Positions 1 to 64,000 of a stretch of 64,000 bases of DNA are shown here, piece after piece. The position numbers and the translations under genes are program-made. Source of the DNA: Lingula anatina (taxonomy: Eukaryota; Animalia; Brachiopoda). The stretch lies in contig CM120649.1 of the NCBI GenBank assembly GCA_051362555.1, forward strand, positions 19,482,567-19,546,566, in the 5' to 3' direction. The first letter of the stretch is position 1. Each line of letters begins with the position of its first letter. The notes beneath the pieces were generated by a model. It was not told where the DNA came from. It saw only the letters and a list, made by a program, of their open reading frames with translations, and did not search any database.

Positions 1-3000
1 AAACACTTCCTCTGCAATAAAATACCCACTTGGTGCCCTAACAGCCACTGCCATCTATTTGTATCAGGACAGATCTTGTAAAAAGTCTGCTCTTTTTTTG
101 TCCATGCAGTTTTAGCTCATTTAAAAAATATCTACACCTACCAGGTTATCACTGATAAGAAAATACTGCAAATCAATCAGTCATTCAAATCATTTGCACT
201 GTTCAGGAAAAATAATCTATAAAAGTACCTTGATATAATATTGCTCTATATCTTACAGCTATCTCTGTTACAAATGTTGCCTCTATTCTCAACTAAGGGT
301 GCTTAAAATGAAATATTTTCTATTTTAAACTAAGGCTCAACAGCCAATTGATACCAAAACTTATATATCTGTTAAAAATAAACAGCAGGTTTGTTTTGTT
401 TATAAATTCACTTGTAAAAGAAACCCTTACGAGATGTATTAAACTTTTTTTAGAATGAAAACCAACTTCTTTCAACATGTGCATCTTAATTAAACTTTGC
501 TGAAGGCAACAAATTTCTACAGCCACAGGTCTGCTCTTGTATTTTTGCAGATTTCCAGCTGCGATCAAGCACTTTGACATCAGTGCTCACCAGTTTGTTG
601 TAATCTTTCATAATCTCTCGAGACAGTTGCCCTTTTCAGGGCCAGCTGAGCTCTTCTTCTTACATATTTCTTCAATGGCTTCTTCTCAGCAAGGGATATA
701 ATCCAACACTAACTTCAAACACTCGTATTTGTAAATTTTTCCTAGCAGGCATTTTCTGTTTTAGAAACTTTAAAAATTGAGCATCATAAGGAATCTTCAT
801 CACCTGGGTAAATAATGTTAAGGTTAGCCATGTACTCCGCAGTATAAATCAATAGTACTAAGATACATATCCAGTATGATCTATGATCAAAAGATGAAGA
901 GAGAGAGAGAGAGATCATGGAAAGACGATTTCTTATTCTTTACAACCAACAGTATATAGCAATATACTTTAAGTGCCATCATTTTATTGCACTCCTTTTT
1001 TTTGGCTGCTAAAGAATTCACATTCTATCAATTATTTGCTCCTAATACACATTTTCAAAACACTCCAAACTACATTTATAAAGGTCATGTAATCTTTATT
1101 CTTGGATAAATTTCCCTTAGAAAGAAATTCCCTTGGAAAGAAATTTTCATCGGAGGCAAAAATCATGAAAGTTGTCTTTGGTAATAGGCCTACTCAAGCA
1201 GTAATCAATAGACTGCGTTGAGATCTCAGTTCAATATTGCATTAGATAGCTGTCAATGCGAGAAACCTGTCCCAGCATCTATCACATCATTCTTCATGTT
1301 TGACAATTAATTTCATTAGTTGATATGAGTGTTCTGAGGATGCCTCAAGACTGCTGGTTTAAACTGCAGTGATTTGGAAAGAAAAAATCAATCTTATTCA
1401 GGGTTTTCTCTTGCACAAGTTGATTATTTATGGAAAGAAAGAAAGACTGCTATCCAAGGTATTATTATATTATGACACTGTGCATCAAACAATGTTTGAA
1501 GAAATATCTAACATTCCAAACAGGTTTACCTTTATCAAAATTTAAATAAAATGTTAAGAAGCGCGCGTGAGGGAGAAGGGAGAGCAGAGGTTTTTCATGT
1601 TTTGCTACACATCTCCACCAGAAGATAAATGGCAGCAATCATACCTCTTTTTACCTCTTTTTTCATCCCAGTCAATTTCCTCTCTAATTTCACCTGCTAC
1701 GTAATATTGCCACCAGTTGATGAAAGACGGAGAAATTAATTTCACCTTTACTTCAAGAACATTTTTTCTGCTCTTTACGCTTAACCTAATGGGGCACCAC
1801 TTAGTACGATACTGCTGCACCGAAGTAGAATTAATTTCCCAAATTTACAAACTACAAACTTCTGTTTCCTCACTCATCTTGATCATCTCCTCACTATAAG
1901 AAATTAATATCGTTTTTATAATCCAATGAGAACTGATAACTTTATTTTGCTTTTTTGATTGATATGGTGTGTAAAATCTCTTCCATCTGGATTCAAGTGA
2001 ACAAAGTGGGTTTCATCTAATTTCACCTTCGTTTTATTATTAAAGACCTTTTCCTCTAAATTTTCTAACAAAAAGCAAGAAATGTCAGCAACTTATTGCG
2101 GCTCTAAAAGAAAGAAGGAATTTATATCAGTAATCTGTGTTAATCATCACTTAAGTATTCCTTATTACTCTCAAAATTATTCCTGAATCTTAAGTGAGTA
2201 AATGTGGTCTTTGAAGTCTATTACTGCACCTAGTTTCCCTCAAATTCTCACGCAAATTAAAACATGGCTGCATCCTCCCTGAAATGACTCAGCCAAAGAC
2301 GCCTCTTTAGAATTCTTAATCCCGTACATGACATTTCATCACTGTACTATTGTCACTCAATAAAATCCTTTAAGCATCAATGATCACAAATTTCTAGTCC
2401 CCCACAATCTCAACACCAACAAATGAATCAAACCAAAATCCAAATCACCCTTTAATACATATGAAACAAGTTTTCAAGTCCTCCTGAAGTTGAAATCAAT
2501 CGTGACAAATACCCTTTCAGCAACAACAAACACAAAGACACAATCCACACAATTACAATACACAGCAGATTTGCTGAGCAAACTGACAGCAAAAACACTA
2601 AGAACTCAGAATTCCCATTCAATACTGGCGTTCTCATTAATTCTATTGTACCACATTAAGTGGATGCTGTCTGAAGGTCTATCAGTACAGACATTACTCA
2701 GGACCATGGCTGACTAGAACTACCCTGAGTTTTGTTGCTACTGAAGCTGGGGAAGCACTAGGAAATTTTTTCACTTAGCCAAATCACTAATTTTTCATTA
2801 CTTTTTTTCTCAAAATGGTTTAAGCTTGACTAAAACAAGCCAAATCAACCTTATTTTGTTTAGACCATTCAGGTCAGTTATAGCACTTGGCTAAATTGGC
2901 AAGTGTTAGGGCTACCCCAGTGGAGGTAATCTTGTTTTCTTAGAAACCCTTGAAACCTTCAGCACTAAGCAGTAAAAAGGCTGCCAGTCAAGCAAAAAAT

Positions 3001-3789
3001 GTAGACAGTTTTGTGTTTTCTGACCACTGTAGCCCAGGGCAACTCTGACCTCATCCCAAGAAACTTTACTTTTATAAAATTGATTCCTTAACCCACATTC
3101 AGAGAGCTGGTCTTAAGTCAGTCTACAGTGAATTTTCAGTTTGGCTGTGGAGGTTTTAACTTAGCACCTATGTCCTCAAATCCCATGCTTACCCTGGCCT
3201 GAAGGCAGCCGCTTCACAGGAGGGGGGGGGGGTCTTTTTTGTGAAAAGTGATGGGATTACGAGAAGGGAGGGGCTTCAGGGATAAATCAATTTTGGTCAA
3301 AGAAAAATGTGATTTTTAGGGTTATATCTTTGTTGGATAATAGAAATGTGATCTTGATCTTGTCAGGTTAGATGTGGATAAGTCTTTTCACTCTTAAGGT
3401 TTATGGTCAATGAAGTTAACAGAATTGATAACTTAATGTTTTGTGTGTTTTTGTTGGGTAATGGAAATTAGATCTAGATCTTGTTAAGTAAAATGTGGTA
3501 GAGTGTTTTCATCCATACTGTTTGCAGTAAATGAAGGCAGCACCATTGATAATATAATGTGCTGTATGTTTTCATAGGGTAATGGGGGGAAGAAGGCAGA
3601 ATGCACCACTTTCTAGAGGTTTTACTTTGAGATTGTTCTTGCTGCAAGTTTTATGGTCAATGAAGACAGCACTGATGAGACTAATGTGATGTATGTTTTT
3701 GTCTGGCACTGGGAATGTGATCTTGTCTGGGCTGATTTTGTTAATTGCTTTCACTCAGGCAATGTACTTGATACATAAGGAGGTAGAGG

Positions 3790-3792
<3 letters not shown>

Positions 3793-3840
<48 letters not shown>
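3793..3840. repeat. (GT)n microsatellite
   Basis: Direct reading. Confidence 0.95.
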
Positions 3841-3841
<1 letters not shown>

Positions 3842-5443
3842 ATAATGGGGTCATGATACTTGATGAGATCAGGAGAAAAAAGTCAAACATGAAGTAGACT
3901 TAGATTATAATCAAACTTACTTTTTAAAAATAATATTTTCCAACAACCCTTCGTTAATCAAATTTTCCTTAAATATATATTGAGTCTTGAGTAAAATAAC
4001 GAGCCACGTAAACTGATAGTTTTTCTTCAGTTGGATGATTCTGGTATCTCTACTGACACAAAATGATTAGGAGACCTCGGTACAAATGTGATAGTATTAA
4101 CGTATGCTGTGTGCATGAACACAGATGTCACTCAAGCGACTGTGACGGCGGCCATTGTTCCGTCTCCCAGTGTTTTGTCTCCTGGTGACTCACAGTAACA
4201 TGATCATCTTCCATTCACACACAAACCTCAGAGAAAAAAGCCAAAGACAACAACACCTCAGATCACGCAAACATTAAACAGTCCTCCATTGTCACTGAAA
4301 AAATTTCCTGTGGAATTAAAATGGAACAAAGCTGAAATATTCCCTATCCCCCCCCTCTCTCTCTCTTAAATTTCCCATGTGCAGGTGAGAGCAGTGGCTA
4401 TGATGAATTTCAATACCATATTTCAACAAACACTGAAAACACTAGTGACAATCAGGCAGTGAATAAAACTGAGGAAGTAATTGTCTTACAAGAGAAGAAA
4501 TTCCTTTCAAATGCACAACAACTCCACCTAGTGTGAAGAAACACAAAAATAGTCCTCAATTCCATCAGTAACATCAGCAAACTGTTTCACATGTCATTTC
4601 TTAAAAAGTCAACCCTACTAAACTAAAATAGCCATTCATGTCAATTATGCTATGTAAAAGCAGTCTTAGACAGTTTCACCAACAATTAGGTCTCTTTAAC
4701 TTGGCTGACTCACCAGAGTCACTTGTAGAATCTTTTAGTGGGTAGAACCCAGTATCAATACAATGGGAAATCACTGTTCTAATATTTTCACAGGCAACAG
4801 TTTCAAAAGACTGTAAACTGTTATTTAGTTGGCCAAGATTCTTGGTTGACATTGCTTAGAACATACATCATGTTTCTTTCTTTTCTTTTTTCTTAAAAGA
4901 CGCAATGGCTCTGTGGAAGAGAGTTCAGATGAGTCACCTGCACGGCAGCAGGTAACATTATCTCATATTACACAGACGCTGATTAAAATGGCATTCCATT
5001 TTCAGCCTCACTGACCAGCCTTTGCTGCCAGCTGTTTCAGAGCGGCAAAAACAACCCTGTTTTCTCTCCATTATCTCGAGTGAGGAAAAAACATCTCTTT
5101 CAAAGGATGAAACCACTTGGTATTATCTGTGCTATCTCCAAAGACACCTGGTGAGGGGGAGGTTCGTTAAACTGAGAGCCCCTCGTATCTTCCAGGTGAG
5201 AAAATTTAATTACAATATTTGGGCAAGTAAGCTTTTCAGTAAAACAATTCATCATTCAAAACTTATCAACTGTGTTTTTTTCTTCATTTTGTGTTTTAAA
5301 ATTTGATTCAGTTATATATTTCCTTCAGAGGGGATTTATAGTATTAACTGGTAAAAATTTTTTTACCTAAACTCAAGTTTTAACAGCAAAATGCCATTCT
5401 GTGCATTGGGACTAGCAACACATCAGTAAAAGAAGTTACTTCC

Positions 5444-5677
5444 GGTCCATTTCCAGTGAAACTATCTACCTAGATCAATCCAACTCCACAGGGACTCTCA
5501 CTGAATGCAATCAGATCACCACACCTTGTTTCCAACTACTCATATAATCACCAGCTTTCTGTATTCTACTCAATGCCAGGAGGAGGCATGTTAATCTGTT
5601 CATCTGATTGCATTCAGCTAGTCTCCAAGGAGTTGGATCAATCTAAGACAAATGATAGTTGCATTGGGAATGGGCCC
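5444..5677. mobile_element. MITE family B (~235 bp, long TIRs)
   Basis: ...AACTATC..TAGATCAATCCAACTC..CTGAATGCAATCAGAT / ATCTGATTGCATTCAG..GAGTTGGATCAATCTA..GATAGTT inverted arms; related copies near 8399-8662, 21867-22101 and 63180-63340. Confidence 0.75.
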
Positions 5678-5698
5678 TTAATCACCAACATCAGTCTA

Positions 5699-5914
5699 GA
5701 AGTGCATTCCCAGAGATTTAGACCGATCCATTCAGATCTACCTAACTCCCTGGGGGTTCACGCTAAATTGCAGTCAGCCTAGCGTGCACGACAGTTAATT
5801 ACCTCCTTACAGCTCTTAGTAGGCGAGACAGACGCTTAAGCCGGCTAAGCTGACAGTAATCTGGTGAGACTCCCCACAGAGAAAGATCGATCTAAAATTT
5901 GTGGGAATGGGGTC
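5699..5914 (-). mobile_element. Diverged MITE family A copy
   Basis: Shares CCTAACTCCCTGGGGGTTCACGCTAAAT, TGACAGTAATCT.GTGAGACTCCCC and AGATCGATCTAAAA with family A. Confidence 0.75.
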
Positions 5915-6279
5915 CAGAACCCATTGAAATTCAAAGAGCAGAACTCTCCAATTAGCCTATATATCAGTTAATGGAACAGAACGTTCTTTCAACTTTTGAG
6001 CACACCTGTGGACACCTGGGGAAATCAAGAAAACCGGACAGAGAGGACGCTCGATGAGGTCAGGTAAAAACTCCATTACCCTGACTTCTTCATGTCCTTA
6101 GATGCAATGACTGAACAGCATGCTCACTGGGAGAGCACATCTGTGTGTGTATCAAGCATGTGTGCATGTGTGTGTGGGGAGGGGGACTGGTGCTCTTCAG
6201 TAGTGACTGTGGGATCTCTCTTTTTCCATCTTTCTGAGTCTCCCTTTCACACTTCATATATGGAGTCCAACTGTGGGAT

Positions 6280-6294
6280 TTCTCTTTCTCTTTT

Positions 6295-6379
<85 letters not shown>
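6280..6379. repeat. (CT)n(CA)n compound microsatellite
   Basis: Direct reading; similar compound tracts near 20602-20671 and 21098-21150. Confidence 0.95.
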
Positions 6380-6380
<1 letters not shown>

Positions 6381-6759
6381 TATGTCTGGCTCTTACCTTC
6401 CCATGTGCTCCCCATTCCAGCAGTGGAGACTGGACTTGTCGCGCACCACAAAGTTTTCATTTTCACACACAGCGTCTGCAAAGTGTGTGTAAAATCCCTT
6501 GGAAGCCTTCAGGTCATGGGTGAACTGCCATAGACGGTCTGTGTATTTTACCTGTCGAACAAAGACTAAAACTGTGAGTCGTATTGATGAGCAGTTTAAA
6601 TTTTTTATATTCCAATCAATTTATATTTATATTATAAATATCACCCAATGATTTCTCCCTAAAAACTCACTATTAAAATTGAACTGATAAAACCTTGCAT
6701 ACCATCATTAAATTTAAACAATTATAAAAAAAATTAAAACTAGATAAACAGCCTCTTAC

Positions 6760-6864
6760 CTTGGCAGCCATGGTCTTGTGATGTGTGACCTCTGACCCCT
6801 CATCTTTCTGACCTCCAGGCAGCTTCTTGGTATCCATCTTAGGATGACCACATTTGGCAATCAC
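6760..6864 (-). CDS. GPC5: Glypican exon 4; further exons not found in the window
   Basis: TTTCAG|GTG ATT GCC AAA TGT GGT CAT CCT = VIAKCGHP, the conserved 'V..CG.P' that follows the core exon; 105 nt; AAG|GTAAGA donor. Confidence 0.85.
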
Positions 6865-8398
6865 CTGAAACAGAAAAAATATTATCAACCATTTAGCAGA
6901 ATCTAAAGATCTAAGCTGACTGAAAAGTTTTGTTCAGGTAAAAATCGTTGGTGACCAATTCTACTTTCATTCTTCAAAGCTCTTACAGATGGCCATATTT
7001 ATTTTGACTGCCATGTTGATTAGATATTTTAGGACAGACTGGGAAAAGAGGCAGTTACACACAGGTAGACCATTTGAATAGTGTTTTTACAGAAAATACT
7101 TAAAAACTCACAAATGAATTTCATGTCAATTGCGAGTCTGTACTTTTCACTCGAATAACTATTGATGAATCCATTTAAGCCCTGTCCCTGTTTATCTAAA
7201 TGCCAGTTATTTTAAGGTCAGATTAAGAAAATGATGAATAAATCAATAAGTAATTAAAACCCCTGCTATAAGAATTCTCAGAGGTCTGCTGGTCAGTGCC
7301 CAGGAAAGGGGTGAACTCGGTTTAGATGTTCTGGGCAGAAATTCTGGCTTCCCACAGTTTGGCTGCCCTCCCTAACCACGGGAATCTAATCTGTAGCCAC
7401 GGCACACGATAGAAATCAGTTAATATGGCCGATGGTAGATCAGCAGAGTAACTGGATTGGTTTTAATTGGTTAATCAATAATGAACAGAACAGGTACCAT
7501 GAAACAAAAAGCCTGCAAGTTGGGTGTTTTACAGGCAAATAAAATGAAATCATCAATCTGACATATGTTTGGTAATGATATAAATACAAATGATTTTGAT
7601 ATATTGTATCAAATCAAACAGCAATAGCATTTACTTGATCAAATTGTTGGACCACCATTCTTATTGACTTTTACCAACGAGATTGACAGTTTTATTGCAT
7701 GCGTCATGGTACACCACTGGCTGGCCAACCATGTCTGCCTCTTCCAATAAAACTGCACCATAATCATGACAAAATTGCCATCCATCTCGAACCTAGCCTT
7801 AAAGGGCTTCAGTATCATAAGTGTCTGGTTTCCCAAGAGATTTTTTTTATGTCAGAGAAATCAATTTGTAATTGTTTTTTAGAATATGTAGCAATTACCA
7901 AAGTCTCGTAAACTAACAAATGTATCAAAGTACTAAGAAAATGACATTGTAAAACTGGATGACCATTGGCTGTGTAGTTAAGAGACACTGGTAGCTTGCC
8001 TTTTGTTTTCAGTCAAATTCCCATGACATACTCAACAACACCGTGTTAACTTGAGGACTGAAAACCATTTCGTGTCGTGTAAACGTTGTTTACAATGTTT
8101 CAATTATGTTTTTGAATGATAAAACCAGGTTAAGCATCAATAACACCGTGTTCCGCACAACAAAATCACATTTCCCTCCTGTTCACGGTAGTGACATTTG
8201 GACTAACATCCCTTGTAGCAAAACTAATGCACTTACCATGTTAGTATAGTAAGATTTTAAGTTTGTTTTTATGCAAAATTGTCTTAACTGAATGTTGATA
8301 GGAAACACCAGGGCATTGAGCTTATTTCAAGTGTTTCCAGCCTCAGAGAACTGGCCAGACCTTGCATCTTACGCTCCAAAAAGTGATGTTCCCTTTAA

Positions 8399-8662
8399 GG
8401 CCATGTTCACTAGGCATACTAGGTCATACTGTCATACTAGGCAGCTCAAAGTCACTATGCAGGGACTCTCACTGAATGCAACCAGATGAACAAGACACCT
8501 CTTGTTTACAGCATACTCATATAATCACCAGCTTTTCTGTATACCACTCAACACCAGGGGGAAACATGCGTACCTGTTAATCTGACTGCATTCAGCATGA
8601 GTCCCCAGGAATTAGTTTGAACTACCTACCAGTAGTACAATAGTTTTATTGTGAACACATCC
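8399..8662. mobile_element. MITE family B copy
   Basis: GGGACTCTCACTGAATGCA...TACTCATATAATCACCAGCTTT...TGCATTCAGC shared with 5444-5677. Confidence 0.7.
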
Positions 8663-8751
8663 AAAGACCTAATCTCTGCCTTTTCCTTTCTTCTTTACCT
8701 GAAGGCTATAGGACACATGTGCGTTGTTTGTCATTTAACATAACATGATCA

Positions 8752-8853
8752 TCTGATGGTATGCCAACCTACCTGTGAATAACATTACCTGATGGTATGC
8801 CAACCTACCTGTGAATAACATTACCTGATGGTATGCCAACCTACCTGTGAATA
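8752..8853. repeat. 36-bp tandem repeat (~3 copies) spanning the glypican exon 3 donor
   Basis: CTGATGGTATGCCAACCTACCTGTGAATAACATTAC occurs about three times. Confidence 0.9.
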
Positions 8854-9545
8854 AAACTTCAGTCCATTGGTCATGGAATACATGAGTGCATCTGAAATCT
8901 TGTTGTCCAGTCCCTGCATCACTGTCTCTATGGAATATGAACCAGTCAGGGTTTGAGAATACTTCTCCACCGAATCCACAAATGAATTCCAGGGGGTGCT
9001 AAGTTCTTGGACTTCTGCCAGACAGCCCCGCATAACGTTAAGGCAGTAATTATAACACGGCTTGGCCTCGGTGTGGCCGCGACACTGAGAGCAATAGCGT
9101 AGTTTTGTTACAGCTTTGTGACAGTGGTTTTCCATCACAAGATGTTCCGTCGTGTTGACGGTCTCAACTGCAAGATTTACAGCTTCTAGGAATGTGCGGG
9201 TAGAGCCAAAAACTTGTGCTAGCTGAAGCGCTATCCTGCGCGGCCATTCCCCAAATGGCGGGTGTACATGTGGTTTTGCACTCACTAAGCAGCGTTTATA
9301 CTCCTCTGTATATGCCATCTTGTTGGGGTCGTTAAGATTGTTATGAAATACCAACGGGAACAAATCTATGAAGAACTGCTCCACGCTAGTGTGGATATTT
9401 ATTTGTTTTCGCCTGATGAAGTTCTTCAAGTCTGTAAAGAAAGTTCTGATTGGTTGTTGTCTTTCTTGTTGGGGGAGTTTGTAGATGTTACTGAAGAGCA
9501 GGTCTGTGCTATTTTCTGCCCTCTCAATCATGCTGAGAAATAGAT
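8845..9545 (-). CDS. GPC5: Glypican exon 3 (large core exon)
   Basis: Within ORF 8821-9531: FFTDL, FFIDLFPLVF, PFGEWP, CHKAVTKLRYCSQCRG, KPCYNYCLNVMRGCLA glypican signature. CCAG acceptor; CAG|GTAGGT donor. Confidence 0.95.
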
Positions 9546-10196
9546 CTGGAAGGAGACAATATACAAATATTTCTGTTAATATTTGTAGAAAATAACAAGA
9601 AATAAATCTAGAAGAAAATGTACAAATATAACCACTTGTAATGAATTACTATTGCATGAAAGAATAACTTAAGTTAAAGATTAAGAAAACATTTTTTTTT
9701 TTTTCAATAATGAATTGAAAAGCTAACACAGACCAGGGAAGGCAAGAGAAGATAGGCTGTTCCTAACATCATGAGATATAATAGAGAATATTGTGAGATT
9801 TACAGATTAGAACTTTGGCATAAACATCACTAAGATGAGATTTTCCACAAATAACTTTTTTGCTTGTTGACAATTTTTAAACTCAAGAAACTAGCCTACT
9901 TTGGTTCTGAATACTAGTGGACAGCAATTCTTCAAATTGAACCAAACCATAAATTACTAGAAGTTCCCAGTCAGTGGGTTTACTTGCAGGGAAGCAAACA
10001 TCAATCTTGGCAAAGGTTAAAAGTATACAGGATATTACTTGATACAATTATTTACAAATTTAGGTACAGGTTCTGACTGTGTGAGCTCTACGAACACCCC
10101 GAGATCCAGAATACTGTGAATGATTTTCCTGTATCCAACACAAATTTTCAACCATGGCATCAGATATAGTGACAGAAGAGTTACCAGCAACACTTA

Positions 10197-10885
10197 CCCC
10201 ATTCACACGAGACACTTTCAATCGCGATTAGTGCCAAATCGCGATTCTATCGATGTAAAGCTTCTAGTGTGAACGCAGTCGAGACGCCAAATCGCGATTC
10301 AAATTAATCCTACTCGAGAGGTGGATTCTATCGATGTAAACTTTAATCGCGATATAAAATTTCCTAGTGAGAACGGGATCGATGTTAACACCGGAAGTTG
10401 AGGACTTATGTCGCGTGCACAGTTTCCATCGAAAGTACAATACAATACAGTACAATGAATTTTATTTCATGTCGGGTATAAATTGAAACGAAACATAAGC
10501 TAAATACAGCTATTCGCCGACTGGAAAGTGAAAGAAAACAAACTGTCCACGCAATTTCAAGTTTCTTCGCAGTCAGCAAAATGGCCAAGAGGACGTACTG
10601 GTATGTAAACTCAGTGGCAGCATAACTAAATATTTGGGCCGATGAGAGTATTAAACAGAAAAGAACACCGTACACACCGAAAGCATGGTCTTGAAGGCAG
10701 CTACTGCGCATGATCAACAGGATATACCGTGACTCCCCTAGCGAGCGCAGTTGCAATTACCAGATCTAGCAAGGTAAATCGCGATTTCGTTTTTACATGT
10801 GTGAACGCAAAAAAGTGAATTTAGCTAAGCGCGTTAGAATCGCGATTCCCTTAATCTCGATTAACCATGTAGGTGTGAATGGGGC
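10197..10885. mobile_element. Non-autonomous TIR element (~690 bp) rich in AATCGCGATT palindromes
   Basis: CCCCATTCACAC...GTGTGAATGGGG termini; repeated AATCGCGAT(T) and ATCGAT subterminal motifs; CpG-rich relative to its flanks. Confidence 0.75.
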
Positions 10886-11534
10886 TACTGTGAAGCTCAC
10901 GGATTCTGTACAGATTTGCCTCTCTAGCTAATTGTACCATTAACAATATGTGTTGACCCTGACCTTTTCCTTGAGTTAACCCTGGACTTAACCATACCAA
11001 GTTAACCCTGGAGCTTCTACAGAAGTGACACAGTTCATTCTGTCTGGTAGACAATACCCACTGGCAATTAACTTTAATATTACACTCATAAATTTATCAA
11101 TTAGTCATGGAAACAGTTCTTCAACATGTCTCATTCAATGGAGAAATGTACACAGATATCCTGACACACACAAACACGCAAAGACACACACAGAAGAGCA
11201 AATGCACACACACATGCACACGCACACACATATGCAAAAAATACAAATACAAGCATTCTCACAAACAAAAAATCTCACACTCTTAGACACAGAAATATGC
11301 ACGCACGCTGACAAACGCGGACAAATAAAGAAGCACCTAGAATGCCAATACTGTGACACTTTGATATTTATTTCCTTCAAGGCACCAGGGCCCTCGTCAT
11401 TGTTCCCCACTTCAGAGTGGGAATAGAGCAACAACAGTTAGTGGAAAGTAATTCAATTATCCCAGCCTGGTACTGTAAATTATTAGGTGCCATTACACTG
11501 ATGTGAGTACTGCCTGGGAGCTTGGATGCAGCCT

Positions 11535-11717
11535 GAGAACGCATTTAGAACAGCAGACTAACAGATCCCCAGATCAAACATAGCTGACCCACTTGAATGC
11601 TTGTTGCCTAATCCTCACAGGGGATCTTTTCATGTCTAATAGGGAATTAAGCGCCAAGCCAAGCGGGTCGCCATATTTGTTCCTCGGATCTGTTAGTCTG
11701 CTGTTCTGAGTGCGCTC
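11535..11717. mobile_element. Small inverted-repeat element (MITE-like)
   Basis: GAACAGCAGACTAACAGATCC and its reverse complement GGATCTGTTAGTCTGCTGTTC bracket about 120 bp. Confidence 0.65.
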
Positions 11718-13254
11718 CGAGTGTGAGACTCTACTGGGTACAGGTGTCTACTTCAGTTATTATATATGTCAACAGACTTCACATCACTATACTTTTCTGC
11801 TGTTACCTTACTGTGCATATATTGTATTTCTATTGATATAATGTTATATTTTACATTTAATATGACTTCAGACTTTCCTCGTATTCTACTGCTAACAACA
11901 CTCTGGCTTTTCAATTTTTTAAATGGGGGTGGGGAAGGCACTTATCGCAGAGTCCAAGTTGGTCATAAATCAGTAATATTTTTGGGTTGCTAGGCAACAA
12001 GTAGTCCCCAGAAACACCCCACGTTTCTTTATTCATGCGATGTATGTATATTTTAGAGACACAAACATGACCACAGACTTCTCCAACACAACCCAACAGT
12101 TCAGTTTGTCAATATAACACAGGTGACAGTGGTATAACATTGTCTCTAGCCTCAATTCCAGGCTATTTTATTCTAGAGACCATCATGATTTACCCATTTG
12201 AACCTATTTCAACTACAGTTTAGTGTCCATTTTAAGGAAAATTTACAGTCACTATCCTGATTCTGGATTTATCATCAACCATCTCTTTATTCCACTACAA
12301 ATATTGTCACCATTTGGCCAAATCTATTTCAATTCAGATCTTCCCTCCTACAGCACTGGTCACTGTGATGTTGGTTCAAAAATAAACAAATTGTTGGCAA
12401 TTAAATTTTCCCTTGGGAACAGTATTTCGTCAAAGTGTAGCCTACGCTAGGTTCAAGTTGACAGTAGTTTGGCATCGAGAAAAGTTCCTGATAAAGGAGC
12501 CAAGACTAGCCAGAGAACTGTCACCATACCACACCATGCCCTGCTGAGGCTATATCTTCTATTTTTATTTGCATAATACTTTCCTTGTTCAATTAAAATA
12601 TCCTTTAATTTCTTACATCTTTTTTATTCTGTGTTTTGGAATAATAATCAGTGAATAAAAGAAGCTTACTTTGAAGATTATGAGAAATATCTGTTGCCAA
12701 TGCATTATAGATTGACATAAACCTTCAGTTCATTGGTCTTAAATTATCTGACAATAAAACAAAATTTTCAAATTCATACAGAAAATATAAAAGGAAATTA
12801 TTGAAAATAAATAGTTCTACATTATAAAAATGCTGCTTTTTTTCTAGAAAAAATCCCTAAATCCCTTCTATCATATGTATCTTCTGCTCTAAAGTTCTAT
12901 GTTGGTCATACTTTTTACATTGTGGAAGCATGATGGAAAAACTGCTAATTTACAATCCTCTGTGGTCAGTAGCTCACCCCTAGGAGAAATCCCAAGGAGA
13001 AATCAAACACCATTTCTGAGAAGTAAGTGCTTTCTTATTCCCTCTTCTGTTTCTGAAGGTTGCTTTTATTGTTTGAAAAATTTCACATCATTTTTTCACT
13101 TGGGGCCATACACACATTTTACAGTAAGGAACACTCAGCATTGCAGATTGTTTTCATACTAACCTGATTTAATTAATGTCTATTTCTGTTGTAATATTCA
13201 TCCCAAATGTACCCAGACTGACAGAGTGATATATATAAGACTAAAACAGCACTT

Positions 13255-13450
13255 ACAGGGCACAGACCTCCGCCAAGGAAGCTCAATTTTTAGCGTCAAT
13301 GAGTTAAATGAGTAATGGATCACCACCAAAATCTAACAGATTTCAAATGTGCCTGGAAAATTGATCAAAATCTCCCATAACTTTATAAGCTAGACTCTGA
13401 ACTAACAAACCAACAAATGCAAAAATGTGGCTTTCTTGGTTAAGGTAACA
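13255..13450. repeat. Unclassified dispersed repeat (second copy ~43010-43200)
   Basis: CAGGG..ACAGACCTC(C/A)GCCAAG...ATGGATCA(C/T)CACCA...GGTAACAA shared between the two loci. Confidence 0.55.
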
Positions 13451-16400
13451 AGTCTACCTGATAAATGATCAACACAAATAGTTCAATTTCTAGATATTGC
13501 TATGTCAATGGATGGTCTGAGCTAAATCATAGCCTAGGTGTCCCTCATATATAAATTCTCCTACAAATTGATTTTTATCCTAATTGCGCTCCTGTTATTG
13601 CCAATATGTACTTGACATAAAGTATCATAAAAGCTGTAAAATGCATAAATCCCAGAAGTTGGATTAGCAGCTTCAAATTACACATTCATAAAAGGCTCTC
13701 TCACTAATCTCCACCCAAGCATAAAATGGCCGCCATTTCCTCTATGGAGCCTCGGGAATCATCCTGCGCTGACAACTAATGTACTACCAGGAAAAACACA
13801 CTGTCTCGCCAGTCTTCAGAGCTTCGACAATGGCTGACAGACTCATTGAGGCTCAGAAATGGGAAATAAAAGAAAAAAAATGTAGCAGATTATTTCCCAG
13901 AAGTTGTTAGTGATTTTTCAGCAACGTCTTAATGGATGAGGAGTATTATAGCTTGCATGATCAGAGTAATTGTATTTTTCCTATTTGTTATAGCAAATTA
14001 AGCAGAAGGTTAATATGGTTGTTAAAGTAAACATTACTTTGGTGTGTCCCTCAGTAAGTTGCCATAGCAACTAACTTGTATACTTACCTAATATGTGGTA
14101 AGAAAGATCAGAATTACAGAAAAGGGAAGCCACATATTCAACTTGCTGACATGAAAATCTAATACAACAAATCATAAGCAATTCTATAAACAATTCTTTT
14201 TCTGTTAATTAATATATAATCTCTTTGTATTCTTTTGATAGATCCTAGCCATTGTAAGTAAATGTGGTAGTATCAATAAGGAAATAATAATAAATTAATA
14301 GTACTAACTAATCACTCACTAGTGTTAAAGTTGGCATATGAATAAACTTTAACTACTGCGCAGTGTTAACTACATCCTGCAGCGTTTTCTCCACATCACA
14401 ATGGCTGACGACTTCACACCAGCTTGCACACCAAGTTAATGAAATGGAAAAAGTTTTCCACTTATTTCTGGCAAGCTTTCATGATATCATTATGGCTGAC
14501 AAATTTACCACTGTCTGTATTGAGGGTAATGAAGCGAGGAGTGTGGTCTACTTAAGTTTGATAGACATGCTACACAATTTCTTCCATTATGACCTCCATA
14601 AGTAATAGCCAATTTATGCAACAGTGAGTCTTGGCATGGAAGAAAGCATGCTTAAACTTATCTTGGTTTCACGGCCTGTGTAACTTTATCTCTTTATGTT
14701 CTAAGAGACTTCATAAAATAAACTGTAACTCTAAAAGATCATGGCCAAGTTCAGGGCCAATCTAATGTGAGTTTGAGTATCTGTGACTGACCAACCCTCC
14801 CTCCCTCACCACCTGACCAACAACCCCCTATTAAGAAGAGTTCATAAAAATAAAGAAAAAGAAGTCGTTTAATAAACAACCTGTTTTTCAGACTTGGCAA
14901 TAAAGAGGCTCAGATTTCCATCGTACCCTGCTATTTTCCATCCTGGTCCATCTGTCAAAGCCAACCAAGAACAGAGCCAGGAATGTGAACACAACCCACC
15001 GACTGGTAACTCTATCCTGGTGGTAGTCTGTGACATCACAGAGCTTCCACTTCTCTGACTTGACAGTTGGAAGAAAAGGAGACAGAACAACTGAAGAATA
15101 CTGCTGGGTTTGAATTTGGAATGTTTGTTAGGTCTACTCTTTCAGCTCTTTTACTTAAAAACAAATGTAAGGCACATGGAGATTTTTAATGAAATGTGCC
15201 CTACAAAGATGTGTTATTATTATTATTCTTCATTTTTTATTATTCCTGGATGTTTTTAACCTCTGTCACCTTCTGTTTTAACCCCTTTCTTAAACTGATC
15301 AGAATATTTTGACAATGATATACCACACTCCATTTTCTTATAATTTACATAAAAGAAAAACCCGTAAAAGAATAAATTGCAAAGAATACAAGCAACCAAA
15401 TTTCTACAGCTGTAACTACTTCAGAAGTCCGCAAACACATTTCCTGTTTGTGACAAAAGAGAAAAAAATTGCAAACTGTACATATTTGTAATTTGTCACA
15501 AAACAGAGACAGGCAATGACAAATGTAGTCGAGATAATGACATAATTGCAAAGTGTCGTAGGAATTCTTAATAATGGATACATAGTAGTCTGTGTATAAT
15601 TGGGACATTTTAGGGCCAAAAAATCTATCCAAGTTACATGAGGTTTCAAATCAGGTAATGTTCAAAAGTATGAGGTTTCAATCAAATTCATCTGTTCTGC
15701 ATAATTTGTTTATAAAAAGCAATCACTCTCCCCTTCCTCTCAGTCCTTAGAATCTGACATGACTGACTTCATTCTTTTTTTTTCTCAGACTTCTCCAATG
15801 TTTTTTAACTATTAATTATGATACCTACATGTCAAAAGTAAGATAAGAAATGCAAAATATATGAAATTAGTTTAACAAAGTGATACATGTTAAATACATC
15901 ATGACGTATATCCATGCAACCAATACTATATAATATAATATGTATTTCCATATAATGCCACTAGATTATCACAATGCCAAAGGACTTTCATATGCCTTAA
16001 AAACACAGGGCAATAAATATAGATTAGTGAGTGGAAGAGAAACGCGTTTAAAACCTAATCAACAATCATCAATCACTTCACTGTTGTGACATTTCCAGTG
16101 CCTAGAGTTCACTCGTACTCAATACTTGACTTAACCTGCTGCCCTTCCCCTGCCTCCTAATGTTTAAGCTGTTTTTGACTTGTTCTTGTACACCCTTTCT
16201 TGAGTGCATGCAGAAAGCTACAGTAACTGCGACAGCCCTTTGGGACAAAATATACTGTTGTCTCAACACCACAACTTTCTGTTCTGAACTGTGTTTACCT
16301 GTTTTTCTACTGTACACTGATGTTTTCTTTGACCTAAATTGATAAGCATCTTTCACAAGAGGTAACTTTTACCAGGAAGATCTTATATATTATACACTCT

Positions 16401-16961
16401 AGTCTAATTTTGTAATATACAAATGCCCGCAAGGCATGCTGACATGGATGCATGCTCTTGAAAGCGCATGCACATATAAATCTGCACTGCCTTCATATTT
16501 AAGGTTACTTAAATTCACAGCACATTTCACAACCAAGGTGATTTTTCATTATTTTAACTTTTTGGAAGAGCTCCAGTGTGGGCTGAACTTTTTCAGCACT
16601 TCATTTTAAGGACCTGCCTTTATTTTGCTACTTAACCATTTTGAAACTGCACTTTACTGCCATTAATTTTTTTAGAAACTAGAAGTGTGCTTCTATAATT
16701 TGACTTCCTCCACAAAAACTCCAGCTCTGACTTCATCCTATCAACGTAACCTTTTAATCTGAAGCTGGATTTTTCTGGTCTCTTCTGGCTGAGTTGTTTT
16801 AAACTTGCATTCCTTCAACAACATTTGGTTTGCCAAAAAACCAAATGCTTCAAAACATGTCGTCTCAGATTAACTAGTTCATATATTTGAGCCACAAGAC
16901 AGTTTCGTGTAAGTGCTATATACCTGCACGTATTCTTAAAATTTATATGTTGGCACATTCC

Positions 16962-16964
<3 letters not shown>

Positions 16965-17018
<54 letters not shown>

Positions 17019-17040
17019 ATATGTATGAATGTGTGTGTGC
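16965..17040. repeat. (GT)n/(GTAT)n microsatellite
   Basis: Direct reading. Confidence 0.9.
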
Positions 17041-19587
17041 GCGTCACTTCATGGTAGCAGGTATGGGACTATGTCTGGAATGACGACATATAAACAGTCC
17101 GTAAAGAAATGTAAAGAGAACCAACCAGACATAAGACCCAGCCAACACCTTCCTGTGGGAGCATCACCTACCACCTGCAACTTCTGCAGCATGAAATCAA
17201 GAGCACATTCAATCAAGATGATCCACAGACTATGGCCGCATTCTCATCGAGTCGAGCCATGGCTCTACAAAGCCACGACCTTAATATGGCGGACCTACAT
17301 GAAAGGAAAACCAGCTAATCTTTTAATAGTCTCTCCGCCTCTCACATGCCTCCCCATGCGTCATCCCTGCGGGGGTACAGTCATTAAATCTCGGCTCCAT
17401 TGGGACGACACATGGCTGACCCACTTTAAAGCACTGCTGACTAATTCCCTGGTCTCCCCACCTCCACATGCACTGTCACTGTTATGGCCTTACATTTAAG
17501 GGATTTAATCCGTTTAATGGCATATGTGGAAGCGGTGAGACTGCCAGGGAAATAAGGCGTATTGCTGTAAAGTGGGATCAGCCATATTTGGTTGGCAGAT
17601 CAGTTAGTCCGCAGATTGCCTGTCCAAGAGAGTTCATAAAAGGGAAAGACCATTTTATGGAATAAAATTTTTAAACAGACAAAAAAATATGTCATATTTC
17701 AAACCCCAGGTAGCTCATAAATTATTCAATATGCCACAAAACAACTCGGATTACATGCAGCGTGTCATTAACTACATAAGATGTCACTCCGCCCAAATTT
17801 AAGTTCTAGAAACTCAGGCAGACAAGTAAATAGAAGTGTCCTAAGATCTGACACAGCGGAACTCGTGGCATGCGTGTTTGTGGAGTACTGAGGCGAAGGA
17901 ATGACTTGTAGGCATGTGATCCACAGAACTTCTTACCTAAGTTGAAGAAAGATCAAAACTGAAAAAGATGTGTCTAATCCACCTGTAACTCTAAATCATG
18001 TTATGTTAGTCATATTAACTGAGAGGCAGAGTAAAAAAAAGATCATGGAAAATTTGAGGGTTATTTTTAGACATCTTGCACATTTTTCGCATTGAAGATC
18101 AAAAGCAGCAGTGACTTGTATATTGCACAGAGATCGACACTCTGTCCACCAAGTTTCAAAAGAGAAACAGTACTTTTAACTATCTCGACATAAATAATGG
18201 CCAAATTCTGCATGACTTGCTTGAACATGATGTATAACAAACATGCACAAGAAATAAACTGGTAAGAAAAGACAGAAGAAGGGCAAAGAAAAAGAAGGAA
18301 AATAGTTGAACTAAACCATACAAAAGTGTCTAGTATCTTGACCCTGGCATAAAGTCACCTGCTTGCTAAAGTATGCGTTGCCCCAGGCCAGTCTGGAGAC
18401 GGTTCAACTGTATAACATCCTTAGGGTCACAGTCTGACGCTGTCCTAAACATTTTACTTTTTCACACTGCCACCTTGACACCAGTGAAACATCATCAGGG
18501 ACCCCAGTATCTATCCTAGCCCCCCCCCCCCCACCCCATCTCTTTCATGTCAAAATTTCATATTCACATAAATAAATTCTTTTATCTGTATTGTTATAAC
18601 ATTCTGCCCATCTATCCCAGACAGCATGTATTCCATTAACAGATAAATAAAATAATTTATCTTTTTCGCTTATTGGGGGAATTCTAACCATAAAAACCTA
18701 TGGCATTTTATCTGTAATATTAAGCGTCTGTACTAAGGTCACCTGCAGTCAGTGCTAGACTGTTGTCATATTTTTTTTAGAGTACAGATAAAAAGTTAGA
18801 TTTATGACGCCATTTTTTTACGTGCTGTCTGTGAGATGGCACTGCACAAATGTTATCATGGAACAGTGACAAACCTTGAACAAGAAATCATGGGATAAAG
18901 GAGTTCTTCATGGTAACAGCCGCTGGGTACTTAGATAACATATACTTTTTTTTATCTATCCAAATTCTTTCAGTGAATTTCAATCATCTTTTTCTATTAT
19001 TACTAAGAACTTTTTGGTGGAGAGAGGGAAGAAAAGGAAATAATTAGCCCATTTTCAAGGATTAAGCTCCTAATTTTCTTAGCAGATCAGTGCATCATGG
19101 GACCCCCTCCCCCTAAAAAAAGGGGGACCAAACACTTATTGTCTACATTATAATAATTGTCAGTGTACCAAGGGAACTTTTTTCCCCCTGAAACATTCTG
19201 CTGGGTAAGTGGGGTTGAAAGGTGGTCTGATCTCCACACACTTTTAGCCTCTTTGTTTTCCAGAAACATTTATTTGCAGTTTAGCTTTCCACATTCCCTG
19301 CAACCCAGGAGAACAGATAGCCGTGTTTACTGACACCTAATTATGACTACCTTGTGTCAGGTGTAATCTTAGCGTGTGTCAACACTCGCGTGTTTTCGTT
19401 GGCCAGGTATATGGATGTTATCTTGCTTTGCACACAAGCGGACTGGGGATTTGGACCAAACTCGCCTCTCCGCAGCTAAGAGAGGTGTATTGTATGCTTC
19501 TTGTGTTTGGTTTGGATGTATTTCTTGCTACATGTGTTGCTGTTCTTCAGAAACTTTTGATATCTATTGATAGTAAACTGATATAGC

Positions 19588-19590
<3 letters not shown>

Positions 19591-19640
<50 letters not shown>

Positions 19641-19736
19641 AAGGGAGAAAAAGAGAGAGAAAGAAAGAGAGAGGGAGAAATAGATAGAGAGGGAGATAGA
19701 GAGAGAGAGAGAGAAAGAGGGAGGGAGAGAGAAAGA
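19591..19736. repeat. (GA)n polypurine tract
   Basis: Direct reading; about 145 bp almost entirely purine. Confidence 0.95.
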
Positions 19737-20623
19737 ACCAGAGCTGATTCCTTTCTAATAAGCCAGTCCCTGATCATTGCCAGACAGGTTACAACAGTAA
19801 CAGCAAGAAAAAGGGGTCTCCTTCAAATAATCCTACAAATTCAGTTTAGAATATGACTCTTAAAAGGACACCTCCCTGGTCTCTGAAGCAAAATGCTTAA
19901 CTCATGACACACCAAACAGAAAAACCACCATTTATCTCCCCCAACCTCTGCCCTCCGTAGCAACTCAACTAAAACCAATGTTTGCCCATCTGATATTCAA
20001 ACATGCAGCTCTCTGGATCAAATGTCAGGTAGTCGGATACTAAATCCTTTTTTTACGCTGACCTAGCTGGTTTTTCACTGAATACAAACAACTTCTACAC
20101 AGCCAACTTGAGTGTTTGTCGCATAGTAATCTCTAGTGGTAAATGGACACAAACAACCTTTTATCACGAACAACAGATACTTCACTTTGAATAGGGAAAA
20201 GAGAACTTAAAAGCTTTTAAGAAACAGTTTACCACATTGTGTTTTTTTAGAGGGTTTAAGAAAAGCACGTTATCTCCTGGTAAATTGACTGGTACTGCCA
20301 CTCTTTTAGTGACAACACAGCAGATAAGATATGTTCTTATGTCCCCTGTAAAACTCTGAATTTAGATCAGTATTTTTAAGGCTACATTGTATTGGATATA
20401 ACATTTTAAAAAGTTAGGCCATTTTTAGAACAGTTATGTTGCTAAACTATGAATACAAAGAGAAAGTGAATCATTTGAATAACTTGCCATGTTTCTCTGA
20501 ATAGCAATGCTAAAAGATACATTGTCTGTCTGTCTGCCTCAAATACAAAACATCTGCATCTACACACAAGTGCACAGCCATGCATGTGCAGACGAGCAAT
20601 TTCTCTCTCTCTCTCCCCCTCTC

Positions 20624-20672
<49 letters not shown>

Positions 20673-21097
20673 AATCCCTTTTCTCCCAAACAAAGAGCTG
20701 AAGGCCACAGGTCTTCAAACACTGACTCATGTCGTCCAGGCAGATGGCACTATCTTCACTATTCTTTCTTCTGGACACCTTTTTATTTCATGGGCAGATG
20801 TTCCATGCAAAAGAACAGCAAGATATATCCATTAAAGATATTAAATAGATATGGGTTATTTTTCTAGCAAATTGATTTCTGATTGTTCTTCAGTCCATGC
20901 TGAACACTGTTCATATGGTTGTGTTTGATTTTGTAGTGCGCCAGATAAAATTATCAGACTCAAATCTCATTTTGGAGAGATCAAAGAGAAATAGTCTCTC
21001 TCTCTCTGTCTTTCTTTCTTTCTCTCTCTCTCTCTCACACACATACACACATAAATTGTCAATCTGCCATAAAATGACAAAGTTATAAGACAGGTTG

Positions 21098-21150
<53 letters not shown>

Positions 21151-21412
21151 AAATAAATAAATTATCAATTTGCCACAAAAAAGCAACCAGTTATAAGTCA
21201 GGACAGAACTGGTCACCACCAAACAGCCCACACACCTGGTCACACACCTGTTCTGTCACCTACAGGACATACCAATGACAAACACTGCACCCCAGTGACA
21301 TCAAACACTGTCACACTACAACCACATCCTTCCTTTGACTAAATGTCCTCTGTCTCTTAACTCTCCTAAACAGTTGACACTGGGCCGACTGGTTTGTAAC
21401 AGGACGAACTTA

Positions 21413-21627
21413 GGCTGTATTCCCAGAGCTTTTAGATCGATCTATCCACACGGGGAGTCTCACTAGATTACTGTCAGATAATTTGGCTTAAATGTCCGTC
21501 CCTCCTACTTCAAGCTGTAAGGGGGTAATTAACTTTCGTGTCCGCTCGGCTGACAGCTATTTAGCGTGAATCTCTAGGGAGTTAGGTCGATCTAAAGTAG
21601 ATCAATCTAATCTCTGGAAATGGGGTC
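21413..21627 (+). mobile_element. MITE family A (~215 bp; PIF/Harbinger-like, TWA TSD)
   Basis: GGCTGTATTCCCAGAG...CTCTGGAAATGGGGTC imperfect TIRs flanked by TTA/TTA; near-identical copies elsewhere in the window. Confidence 0.85.
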
Positions 21628-21866
21628 TTAGATTGTGTTTTTGGACAGTTGTCTGTATTGGTGGAAATGACTCCAGTTTTCTTGATACCAGTGTTGTCAC
21701 AGTCATTTCCTTCACCTCGGCTCTTATCCCATATCATGTTTACAGGGACAAATGGTTACAAATATGGTTTGAAAACGGAAGGACTAAAATAGAGTTTGGT
21801 TGGTTTTGATAGACCTTTATGATCTGGAACAGTTCTGTACCCTTGGTTTGATGCAGAACTGACTAA

Positions 21867-22101
21867 GGGTACATTCACCATAAAACTATCATACTAGGAA
21901 GATCAATCCAACTCTGCGGAGACTCTTGCTGAATGTAATCAGTTTAACATATTAACACACCTACTCTTTTCCAACATAATTTCTGTCCTCTTCTCCAGGC
22001 CAAGAGGAGGCGTGTTAATCCATTTATCTGACTGCATTCAGCAAGAGTCCCACAGGAGTTGGTTTGAACCATCTAGTATGATAGTTTCATTGTATATGCA
22101 C
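21867..22101. mobile_element. MITE family B copy
   Basis: AAACTATCATACTAG..GATCAATCCAACTC..GACTCTTGCTGAATG / CATTCAGCAAGAGTC..CTAGTATGATAGTTT inverted arms; preceded by TAA. Confidence 0.7.
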
Positions 22102-24873
22102 TATAAAATTGAGTTAAGGATGGCGGACAGTAACAATACTGCTTATTGGTGCCAATTCTGTCTCACAGTGGTAACCCCCCCCCCCCCCCCAGCCCCCATT
22201 ACTCAGTACCATACGCCTTCCAAACACAGTCAATTTCTATCCCCCCAGTGTACTGCAGTATTTTCTCACACTCAACAATAAGCCCAAATTGGGTGCAGTC
22301 CATTTCAATTCCTTACTGAATATATAGTAATTACCCTAGTCAACAGAGCTGATTGGGTATACTTCCCAAAGGAATTATTTGTTAAAGTACCCAAAATTCT
22401 GATACGAAATTTCCGAAATACAGAGTTGGTTGTAGGAAATTCCGAATACATACACACAAAAGAGCTGTGGGAAGGCAATGTTTTTTAGTAATCTAAGGCA
22501 TATAATGGTTTATTGAATAGTTTATGACATGATCTTTGAAAGAAGGGAATTGTCTGAAAAGTGTCATTATTACCAAAATCAGACACAGTTGACAAGGTTA
22601 ATGGAGTGTCACCACCCAAAAGACTATCATCACACAGCCAATGTTAATTGCACACTTCCACAAATTTCCTTTTGTTTAATTGATTTCAGTTGAACTGCCA
22701 CACCTCTCCAAGTAAATAACTTCAAAGCAAACCAGACAATTAATTCAACTGTTTTTTACAAACTGTTTTCCTATATTAACTACCATATTCTATATTGATG
22801 TCACTTGATGGCACAATGGAAGAAATAATGTCCTTCTGCAAGACCCCAGTACTGACATGGGCTAACAAGAAAACCCTTCAAATAAGCTAACCAAATTGTA
22901 CGCGCAATGTCAACTGAGCCTAACAGTAAAGTACACTACAGTCATCTCCAGTTCTAAGCCGCGTGTACAGTAGCCGTCTGTTGTATGTTTTACCTCAATA
23001 CTGCCTAGATTGTTCTGTATACACTCGCTTTGTTGACTTTCTTACTTCCAAAGTACCCGACCCCGCGTTGACTCTGAGCTGTCAACAGACGTCATTGTCA
23101 TCCAGTATTGATCAAAACGAACTGGGACCAACATTCATCATTGGTGTTTGGCCTTTGGCTTCTCCGCAGTTGACAAAAAAATTCATTTTGCTCCCGAGAC
23201 TTCAAATTATATTTAATTATTCATGTACATAAGCATGAACACTTTTGTTATTGATATTTTGTTGTTGGACTTGTAAAGCTAAATCTCTATCACAAATTGC
23301 CAATAACATCCATTTTAGAATAAAAAGAAACAGTTATACAATGTGGTTTATTTGCAAATCTTATCCTAATATTTTTCACCCAATGTTGCAGTTAGGAAAA
23401 ATTCTCTACGTTTACAGCAGTGAATGTACAAATAATGCACCAGCATAAAGACAGAGGCTAAGTTTTTTACAATCCCCCCCCCTCCACCATTTTATAGCCC
23501 AGTTAACTAATATGTCATGGTTAGATAACAAACAATATCAGGTGTGTGTTGATTGGTTCTAAGCTAAACTGTCATAAGTTGTCTGGAAACTTGCCTCATC
23601 TTGCACCATCCAGTGAACCAGAGAGAGACCAGCCCATGGAAACAGTTCACTTTTTTGCACAAATCTTGTTAAATCAAGAAAAACAATCTCTTTCTTCTCA
23701 GAAATCATTGCTCGATGCACTCAGATCCCATGTTTTATATTATTTCGAATCAAGTAATTTAGTCCTAAATGTCTGGCTAGCCATTTAGGCTGTTACGCCT
23801 TCCTGTACATAGAAGAAGGAATTGTCAGCCTCATATACTTTTTATTTAACAAGTTTGATCATTTTTAGGTCTAAATTGGAAATATAAAGCAGGACATGTA
23901 GACATACAAAATATGACTTTGGGACATTAAAGTGTCTAGAACATAGCTGTACAGGTCAGACTGTATACAACCAACTTTTCTACCTCAATCCCCGTAGCTT
24001 GCCATTCATCGTCAAACAATTACAATGATAACATCTGATGGATGATGAAATTTGCACTCTAATTGACTAAATTGGAGTAAGAAAAACTATAGCTTCAGCC
24101 TCTTGAACTAGCTCTCTTCTGGCAACCTGTCGGAACAGAAGAAACACTAATGGAAGTTGTTGGGCAAGACACCCTCAGAGTCAAAATGAACCTAATCTAG
24201 TAGCCTAAAAACCCAGGAGACAAAACTCATGATTGATTTTTATCTCAGTTCCTCAAGAAACCATTTTCTCTTCTGCCTCATTGATTTTTGCCTGTGATGC
24301 CCTAACAGTAAGGATAGCCAGCTTCCCACTGGCAACAATTCTTTTAAAGGCAGGGTGAAAAAAAACTTTTTAAAGCTGACTCAATAATAAATTAGGAAAA
24401 ACGTTTGCAGGTCACATACTTTTGATCATTTTGCTTTAACCAGTGAGTTCAAAACATTTCTGTCAAAAAGAAAAGTTAGAAAAAGATAACTAAAATATTG
24501 TTTCCTTTATCAAAATCAGTTGTATATATAATGTCACAGACAATGAAAACACACACACCAAACCCAAAAAGGATATTCAGCCCACATACTGTTCAAATCT
24601 CTCCATGGACATATAAGCAAAGCAGGATACTTTGCTTTGGCTGTGATCTGAATACAGAGCCTCACATTTGTATTCCTTTAATAATTCCACCACTCCGAGA
24701 TTATATGCAAGGCTCTCTGTATGGAAACATGCACTGTCGTGGACTTGGTGTTAGAGAGAGAGAGAGAGAGAGAGAGAGATGAAGGGAGGGGGGCATCAAA
24801 CATATCAACATTTTCAGTGATTGATCTTAAACATATCTATTGGTGGAGACATTGTTCTTTTTTTGTCACTTAC

Positions 24874-25050
24874 CCTGAAACTGTTTTGCACTGGATGTGA
24901 CCAAATTTTTCAGGTAAGAATTAGTAATTTTGACAACTTCTTCCAAATCTTTTTCAGCCGCCTTCAAGTATTTTCTCTCCATAGCGCGATTACAGCAGCT
25001 CTCCTGCCCTTTGTGTTGCCTCCCTCTGTAGCAAATTTCCATGTCGTCAT
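24874..25050 (-). CDS. GPC5: Glypican exon 2
   Basis: TTTCAG acceptor and GTAAGT donor, 177 nt, phase 1-1. Translates DDDMEICYRGRQHKGQESCCNRAMERKYLKAAEKDLEEVVKITNSYLKNLVTSSAKQFQ, the glypican 'IC...CC...ME' block. Confidence 0.9.
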
Positions 25051-25969
25051 CTGAAAGAAATTATAACATTTTATCATTATTAAACTCTTATTAAACATAA
25101 AACTAAGGGAAAGGGGCAATTTTTTTCCTGGAACAATGTCATTCAAAAATTTAACTGTATTTTCTTAAAACATACATGACCTGATTATAATATATTACAG
25201 AAATAGAGTTAAGGCACACAACAAATGTCATAACCCTCACTTTCATAAAATCTTTCCCCAAAGGGGGAAAGTGACAGAGGGTGGATAGAAGACTTACATA
25301 ATATTCTGTTCTATTGCAGATGGAGCATAACCCTATACAAGCAGTAACATGTATACTGATAAAAATGCTAATCAATTTTTTCAACATGGCAGAGATTGTT
25401 TGAGAAGTGCACCATCTGTTTGTGTAATTAGCAGGCAACTACTGTCACAACTCAGACATTTCTAACTCCTCCATTTTTTGTATTTAAAAATCCTTTTTAA
25501 CAATTTGCCTGCTACACATTTGACAGAAAGTTCCTCATCAGTTTGATAATGTTAATTGGTAAAATATGTCCTTATATCACTTACTTACAATTACTGTGAT
25601 ATAATATCTGTGAGCATTATGATAATTATTAATGTGACAAGAAAATACATGTAAGTTTCATAACAAAGCATTTTTTTGTGACAAAACAAGAGTGAGTAGA
25701 CATTTTGTCAACCAAAACTTTCAATGTGAAACAGTCCTGCATTGATTCTGAACAGAAGATTCAATATGGCTTCACATTTCTCCTCGTTGTTGCTAAGTGA
25801 TACGTAACTGGAAGGCTTAGTTTGATGTGAGCCATCATCTTAATCAGCCACAATCTACAGACTTTGTCAAACCAAGGCAAAGCTGATTATGATGATATTA
25901 CAATAATGTTATTGATCACAAAGTTGGTCTGAAGTTTCCAGACGTTCTATCCATGGTGTGGTGTTTTTA

Positions 25970-26184
25970 GACCCCATTTCCAGAGATTAGATCGTTCTAC
26001 TTTAGGTCGACCTAACTCCCTGGGGGTTCACGCTAAATAGCTGTCAGCCAGCCAGTCACGAAAGTTAATTACCCCCTTACAGCTTGTAGTAGGCGGGACG
26101 GACATTTAAGCCAGATTATCTGACAGTAATCTAGTGAGACTCCCCGCGGGGATAGATCGATCTAAAAGCTCTGGGAATACAGCC
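25970..26184 (-). mobile_element. MITE family A copy
   Basis: Reverse-complement copy flanked by TTA/TTA on the plus strand. Confidence 0.85.
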
Positions 26185-29100
26185 TTATTTTCAGTGAAAA
26201 GTATTGAGTCGTATCTCCACTCAGTCTTGGTAGAGCTTTCCCTGTCTTGAAGACAAGATCATCACTTATGACACCCGGTCTAACCACCGAGTAACCCCCC
26301 CCCCCCCCCCCCCCCCAACACACACACACACACCTGTGAGGCTGAGGGGGGTACAATACCTGAAACTAGGTCAAGCAGTTAGCTTTGAAACCTCATTGAC
26401 AATAAATATCTAAAAAATATCATTTAAAAGTAATTAATAGGTCAACCAAAAGCAGTTTCTTCATGGTAACTTTATACTAATATTTACTCAAGATTGTCTT
26501 TGCTATAATGAAGTCACATGGCCTAAGCTTGACAAATTTTGATGAATTAAATGGCCAGGTTTACCATACCAGGTTAATTCAAAAGCAAAAGAACCAGGTG
26601 AAAAATATAATTACATGATGTAAGATTGCTTCATGGTTCAAATATCCATTAACTCTAAAATAATGGAGACATTTTAAAAGACTATCTTAAATAACGTCAA
26701 TACACAAAATCTGGAACAAGATGCACTGTCCTCCCTCTTCACTTCAATCATAATGACGGTAAAACTTCACTAAAATCTCATATAAGTGGCCTATTTAGCA
26801 GACATTAATGGCAAACCATAGAGCTGCTAAATCCGTTCTTAATTGAATCAAAATCCCATTGGAGGAGCATTAGGCTAGATGGAGTGGGAGATTTCACCTT
26901 GGTCGCACTTGGTAAACCTCATATTAAACAAATTTTAAGGCGTTCTTCAGCACACAAAAATGTACCCAAATAAACATATTCCTCTGAACCAGCAAATCTC
27001 TCCTGGAATTCTATCCAAAAATAAAGTAATAAAGAAACAAATAATCAAATTACTCGTGGGTTCAAATCTAATAAAGAACCTTTGTGTTAGTTTGGGTGTT
27101 TGATGGGAGAGTGCTCTGCATTTATCATTTATACAGATAAAATATTGGAGTCTTTATTCCCCTATATATTAATATTATTATATTTTTCAATAAAGAAATT
27201 AAGTGTAAAAAATAAACAATGGATTCATCAAATGTTTATAATCAACACAAACAAATGCTTTGTGAAATCAATCAAATGCATGAGTAAATCAAACTATTTT
27301 ATTTTAGATACATATAAATATATATAATAAGAAACGCATCCCAAAGTAAATCACAGTCAGCGGTCCAGTGAACCTAGAAGACAGAACTGGTCTTATCATC
27401 AATTATCTAACATATCGCCAGCAGATGGATGCTGCCATTAAGTTAATTGCGCAGTCATTGTGAAGTGTTTTATGGAGTAATGTCCCTGTTCTGTGGATGC
27501 CACAGGCAAAACACCAGCTGAATCAATTCCTGGCTGATTCATCATTTTTTATTGTCTTGAAATTTGTGATTGTGTGTGTGTGTGTGTGTTTGGGGGGGGG
27601 GGGGGGGGGGGGGAGAAGAAAGAGAGAATTAGGACGCATTACTTATACCAGGTTTTGCTGTTATTTAGAAACTTTTGACAGCAGTTGCTTGTTTACTGTT
27701 ATACATTAAAGATAATGTGTGAGAGAGAGAAAATGAGAGAGAGAATATGGCAAACACAACAGAGAATAAATGTACGGATAATGAATAAAGAATGGTGGAC
27801 ATTACATTGGAATGACATAATAACGACTTAATTGCCACTTTACTTTACCAAAACATTAATCCCACCAAGTTGGATCGATCTATGTAGAATGACAGTGTCA
27901 CTAGGAATGAGCTCAAGGACAGACCCAACTGATGACAGGGTAGGGCAGCCATCTTGGGACCAACGCGCTCCACTGCCTCCCTTTATCTCCATAATTGCCC
28001 TCTTATCAAAAGGAAAAGGTGGGCTTTTTCATCCCAAAGGACTTAATAAGAGACCACTGGGAGTTCTGAATGCTTTTTACATAATCTTTAAGTCATGATT
28101 TACTTAGTTGGTCTAGACGAGGCTGGGGTGAGCCTCCGACGAGAGATCCTTGTTAGATAACTTCCAAAGCTTCATCAAAATGAACCAAATCAAGACGAAA
28201 TTTGACACAAATGATATGTTTTATGGACGCAAATATATAACATTTTCTTTGGCCAATTTAGCCAATTTGGTTCAGGTTTATTATGCTGGAATATGTATGG
28301 GTGATGGAGCAACCAGGCGGAGAGCTAGAACTCTCATTTAATGTCACTGAGAGAGATAACATTACTGTAAGTGAATGAGGTGATTTTCTCACAGACAGAA
28401 ATTGGTCATAATGACCAATAAAACTTTTCCCCAGTTTATCTGGTACTGAAATCTGTGGACATCTATGAAAATATTTTTTTAAAAAGATAAAAAATCTTAA
28501 ATTGAAAGAAAAAACAAACACTTTTTCTCCTCTCAACAATCTTAGAGAAAAAGAAGAGAACAAAACTGAACAAAACTTAATTTGACATGACAGTCAGCAA
28601 TAATAAACATTCAAATTCTATGCTGGTATTAGGATTCAGATACTGTGGTCAAATTAAGATAAACTGCCGACAGACAGCAGGCAGACTATTTTCACCTCAA
28701 GCTAGGAGACAGAACCAAAGACTAGCATCAGAGGGTGATGAATAGCTGAAGAGTCTAGACTACATCTCCCTCATCTTGTATCACATGATGTACAGATCCC
28801 ACCAGACAAACTGTTACAGCAAGTTATTTCGAATCAATGTGTTTGTTTGTCTTCTTATTCCCCCGACCCAGCATATAACTGAACAAACATTTAATTCCAA
28901 TCCAAATACTTCCGCTACCGCCATTCTGTCTCCAAACTAGGATTTCTTTTCTTTTTTCTGCCAAACTGAATGTTTCTTTCACAGACTAATCACGAACCCA
29001 CTGCCAAACATCTTCGACAAAAGAAGTAGAAATCAGCTAATTGTTACAAACTCTTGCCAATTACCACACAGAACCATATGAAGCAGAGAATAAGACGGAA

Positions 29101-32100
29101 ACGTTCGCCTCTAATTAGCACAGGTAAAGAATGGCAGGTCTCTGGCTGTGGCAGCTGGTTGCTAAGCAACCAAGACTTGGTCCTTTGTCCAGAGTTAGTG
29201 TAGAGATTACACCTGCGACCCAGGTAAATTTACCTCCAGTCTTGTAAAAAATTCTAAAAATCTCCAACTGAACTTTCATATGAATAAATTTCAATTTATT
29301 AAAGACTCCCCCACCACCCATCCCTCATCACCATCAAAAACCATAAATGTACTGTTTTCGGCCCTAACCTCCTTATACATCATGTGCGTTCTTTGTCCCT
29401 TGCTGCCCCCTAGGTCACAGGTTAGTGCCCCTCGGGAAACATAATGGCCACTTTAAGTCTGCGGCCCAATGAGCCATGGCCTTTTATAATCCCATGCACA
29501 GTCCTGTAATAACACTTGGGCAGGGACATTGTCAGGGACAATAAGATTAAAGTAACTATGTTGTAGTTAATCCCCATACATTGAATAACATGGCGCAGGT
29601 CGAAGGTCACATATTGAAGAGCCCGCGAGCACAATGGAGGAAGGCAGTTAACGACAATATGTGTGTTTAGTTAGTGCAACGATGGGCAATGAATGGTAAT
29701 ATAGGGATGGCTTTTTGACACAACTTGACTGATTTGCAGGGAGCTCCTGTTACCTTTGTAAACAACTTACTAGGAAAAGAATAGTAAATTTTCTTCAATC
29801 AATATAATATTGAAAATGTTGTTTAATCCCCAATATTCATACCTAAGGTTTCTTCCTGAAATAGCTACCTTCACCAAGTAGACATTGAAATATTGAAGGA
29901 AAACAATATTTTTTTTTTATTAACTGTTTATTGAAAAAAAATGACTGCTTCATTCTTAGCACATAACATAGCTAATTATTCTCCATGTTACAGGAAGATC
30001 ATTTAAATAATGAAACCCATGCAATAACCATATACAAATTTACCAGTGTACCTATAATTAAATTCAGCATTCTTCTTGAAAATTAAAAAGCCAGCAATTG
30101 GTAATCTTTTGGTAAGTTTACGCAACCAGATCCACTTCTCAGACAAAACATTTAACAAGCCACCTGACTTTCTTTGCAACTACTGTATCTGTTAGGTAAT
30201 ATATATAATTATCTTAACTTCAGGGCCCCCCCCCCCCCCCCCCCCCCCGTCTTCCTGTTCCTTCCTAAATTCAAATATTTACAGCCCCCATTAGAACTGT
30301 AAGTTATCACACTTCATGCCATGCTTTGTAATTAGCGCTCCAACAAGCACTTATATGACAAAAGTAGATCATATCTTCCATATTCAAAACAAGGTAATTT
30401 TTCTTGTTTGGGAGCTGATTCATTTCCTTATAAATACTTTGAAAATTGTTCAACAGATATGATAATTGTCATTCTAAGAATTCACAACTTCAATTGAAGA
30501 AATAAGGTGACTAAATGGATGTTTACTGAAAATGATAATTTACTGAAAAATTCAATATGAAAATTCAAATCAAATAAAAGTATACTGAAAACTTTTAATT
30601 TCTGCAAAAAGAAATGTCACAATATCACTTGTGATGATAATAAATCATGTTTCTTTGAAACTTCCTTTTAAAGAAGAGTCAAAATATCATGCCCCAAGTT
30701 TGAAAAACATTAAATCATTTCATATATACGCTTAACATATGATAAAAATAAAAATTTATAGTAAGTGCCATGCAATGCCATATGATAACGTTACTAGTAA
30801 CTGATGCTAATATCAAGAGTACAGACTTGAACCCAGACCCTAGGTCATGACCCCTGACCCAAGGTCACAACCTCTGACCTGAGGTCACTTTATCACCAGA
30901 CAGAGAAGACAGGAATATTCTTTTTTATTATAACTGGTTGGTCTGCCTCAGTTGTAGATAATGGAAATACAACATGTTTGGAATACAACTTCTTAGGAAA
31001 CATATGGCCCCCTGTTAGGGTATACTACAAGAAGCTAGAAGTGACCTGAATAACAAATACTTCAGAACTAAATATAACTCTAGCCAATGGCTTTGTTAGA
31101 CAGAATGTAATGTGTTTTAGAATAAATGTTATCAAATTAAGATCTGCATTTGTCCACTGTTCTTTTTTTAACCAGTAGGAATCTCTTTCAACTCAATCAT
31201 ATTTGTGTTACTAAGCACTGACTGGGGATGTGGCATGTGCTCAACTTGAACCCCAGCATAAAATGCAATGTCAATAAGTTTATTTTCAGCCCAAGTTTGA
31301 CCTTGTCTAAACATGACCTTTATTTCAATCTGATCAAAAAGTGATACGAATGAATTTATGACCAACACAAGTTTGTTTTTGTCTAAACACGACCTTTATA
31401 TCAATCTGATGAAGAAGTGATGTTTATAAGTCTATATCTAGTCCAAGTAAGTCCTTGTCTTAACGCGAGTGTCATACCTGGAGAACCCGACCTCATGTAA
31501 TTTACAGCCAACTTTGCATAACAACCAGGACACAGGTAGAGCCTCCCCTGCAGCCTGCCTTGCCTTGGTATTGAATACACTATTGTCAGACTGCGTAGTG
31601 AATACTTAATAACTTCTTGTCACCTCAGGGATTGCCACAGCAGCGGGTTAATATGGACACTTAACCTGGCTTTTAAAACACTATTTTTTCAAGTGTGGCT
31701 GTACTTTTTTATATATTGAAATTATTATTATTTTTTTTTTTTGAAGTTGTTACCTTCTGCCCTTTCCTCTGTATATGAATGCTATAATTGGATTATAATA
31801 AAAATATTTGTTTTTTATACATTGTATCAACTGACCAAAAACAACATTAGCTATTTTAATTTGTCCAACTTTGTTTGTTAAACACAATGCTGGTATGAAT
31901 CAACAGTTTTACTGACTGACGTTTGATTTCAACGAATTGAAAGACACCATTACAACAAACTATAAAACAAGTACATTAACCCATGTGACAAACTAATTTA
32001 CCCACTGACAGTAAATCACACCTGCTTAGCAACTTGACATTTTATAAAACCTTTCAATGTTTTTCTATTACTGTCTTATAGCAACTTTCATCAGTAATAA

Positions 32101-32540
32101 ATCCGTGATAAGCCTGACTGCCATATCCAAACAATTTCCCTTCTTTGTAACTTTTCAAATGTGCCCTTCAAATGATTTAAGCATATAAAAAAACATCTTG
32201 CAGCAATTTTTATCAGTGCTTCTCTGAGCTTTAAGATAAAGACTGAATGACTGAAACTCGAAATGAAATGCGAAATGCAATTTACAATTCTGAAATCTCA
32301 TCCTTCAATTTAAAGTTAATTCAAGAACGGGGGAAAAGTCAAATAAACCCCAGAGTCAAAACAGGCACGTCCCATACTGAAACGCTGTTATTTACTGAAA
32401 TCAAGTCACAGAATATTAAACTTCGGGTTAACAGAGCTGGGTGATTGTAATTTTTCCAACTTGTATCTTATTTCCAAATTATGCTAATTATAATTGAAAT
32501 TCCAATTAAAGTTAACGAACTAACAATTACACATTCTTAC

Positions 32541-32769
32541 CATGTGACACTTTCGCCGGCACCAGGCTAGCGTGGCCAGGAAAAGTTTTCCCAAACTCTT
32601 CTCGTACTTTATGACAAGCACTTGACGGACTCATACTGTTTGCCGTAGACTTTGGAGAGGCGACGACACTGCCACTATCAGCCGTCTTCAGCGAGTCTTT
32701 CTCTCCCGAAGTTTGGCATAGTAAAAACAGTACTAAAACTCCGTGGATATGTCTAAAAATTGCCATCAT
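32541..32769 (-). CDS. GPC5: Glypican (GPC3/5, Dally type), exon 1 with signal peptide
   Basis: ATG at 32769; hydrophobic signal peptide MMAIFRHIHGVLVLFLLCQTSG; first conserved Cys (SACHKVREEF); phase-1 donor G|GTAAGA. Symbol denotes the GPC3/5 class rather than strict orthology. Confidence 0.85.
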
Positions 32770-33885
32770 GGCTCCGTGTGCGTAGTTCTATCCTTTCCGT
32801 TCGCTGTTGGTTACATTGAGGGGGTATTTAGTCCGTTTACGGCGAGCGAAACACAAAGCTTATTGCCCTCTACGCAACACACTCGCTCTCCGTGCTGTAA
32901 TCTGACCTAATTTACATACATTAGTTTTTCTGTCACGCACAAAGCGGGATGCTTGACTTTGATTGGTTGTTTTTTTACCAAGGTGGTGTACTAACTAAAT
33001 TGAGCTGATGTGCTGTGTTAGAGAAGATTTGTATCGATTGTTTTGCTGAGAAACTAGATTGGATAAAGCTCATCGGTGCACGGACATGCGAAAAAGTCAT
33101 CTCACAGGTGCAAGTGATTTCTACGAGCTTTAATATGAAGAGCTGGCCGGGGTTATGTTGGGGCAATTGTTAAATTAAAAAAATTGAAAAGCACAGTCAG
33201 TCAGTATAAAAATGCTTAGAGTATCTCTCAATGCTGGCAAACTTTAAAATCTGACGAAATTTGATTCAAAATTACGTTGTAAAGTAAAGTAAATAAATAG
33301 AATAATTAATTTATTAATTGAAATTCCAATTAATTAATTAATAATCGCTTGGACCAATAGATACATTAAATAATTTTACGGAATTCATCCGCTAAAATTA
33401 TTCCAAAGTCGATTTTCTCCTAGTAACGAATCCTTGCTTGCTTTATCCGTTCCGGCACTTGGATATTAACTTCAATCTTTAAGTTTTAAATGACTGACCA
33501 GTCATCTTGTACAGTTAAAAAGGTATCAGGTACTTTTATTTTACTATTCATAATAATTTAAAGATCTGAATTGGAATATTTTAGTAGCTATGAAGGATAT
33601 GTTGACTCTGAAAATATAGCTTTGAGAAATACTGATATGGGCACAGCTAATCGATGTTATACATATATCAATTTTTCATTAAAATGATAAAGAATTATTT
33701 ATGAGGAATATTTAGTCAGCCCAGGGAACAGCTATTCATGAATATTCAGCCAGTCACAGATAAGATCGCCATTAGTCCAATTCAGGGACAACTACGTCCA
33801 CAACTGGTGCTTTTAATTGTAAAATATGTCTTTTCGTTGATAACAGACACAAGTACGTCACATCCACGTGATCAAATGAACTTAA

Positions 33886-33901
33886 CAGCGACCTCTGGTG
33901 G
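33886..33901 (-). promoter_or_regulatory. CTCF-like motif
   Basis: Minus strand CCACCAGAGGTCGCTG, close to the CTCF core CCACCAG(A/G)GGGCGC; lies between the 3' end of dioxygenase A and the glypican 5' region. Confidence 0.4.
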
Positions 33902-34006
33902 TAGGGCGACTGCATACTGTTACAGGTCCAAAATTATTTTGAAATAAACAAATAAACAAATTAAAAAATAAAAGTGCGTTGATGGAAATGAATTTTGTGT
34001 TCTATA

Positions 34007-34581
34007 CTAAGCCGGTAAGTTCCACTGTGGACGCCACTCCGGCCCGTTCGGTTCGCCATCATTGAAATCGTACTCCAAATCTCCCGCTAAAAGTCGGACC
34101 TCCTCAGACCTTCCTAGCTTCGAGTGGGTCTTCATAACTTTGCATCCAGCGTAGTTCAAATCCTGGAAATAGTTAACACCTTGCGCCGGCCAGTGCTGCG
34201 TCATCCGTAACTCTTTGTAAGCGCGCTTCTTCACTTGCATGTCCGCGGCGCTTGCCCAGATCGCTGGAGCCATGGCGACGAACACGACGTAACGCCATCT
34301 GCCGGGGTTATTGCGGTTTTTCATTGGCGGGGCGTTTGCATGGACTGTGCGGGAATCCCAGAGAATCATGGAACCTTTTGGGGCGGCGATGCGTTTAATC
34401 TCGCAGCCCTTACTTTTGTACCATTCCACCTCCATTGCCTTGAGTCGGTAGAAGTCGTTGTTGGTCGGCAGGGTCGGACCGTGCGGGAAAGTTCGGCAAA
34501 ATTCGTCGAAGTATGTTACTGATGTTGGCATGGCAACGAAGCACCAGTCGTCTTCTGCCGTGTCTTCCAGTTGAACGGACC
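34007..34581 (-). CDS. PhyH-like dioxygenase A, exon 4 (distal His, stop)
   Basis: GSVQLEDTAEDDWCFVAMP...APKGSMILWDSRTVHAN...RWRYVVFVAM...TQHWP; stop at 34007-34009; spliced CDS 987 nt = 328 aa. Confidence 0.92.
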
Positions 34582-34757
34582 CTGAGGAATATATGGTCCA
34601 AAATTTGAGTCATGTTTGACGCAGCATCGTGGGCAAGTTTGAGTGTATGCCGCAAAACAATACGTGGAATCTTGCAAAAAAAAAAAAACTGTCGAAGAAC
34701 GTTAAACTAAGATTTTGACAAAAAATAATAATCATAATAAATAATAATAACGCCGAC

Positions 34758-34933
34758 CTTGATAAGCGTGCAGTCCGACACGCTTTGCTGACTGATCTAG
34801 ATGGAGCCACTGGTAGCAGTCCGGGGTGTGGAACTCCTCCTCACCGCCCTCTGGCGGCCGTCCAATCGCCACAGCATCGAAACTGGACAGTAGCTTGTTA
34901 GTTCCCCATAATTTTGCAAACACCGGTTTTGTT
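34758..34933 (-). CDS. PhyH-like dioxygenase A, exon 3 (HxD motif)
   Basis: TKPVFAKLWGTNKLLSSFDAVAIGRPPE...WLHLDQ...AYQ; junctions are phase-consistent. Confidence 0.9.
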
Positions 34934-35021
34934 CTGTAAAAGAAATACATTTAGGAGTAGGAGGAAGGGGTCAGGAGGGCGAGTTACACCCGCTCTCCCC
35001 TTTTTCAACCACTTTAGTCTT

Positions 35022-35504
35022 CAGGGCCGTAGCCTGAGCAAAATGCCAGGGGGGGGCAGTAGCGGACACGAGGGGTCGAAGCCCCCGAGGGGGGAGGGGG
35101 TGGGAGGGGGTGTCCTCCTCCCACGGTGTGGAAAAATTTTAAAAACTGTACGTATAATACTGCATTCTGGTGCATTTTAACTGTTTTATTGCTCAATAAG
35201 AAGTCAGAAATTGTGGGTTCATTTTGCCATAAGTATAGCTCCTCTAAGGATAGCTCCCTAAGGGAGGGTGAGCTTTTTGGCATGAACTGAGTTGGCTAAA
35301 AACAGTACACCTTTGTTAACAGATTGTTGAATGATTGTCTAGTGGCCATGAGTGCATTTTCTCACAGAATTGATACCAACTTTGCAATTATTGTTTTTCA
35401 CCTTTGCGATTATTATTTATTTATTTATTTTATTTTTTTTGCACCTCAAATCCCAGGGGGGGCAGCTGCCCCCCCCCCCTGCCCCCCCGGAGGCTACGGC
35501 CCTG
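35022..35504. mobile_element. CAGG-ended TIR element with 5-bp TSD (GTCTT), in intron 2 of dioxygenase A
   Basis: GTCTT|CAGGGCCGTAGCC...GGCTACGGCCCTG|GTCTT; 13-bp perfect TIR. Confidence 0.85.
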
Positions 35505-35649
35505 GTCTTAAGCTCAAGAGAATGGAGAAGGAGGACCCCCCCCACACACACACACATTTGCGTGCCAGGTCCTACATGCTTGTTAGTGGTGTGGTGCAAT
35601 TTTAGAAGTTTTTTTTTTTTTTTTTTTTTTTTTGCGCTTCCAAACTTAC

Positions 35650-35856
35650 TTGAGTCGTACGGCCCAGGTGGCCTCGAGGTGGCCAACGCGGTAATGCTGG
35701 ATCAGGCTGCGCTTGCTCTTTGGCCACTCACCGTCCTCGCGCAGCGTCGTCACCCAGGTGTGGTACTGCTGACGATAGGTCTCACACTCTTCGGCCTGGA
35801 TGACACCTTCCAGGACTGATAGACCGTTCTCTCTCAGCTCCTTGAGAACCTCTTCA
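35650..35856 (-). CDS. PhyH-like dioxygenase A, exon 2
   Basis: EEVLKELRENGLSVLEGVIQAEECETYRQQYHTWV...VGHLEATWAVRL; TTTCAG acceptor, AA|GTAAGT donor; aligns with paralog B (ELDEKGVVVVEGLL...VGHLEASWAIRL). Confidence 0.9.
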
Positions 35857-36421
35857 CTGAAATGAACAATTTGGTGTTATTGGTGACCTCTAATCTAAAA
35901 TCAGCCAGGGCTTGTCACTGTCTCAACGTGTAGTATGACGGGAAAAAGATTTTAAATTGCACTACCTGTGGTTGTAACGCGTTTTGTTAAAATGATTCAT
36001 TTCTTAACTTGTCGTGTAAAATATTCTCAGAAAAGGTTCTAGCTACTTTCTGTTGTTTATTCCAACATTCTCGGTTCAAATCTGTTGAGAAAATTACGAA
36101 AGTTGAGGGGGGGGGGGGGGAGGGGGAGGGGTTGAAATATTCACAAATATTCAATCCTTTTGCAATTTAAAACCTCATTTATTGGTGACCAAGTTATTCA
36201 TTTTGTTTTTGCCTTTGCATGTCGATTTTATTTGAGTCTTTTAAGAAACTAGTAAAATTGGCTCATAAGCTTTACATGGAAACTACGCTCGCTTCATTTG
36301 TAACGCTAACTGAAGATAAGGAAACGAAGCTGATATTTTGTCGCGAAACTTTATTATAACGCCCAGTCCTACAATGCGTACACCTATAATCGATTTTATG
36401 GGTTTCCTAAATGTAACTCAC

Positions 36422-36450
36422 CACCAACGTTCGTCACTGTATTTCGGCAT
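36422..36450 (-). CDS. PhyH-like Fe(II)/2OG dioxygenase paralog A, exon 1
   Basis: ATG CCG AAA TAC AGT GAC GAA CGT TGG TG|GTGAGT, 29 nt; same length and phase as exon 1 of paralog B. Confidence 0.75.
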
Positions 36451-36831
36451 GATATCACAGAATTCAGTATCCTTATTCAGTTAGTTTGTGTCTTCACGTC
36501 CAAATTGGTAGTAAAGAGGTCACGTTATCAATTCACACACACACACAGACGCATACACACATATAATAAAGGTCTTATTATATACGCTATCGATATTAGG
36601 CTGATTTCACCACAGAGTGCAAGTCTAGTTCATTTAGGGCGAGTAATTAGGTCAAATCCTCAGTAGTAACAATAATCAACTATGGATCTAAAACGTGTAA
36701 TCCATTGTTTATTTCTGTTAAAAGCAGGCCATTATTCACACTTCTGTGATGAGAATAACATTGTACCGGTATTGGTGGGACAAGAATGTACCTGAAGAAT
36801 ACCTTGACCTCATTCAGATTCCATGCGCGTT

Positions 36832-37152
36832 CATCATCATCATCATTGCTCTTCGTCCCGCGTGGGACATAAGGCCACTTTTGTGGTTTCTGTAACAATT
36901 AATTTGAACCGGGAGGGTTGTTGGCCCCCCGCGGTAGGTTTTATGTCAGGGTTTTCCTTCCCATAGCCCGAGCCTCGTTAGCCTAGGCCCGCTAGGACCT
37001 AGTTTCCAGGGTGTACCACGGGGAGGAGAGGTTGACTTGAGTGATCTACGGGTCACCGGCAAGCTACTTAAATTTCACCTTTCGCCCTTGTGGACTAGCC
37101 GGCCTTAACAACACTGGATGTGAAGCCAAGCGCATGAACACCCCTACACCCT
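36832..37152 (-). mobile_element. Short internally deleted RTE-derived non-LTR element (SIDE/SINE-like) with a 5' ribozyme
   Basis: Minus strand: ribozyme, then GGAAGGAAAACCCTG, then GGCCTTATGTCCCACGCGGGACGAAGAG followed by an (ATG)n tail, resembling RTE-clade 3' ends. Flanks ATGCGCGTT (36823-36831) and ACACGCGTT (37153-37161) form a 7/9 direct repeat. No ORF. Confidence 0.7.
36971..37144 (-). ncRNA. HDV-like (nested double pseudoknot) ribozyme candidate, probably partly degenerate
   Basis: Hand fold on the minus strand. P1: GGGGUGU (37144-37138) with ACACCCU (37014-37008), G1-U wobble. L3: UCCCCGU. P1.1: GG at 37007-37006. P4: CUAGGUCC-UAGC-GGGCCUAG (37002-36983). J4/2: GCUAA with putative catalytic C at 36981. 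P2: AACCUC/GAGGCU. One mismatch each in P2 and P3; J1/2 about 105 nt. Confidence 0.7.
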
Positions 37153-37536
37153 ACACGCGTTGCTTAACCTTTTAAGTAAAGAATTCACACCCGATGTATG
37201 TTCGATCTATTTATCCTTTCTAGATAATTCAACATAACTATCAACTGTGACAATTGCCAGAGAGGGGTATTTTTTTACGCGCCGACACAATACACAAACT
37301 TTCAAATAACAATAATAAATAATAATTTTGAAATGAACTTTTTAAATGAGGCCACCGACTCAAAGTAAGAATCGCTTTAACGCTACTTGTTTATGTACAG
37401 ATATTATAAGTAAATACAGATAGTTTAAGTCAATGGAGATAAGAGGTTATCGTGTTGACTTGCTAAATGTGACAAATATATTTCAGTAACAGTGTAACAG
37501 CGCACGTGGCTAGTAACACGTCATATCAGGCCTCTA

Positions 37537-37580
37537 GATGACGTCATCGTGATAAGTCTCCTCTCTCTATATATATAAAA
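37537..37580 (+). promoter_or_regulatory. Putative core promoter of dioxygenase B (CRE palindrome, GATA site, TATA box)
   Basis: GATGACGTCATC (full TGACGTCA), GATAAG, then TATATATATAAAAG about 130 bp upstream of the ATG. Confidence 0.5.
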
Positions 37581-37707
37581 GTGGGCTGAGGTTCAACCGA
37601 AGAACTGATGTGCTTTGTTATCGTGTTTAATTGTTTGATAATATATAAAGACAACAACTGTGAAAGATTCCATCAAATGTTTACTTGAAAGTTTAGACTA
37701 AATCAGA

Positions 37708-37736
37708 ATGGTCAAGTTCGGTGCACCAGGATGGAG
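37708..37736 (+). CDS. PhyH-like dioxygenase paralog B, exon 1
   Basis: ATG GTC AAG TTC GGT GCA CCA GGA TGG AG|GTAAGA, 29 nt, about 130 bp downstream of a TATA-like element. Confidence 0.75.
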
Positions 37737-38458
37737 GTAAGACTGGCTTGAAGTACGAATAACTTTAAGGGTTTTCTTTTTATTTTCAAATTTCCTACAG
37801 CTTAAAAGAATTCAGTATGCCAAACATTTCAGCAAATTTAGATGTGACGAACTTATATGGAATAGATGTACAAACTTTGTGGTTTTAAGGCAATGGCCTT
37901 TCACAATGTAGAGGTAAAGAAAACGTTTATTTTAAGACTAGGCCCTATATTTGAGGCTGTGTATCAGAATTTCCCCAGAAAGACAAACCACCACCACCAA
38001 CCCCTCTACCGCGAATTTGCAACGTTATCGCTCAACGTACCCATTTCGGGTACAGCTTTGTCTTTAGTAAGTAACTTATTATTATTATTGCCAAAACCTA
38101 ACAACACAGTCTTTTCCATTAGCCCTGGATGAGTTCATCCACAGGGAACCGAAAAAACAGTTTTCCTTTCTACTTCGGCGACTTCACCAAAAATCGAAGC
38201 AGAAAACCACGTTGACAGCTGTGGACAATTGATTAGACCGCCCAATTAAATAAAAGTTGTGCAAAATCTTACATGTCCCCGGAAGTGACGAAATCCCGCG
38301 AATTTCAAATCTCAGCGTGCCCTATATCATGTTTACAGAGTCGTTATTAATTACCAATCTTTCAATTTTCAATTTGACGACTGGCCTGATCGATATGTAG
38401 GAAAAAATAATTTTACAGTCAATTAATCTTTTTTCCTTTTTTATTAATGCTGAAATAG

Positions 38459-38772
38459 CCAAAGTATGAAGCAGGAACTTGACGAAAAAGGCGTGGTGGT
38501 CGTCGAGGGCCTCTTATCCAGCCTCGAAAGCGACACCTATAGGCAGCAGTATTATACTTGGGTCACAAACCTTTATCCGGACGGTAGGTGGCCGTCCAAC
38601 ATGAAAGGCCTGATCACTAGTTTCAAAGTTGGCCACTTGGAGGCGTCGTGGGCTATCCGTCTGAAGTCCAAGGCGGTGTTTGAGGAGTTGTGGGGAACAG
38701 CCAAACTGTGGAGCAGCATAGACGCTGTAGCCATAGGACGGCCACCGGAGGATGGAGTAACAGAGTTTGCTG
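38459..38772 (+). CDS. PhyH-like dioxygenase B, exon 2
   Basis: Overlaps ORF 38466-38780: ELDEKGVVVVEGLL...VFEELWGTAKLWSSIDAVAIGRPPE; TAG acceptor, G|GTATTT donor. Confidence 0.9.
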
Positions 38773-39041
38773 GTATTTAGCCCACCAAGTCCTTATTTTT
38801 TATCTTAATAAAGGCGTTGTATTGTTGACACTGTCTCACATAACACATTTTGCTTGGCTCAGTCGGCCCCTTTAAATCATCACATTCATTCCCATGTTAC
38901 TTTTAATGCATTACATTTCCAACATCCATCAGTATGGGCAAAAGCCAAAAAGTTACATGGCACCATTGTGCATTACATTTTACTACATGATCACCGTCAC
39001 ACCTAACACATTCTATGAGCTGTGTTTTCATCTCTCCCCAG

Positions 39042-39154
39042 AGCCTGGTTCCCATTGGCTTCACGTTGACCAGGGTGCTCATAAGGAGGGACTGCATGCT
39101 TACCAGGGGGGTGTGTACCTGGAGGACACAGACTGCGATGATTGGTGCTTTCAG
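39042..39154 (+). CDS. PhyH-like dioxygenase B, exon 3 (HxD motif)
   Basis: PGSHWLHVDQGAHKEGLHAYQGGVYLEDTDCDDWCFQ; CCAG acceptor, CAG|GTATGA donor. Confidence 0.9.
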
Positions 39155-39422
39155 GTATGAACTCCGTGTTGTACAGGTTTCACCGCTAACACAATGTCAC
39201 ACCCAGCAATCGCACCTATCACAATGACGCAGTACGGTGCTCTTAAAAAAGTAGGCAGTAGGCCTGTGTGTGTGTATTATAGAATTGTAACAGCTTTTGT
39301 TCGGCGCCAGACCACGTACCCCATTTCTCTGCTCCACTTTTTTGTTTATCTCTAAATCACTGTACTGTATTCACGGTAATCTTACTATTATGTTCAAACT
39401 GATTGCAACCGCTTTTTTGTAG

Positions 39423-39986
39423 GCGATTTTAGGCTCTCACAAGTATCACCAGGCATTCTGCAAAACCTTTCCCAACGCAGTAAAGATGTCGACCATCACC
39501 GATTTTTACCCATTTGAAAAACCTGGTGAAATAAAATGGTTTGAAGACAGAGGATGCCAGGTGAAACGAATCTCTGCGCCAAAGGGATCAATAGTCATCT
39601 GGGATTCGCGCACCGTTCACGCGAATATCCGGCCAATCAAAGGCCGCCAACACCCTGGTAGGTGGCGCTATGTTACAATGGTTTCCATGACGCCCGCTGC
39701 ATGGGCAACGCAAGCCGATCTGGAGTCCAGGAGAGAGGCGTACAACAATCTAAAGATGACGACACACTGGTCCTCCCAAGACGTCAATGTATTGGGGGAA
39801 TACGATATCAATCAAGTGAACACAGTCACTGAGCTTCCTAGTAACGCGAGATCTCGTGAAGCGCGCCTCCTTGCTGGAGACTTGGAGTATGATTTCGAGG
39901 ACGGTGAAAGCAATGGGCCAGGAAAACCTAAATGGAATACAGGACGCACAGAAGGGGGGTGGTTTAGTTGGTGCAATATTATATGA
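39423..39986 (+). CDS. PhyH-like dioxygenase B, exon 4 (distal His; C-terminal CNII)
   Basis: AILGSHKYH...APKGSIVIWDSRTVHAN...RWRYVTMVSM...WFSWCNII-stop; spliced CDS 1020 nt = 339 aa. Confidence 0.92.
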   Translation, partial: AILGSHKYHQAFCKTFPNAVKMSTITDFYPFEKPGEIKWFEDRGCQVKRISAPKGSIVIWDSRTVHANIRPIKGRQHPGRWRYVTMVSMTPAAWATQADLESRREAYNNLKMTTHWSSQDVNVLGEYDINQVNTVTELPSNARSREARLLAGDLEYDFEDGESNGPGKPKWNTGRTEGGWFSWCNII

Positions 39987-40837
39987 TCTACAATGTACTA
40001 AATATGCATGTTATCATGTGACCAGACTTATAAAGAAATCAAATTTTAGACCAAAACATTTGAAAAATTATTGTGCAAAATGATTTAATTGGCCAGTTAT
40101 TGGCTGTCATGATCAGTCAACTGCATGTAAGTACACAGTATTTTTTCTAGTCCCATATATCATATCAGTAGCCAATTTAAAGTTTTTTTTTTGATTTGAT
40201 TAATCTTGTGTAACGAAACTGAGGGTCCGTGTAACAGAAAAGCCACCCTCCATATACTGGTAGTGATAAGGGTTAGGGTGATCTAACTGGGTCAAAATTT
40301 AGGGCGAGGCTTACCTATACATATGAATGGAAAGCGGATTCTCTATTATGGGGTACAATTTTCCAGATTGAGAATGCAACATTACTTTATGACGGATGTG
40401 TGGCGTGGTCATTGCCGCGATTTTGGAATTTGACGTAATGCCAACGGCTTTTTTCATGATAAAAAATCATCGTGTGAGGTAGAAATGTGCGTGTCTTAAA
40501 GAAAAATATATGTCAGATCTAAAGTAATTCTTGTTGGTTTAACTATTGAATCAGTCCTTATAGGCCCTAATCGGCCAGGGGAGGTTAAAGACTAGAACAC
40601 TGTGCAGTGCATAAGGGGGGCCAGCGTACAACTTTTTTATGCGACAGAGATAAATGGGCAATTCAAAGGTTTTTAAAGATGGTTTTAATATCATCTTTTT
40701 AGCATGAAATTTGTAGATGAGTGAATCCATAAAAACACGCGGACTCCTTGTAAACTTTTAACAACTTGGTTCCACCATATATATAGGGGGCCTATATTGC
40801 ATCTTGTATCAATTTATGAACTACCCCTCCTGCCAAT

Positions 40838-41011
40838 GGGGGCGTCTCGATAGTCCGAAGGTTCATTGGTCCGAAGGTTCATTGGTCCGAAAAGTGGTAA
40901 CATTTTCATCGATTTTTTACTTAAGGGTTCATTGGTCCGAAGGTTCTAGAGTGAACATTCGGACCAATGAACCTTCGGACTATTGAACCTTCGGACTATC
41001 GCTACGGCCCC
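40838..41011. mobile_element. Foldback MITE with 16-bp internal repeats and an 8-9-bp TSD
   Basis: CTGCCAAT direct repeat on both sides; arms CGATAGTCCGAAGGTTCA(TTGGTCCGAAGGTTCA)n / TGAACCTTCGGACTATCG. Confidence 0.85.
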
Positions 41012-41466
41012 CTGCCAATTACGCGACAAATTACTTTAAACACTGTGTAAGGCTCGACTTGTCACGTATGGTGACAATTCATTTAAAGTCGCTGCATCTA
41101 GGGAATGGAGTTTATTGCCACTTTTAGACCAACTATGTAGAATAGACTCTCCAGATTCTTCTTTGATAATAGCATAAAAATGGTATACAAATAACGTTGC
41201 AGGAGTAATTTTTGACGAGAGACGAAACTTTTTTGGTCCCGCTCAGTAGTGGATTGCTACTGCTGATCACGGTCACATCTCATAGGTAGAATTTTCCAAG
41301 GGCACGTTTTTACTCGCGTTTGATCGGCATCAATAAATGTCGCGCGTTAGCGTGTATCTGTACAAACCACATGGCGCGTCAGCTCAGTAGTTGTTAGTGG
41401 ACGCAAGAGGTGAAGAAAAACATTAAATAAATCGTACAATACAAGTAGAAGTAGCAGTGGACTGCC

Positions 41467-41668
41467 ATGCCTGCTCCGGGACAATTTCAGAAGTGCGGTT
41501 GGGGAGTATTCGGCTTGGAAAGCTGGCAACCCTTGGATAAAACCGCTTCAAATTCGGCCCAAGTTCAGCAGAGTCGATGTTCCGATCCTTCGGGGCCCTC
41601 CGCCACGGCCGCTGAACCACACGCAGGAAGAGGAGATCACGAAGAGGAGCCGCCAAATGGCAGTAGAG
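41467..41668 (+). CDS. SH3 + zinc-finger protein, exon 1 (low-complexity N-terminus)
   Basis: GCCATG start in a CpG-rich region; AGA G|GTAGGG phase-1 donor is compatible with exon 2. Confidence 0.65.
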
Positions 41669-41822
41669 GTAGGGTAACATTGTTAAATACCACAATGTAG
41701 AAGTGGAACAAGGTGCATGAACGTAATCTCATCCTTGTTGCTTTTAACTTTTCTTAGGGGGTAATATTACACTATTTAGTGTCGATGAGCAAAACCTTTG
41801 CCTGATGTTATTTAGTTTCAAA

Positions 41823-42261
41823 GGCTGTATTCCCAGAGCTTTTAGATCGATCTATCCCCGCGGGGAGTCTCACTAGATTACTGTCAGATAATCTGGCTTA
41901 AACATCCGGCTTAAACGTACTACAAACTGTAAGGGGGTAATTAACTTTTGTGTCCGCTCGGCTGACAGCTATTTAGCATGAACCCCCAGGGAGTTAGGTC
42001 GATCTAAAGTAGATCGATGTAATCTCTGGAAATGGGGTCTAACTAAGGCTGTATTCCCAGAGCTTTTAGATCGATCTATCCCCGCGGGGAGTCTCACTAG
42101 ATTACTGTCAGATAATCCGGCTTAAATGTCTGTCCTGCCTACTACAAGCTGTAGGAGGATAATTAACTTTCATGTCCGCCCGGCTGACAGCTATTTAGCG
42201 TGAACCCCCAGGGAGTTAGGTCGATCTAAAGTAGATCTATCTAATCTCTGGAAATGGGGTC
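41823..42261 (+). mobile_element. Two tandem MITE family A copies (41823-42039, 42047-42261)
   Basis: Direct tandem separated by TAACTAA; second copy flanked by TAA/TAA; located in intron 1 of the SH3-ZnF gene. Confidence 0.9.
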
Positions 42262-42347
42262 TAAGAATAATTCCTTTTTATCATCCTATCTAGAGACCAT
42301 GAAAAACCTCTTTCATAGTAGAGTATAATAATATATTTTTTCTTCAG

Positions 42348-42544
42348 AGCAACCAACAGGCAAGAAACTGCTGGCCAAGTACAGCTATAAGGCTGCTGAA
42401 GCCAGTCCTCTAGGACAGCCAGAACTGAGCGTCACTCAGGGAGAGCAACTGTTCCTGGTGGAGAAACATGGGACAGAGGAGCACTGGTGGCTAGTGAGGA
42501 ATGGAGAGGGTCAGACGGGATATGTGCCTGCTTCTTATATGATG
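42348..42544 (+). CDS. SH3 + zinc-finger protein, exon 2 (SH3 domain)
   Basis: LLAKYSYKAAEASPLGQPELSVTQGEQLFLVEKHGTEEHWWLVRNGEGQTGYVPASY carries the canonical SH3 motifs; TTCAG acceptor, ATG|GTGAGT donor. Confidence 0.9.
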
Positions 42545-42819
42545 GTGAGTCAAGTCCAATGTCTGGTGTACATGAAAAATTCTGTCACATCTAACACACT
42601 CTTATATAACATATTGTCACACCTAACACACTGTCACACTTGACACACTAGCACAATGTCTCTGCTGATGGTAAGTCACATGCAGGTAAAACTGCCCTAC
42701 ACTTAGAAAAGCATTTGGTTCAGGACCTGGAAATATTCATTTTAAACTGTATCAACTTTTAAAATAATCCTTTCATGGGGAGGTAACATTTGATAAAAGA
42801 TATATTTGTTTGTTGACAG

Positions 42820-42892
42820 GTGCTGGATGATATGCCAACCTCGTTGCCATGGCTACAGAATAGGGCAGTTAAACAACCGACAACAGCTCCTG
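42820..42892 (+). CDS. SH3 + zinc-finger protein, exon 3 (alternative donor possible at 42919)
   Basis: GACAG|VLDDMPTSLPWLQNRAVKQPTTAP; exon 4 requires a phase-1 donor. Confidence 0.7.
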
Positions 42893-43351
42893 GTAATAGA
42901 GAGTTTCATCAAAAAAGCAGTATGGTAGTTCACATAATGTGCAGTGAAGGAGTGAATAAAGAGATAAATATATTAACAAATAGATACACTTGAATTAAAG
43001 TACTCAAAACCCAGGGAATACAGACCTCAGCCAAGACAAGTAATTATCTACCAAATGACCATTAATTACTTGATGGATCATCACCATCTAGTCACTTTTA
43101 AGTAAGCACATTTCTGAAAAATTTTCAAAACCTGTGCATAAATTTTTGCATAATGTAACACTCAGACAAACTAAGGGAACCGAAAACAACCGGGGGTAAC
43201 AAATGAAAAGATGAAGTTTTAATAAGAAACCATATCAGATTGATTATCATCGCTTGACCAATCAGCACATACAAGATATAGAGAACTCCTGGAAATCTTA
43301 AAGATTTTATTTATCAAGTAAAACAAAATCTCCATCCTCTCTCTCTCTCAG

Positions 43352-43542
43352 GTCCCTACAAGCCATATGTGTCCGCCTATGCCAAGTCCAGTCCGGACTC
43401 TGCGAGCCAGGGAAGTGACCAGTACTACTGTAAGGTCTGTGATAAACAGTTAAATGGACCCAAGCCTTACAGTGCCCACATGAACAGTAGGGACCACAGG
43501 GAAAATGTGGAGTACTATGGAGAAGATGGACCTGGATACTGA
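43352..43542 (+). CDS. SH3 + zinc-finger protein, exon 4 (U1/matrin-type C2H2 finger, stop)
   Basis: YYCKVCDKQLNGPKPYSAHMNSRDH = C-x2-C-x12-H-x5-H; polypyrimidine CAG acceptor; TGA at 43540-43542. Confidence 0.85.
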
Positions 43543-43678
43543 ATGTGGTTTTAGTGGTTGTTTATATGTAACCATAGGAAAATGTGGAGTACTATGGAGA
43601 AGATGGACCTGGATACTGAATATGGTTTTAGTGGTTGTTTATGTGTAACCATAGGGAAAAAGTGAAATACTATGGAAG
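43493..43678. repeat. ~77-bp tandem repeat (~2.4 copies) spanning the SH3-ZnF stop codon
   Basis: GGAAAATGTGGAGTACTATGGAGAAGATGGACCTGGATACTGAAT.TGGTTTTAGTGGTTGTTTAT.TGTAACCATAGG repeated. Confidence 0.9.
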
Positions 43679-44517
43679 AGGTAGAATTTTGTTCTAGTTT
43701 TTTTTTAAAGCAAAGTGCCAAAGCAGCAAGCCCACTGCTGACCTTGTGGGATACTAATACTATAGAGAATATTGAATTAGATAACTAGTATTATTTGGTT
43801 TTTCTTTAAGCAAAGTGCCAATGCAGCAAACTCACTGCAGAAATGTGGAATACTTCAGGAAATTACCTGGACACAAGACCTTGTTTATGTTGTTCTTAAC
43901 AAAAAAATAAATATTTAGCATTGTTGTTGAAAGAATAAAGTGGAGAACACTTGTTCTGGAAACTCTTTGATGATGTGTTGTTTGGATGGGTAATTTGATA
44001 TTTTTTATAGTTTTGGTATTACTACAGATAAAGAGGATATACTTTAACATTTTCTTGTGTGTGAGAAATGTAAACTAATTTGTTTCTGTTGTTGAAAAAG
44101 AGAAAAAAATTTAACGCCCACATTTAATGATAAAGTGATTCACAAAACGAGCTGTTTATGTTGAAATCCTAAATAATTTCCTGCTATCAAACAACAATAC
44201 CCCCCCCCCCAAAAAAAAAAAAAAAAAAAAAAGGTTCTACTCCGTCCAGACATGCTATTAACAATGTTTAGTGGGTTTTGAAGAAGAATAAAATAAGAAT
44301 ATCTATTCTGGCTCGTTATTTATTACACAAGAAAAGTCCATGCCTGTAGAATGTGTTACTCTGTGCAAGTTTTTAAAGTGCACTACACTTCGAAATGAGA
44401 GTTGATTAACATAGCTTTTCCTAGTCCAAAATGTAATGATTAGCACCTATAATCCTAGCAGTGACATATATGTATATATATATATTTTTTTCTTTTTTTT
44501 TTTTTAAGTGTACTTTC

Positions 44518-44687
44518 TCAGATCTTCAAACGTTCCACATTTTCATCAGAAAAATTAATGAACAGTTTGGTACAGACAGCCGAGGAAAGATTCATGTGGT
44601 TGGGAGCCTTGGCCAGCTTTGACCATTGGTCAGTAGGGAGATCATACACCCAAATCTCGTCCTCCGCCGCGCTGTAATGCTCTCTCC
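44518..44687 (-). CDS. Kelch-like protein, last exon
   Basis: G|GG AGA GAG CAT = GREHYSAAEDEIWVYDLPTDQWSKL...stop; spliced CDS 1749 nt = 582 aa. Confidence 0.9.
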
Positions 44688-45032
44688 CTGAAATCAGACT
44701 TGATAATGTAAACAATAGTTATAAATAATGAAACTTGTACTGGAGAATTTTAAACGGTTGACTTACCAAGAAATGAAATTGTGTATGATCATTTTGAAGA
44801 ATGTTATCGGCAAGCCTACACCAAATTTATAAAACGGTTAAAGAGCGGAACACACCCTCACACTGACACATTGAGGAATCAGAATTGAACACATATGATA
44901 TGCACACAAAACTACTTGTATTAATTAAACTATCATCTTCAGGAGCAATTTAAAGAAAGTGCTTCACTTGCTGATTTTAGAAACCTTATTTTTTTGTCCA
45001 GTGATCTGGATAAAGAAATTATGTCAGCATAC

Positions 45033-46269
45033 CTATGGAGTAGATCTTTCCTTCCATAGCTATGTAGTGACCTATAGATCGTCCAGAGAATGTGTGGGCA
45101 AGAAGTGTCCACTGCTCTGTCTGAATATCGTAACACTCAATGGGGGTCTGTCCAGTATTTGAGACGCCATGACGGGTTATCCCGCCCAGAACAAAGATCT
45201 TCCTGTCGATGGCCACCATGTCATGCAGTCGTCGCGCATAGAAAATTCCAGGTTTGGATTCCCACGTGCGCGTCGTGAGATCAAAACTGGCAAATGTGTT
45301 GACAGGCTGTCTATCCGTGCTGGACACACCCCCTGAGATGTAGATTTTATCATCAGTGACGGTGGCTGCATGGGAGTGGGTGGGCTCCAGAAGGGGGATC
45401 TCGTCTGTCCACATGTTGGTGTTTACATCATAACACTCCACTGAGTCCAGCACAAACAGATTCTCGCTGCCTCCTCCCAGCACGTATAACTTATGACCTA
45501 TTGCAACGAGAGCAGAGTCTAACCTCAGCCTCTTCATTGGGGAGAGCTCCTGGACCTGCAAATGGCGGGGATCAAAGCGACACAAGGAGTTCATCAGTGT
45601 TCCACCCCCAAAATCTACAATACGACAAATGTATATGAAGTTATCAATGACGGCCACTCGACAGTCACAGCTACCACTGGTGTTACTGAACAACTTGTAG
45701 AACAGTCCACGCTCATGGTTGAACGCCGTCACCTGGAATGGGCGAAATGCTGAACCTTGGTGAATAACCACTAGGCTCTTTTTCGTTGTACGAATTTCAG
45801 AACGTTCGTTAATCACAGGCTGGCGACAGCAGACATCGAGGCCATATTTGAGGCCTTCGATGACATACTGAGTGACCCTAGTGTTGGTCCGCATTAGGTA
45901 GTCCTCCCGCGCTTTTTGCAACTGAGGCTGTGTCATTAACGCAAAATGTATATGACTCATGATTTTCTCAGCGTGCTGAAAGCGTGCTTTATCATGGTGT
46001 AGCCATTGATTGACTAGCTCATACAGACGGAATTCCGATGATATCTTTAGCGCATCGCTCGAGATGTACTGTATCAGTTTCTTAGCATCAAGGTTGATGA
46101 AACTTTCAGTTTTACTGAATGCCTCAAAATTGTCCAGAATATGGACGTCAAAGTGGTCCGTGACTTTGTTCAGAGAATAGACGTCTGCTATCTGGAGAAG
46201 TTCATCCGCATTTTCAAAGTTCAACTTGGACTGGATGAAGTCACAGCACAGGTCTAATGCTCTGTTGAC
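45033..46269 (-). CDS. Kelch-like protein, exon 3 (BACK + Kelch repeats)
   Basis: Overlaps ORF 45019-46224: SEFRLYELVNQWLHHD, RFDPR, LYVLGG...VECYD...W, IYISGG, IFVLGG. The RFDPR motif suggests the KLHL9/13/26/36 group. Confidence 0.95.
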
Positions 46270-46495
46270 CTGGAATGAATAAAATATTGTTGCATTATTG
46301 TGACAAGGGTATGTCCCCTGTATCTCTAAACCTGCTTGTCACCCTATTAGGATATAATTTAACAGGAATGATTTCCACTGAAGCTGCACTTTTCTGCAAA
46401 TACTTCTATGGCACATATTCTGATCATCTTTCGATTTCACTTAAACTATTCTTAAATAATTTTACATAAAAAAGCTACCATGGTTCATGCTTTAC

Positions 46496-46702
46496 CTGTA
46501 AATGACTAGCTGCATTCAAAACCTCTGTCAAATTGTCAAAGTTCAAGATTATTTCTCCACAGTACATGAAGTCTATGATCTGCTGGAGGGAGTCAGCTGT
46601 CATCCCCTTTAATTCCACAGAGTTCTCATTGCTCTCACGCATGTGACCAGTGAACATGACACGGAAGTAGTCGCTGGCAGCTGCCAGGAGGGCCCTGTGA
46701 AC
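46496..46702 (-). CDS. Kelch-like protein, exon 2 (BTB core)
   Basis: [18 protein letters not shown]...IIDFMYCG...VLNAASHLQ; 207 nt, phase 0-0. Confidence 0.95.
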
Positions 46703-47026
46703 CTGGACAAAGGACGAACAGTGATATGTGTATTGCATTAGTGTAAAATATTTGTTTTTATTTCTAACATTGTAGACACCATTGATTAATAGATATTTTC
46801 CAGTGCCATTTGTTTACACTACTTCTGAGTTGCCAACTATACTCTTCTTATAAAAAAAAAAGAAAAAACAACAAAAACAAAAAATCAGCTTTTGTCATTA
46901 AGAACCATTCTGTTGCCGATAAATTGTCAAAATATTTTAAACAATAATAAAGAAAGCTAGACATTTGCTATCAACCCCTTTGTCAACTCCAACACTGAAG
47001 TAAATCTTCAATATTAACTGTATCAC

Positions 47027-47161
47027 CTTAAACTCTCGGTCCTCAGCACGTATTGTGAAATCACACAACTGTTCATCTTTCCTCAGCAGATTCAGACTTT
47101 GAATGGTGGCGTCCCCGTAGCCTGGGTCCCGTACTGCCAGATCGCTGTCCTGCTCCGCCAT
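47027..47161 (-). CDS. Kelch-like (BTB-BACK-Kelch) protein, coding exon 1
   Basis: MAEQDSD...LNLLRKDEQLCDFTIRAEDREFK|GTGATA, the start of a BTB domain. Confidence 0.9.
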
Positions 47162-50100
47162 ATTGGGATGACCTTCTCAAGATCAGCTATAACATCTGTT
47201 TTTTACTTTGTCGGGGGGCCTTCATGACATCTGGGGCCTTCCACATATAGCAGTACGTAACGGTTTCTGAAAATAGTGAACTCGGTCAGTGTGTGAAAAT
47301 TAGGCAACGTACTACGTATACATGTGTTTACAATCCACGAGTGCAACGTTGAAGGGCTGCGGCGAAGCTGAACCAAAACATTGAAAGGAAAGACTGTACC
47401 GTTAATTTCCGGGAGAGTTCAAAGCACTCCTTTTACGAATGCTACTCAGTGGTCGACGTCTGTGCCTAAATACTCACTTTAAGTCAGCAAAACACCGGTC
47501 CTTGGAAGCTTCGTACAGTAGCAACATTCTCTCCTGGCCATGGCCGGAAGTGAGGGGAAGTGAAGGGGGGGGTTACCAGAATGCTTTGCGGCTTAGACAA
47601 ACGAAATGTGGTAGAGAAGACCAAGAGACTTGGAGTGTTTTCAGGCGAAGCGAAATTTCTTTTAATAAAGATAATTATCGTAAAATGATAAACTTCATGA
47701 TAATTATAACAAACTCGAATGCAAGAAAAATTCTGCACGAAAAAAACAAAAAATTATTTAATGAAAAGAAAATCAAAATTTCACATGCTGAATAAAGACT
47801 CACCCAAAAAAGTTATTTTGAGTAAATTATGAAATAACCATATTAGCTTAGATAAATATTTTGACCAAACATTGGTGGATAATGCACCCAACATTCATTA
47901 CATTTTATATTCACTGAAGATTTTCCCACTCAAATACATATTTTTTTTATCACTGAAATACAACATGTTTCCGAATTTTTTTTGGTAGAATGTATAGAAG
48001 TGAATAGGCCGTCTCTAGTACTAGGATATTGCATTATGAAAAATAACAAAAATGAGAGCGCAGACACTGTACAACATTATAATTTATTACACAATAGTAA
48101 ATGACATATTTACAATACTGCACTGCCCTTCTTTCTTGATCAGTCTCGATCTCACGTCCACAAATAGAACAAAACTTTAGCATGTACACAATAAACATAT
48201 GCTAAACAGAGATAAGACAGATGTCAATCAAGGATTTTTTAGTTTTTTGTGGGTACAACCGCTCACCCTTAGATGATAAACCTACATTTTACTACTAAAA
48301 TTACCTTTGAAGCAACTGATAGCCACTTCCACTTGAAAAAATTAATGTGTCATTATTCATGATTAACTTATAATTTAAGAAAGGATTTTTATAAAATTGA
48401 ATACATTTCAACACCTCCAGGTGTCACTCCCAACGCAATCTGCCAGTGTTGTCACATCTAACACATTCTGTTTGATCCAAAACATTTGGAGATAACGAGT
48501 GAAAGGACCACTATAATAAATGGTACAGTAGGAGAATTGATGGAGAACCTGTGTGAAAACATATCCATAAGGAACAACACTGATTACTTTATCTAGTGAA
48601 TCATCCATACCTTTTGAATATTAACAATGCAAGTATAATATCAGAGATAAGTTTTGGGAAATAACCAATATTTGTAGGTACATAAATTATGATGATCAAC
48701 AACACAAAAAGAGACTGAATATTTACTTGTTGTAAGTGTTATATACTTCTTAATTCACTTGACTTAACCTGTCTAGGCAAAGCCATTTTACAAGTTTTCA
48801 GATGTTACATTATCTGTAAATGTCATACTCGATACTACCATAAATGGTGATAACTAAGCTGGTCACAGGTGCACTGTACCAATGGCAACTTATGTCACAA
48901 CTGCACTGTACCACTGAAACAAAATGTCACAACTGTGATGGACTACTACATAACTACATCTACAACAGAGTCAGATTCCCATCAAGCAACTAGCTTTTAT
49001 TGCTTAAAATTAATGAACTTATAATCAGAAGTATGGCAACATATGATGATAGGATTCAAATGAATAACTGAAAACCTGAATGCAAAATAATTTACACTCA
49101 GACAAAGATGCAATTATATTTCAGTTTAGACTTCAGCAGGAGGCCAACACTAGGTTTTGGAACGCCCTCAAGCTGTCATAGATAGAAAGCAGGCTAATAT
49201 ATACATATCATACAAATTAATTTAATCATGCAAGTATAATGGACTTACCTAATGAGGGTAATACTATGTGTCTGTGTTATCGGTAGAAGTGTTGAAATAT
49301 TTTACAATTAATGCAGAAAAAATCACTATAAACATGCTAAATCTTATCTGGACAGTCCATTTCCGTTGTTAGTAAATTGCTGAATACAACAAATCAGTCT
49401 CAGTCCTACAGCCAACATTCTTAGAAGGCCTTCAAAGGAAATATACTGCAACTACCTCCTCTTTTGTCAATATTGTTATTATAGACATATTCCAGTGGAT
49501 ATCATCTTACTTAGGCCAAACCCACTTTTGACACGTTTTTCACTGCCACACCCTCGGGGCAATATCTTAACTTTTCTTGAAGTGTTTATCCATTCACATT
49601 ACTGACTGAAGAAAGGCTTAATTACTGTACTTTTCAATAAGCAAGCAATCATTTTAAGAGTAGTTCTAATATTGATGACAAGAATCATATCACTGGCCTA
49701 TATATCAAGAGACAAGTTTGTTATTTACAGAAAATAATCGAAGATATCCTTATAAATTAATATTTGATTATGGCATAAAATTACATGCAGTTGGTTAAGG
49801 GCAGCCTATATTGCCTTGGCTTTGGTTTAAGTTTGAAGAAAGCAGGCTAAGTCCACCACTTTGAAAGGAAAATAATGTTTATAATAGTATTATTGAATAC
49901 TGAACATAGTCAATTGAGGGCAGAATCCCACTTTCTCTCAACTATAGATGGAGCTAGTTACCAAGACAGGCAGATGGCAATAATAGCCAAGGTAAGATCT
50001 AAACTAAAGTCTTACAGTAAAGCTTATCTGTGCGTGGGAGTTTTAACAGCTATATCACAGACTCTCACCAATATTCAGAAGTGAAAGATATGTTGGCCTA

Positions 50101-50984
50101 CTATCATATTGTGCCATTCACTGTTCTTCTAATACCATACATATCTATGGAAGTCGTTGCCACATTTACAAATATAACACAACGCGGCCTTTACAACAAG
50201 GACACAGTCTTCAAGACAACACCACAAGAGGACAGCACATGCTTTATATTTGTTATGGATAAAAGTCTCTTTCAGCATTTTCCATGAACGTGTCAGCATT
50301 AAATGTGCAACAGCGTTGTTTTTATTGTGACATCAGAGAATCCCATGGCAAAAAGCAGCTTCTGCAAACCTTCATGACACTGCGGCTGTGTAAAATGTGC
50401 CAATTCAAAATTCAACCAACATGCAACCAGTTAACATGTACTTTAGTGTTGGTACTCCTAACACAATCTTCCAGTGTTGTCACATCTAACACATTCTGAT
50501 AGTGTTGTCACACCTAACACAATCTTCCAGTGTTGTCACATCTAACACATTTCAATAGTGTTGTCACATCTAACACATTCAGTACAATTCAGTCTAATAC
50601 ACTTGGGGCTAAAGCAACAAGAAGTAACAATAACCATCTTCTGCTTGGTGGAACCTCCACCCTTGTCCTTCACTGTGATGCCATCAACAATCTATATCCC
50701 ATTATTATCCTCTTCTAACAGAATGACTGCGCTTTCAACAGAATCCAAACCACACAAGATACTTCAGGATACAACAATGAGTACATTACGATACTAATGT
50801 CGTTATTACTTCCAACAACACACTGAAGAAGACTTTCTGTTGGAGGCACGTTTGGTCCAGGTTGTTGTATTTGCGTATTGAGTAACTGTTGAGCTGTTTC
50901 ATCAGATCAAAAGCAGACATTCAGCAGTAAACGTGTGGTCAGACCTGGGGTCTGTGGCGCAATGGTTAGTCCAATACCGGCCCG

Positions 50985-51120
50985 CTAACTGAAGCCGAAC
51001 ACCTCCACAACCTTGCAGTGGAAATCTCCGTCTTCGCACAAAGGTTCATTTTCAAAGGTGTTACATCGTTCTGTCCGACCCTGGAAAAGATTTTCATCAA
51101 GCTGGATTCCCTCGCCATCT
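50985..51120 (-). CDS. TBC1D24: TBC1D24 last coding exon (end of TLDc)
   Basis: DGEGIQLDENLFQGRTERCNTFENEPLCEDGDFHCKVVEVFGFS-stop. Confidence 0.93.
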
Positions 51121-51651
51121 CTGAAATGCAAAAAATATAGCTTTAGTGTAAACACTACAAACGCGTTGTGTTTTATTTCAACTGCATTGGGATTTCAATA
51201 CATGTGTTCCAGATAAGCTTCACAGCTTGATATTGGTGGTCTAAACTGCCACATGAAGAAACAAACTTGGTGATAAGATGGGACTGAGAGACACTCATTC
51301 TCCCCAATTGTTAGCATGATACCTTTATCCCTAACACAGCACACAAAACATGCACATTAATAATCCTTCTCCATTCCCCCTCTCCCCCATTCAACTGACT
51401 CCTCTTTCTATCCCCCCCTCAACGGCTCCTCTATCATTTCTTCTTTCTCTCCCACCCTACCTTACTGACCTCTCTCTCTCTCTCACACATCGTCAGACAG
51501 TGCCTCCTCCTCTCTCTCACATAAACAGACAGGCAGTGTCCAACTCACCCTCCTCCAATAGAATTAGAGATGTCTCTCTCTCTCTATCTCTCTCTCTCTC
51601 TCTCACATACTCTACCCCCCCCCCCCCCCCCCTTTCCCCCAGGACACTCAC

Positions 51652-51866
51652 CCTCCTCCAATAGTCAGCATGGTCCTGTCCCCTGCCTGGAACATATATC
51701 CTGTATTAGAGATCTCCTCTGGTGGCTTCTTCAGCCCAACCCACTCAATCTTCTCTACCTCTGGTACAAGAGTGAACAGAAATGTCTCCCCCGTCCCAAA
51801 ATATGTCAGTCTTTTCTCGTACTGTATTCTTTCTGACCAGTCGTTGGAGCAGTAGGCACCAAATAC
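51652..51866 (-). CDS. TBC1D24: TBC1D24 exon (TLDc)
   Basis: VFGAYCSNDWSER...YFGTGETFLFTLVP...EWVG...MFQAGDRTMLTIGGG; GG|GTGAGT donor. Confidence 0.93.
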
Positions 51867-52153
51867 CTGAAGTAGAATGTGAATTAGAATTATTTTTTTA
51901 CATTAGTGAAAAAATTAATGTGAAGTCATAATGTTAGAGCGCTTAAAAAGAGTAAAACTTCCCCCTTGTACTTCTCTTCTTTGAAAATATTTTATATAAA
52001 ATCTTGCAACTTCCTTCACCCCTCCCAAAAAACAGAAATAATAAATAAATAAATAAATAAACTCTACTAATCACTGGTAAAATTTTATTATTTATTTATA
52101 AATGGAGATAAAATTGACATCTCTGAAAAAAAGTATAATTATATAGTTCCCAC

Positions 52154-52312
52154 CTCATCTTTCTCTGTTTTGATGACCAGAATGACGGCTCCTTTGTTCT
52201 CTATCTTCTGGTACAGCGTGATGAGGCTGGTCCCGTGTTCCTCCGTAGAAAACAACAGCTCTGGCTGGTACACAGTCATCCTGTATGGCAGCCATGACCA
52301 GATAGTCTGCAG
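52154..52312 (-). CDS. TBC1D24: TBC1D24 exon (start of TLDc)
   Basis: LQTIWSWLPYRMTVYQPELLFSTEEHGTSLITLYQKIENKGAVILVIKTEKDE. Confidence 0.93.
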
Positions 52313-52365
52313 CTGGAACAGTCAATATGAAGTCAAGAGTCAACAGAAGTAAAAATAAAGTGGCC

Positions 52366-52536
52366 CAGGCCTGTAGCCAGGGGGGTTCGGGGGGTTCGAA
52401 AGAACCGCCCTTTTTGTCAGGAAAAGGTCCATTCTGGGTACAATTTGATCTAGGCACACAAAGATATCATTGTTAAAGGTCCACTTTTTCAGAAAAAAAA
52501 AACCCTGCCTTTTTGAATTTGCTGGTTATGGGCCTA
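52366..52536. mobile_element. CAGG-ended MITE with 5-bp TSD (TGGCC), in a TBC1D24 intron
   Basis: TGGCC|CAGGCCTGTAGCCAG...CTGGTTATGGGCCTA|TGGCC. Confidence 0.75.
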
Positions 52537-53952
52537 TGGCCTTTAAGCCCGTGGTACATTCAGAATTTTTGCCGTGTCTATCCATGTCATCAAAAAGGTC
52601 AATAATACCAGTGTGCATTGGTATTTGGCACATAGCAATTAAAAAACCCTTTCCGCAGGCAAAAACCCAACAGGAGAACATCCATCACTGTAGAAGGAGC
52701 TCCCAGCTACCTAGCCAATGTTTTAGCATGTCAGTGCCATAAAATATGCATTACCATTATGCTATCAGGTGGGCAAAAGCCAGAAAGTGCAGTAATGGTT
52801 TCTCGGCTCCAGTATGAACATCTCATGCTCTTGACCTTACTGGAGACCTTGAAAACCACTCTGAGCCTCTGTGACATAAGGAGAGACAAAACTGATACAT
52901 TGGTTAGCAAGTGCAACCTAGCCTTATTTTATAGCAATCTGATTTTTGCATACCTGTTTTTTTTTTTTCCAAAGGTAAGAATACCTTGGGTATTAGTTCA
53001 GTAAGTGGGAAGAAATTTACAATTTATGCCAAGAAATACAAAAGTATTCTTGTTTTTATATCCTTAAATCACCCACACTGTGGAATTGAATTTTGACCCC
53101 CATTAAATAAAACATTGACTCAAAAATTAAGCTGTCATGTTCATTACAAATCATGTCTAAAAGCAAACCAAAAACCAAAACAAATTCTGACTCTGTTTAC
53201 AGAGAGTTGTCCATCATTAACCAAATTATTAATTTTGTCTGACCTCAACTTGTTTACCCAACCATTCAAGACATGCACTACAGCCAAGGCACACAGGGCC
53301 TTCATAGCCCCTTTAGAATAGCACATCTTGGTTGTCCTGTGATGTCAATTAGGCTATTTCCAGTTCAGGTAAAACTAATTCGAGATGTACGTTTACAAAG
53401 GACACCTGGAAGACATATGCCAAGCAAGAGATTTATGCTATTCATAACTCTGAAGTAACAAAGTACATAACAAAGTGCATATCCTTTCGATACTTCTTTA
53501 TCAACATATTATCAGGTACCATTCAAACACTGTGAATGTATGTATGTGTGTGCAGGGTGAGCATGGTACAAACTGAAATCAAATCAACATAGTTGGCAAT
53601 CACCAGTACAATATATAAAAACAGCAAACCATTAACCTACACATCTAGTTATGCACCTGAACACAACTTTAGCAGGAACAGGTAAAGTTGGAATTATTTA
53701 ACCTTTAAGTTGCAGGTAAAAATGTAGGTAATACACCACTCAAGGCCAGACAGAGTTTCAAAATCCGTCTGCGTCCTAACTTCTCTGTTATCTCCAAAAT
53801 GATGTTCACCACTCAACCCACCACAGCCTATAGCCACCTTCAACACATCATATAAGTTGCACACATGATATTTACACATGGAGGAAGTTTCTAGAGAAAT
53901 AGCAGCCGTTTAGTGGGAAAATCAGTCCTTAGCCTAATGATAAGATTGACCT

Positions 53953-54700
53953 GGATGGTTGAGTGGTTGGGTATATTGTTTGTAGGGTAGTTGAGTGGTT
54001 GGGTGTGTAGTTTATGGGATGGTTGAGTGGTTGGGTATATTGTTTGTAGGGTAGTTGAGTGGTTGGGTGTATTGTTTGTAGGGTAGTTGAGTGGTTGGGT
54101 GTGTAGTTTATGGGATGGTTGAGTGGTTGGGTATATTGTTTGTAGGGTAGTTGAGTGGTTAGGTGTGTAGTTTATGGGATGGTTGAGTGGTTGGGTATAT
54201 TGTTTGTAGGGTAGTTGAGTGGTTGGGTGTGTAGTTTATGGGATGGTTGAGTGGTTGGGTATATTGTTTGTAGGGTAGTTGAGTGGTTGGGTGTGTAGTT
54301 TATGGGATGGTTGAGTGGTTGGGTATATTGTTTATAGGGTGGTTGAGTGGTTGGGTGTGTAGTATATGGGATGGTTGAGTGGTTGGGTATATTGTTTATA
54401 GGGTGGTTGAGTGGTTGGGTGTGTAGTATATGGGATGGTTGAGTGGTTGGTATATTGTTTATAGGGTGGTTGAACAGGTTGGGTGTGTAGTTTATGAGAT
54501 GGTTGAGTGGTTGGGTGTGTAGTTTATGGGATGGTTGAGTGTGTAGTATATGGGATGGTTGAGTGGTTGGGTGTGTAGTTTATGGGATGGTTGAGTGGTT
54601 GGGTGTGTAGTATATGGGATGGTTGAGTGGTTGGGTGTGTAGTATATGGGATGGTTGAGTGGTTGGGTATATTGTTTATAGGGTGGTTGAACAGGTTGGG
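53953..54700. repeat. Minisatellite, 32-bp monomer with partial 64-bp A/B alternation
   Basis: GGATGGTTGAGTGGTTGGGTATATTGTTTGTA / GGGTAGTTGAGTGGTTGGGTGTGTAGTTTATG, about 23 monomers. Confidence 0.95.
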
Positions 54701-56064
54701 CAGGTGTGTTTTGGGAGTGCGTGGGGTTAGAAGAGCACATGGTTGGAATAATGGAGTCATGCATGGTTAAAGTTCTGTTGCAACTTTTTCCTGGCTCACC
54801 CCCTCAAAAATGGTCCATTTTGCCTAGACTATCAAATCATGCATAAACACAATCAACATAAAGGTGCATGCAAAGGAGCAAGATTATGATAGTTATTACT
54901 GAGGTGGGTGAGATTGGTAAATGATGACAATGTGTTAGGTGTGACAATTTGCTGGATGTGACAATGTGTTAGGTGTGACAATGGAACTTGTTCATGATTC
55001 TACAGTGAAGATAGAGGCGGGAGAAGGGAACTATTAGAACAATGAAGGAACTGTTAGGACCAAAACATTCAAGTGGTCAACAAGTTAGTACTAACAAAAT
55101 GCAGGAAGAGGCAAAAATTCAACTTCCATGATTTCACAATTCAACAGTTGTACCTAGCAATTGTTGGCTCTACAACAAGTTTACAAGAACAATATCAAAG
55201 TTGTATATAGTCTTTTCATTAAAAATTATTTTTCTTTCAAAACTGTATCACAGAAATTAAATCTTGTTGTAATTATGACAAGGAATCTTGACCAAGACAG
55301 AAATATCAATCATGTAGACAAAGAAAGCTTGAGTTATGCCAAAAAATTAACCCAAGCTACAATGGTAAAATGCGACATATAATTTTGTACAAACCTGTGG
55401 TCACACGTCAGTAATTCTGACATTAAAAATCTAAGGTGTGCTCAGACTGGGACTTGAAACTTGGATCGGTTTAGGTCTCAACTAACCCTACAACCTACCC
55501 AACAATAACATCAGTGGGCTGAACAGTCAACATGTAAACATAAACATAAACTCTGGTACAGATAAGTTAAATTCTCATACACTTTCATTTTAAATCACAT
55601 ACACTGTTGATACATTGAATTGAAGCCTTAAAGAGAAAGCTTAAAAGTGTTATTTACAAGGAAAATGGATAAACTGAAACATACACCATTAAAAGCAACA
55701 TTGATCCAAGTCTACACCAAAGTCTGAGCACAACTGAATGGACATCTATAAATAATGGGATGTCTGACCACCAAACTGACCCCCACAAGGAGGACAGCTA
55801 AGAGGGTCAAGTACTCACTTGTTCCAAAGTCAAAACATTAGTCTTAGCATCAGCCAGCGCAATTCTACCCACTGACCTTGACCTCCCGAGTTTGCGATTA
55901 CATGGAAGCCACTGGAGAGGCAGCAAGTTAAAATTGGAGAAGAGATGTTAGTTGATGGAAAATGTCACACCTAACACACTGGTAGATTTCAAACACAATG
56001 TTAGTGTCACCATTTTTAATCTGTAACCTCCAACATCATATCGCTGTGTCAGATATGTACGTGT

Positions 56065-56606
56065 CACAGCCAGCACACTTTACATCACCCCTGACACATT
56101 TGATTTCACACCCGGCACAATTTATTTCACACCTGACACATTTGATTTCACACCCGGCACAATTTATTTCACCCCTGACACATTTGATTTCACACCCGGC
56201 ACAATTTATTTCACCCCTGACACATTTGATTTCACACCCGGCACAATTTATTTCACACCTGACACATTTGATTTCACACCCGGCACAATTTATTTCACAC
56301 CTGACACATTTGATTTCACACCCGGCACAATTTATTTCACACCTGACACATTTGATTTCACACCCGGCACAATTTATTTCACACCTGACACATTTGATTT
56401 CACACCCGGCACAATTTATTTCACACCTGACACATTTGATTTCACACCTAACACAATTTATTTCACACCTGACACATTTGATTTCACACCTAACACAATT
56501 TATTTCACACCTGACACATTTGATTTCACACCTGACACAATTTATTTCACACCTGACACATTTGATTTCACACCTGACACAATTTATTTCACACCTGACA
56601 CATTTG
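56065..56606. repeat. Minisatellite, 21-bp monomer / 42-bp dimer
   Basis: ATTTCACACCCGGCACAATTT + ATTTCACACCTGACACATTTG repeated about 12 times; explains the spurious ORF 55998-56621. Confidence 0.95.
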
Positions 56607-57134
56607 ATGTCAAGTAAATAACAGCCACATAAATTTCAATATAACCCTCATTAGTGTTAATGAATGGTAAGTGAAAGAATTAAATAAAGTTATATATGAA
56701 AACAGAGTTGAGTATGTTAAATAAACAAATAGAGCGTAAGGGGAGAAGCAGTATTATAACATTTAGTCTCAATATTAGTCTGAAAGGGTCCAGTGCATAC
56801 AACTCAGAGATAGAAAGAAAGTGCCTTCCAAGGTTAATATTTAACTTATTCTCCATCTAAAATTAATTTTGCTCCACTTCTCCTCCCCGCCTCCCCTGAG
56901 CTCCCCCCTTCTCCAACCCAACCCCTCCCCCATCTCAAATCCTCCTCCTCCCGTCTCTTCCACCTCTCCGCCTCCACTTTCTTTTTTACCTACTCCCCAC
57001 CCAATCTCTCTCTCTCCCCTCTCCTCCCCCTCCTCCCACTCGCCACCCCCTCCTCTCTTCCCCACCCTCCCCTCCCCTCTCATCTCCTCCCCCCACTCGC
57101 CACCCCCTCCTCCCACTTCCCACCCCCTCCTCAC

Positions 57135-57359
57135 CTCATCATGTGACAAAATGGTAGAGTTAATCTCATGTATAGGCATGGGAGGTCCAATAAATGACTT
57201 GTTTGCCCGCATAGGACCGAGCGATTCCGAGGACTTGGCTTTGACCAGTCCATGACTGCTGCCGACCCTCAGGTGGACCTTGCTCTTTAGGAACATGTCA
57301 TGTTTGACATACAGTTTGTTGATATCCTTCCGCTTGAGCCCTCTGATACCAAATGCCGT
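57135..57359 (-). CDS. TBC1D24: TBC1D24 exon (linker)
   Basis: TAFGIRGLKRKDINKL...INSTILSHDE; 225 nt; GAG|GTGAGG donor. Confidence 0.88.
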
Positions 57360-57565
57360 CTGAAAAAGATGTAGAAAAACAACTAGATAAGCAGTTTGAG
57401 TTCCAACCTTCCCTACGGCAACTTAATTCTAGATTTATTTATAATAAATGAATCACCTTTTAAAATATAATGGATTTTTAGTTGACCCATTCCCGACTTG
57501 TCATGAAAAATTGATCAAATTTATCTTAAAATCAAGCTAACTTTTCTTTTCTTTCTTTCTTTTCT

Positions 57566-57598
<33 letters not shown>

Positions 57599-59506
57599 TT
57601 GGTGAAAGCCCAAATACATGTTTCTCATCAGCACTTGCTGAAAATTTGAGATGTATGAACTCCATTTTACTTAATGGGCTGCACATATTACGTAAAAGAT
57701 ATTGTATTTTTAAAGCTAAAGCACGCTCCTAAAGCACTTATTACAAACCCTGTATATTATCAAGCTGTGTGTACAGACTTTAGCTCCACTTATATTCCAT
57801 TACATTATACTGAGAAAGACTGAAAATAAGGTGTGTGATTCAGTTTTATTGCAGGTCTTTTTCAATCTCAAAAAAGACATTTTTGACTCCCAAAGTTTTA
57901 AATCTGCCAATAGTCTGAAAAATCTCACCCCTGATTGTATTCTAAATACTACTTACAACAACAATCTTGGGCAGACTGAGATTTGCAAGGTTGGGAGTAC
58001 TCTTCCATTTTCCTTTATTCCCATCGCTCATGTTTATCTGTGTAATGTGTGTATTCCACGTCCACACTATCAACCTTGTGTTAAGTAGTCAACAGTATCA
58101 TTTACCAACTAGAAACCTTACGTATGCAAGACATCAGAATCCTAAATATTTTGCTAAAACCACTTTTGGATCTAGTGATAGGAAAGTCACTTCCATTAAC
58201 TGAAGCCAAACAGCCCTGTTCCTAATCTACGAGTTCAGTGATGGTTTCCTTCAGTATACAGTCAAACACATCCTCCAAGCATTATCCACAGAAAGAAATC
58301 GTCTACCTCCTGTGAAAGTTCTTCATCTTGCTCCAAGAAATTTTGCTCAGTGTGTTTAAACTGAGACTTTCAACTTCTAAGACTATAGTATAAGCCTTTT
58401 CCAAAAGTTCTTCAAGTTCTCCTTGGGATCCAAATATGTGTGCCCTTACAAGTCACTAACACATTACCAAAGAAAATAACCCTACAGAGTTCTACCTCTT
58501 GTGAAATTTCTCCTTCAAACTGTCTCTAAAACTAACGTCTGGAGTCAGAAATCCTCAAATGTTCTACTTCTTATGTAAGTAACCCTGTACACTTTCGCTG
58601 TTGTACAGCTCTAGTTTCCAGGAGCAGAGAAAAGGTCACAAGAAATCTGACTTCTGTGGCATTTGGGCTTAGAAGAAGACGGTACTTCTCAGCTGATGAT
58701 GTTCAATTACCAGGATTTATGACTCAACATTCATAAATAGCTCACAGATGTTATAGCACTGGCAATAAAAATAACAATAACAACACACTGCTTTTCACCT
58801 GGATTTAAGTACTAGTAACTGTTGTTTTTCCAAACAGCATATTAATGAAACTGACTCAAAAATAAAACAAAATATTTTTTTTCTCGTCTCCATTATGGTT
58901 AACCTATATTCAGTTATCTGATCAATAATTACAAATAAAATCACACTGATACTTTTTCATTCATAATGTCTGTCTAGTTTATATTTGATTTATATTATAT
59001 TTGCAGTAAACTTGGCTCTATACTACATTTTATACCTCATGGCTTTATCATTATCCCTCACAGACCTATACATCTGGCAGCTACACAGGTAATTTACCTT
59101 TTTACTCATAAATAAACCTGTACTCCTGTACAACAACCATTACTACCTATGCTCAAGGTCTTTTCCTTCTGATGGTTACAGGGTGTGATTACCTTGAAAC
59201 CCCTTCCTTTAAGTTTACATAAAATCTCAGTGCTTTATGTCTGTTTATTTTCTGGGAGTGGGGAAACATTTTTGTTTAAAGTGCGATTGAAATGCCCTTT
59301 TAAAAGATGTCCTCTAAAATTTGGCCAAGAAAGAGGTGATATCGGATTCAGTTTCCCTGACAGGTCGTCCAATAGTCACTATATCTGTATTTATTCCTTA
59401 TGAGAGATCTCTATTGTAACATCAAGTCAAAGGTCAAACTTTCTACAACCAAGCACTTCTAAAAGTGAGTTTGAAATGTTAACATCTACATGGAAGTCAC
59501 TCTTAC

Positions 59507-59607
59507 CTTTAAGAATTTTTCCACTGTAACAATATTTTTAATATCCCTGCAGAACTGACTAATGGCTGCTTGGACAGCAGCACTGGTACTTATTGCACCG
59601 TCTCTCG
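59507..59607 (-). CDS. TBC1D24: TBC1D24 exon
   Basis: RDGAISTSAAVQAAISQFCRDIKNIVTVEKFLK; phase 1-0; GTAAGA donor. Confidence 0.85.
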
Positions 59608-59807
59608 CTGGAAAAATAATACAGCATTTTAATTAACAGGGCAGTTGTAGTATTGTGTTGATTAATATATATATATATATATATATTAATGATTTAATAA
59701 TTTATTCTATTGAACTAAATATCTAAATATTCTACCAATATCTGAGAGAGAGAGAGAGAGAGCGAGAGAGCGAGCATTGCAGCCATTGAGTTAGATATGC
59801 CACTGAC

Positions 59808-59898
59808 CTGCATGTTTCTGGAAGAGATGTAACACAGCCAGTGCAGCTCTGTACAACACTTTACGCCCTTCAAACAGATAGCAGTCTATCACACGTAA
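59808..59898 (-). CDS. TBC1D24: TBC1D24 exon
   Basis: LRVIDCYLFEGRKVLYRAALAVLHLF, the C-terminal TBC motif. Confidence 0.92.
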
Positions 59899-60095
59899 CT
59901 GAGAAGGAAAAAAATTCACTGCATTAAAGGTGTCATAAACAAAATTCTGTGCCATATCCGCTTTTTCCTGGGGAAAAAAATCTCAAGAATTTTTTTTTTT
60001 GTTCTTGAGAATCATTGCTGAACCTGTTCCTGCAATTGGATTTGATGTTAGTACCACACTGTCAACATTTTAAACTCACATAGTACATGGGGAAC

Positions 60096-60361
60096 ATCTC
60101 AACCATCTCACCTAGCACAATGTGAAGAACTCAACCATCTCAACTAGCACAATCTGACTATCTCAACCATCTCACATACCACAATGTGACCATCTCACAT
60201 GTACAATGTCAGCGTCTCAACCATCTCACCTAGTACATTGTGAAGAACTCAACCATCTCACCTAGCACAATGTGAAGAACTCAACCATCTCAACTAGCAC
60301 AATGTGACCATCTCACATGTACAATGTCAGCGTCTCAACCATCTCACCTAGTACAATGTGA
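60096..60361. repeat. Minisatellite, ~32-bp unit
   Basis: AACCATCTCACCTAGCACAATGTGAAGAACTC and variants in tandem, ending at a TBC1D24 donor site. Confidence 0.85.
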
Positions 60362-60368
60362 TATTTAC

Positions 60369-60470
60369 CATGTAAGAAAATGGAAGATCTCTGAGCAACC
60401 ACCAGAGCCAGCCTTCAAATACTACATCTACCTGCTTTGTATTGCGCTCTATAAAGCTGTGGGCAGATTT
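60369..60470 (-). CDS. TBC1D24: TBC1D24 exon
   Basis: KSAHSFIERNTKQVDVVFEGWLWWLLRDLPFSYM; 102 nt, phase 0-0. Confidence 0.88.
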
Positions 60471-60756
60471 CTGGAAAGGAAAAAAAAATACACATGAAAA
60501 TCAGAAAAAAAATTCAGAACGCCATTAGACAGTTTGCACATTTTTTTTTTCATTTTTAGGTGTGATAACTATGAGTGTAATTTTTTCAAACAAGTAAAAA
60601 TATTGTACAATTTAGACTGTCACCTGAGACAATGGGTCTTCAAATGAAGAGATAAAGACAAAAATCTAGGTGATGCACTTCTAATTCCATAGACATATTG
60701 CTTCTATATCTGACTTCACATGTAGGTCATTTACTTTATCTCCTTGCTCTACTTAC

Positions 60757-61064
60757 AACAAATCTTTTGGTGAGGTCCCTTATTACCAGTCCCGTGGCCT
60801 GATACGCCAGCTTGGTCTGCGATATATGCCCCATCTTACTATGCAACAGACCATAGATTGCGTTAAAAGCATCTTCCTCTGCCATATAGTGCAGACAAAG
60901 ACAAGTGAGCGGGAATAGCGCAGGACTATAGGTGATGTCAGGCTCGGTGTACGCTATGACACATATGATACGCTTGGCACACTGAAGACCCTGCTCATTC
61001 AGGAAGTAATGTGTGGTCAGCTCGTGGTCTACGAAGGCAGGGAGCGTGATGTCTAGATGGCGCT
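60757..61064 (-). CDS. TBC1D24: TBC1D24/skywalker exon (TBC domain)
   Basis: LPAFVD...YFLNEQG...KRIICVIAYTEPDITYSPALFPLTCLCLHYMAEEDAF...QTKLA; GTAAGT donor. Confidence 0.92.
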
Positions 61065-62453
61065 CTGAATCAAGAAAGGATCTTCTTCATTACTGTTGTA
61101 ATGTATTGCTTTCATAAAAATTATGACTTAAAAAGTTATAATATACCCTGCTGGTGGCAAACTGAAACAGGTGAAATTATATATATATATATATCTATAT
61201 ATCTATATATATATATATATATACATATGGCATTAATAAGGAACAAAATGATAAAATAATCCATAGATGGCACTATAGTGCAAGAGAAGACTGTCCCTGA
61301 AGCTGTAACACAATGAGATGATATAGTTTGCAGTAGACATAAAAATAAAGACAAAATGAAGTATATGTCCAGCTTATGAATGGTTCCACATTCTTGGTGA
61401 CCTGAGCAATGTCCAATCACTTCTTTTAAGACAACCCATATGTCAGGTAACAATCTGGCTGAAAACTGAAAATTTTAGTTAATCAAGTGCATCACCATTA
61501 TCAAATGGATTTGGTTAAAGTAATTGTAAATACCAACTAAAACGCCATGTCCATAAATAAGAAATGAAAAACTGCTAATACAGTCAATGCAATCAAGTGG
61601 TCAGTTAAAAATTTACTTTTTAATTCAGAGACTACTTTAAACAGAATCAAGATATTGAGTAAAAAGTATTTGATCAGTGTACACTACAATATAATTAAAA
61701 CTAATGTTATGTATACTGTTTGATATCAGCCAGCTGTAAGTCATATTTTAAATAAAAATCATAGTTTGTAAAAATTTCTAGGTGTGTGGAAATTCCAAGC
61801 ATTGAATTCTATCCCAGAAATCAATAGAATTATCTCATGCTATTAGAAATTGATTAAATCTTTCAGATTTCAAATTAAACATGTATACAAACTCCATTTG
61901 CTATGAAGTATTGATTGAGTTACCTCGTGCATTGTTATCAAAACAATCCACACAATCAGGATACAATCCTTACACTGTTGGTTAATGCTAACCTCTCATT
62001 CCAAATAATAAGCAAAAGTGCAAAATCAATTTCAAAGATGCAATTAATAAATTGTTAAAAAGCAAACCACTACTGCCCCACGCAGCACACTGTTAACTCA
62101 GTTGGCTACACTTTTTTTTTCAGCCAAATCAATGTGAGAATCATGACTTAATTTTCCCCATTTATATACTTATTCTTATTGAATGACAGCAAGCTATGTT
62201 TGATATTTGCTATGCTAGTGTTAGCTTACAAACTACAAAGTACTGTAAGATTTAGCTGTCAAACCAAGATGCAAAAACCTTTTATGCAAAGCAGCAAACT
62301 AAGAAGAAGCCTCACACTTCCAAAGTCCTGCAAATGAAAAAAATACCAGCAAGGTCAAAGGGCAGAGGCCAAAGGTTATGACCCATAATACAGAATCTAG
62401 GTCAAAGTGAGGTCAAAGGTCATCTAGTGTGCTGCAAGCCACTCTGTACATAC

Positions 62454-62570
62454 CAGGACAGGAGAAACTGACGCTCCCCCAGTTTCCATAGTAACTCTGG
62501 TTGCGCCGCATGCGATGGTGAGAATTTTTATCTGCGACCACACTTTGGGATCGCATCATTTTTTCTGCAC
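62454..62570 (-). CDS. Candidate upstream or alternative exon of TBC1D24
   Basis: TTCCAG acceptor, G|GTATGT donor, 117 nt; open only in phase 1-1 (AEKMMRSQSVVADKNSHHRMRRNQSYYGNWGSVSFSCP); compatible with the next exon; no recognisable domain similarity. Confidence 0.4.
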
Positions 62571-64000
62571 CTGGAAATTAGGGATGTTTTTTGGGGATAA
62601 AAGCAAGCCACATTGATTTCATTTAGCCCGCCAACCATTAGTCCATAAATGTTTTTTTATTGGCAATTTGACTGAATTATTTTGAAAAATGTGTACCCAA
62701 AATAGAATACCTAGAGAGAGGGGGCCTTTTTCTTTAACCTTTAAAAAAATCCACATGCTTTCAAAAAGTTTTAAAAGAAATTATCAAATTAAGCATTTCT
62801 TTTTTGTCAGCACATAAATATTTCAGACTGGCAAGAGCTGTATAGATAATAAAGAGAACAATCTAGACATAAAGCAATTGAAAGCAACATAATGCAGTTT
62901 CTCTGCGTTCAAACTATCAATCTTAAAAAAATAGCTCAAACTAAAACATGACAATAACTGACATTTGCATTTTAAAAAAGTGACATGCAAGCTCTTTTCA
63001 AGCTGATCCAGTACTAGTCAAGTACAAACCAGTACAAATCAAACAATTCACAATCAATACTCATCTCAACTAACACATTTGATACTCAGCACATCTACAG
63101 CATCCAAAATCTTACTCAGATAACCTTTTAAAATTGTTCCAACTCATGTTACCAATGAGTTTTGTCCCCCTAGCCAAAGCCCATGAACAGGGACTCTCCT
63201 TGAAAGCAATCATATTAACAGACTAACACACCTCCTCTTGGCACTGAGTAAAATTCAGAAAAACTGGTGATTTTTGGAGTACATTGAAAACAGGTGTGTT
63301 AGTCTGTTAACCTGATTGCATTTAGCTAGAGTACCAGTGAAGATGGTGCCCATTGGCCAGGTTGTAAAAATTAATCCTGAACAGCCCCCTTAAACTTACA
63401 AAACGTCAGATGTATGGTTGCTCAATACCTATATATATTTAATGGATGAGGGGATTACTCTAATCCTACCAAGCAGTCACTGGTGAACAACAGGTTCTTC
63501 CTATGCTGACATTATTTCAATAAGGTCAAGATTAGTAAAAGCTTATAAGCATTTAGAAAATAAATGGAATGTAAATATCCATAAGACCTCCTATTTTCCT
63601 GTTTAAGTTCATCCTGTAGAGATCAAGTCATATTATTCACTCTAAATAAAAGAATGCCAAAATCTTGGTATAAATATTAAGGCCCACTTTTGATAATTCA
63701 TCCCTTTGTGAAAACTGACCCCAAACCTTATTATGTAGAGATGGGAAGCATGTACAACCTTGAAAGACCCAGTGAACTGTTCCAGCCTGGGGCAGGAAAT
63801 TACAGTGAAATTACACCCAATATATGGGAACAATTTTAAGCAAATTGGATTATATCTAACCTCCCCCGCCCCCCACAGTGATCAATCAGTTAATGAAAGT
63901 TGTATTATTACAAGAGTTCATGTATGCAGACCATCAGGTTTGGTTATTAAAAAAATCTGTTTTTGTGGAGAAAAAAAAAACAACAAAAAACAATCATTTA

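What the first reader, a model, noticed from the sequence alone, without database searches (positions are those of the whole stretch)
36971..37144. HDV-like self-cleaving ribozyme hidden between two divergent dioxygenase genes
Seen: every element of the HDV/CPEB3 nested double pseudoknot appears in the correct order on the minus strand. There is a 7-bp P1 with a G1-U wobble (GGGGUGU/ACACCCU), a 7-nt L3 (UCCCCGU), GG directly after P1 for P1.1, an 8-bp P4 hairpin, J4/2 GCUAA with C at 36981, and P2 (AACCUC/GAGGCU). J1/2 is long (~105 nt) and has its own pairings (CCGGC/GCCGG, GUGA/UCAC). Known: HDV-like ribozymes process the 5' ends of R2, RTE and other non-LTR elements; CPEB3 has L3 UUCACGU, and antigenomic HDV has J4/2 GCUAA. 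Inference: a lineage-specific ribozyme family. This copy has a U-U mismatch in P3 and an A-C mismatch in P2, so it may be slow or inactive.
Basis: partly seen in the sequence, partly recalled or inferred. Interest (0 to 1): 0.85.

Follow-up and report, generated by a model that had tools for sequence, protein, structure and literature searches.

The report
Ribozyme-headed shortened RTE retrotransposon insertion
This is a recent 324-base jumping-gene insertion, present on some chromosomes and absent on others, that likely kept only the two ends of a longer retrotransposon and starts with an RNA predicted to cut itself like the hepatitis-delta ribozyme, an arrangement already known from other animals.

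Summary
The HDV-like fold is there as described (minus strand, G37144 to 36971, C36981) and exceeds chance: 1 hit in the window, 0 to 1 in 150 shuffled windows. It is not a stand-alone ribozyme tied to the dioxygenase genes. It heads a 324-bp insertion (36832-37155) flanked by a 6-bp target-site duplication; the empty site stands in 4 of 4 DNA runs laid. After the ribozyme come an RTE 5'-UTR motif and then, abruptly, the last codons, hairpin and (ATG)5 tail of an RTE-type LINE. Deeper contigs carry the same ribozyme but continue into other sequence at 36879, so this is likely an internally deleted copy of a young RTE family; whether the short form itself multiplied is unresolved and leans to rare. 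The P3 U-U and P2 A-C mismatches are shared by other copies, not private decay. An 11-nt leader duplicates the P1 strand and could give a second cut site. Cleavage is predicted, not shown. Ribozyme-headed RTEs and two-ended derivatives are known: a new member of a known kind.

The parts
37156..37161 (-). Target-site duplication, upstream copy (AACGCG)
   Evidence: empty-site joint 36825->37156 with 6 letters fitting both sides in X3 and X4
37145..37155 (-). 11-nt leader made of repeats of the element's own first bases; 37152-37146 can pair 7 of 7 with the P1 3' strand (alternative P1, A1-U instead of G1-U)
   Evidence: both duplexes -10.1 kcal/mol; belongs to the insert by the empty-site joint
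36971..37144 (-). HDV-like ribozyme, predicted cleavage 5' of G37144
37138..37144 (-). P1 5' strand (pairs with 37014-37008)
   Evidence: 3 of 7 pairs changed on both sides in the related motif in L067
37034..37137 (-). J1/2, 104 nt, structured; helix 37102-37098 with 37060-37056 has a G-C to A-U double change among family variants
37008..37033 (-). P2 5' strand, P3 (U-U at 37027/37015), L3 37024-37018, P1 3' strand
   Evidence: L3 last base U or C among copies
36971..37007 (-). GG for P1.1, P4 hairpin, J4/2 with predicted catalytic C36981, P2 3' strand
36879..36970 (-). RTE-type 5' UTR; 36962-36936 matches the end of the conserved RTE 5'-UTR domain
   Evidence: Same motif in RTE-1_NV, RTE-4_NV, RTE-8_HRo in the supplement of PMC5786205; motif precedes an endonuclease ORF in L027
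36878..36879 (-). Internal-deletion junction between the 5' module and the 3' tail
   Evidence: Loose ends on both sides of this point in all four DNA runs (at 36900 on the 5'-module side for X10) and behind 36878 in all four RNA runs
36832..36878 (-). RTE-type 3' end: last 11 codons plus stop, predicted hairpin (-13.3 kcal/mol), (ATG)5 tail
   Evidence: RTE 3' ends of the same make in PMC5786205 supplement; far greater contig depth
36826..36831 (-). Target-site duplication, downstream copy (AACGCG)
34007..36450 (-). Left neighbour: predicted 4-exon, 328-aa PhyH-like gene; TATA-like box 36584-36578, 248 nt from the insert
   Evidence: weak Pfam PhyH hit
37708..39986 (+). Right neighbour: predicted 4-exon, 339-aa paralogue; TATA-like box at 37572

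Best explanation
This is a polymorphic 324-bp insertion with a 6-bp target-site duplication, likely an internally deleted copy of a young RTE-clade retrotransposon, whose 5' end is an HDV-like ribozyme predicted to cut itself 5' of G37144. In the parent element the ribozyme would free the element RNA from a host read-through transcript and set a defined 5' end (inferred from R2, L1Tc and RTE biology). The RTE protein would bind the 3' hairpin and tail and prime reverse transcription at a nicked target, which gives the duplication (inferred). The middle was lost either in a source copy or by a template switch during this insertion, and repeated re-priming at the 5' junction likely left the 11-nt leader of P1 repeats. 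Here the ribozyme is a passenger, not a regulator of the flanking genes. Odds: identity as RTE-derived ribozyme head 0.85; measurable cleavage of the family form about 0.65; of this copy in context about 0.5.
For: Shown: empty site in 4 of 4 DNA runs, exact 330-nt skip with 6 ambiguous letters in X3 and X4; filled 5' junction in X1, which may be the window's source. Contig depth on the ribozyme body is about 290-1600 against 39-68 on the left flank in X1, X3 and X10, and about 27,000 on the tail in X1 and X3: more copies elsewhere, not a count. The deepest 5'-module contigs leave the window at 36879 into other sequence. 36962-36936 matches RTE 5' UTRs printed in PMC5786205's supplement. The same motif precedes a 609-aa endonuclease ORF in L027 whose homologues are about 1000-aa APE+RT proteins; about 10 of the 18 long ones end in a D-R-x-x-W motif (counted by eye), as does the frame running into the window's tail in the loose-end consensus (read by eye). 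L067 has the same L3, a fully paired P3 and a P1 with 3 of 7 pairs changed on both sides, upstream of the same motif. Of 9 family variants mapped, 0 lie in the 55 paired or catalytic core bases, 1 is the last L3 base, and 2 form a compensatory J1/2 pair. Weak: three RNA reads stop matching in a way that fits 37144 (bin arithmetic).
Against: No cleavage assay. No Rfam model matched (nor L067/L112). Pseudoknot-free folding favours alternatives by 7.8 to 15.9 kcal/mol over the nested native-like fold, P2 and P1.1 energy not counted. RNA depth on the ribozyme was only 1-6 reads in 3 of 4 runs, with no pile-up of starts, and read ends cannot be told from element boundaries. The full-length parent was not recovered, so 5' and 3' parts may come from different families. 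Covariation rests on one outside sequence and one variant pair. The same 5'-UTR motif also occurs in one Ingi and one R4 element (PMC5786205).
Confidence: 0.85

Rival explanations
1. The short form is itself an amplifying non-autonomous family (a SIDE or bipartite RTE-N), not a one-off deletion; it would be mobilised in trans by the RTE protein.
For: It has all that a SIDE needs: ribozyme, 5' UTR, 3' hairpin and tail, and it sits in a clean TSD. Such families exist (PMC3414825; PMC5786205).
Against: At 36897, X1 depth 290.7 is the sum of two figures (211 + 79.7), and two X1 contigs are loose before 36879, i.e. the long form; in X4 only about 4 of 45.3 is left for a junction contig (arithmetic). 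Contigs drop rare forms and 385 pieces were not shown, so this is not decisive.
Confidence: 0.25
2. The insert is a hybrid: the 5' module of a low-copy family joined to the 3' tail of a different, much more abundant family, like R2/R1 hybrid SIDEs.
For: Tail depth is roughly 20 to 90 times that of the 5' module in X1 and X3; no microhomology is seen at the junction (read by eye).
Against: Heavy 5' truncation of one LINE family gives the same depth step; sequences upstream of the tail agree poorly among contigs (about 0.5), as expected of many short truncated copies.
Confidence: 0.3
3. The ribozyme is a host-adopted regulator of the two divergent dioxygenase-like genes, cutting upstream or antisense transcripts.
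For: It lies 248 nt upstream of the left gene's TATA-like box, in that gene's orientation.
Against: The insertion is missing from chromosomes in 4 of 4 DNA runs; in X3 and X10 the empty allele carries the whole flank depth.
Confidence: 0.05
4. The fold is a dead or chance look-alike within a repeat.
For: U-U in P3, A-C in P2, strong alternative folds, no Rfam hit.
Against: Chance is excluded by shuffles and by the related motif in L067. R2 ribozymes often carry P2 mismatches, and one cleaving R2 ribozyme has a P3 mismatch (PMC3774820). The family has inserted recently enough to be polymorphic.
Confidence: 0.12

Closest known systems
Bipartite non-autonomous RTE LINEs (RTE-N2_Lch, RTESINE1/2, WALLSI3, Bov-A; Kojima 2018, PMC5786205: parts 1-4 of 5 of the text and supplement passages read)
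   Same: Only the 5' end (here 266 nt) and 3' end (47 nt) of an RTE; conserved 5'-UTR motif; microsatellite tail; the paper links RTE 5' ends to self-cleaving ribozymes.
   Different: Those are amplified families; here amplification of the short form is not shown and leans to rare. The parent family is not identified.
R2 SIDEs and R2/R1 hybrid SIDEs of Drosophila (Eickbush and Eickbush 2012, PMC3414825: abstract and one section read)
   Same: HDV-like ribozyme with long J1/2 joined to a LINE 3' end, with no ORF.
   Different: RTE-type ends, not R2; not in rDNA; 6-bp TSD; cleavage not tested here.
HDV-like ribozymes at RTE 5' ends (Ruminski 2011, not held; known here through PMC6765202 passages and PMC5786205) and drz-Agam-2 with structured J1/2 (Webb 2016, PMC4908430: abstract and passages read)
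   Same: Nested double-pseudoknot core at the element's 5' end; large structured J1/2 that could pull P1 and P2 together.
   Different: Not detected by Rfam's models; family-wide U-U in P3 and A-C in P2; duplicated P1 strand in a leader.
R2 junctions with a duplicated P1 strand (Eickbush 2013, PMC3774820: passages and one section read)
   Same: Two P1 strands in tandem, so two possible cut sites.
   Different: There the duplicate is 28S target DNA; here it repeats the element's own first bases.

Membership tests
HDV-like ribozymes | P1 of 6-7 bp starting with G1-U/G1-C, followed by GG for P1.1 | tested here: met
HDV-like ribozymes | L3 of about 7 nt, U-C-C-N-C-G-Y (consensus recalled) | tested here: met
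   UCCCCGU; last base C in other copies
HDV-like ribozymes | P3 of 3 bp and P2 of 5 bp or more | tested here: inconclusive
   P3 has 2 pairs plus U-U; P2 has 4 contiguous pairs, an A-C, then A-U; such defects occur in R2 ribozymes
HDV-like ribozymes | J4/2 with catalytic C after P4 | tested here: met
   GCUAA, C36981
HDV-like ribozymes | Covariation of the helices across relatives | tested here: inconclusive
   P1: 3 of 7 double changes against L067; one J1/2 double change in the family; too few sequences
HDV-like ribozymes | Match to a curated Rfam model | tested here: not met
   the models are lineage-specific and also missed L067/L112
HDV-like ribozymes | Mg2+-dependent self-cleavage at G1 needing the catalytic C | not testable with these tools
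   RNA reads too few to show starts
Bipartite non-autonomous RTE element | 5' part from an RTE 5' UTR | tested here: met
   Motif match to RTE-1_NV and others; long form leaves at 36879
Bipartite non-autonomous RTE element | 3' part from an RTE 3' end with microsatellite tail | tested here: met
   resemblance of motifs, not an alignment to the parent
Bipartite non-autonomous RTE element | No ORF; inserted by TPRT with a TSD | tested here: met
   No ORF of 80 aa or more in the insert; 6-bp TSD with empty site
Bipartite non-autonomous RTE element | Multiple genomic copies of the short form | tested here: inconclusive
   One copy in the window; depth arithmetic leans to rare; no genome held
Bipartite non-autonomous RTE element | Autonomous parent of the RTE clade by RT phylogeny | not testable with these tools
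   Parent ORF not recovered; only up to 30 letters of loose ends are shown

The most novel reading that the evidence does not exclude
A currently active RTE family uses an HDV-like ribozyme that cuts well despite a U-U in P3 and an A-C in P2, rescued by its 104-nt structured J1/2; and this allele is a non-autonomous element caught at birth, made in one insertion event, with a duplicated P1 strand that gives it two cut sites (G37144 and A37152).
Probability: 0.3. Interest if true: 0.5.

Novelty: new member of a known kind. Interest (0 to 1): 0.3.

Why it matters
Modest. It adds an RTE-linked HDV-like ribozyme that Rfam misses, with two natural variant sets that differ in predicted misfolding, a ready test of how much core damage a structured J1/2 can offset. 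The filled and empty alleles show directly that the insert's 5' end falls at the predicted cut site plus a short repeat leader, and they allow an allele-specific test of any effect on the neighbouring genes. It does not point to a new kind of system.

Tried and rejected
No whole genome is held, so copies could not be collected directly. Rfam: nothing relevant. No second copy in the window. The look-up of sequencing runs listed no RNA holder; that is no evidence on expression. RNA lay: 148 reads laid from 6-25% of four runs, mostly tail-only; none on the flanks next to the insert or on the first coding exon of either gene, so strand could not be calibrated and nothing follows about this locus being silent. 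Viral contigs: 0 matches to the UTR motif, 3 to a core pattern, no relative of the L027 ORF. Prokaryote genomes: 46 core-pattern matches; none of these 49 passed the descriptor, so I treat them as chance. The metagenome scan stopped at 120 rows and was swamped by one repeat family; 1 of 169 loci held (L067) passed the relaxed descriptor, and L112 has the same core but failed on P1. The MAFFT alignment of three sequences did not put P1 in register, so pairs were compared by coordinates. PDB searches gave nothing useful. Ruminski 2011 and Webb 2009 are not held, so their figures and supplements, which list many RTE ribozymes and might include a relative, were not seen. Four paper searches found no description of this family, but the organism's name is coded, so that is weak. 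Rejected: host-gene regulator (polymorphic); private decay of P2/P3 (shared by copies).

Full report
Observation. A descriptor of the HDV fold, written from recalled features after seeing the sequence, hit only this site in the window. It gave 0 and 1 hits in 150 shuffled windows at two stringencies, and 1 and 0 in 20,000 shuffles of the local 351 nt. Rfam found nothing relevant and plain folding gave z = 0.32; neither handles a pseudoknot with a 104-nt insert well. The site lies between two divergent 4-exon paralogues (about 52% identical, HxD...H) with a weak PhyH hit; intron structure points to an animal genome.

What surrounds it. Downstream of P2 lie 92 nt that include a motif shared with the conserved 5'-UTR domain of RTE LINEs, as printed for RTE-1_NV and others in the supplement of PMC5786205 (the core word occurs 90 times there). 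Then, with no ORF between, come 47 nt that read as 11 codons and a stop, fold as a hairpin and end in (ATG)5. RTE 3' ends in the same supplement have the same make. The whole is flanked by AACGCG on both sides.

It is an insertion. Contigs of four DNA runs from four studies were laid on 36550-37450. X3 and X4 show a joint 36825 to 37156 that skips 330 nt with 6 letters fitting either side; X1 and X10 also hold empty alleles with local differences. In X3 and X10 the empty allele has the full flank depth. X1, possibly the window's source, also holds the filled 5' junction (37124-37230, 0 differences, depth 23.5). So the insert is 36832-37155, 324 nt, and it is polymorphic.

It belongs to a family. 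Depth on the ribozyme body is several times flank depth in all four runs, and on the tail some hundred times (an indication, not a count). The deepest 5'-module contigs leave the window's sequence at 36879, and many tail contigs and reads leave it behind 36878. The junction is therefore where a longer element was shortened. The frame that runs into the tail in the loose-end consensus has a D-R-x-x-W motif (read by eye). The same motif ends about 10 of 18 long APE+RT proteins homologous to the ORF that follows the UTR motif in L027. Whether the short form has spread is open: depth sums at 36897 leave no room for a junction contig in X1 and about 4 of 45 in X4, which leans to a single or rare copy, but contigs drop rare forms and most pieces were not shown.

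Is the fold under selection? Nine variants from other copies were mapped (43 rows were not shown). None lies in the 55 paired or catalytic core bases; one is the last L3 base (U to C); 37100 and 37058 change a J1/2 G-C to A-U; 37107 turns G-U into G-C; the rest are in a loop or the UTR. A contig over 36988-37120 at several times flank depth has 0 differences (X4), so the P3 U-U is the family state. In a metagenome contig (L067) the same UTR motif is preceded by a core with identical L3, a fully paired P3, a 102-nt J1/2 and a P1 in which 3 of 7 pairs are changed on both sides; it was 1 of 169 loci scanned. This is supportive but thin. Against activity: nested folding prefers alternatives by 7.8 to 15.9 kcal/mol for this copy and 6.0 to 9.1 for the second variant set, pseudoknot energy not counted and phasing of the variants assumed. 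PMC3774820 reports P2 mismatches in about a third of R2 ribozymes and a P3 mismatch in one that cleaved. [quoted passage not shown]

RNA. Four raw RNA runs gave 1-6 reads on the ribozyme body in 3 of 4 runs and no pile-up of starts. Bin arithmetic puts the end of one read's match at exactly 37144 and fits the same for two more; three others sum to 38 letters and are ambiguous. This fits a family 5' end at G37144 but cannot tell a cut RNA end from an element boundary.

Mechanism. Shown: fold, TSD, empty site, two-part anatomy, other copies. Inferred from known non-LTR biology (PMC6765202 passages; PMC3414825): the parent is transcribed by read-through, the ribozyme frees its 5' end, the RTE protein primes reverse transcription at the 3' tail, and the middle was lost by deletion or template switch. 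The 11 nt upstream of G37144 repeat the element's first bases, and 37152-37146 pairs with the P1 3' strand as well as the native strand does. They likely arose by repeated priming at the 5' junction and could give a second cut site, as proposed for duplicated P1 strands in R2.

Comparison and verdict. It works like an R2 SIDE and is built like the bipartite RTE elements of Kojima 2018. Membership of the HDV-like class is met on most sequence features, doubtful on P2/P3, unmet on Rfam and untested on cleavage. Earlier notes of this scan describe the same arrangement in other genomes; they are unchecked and not counted as support. Ruminski 2011 and Webb 2009 could not be read, and four searches found no account of this family. 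New member of a known kind; interest 0.3.

Noticed in passing
L067:1452-1675 and L112:135-357: HDV-like cores with identical L3, long J1/2 and either a tiny P4 or an alternative P2/P4 register, upstream of the same RTE 5'-UTR motif, in metagenome contigs; missed by Rfam.
   Followed up: partly
L110:110-580: Another short element with the RTE 5'-UTR motif followed closely by an RTE-like ORF end: likely a bipartite RTE in another organism; it did not pass the HDV descriptor.
   Followed up: partly
most of L001-L120: A high-copy repeat with 71-nt tandem copies of the RTE 5'-UTR domain; L027 links the motif to an endonuclease ORF.
   Followed up: partly
window 37232-37266: A 35-nt stretch 76 nt upstream of the insert with contig depth about 1000-2300 in three runs: a fragment of another abundant repeat.
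   Followed up: no
window 5705-5908, 21407-21632, 25964-26190, 41821-42266: A dispersed repeat of about 220 nt, five copies, two in tandem, 80-93% alike.
   Followed up: no
window 53953-54700 and 56064-56612: Two minisatellite arrays with strong GC skew.
   Followed up: no
window 45019-46224: Long exon of a BACK-Kelch (KLHL-type) gene on the minus strand.
   Followed up: no
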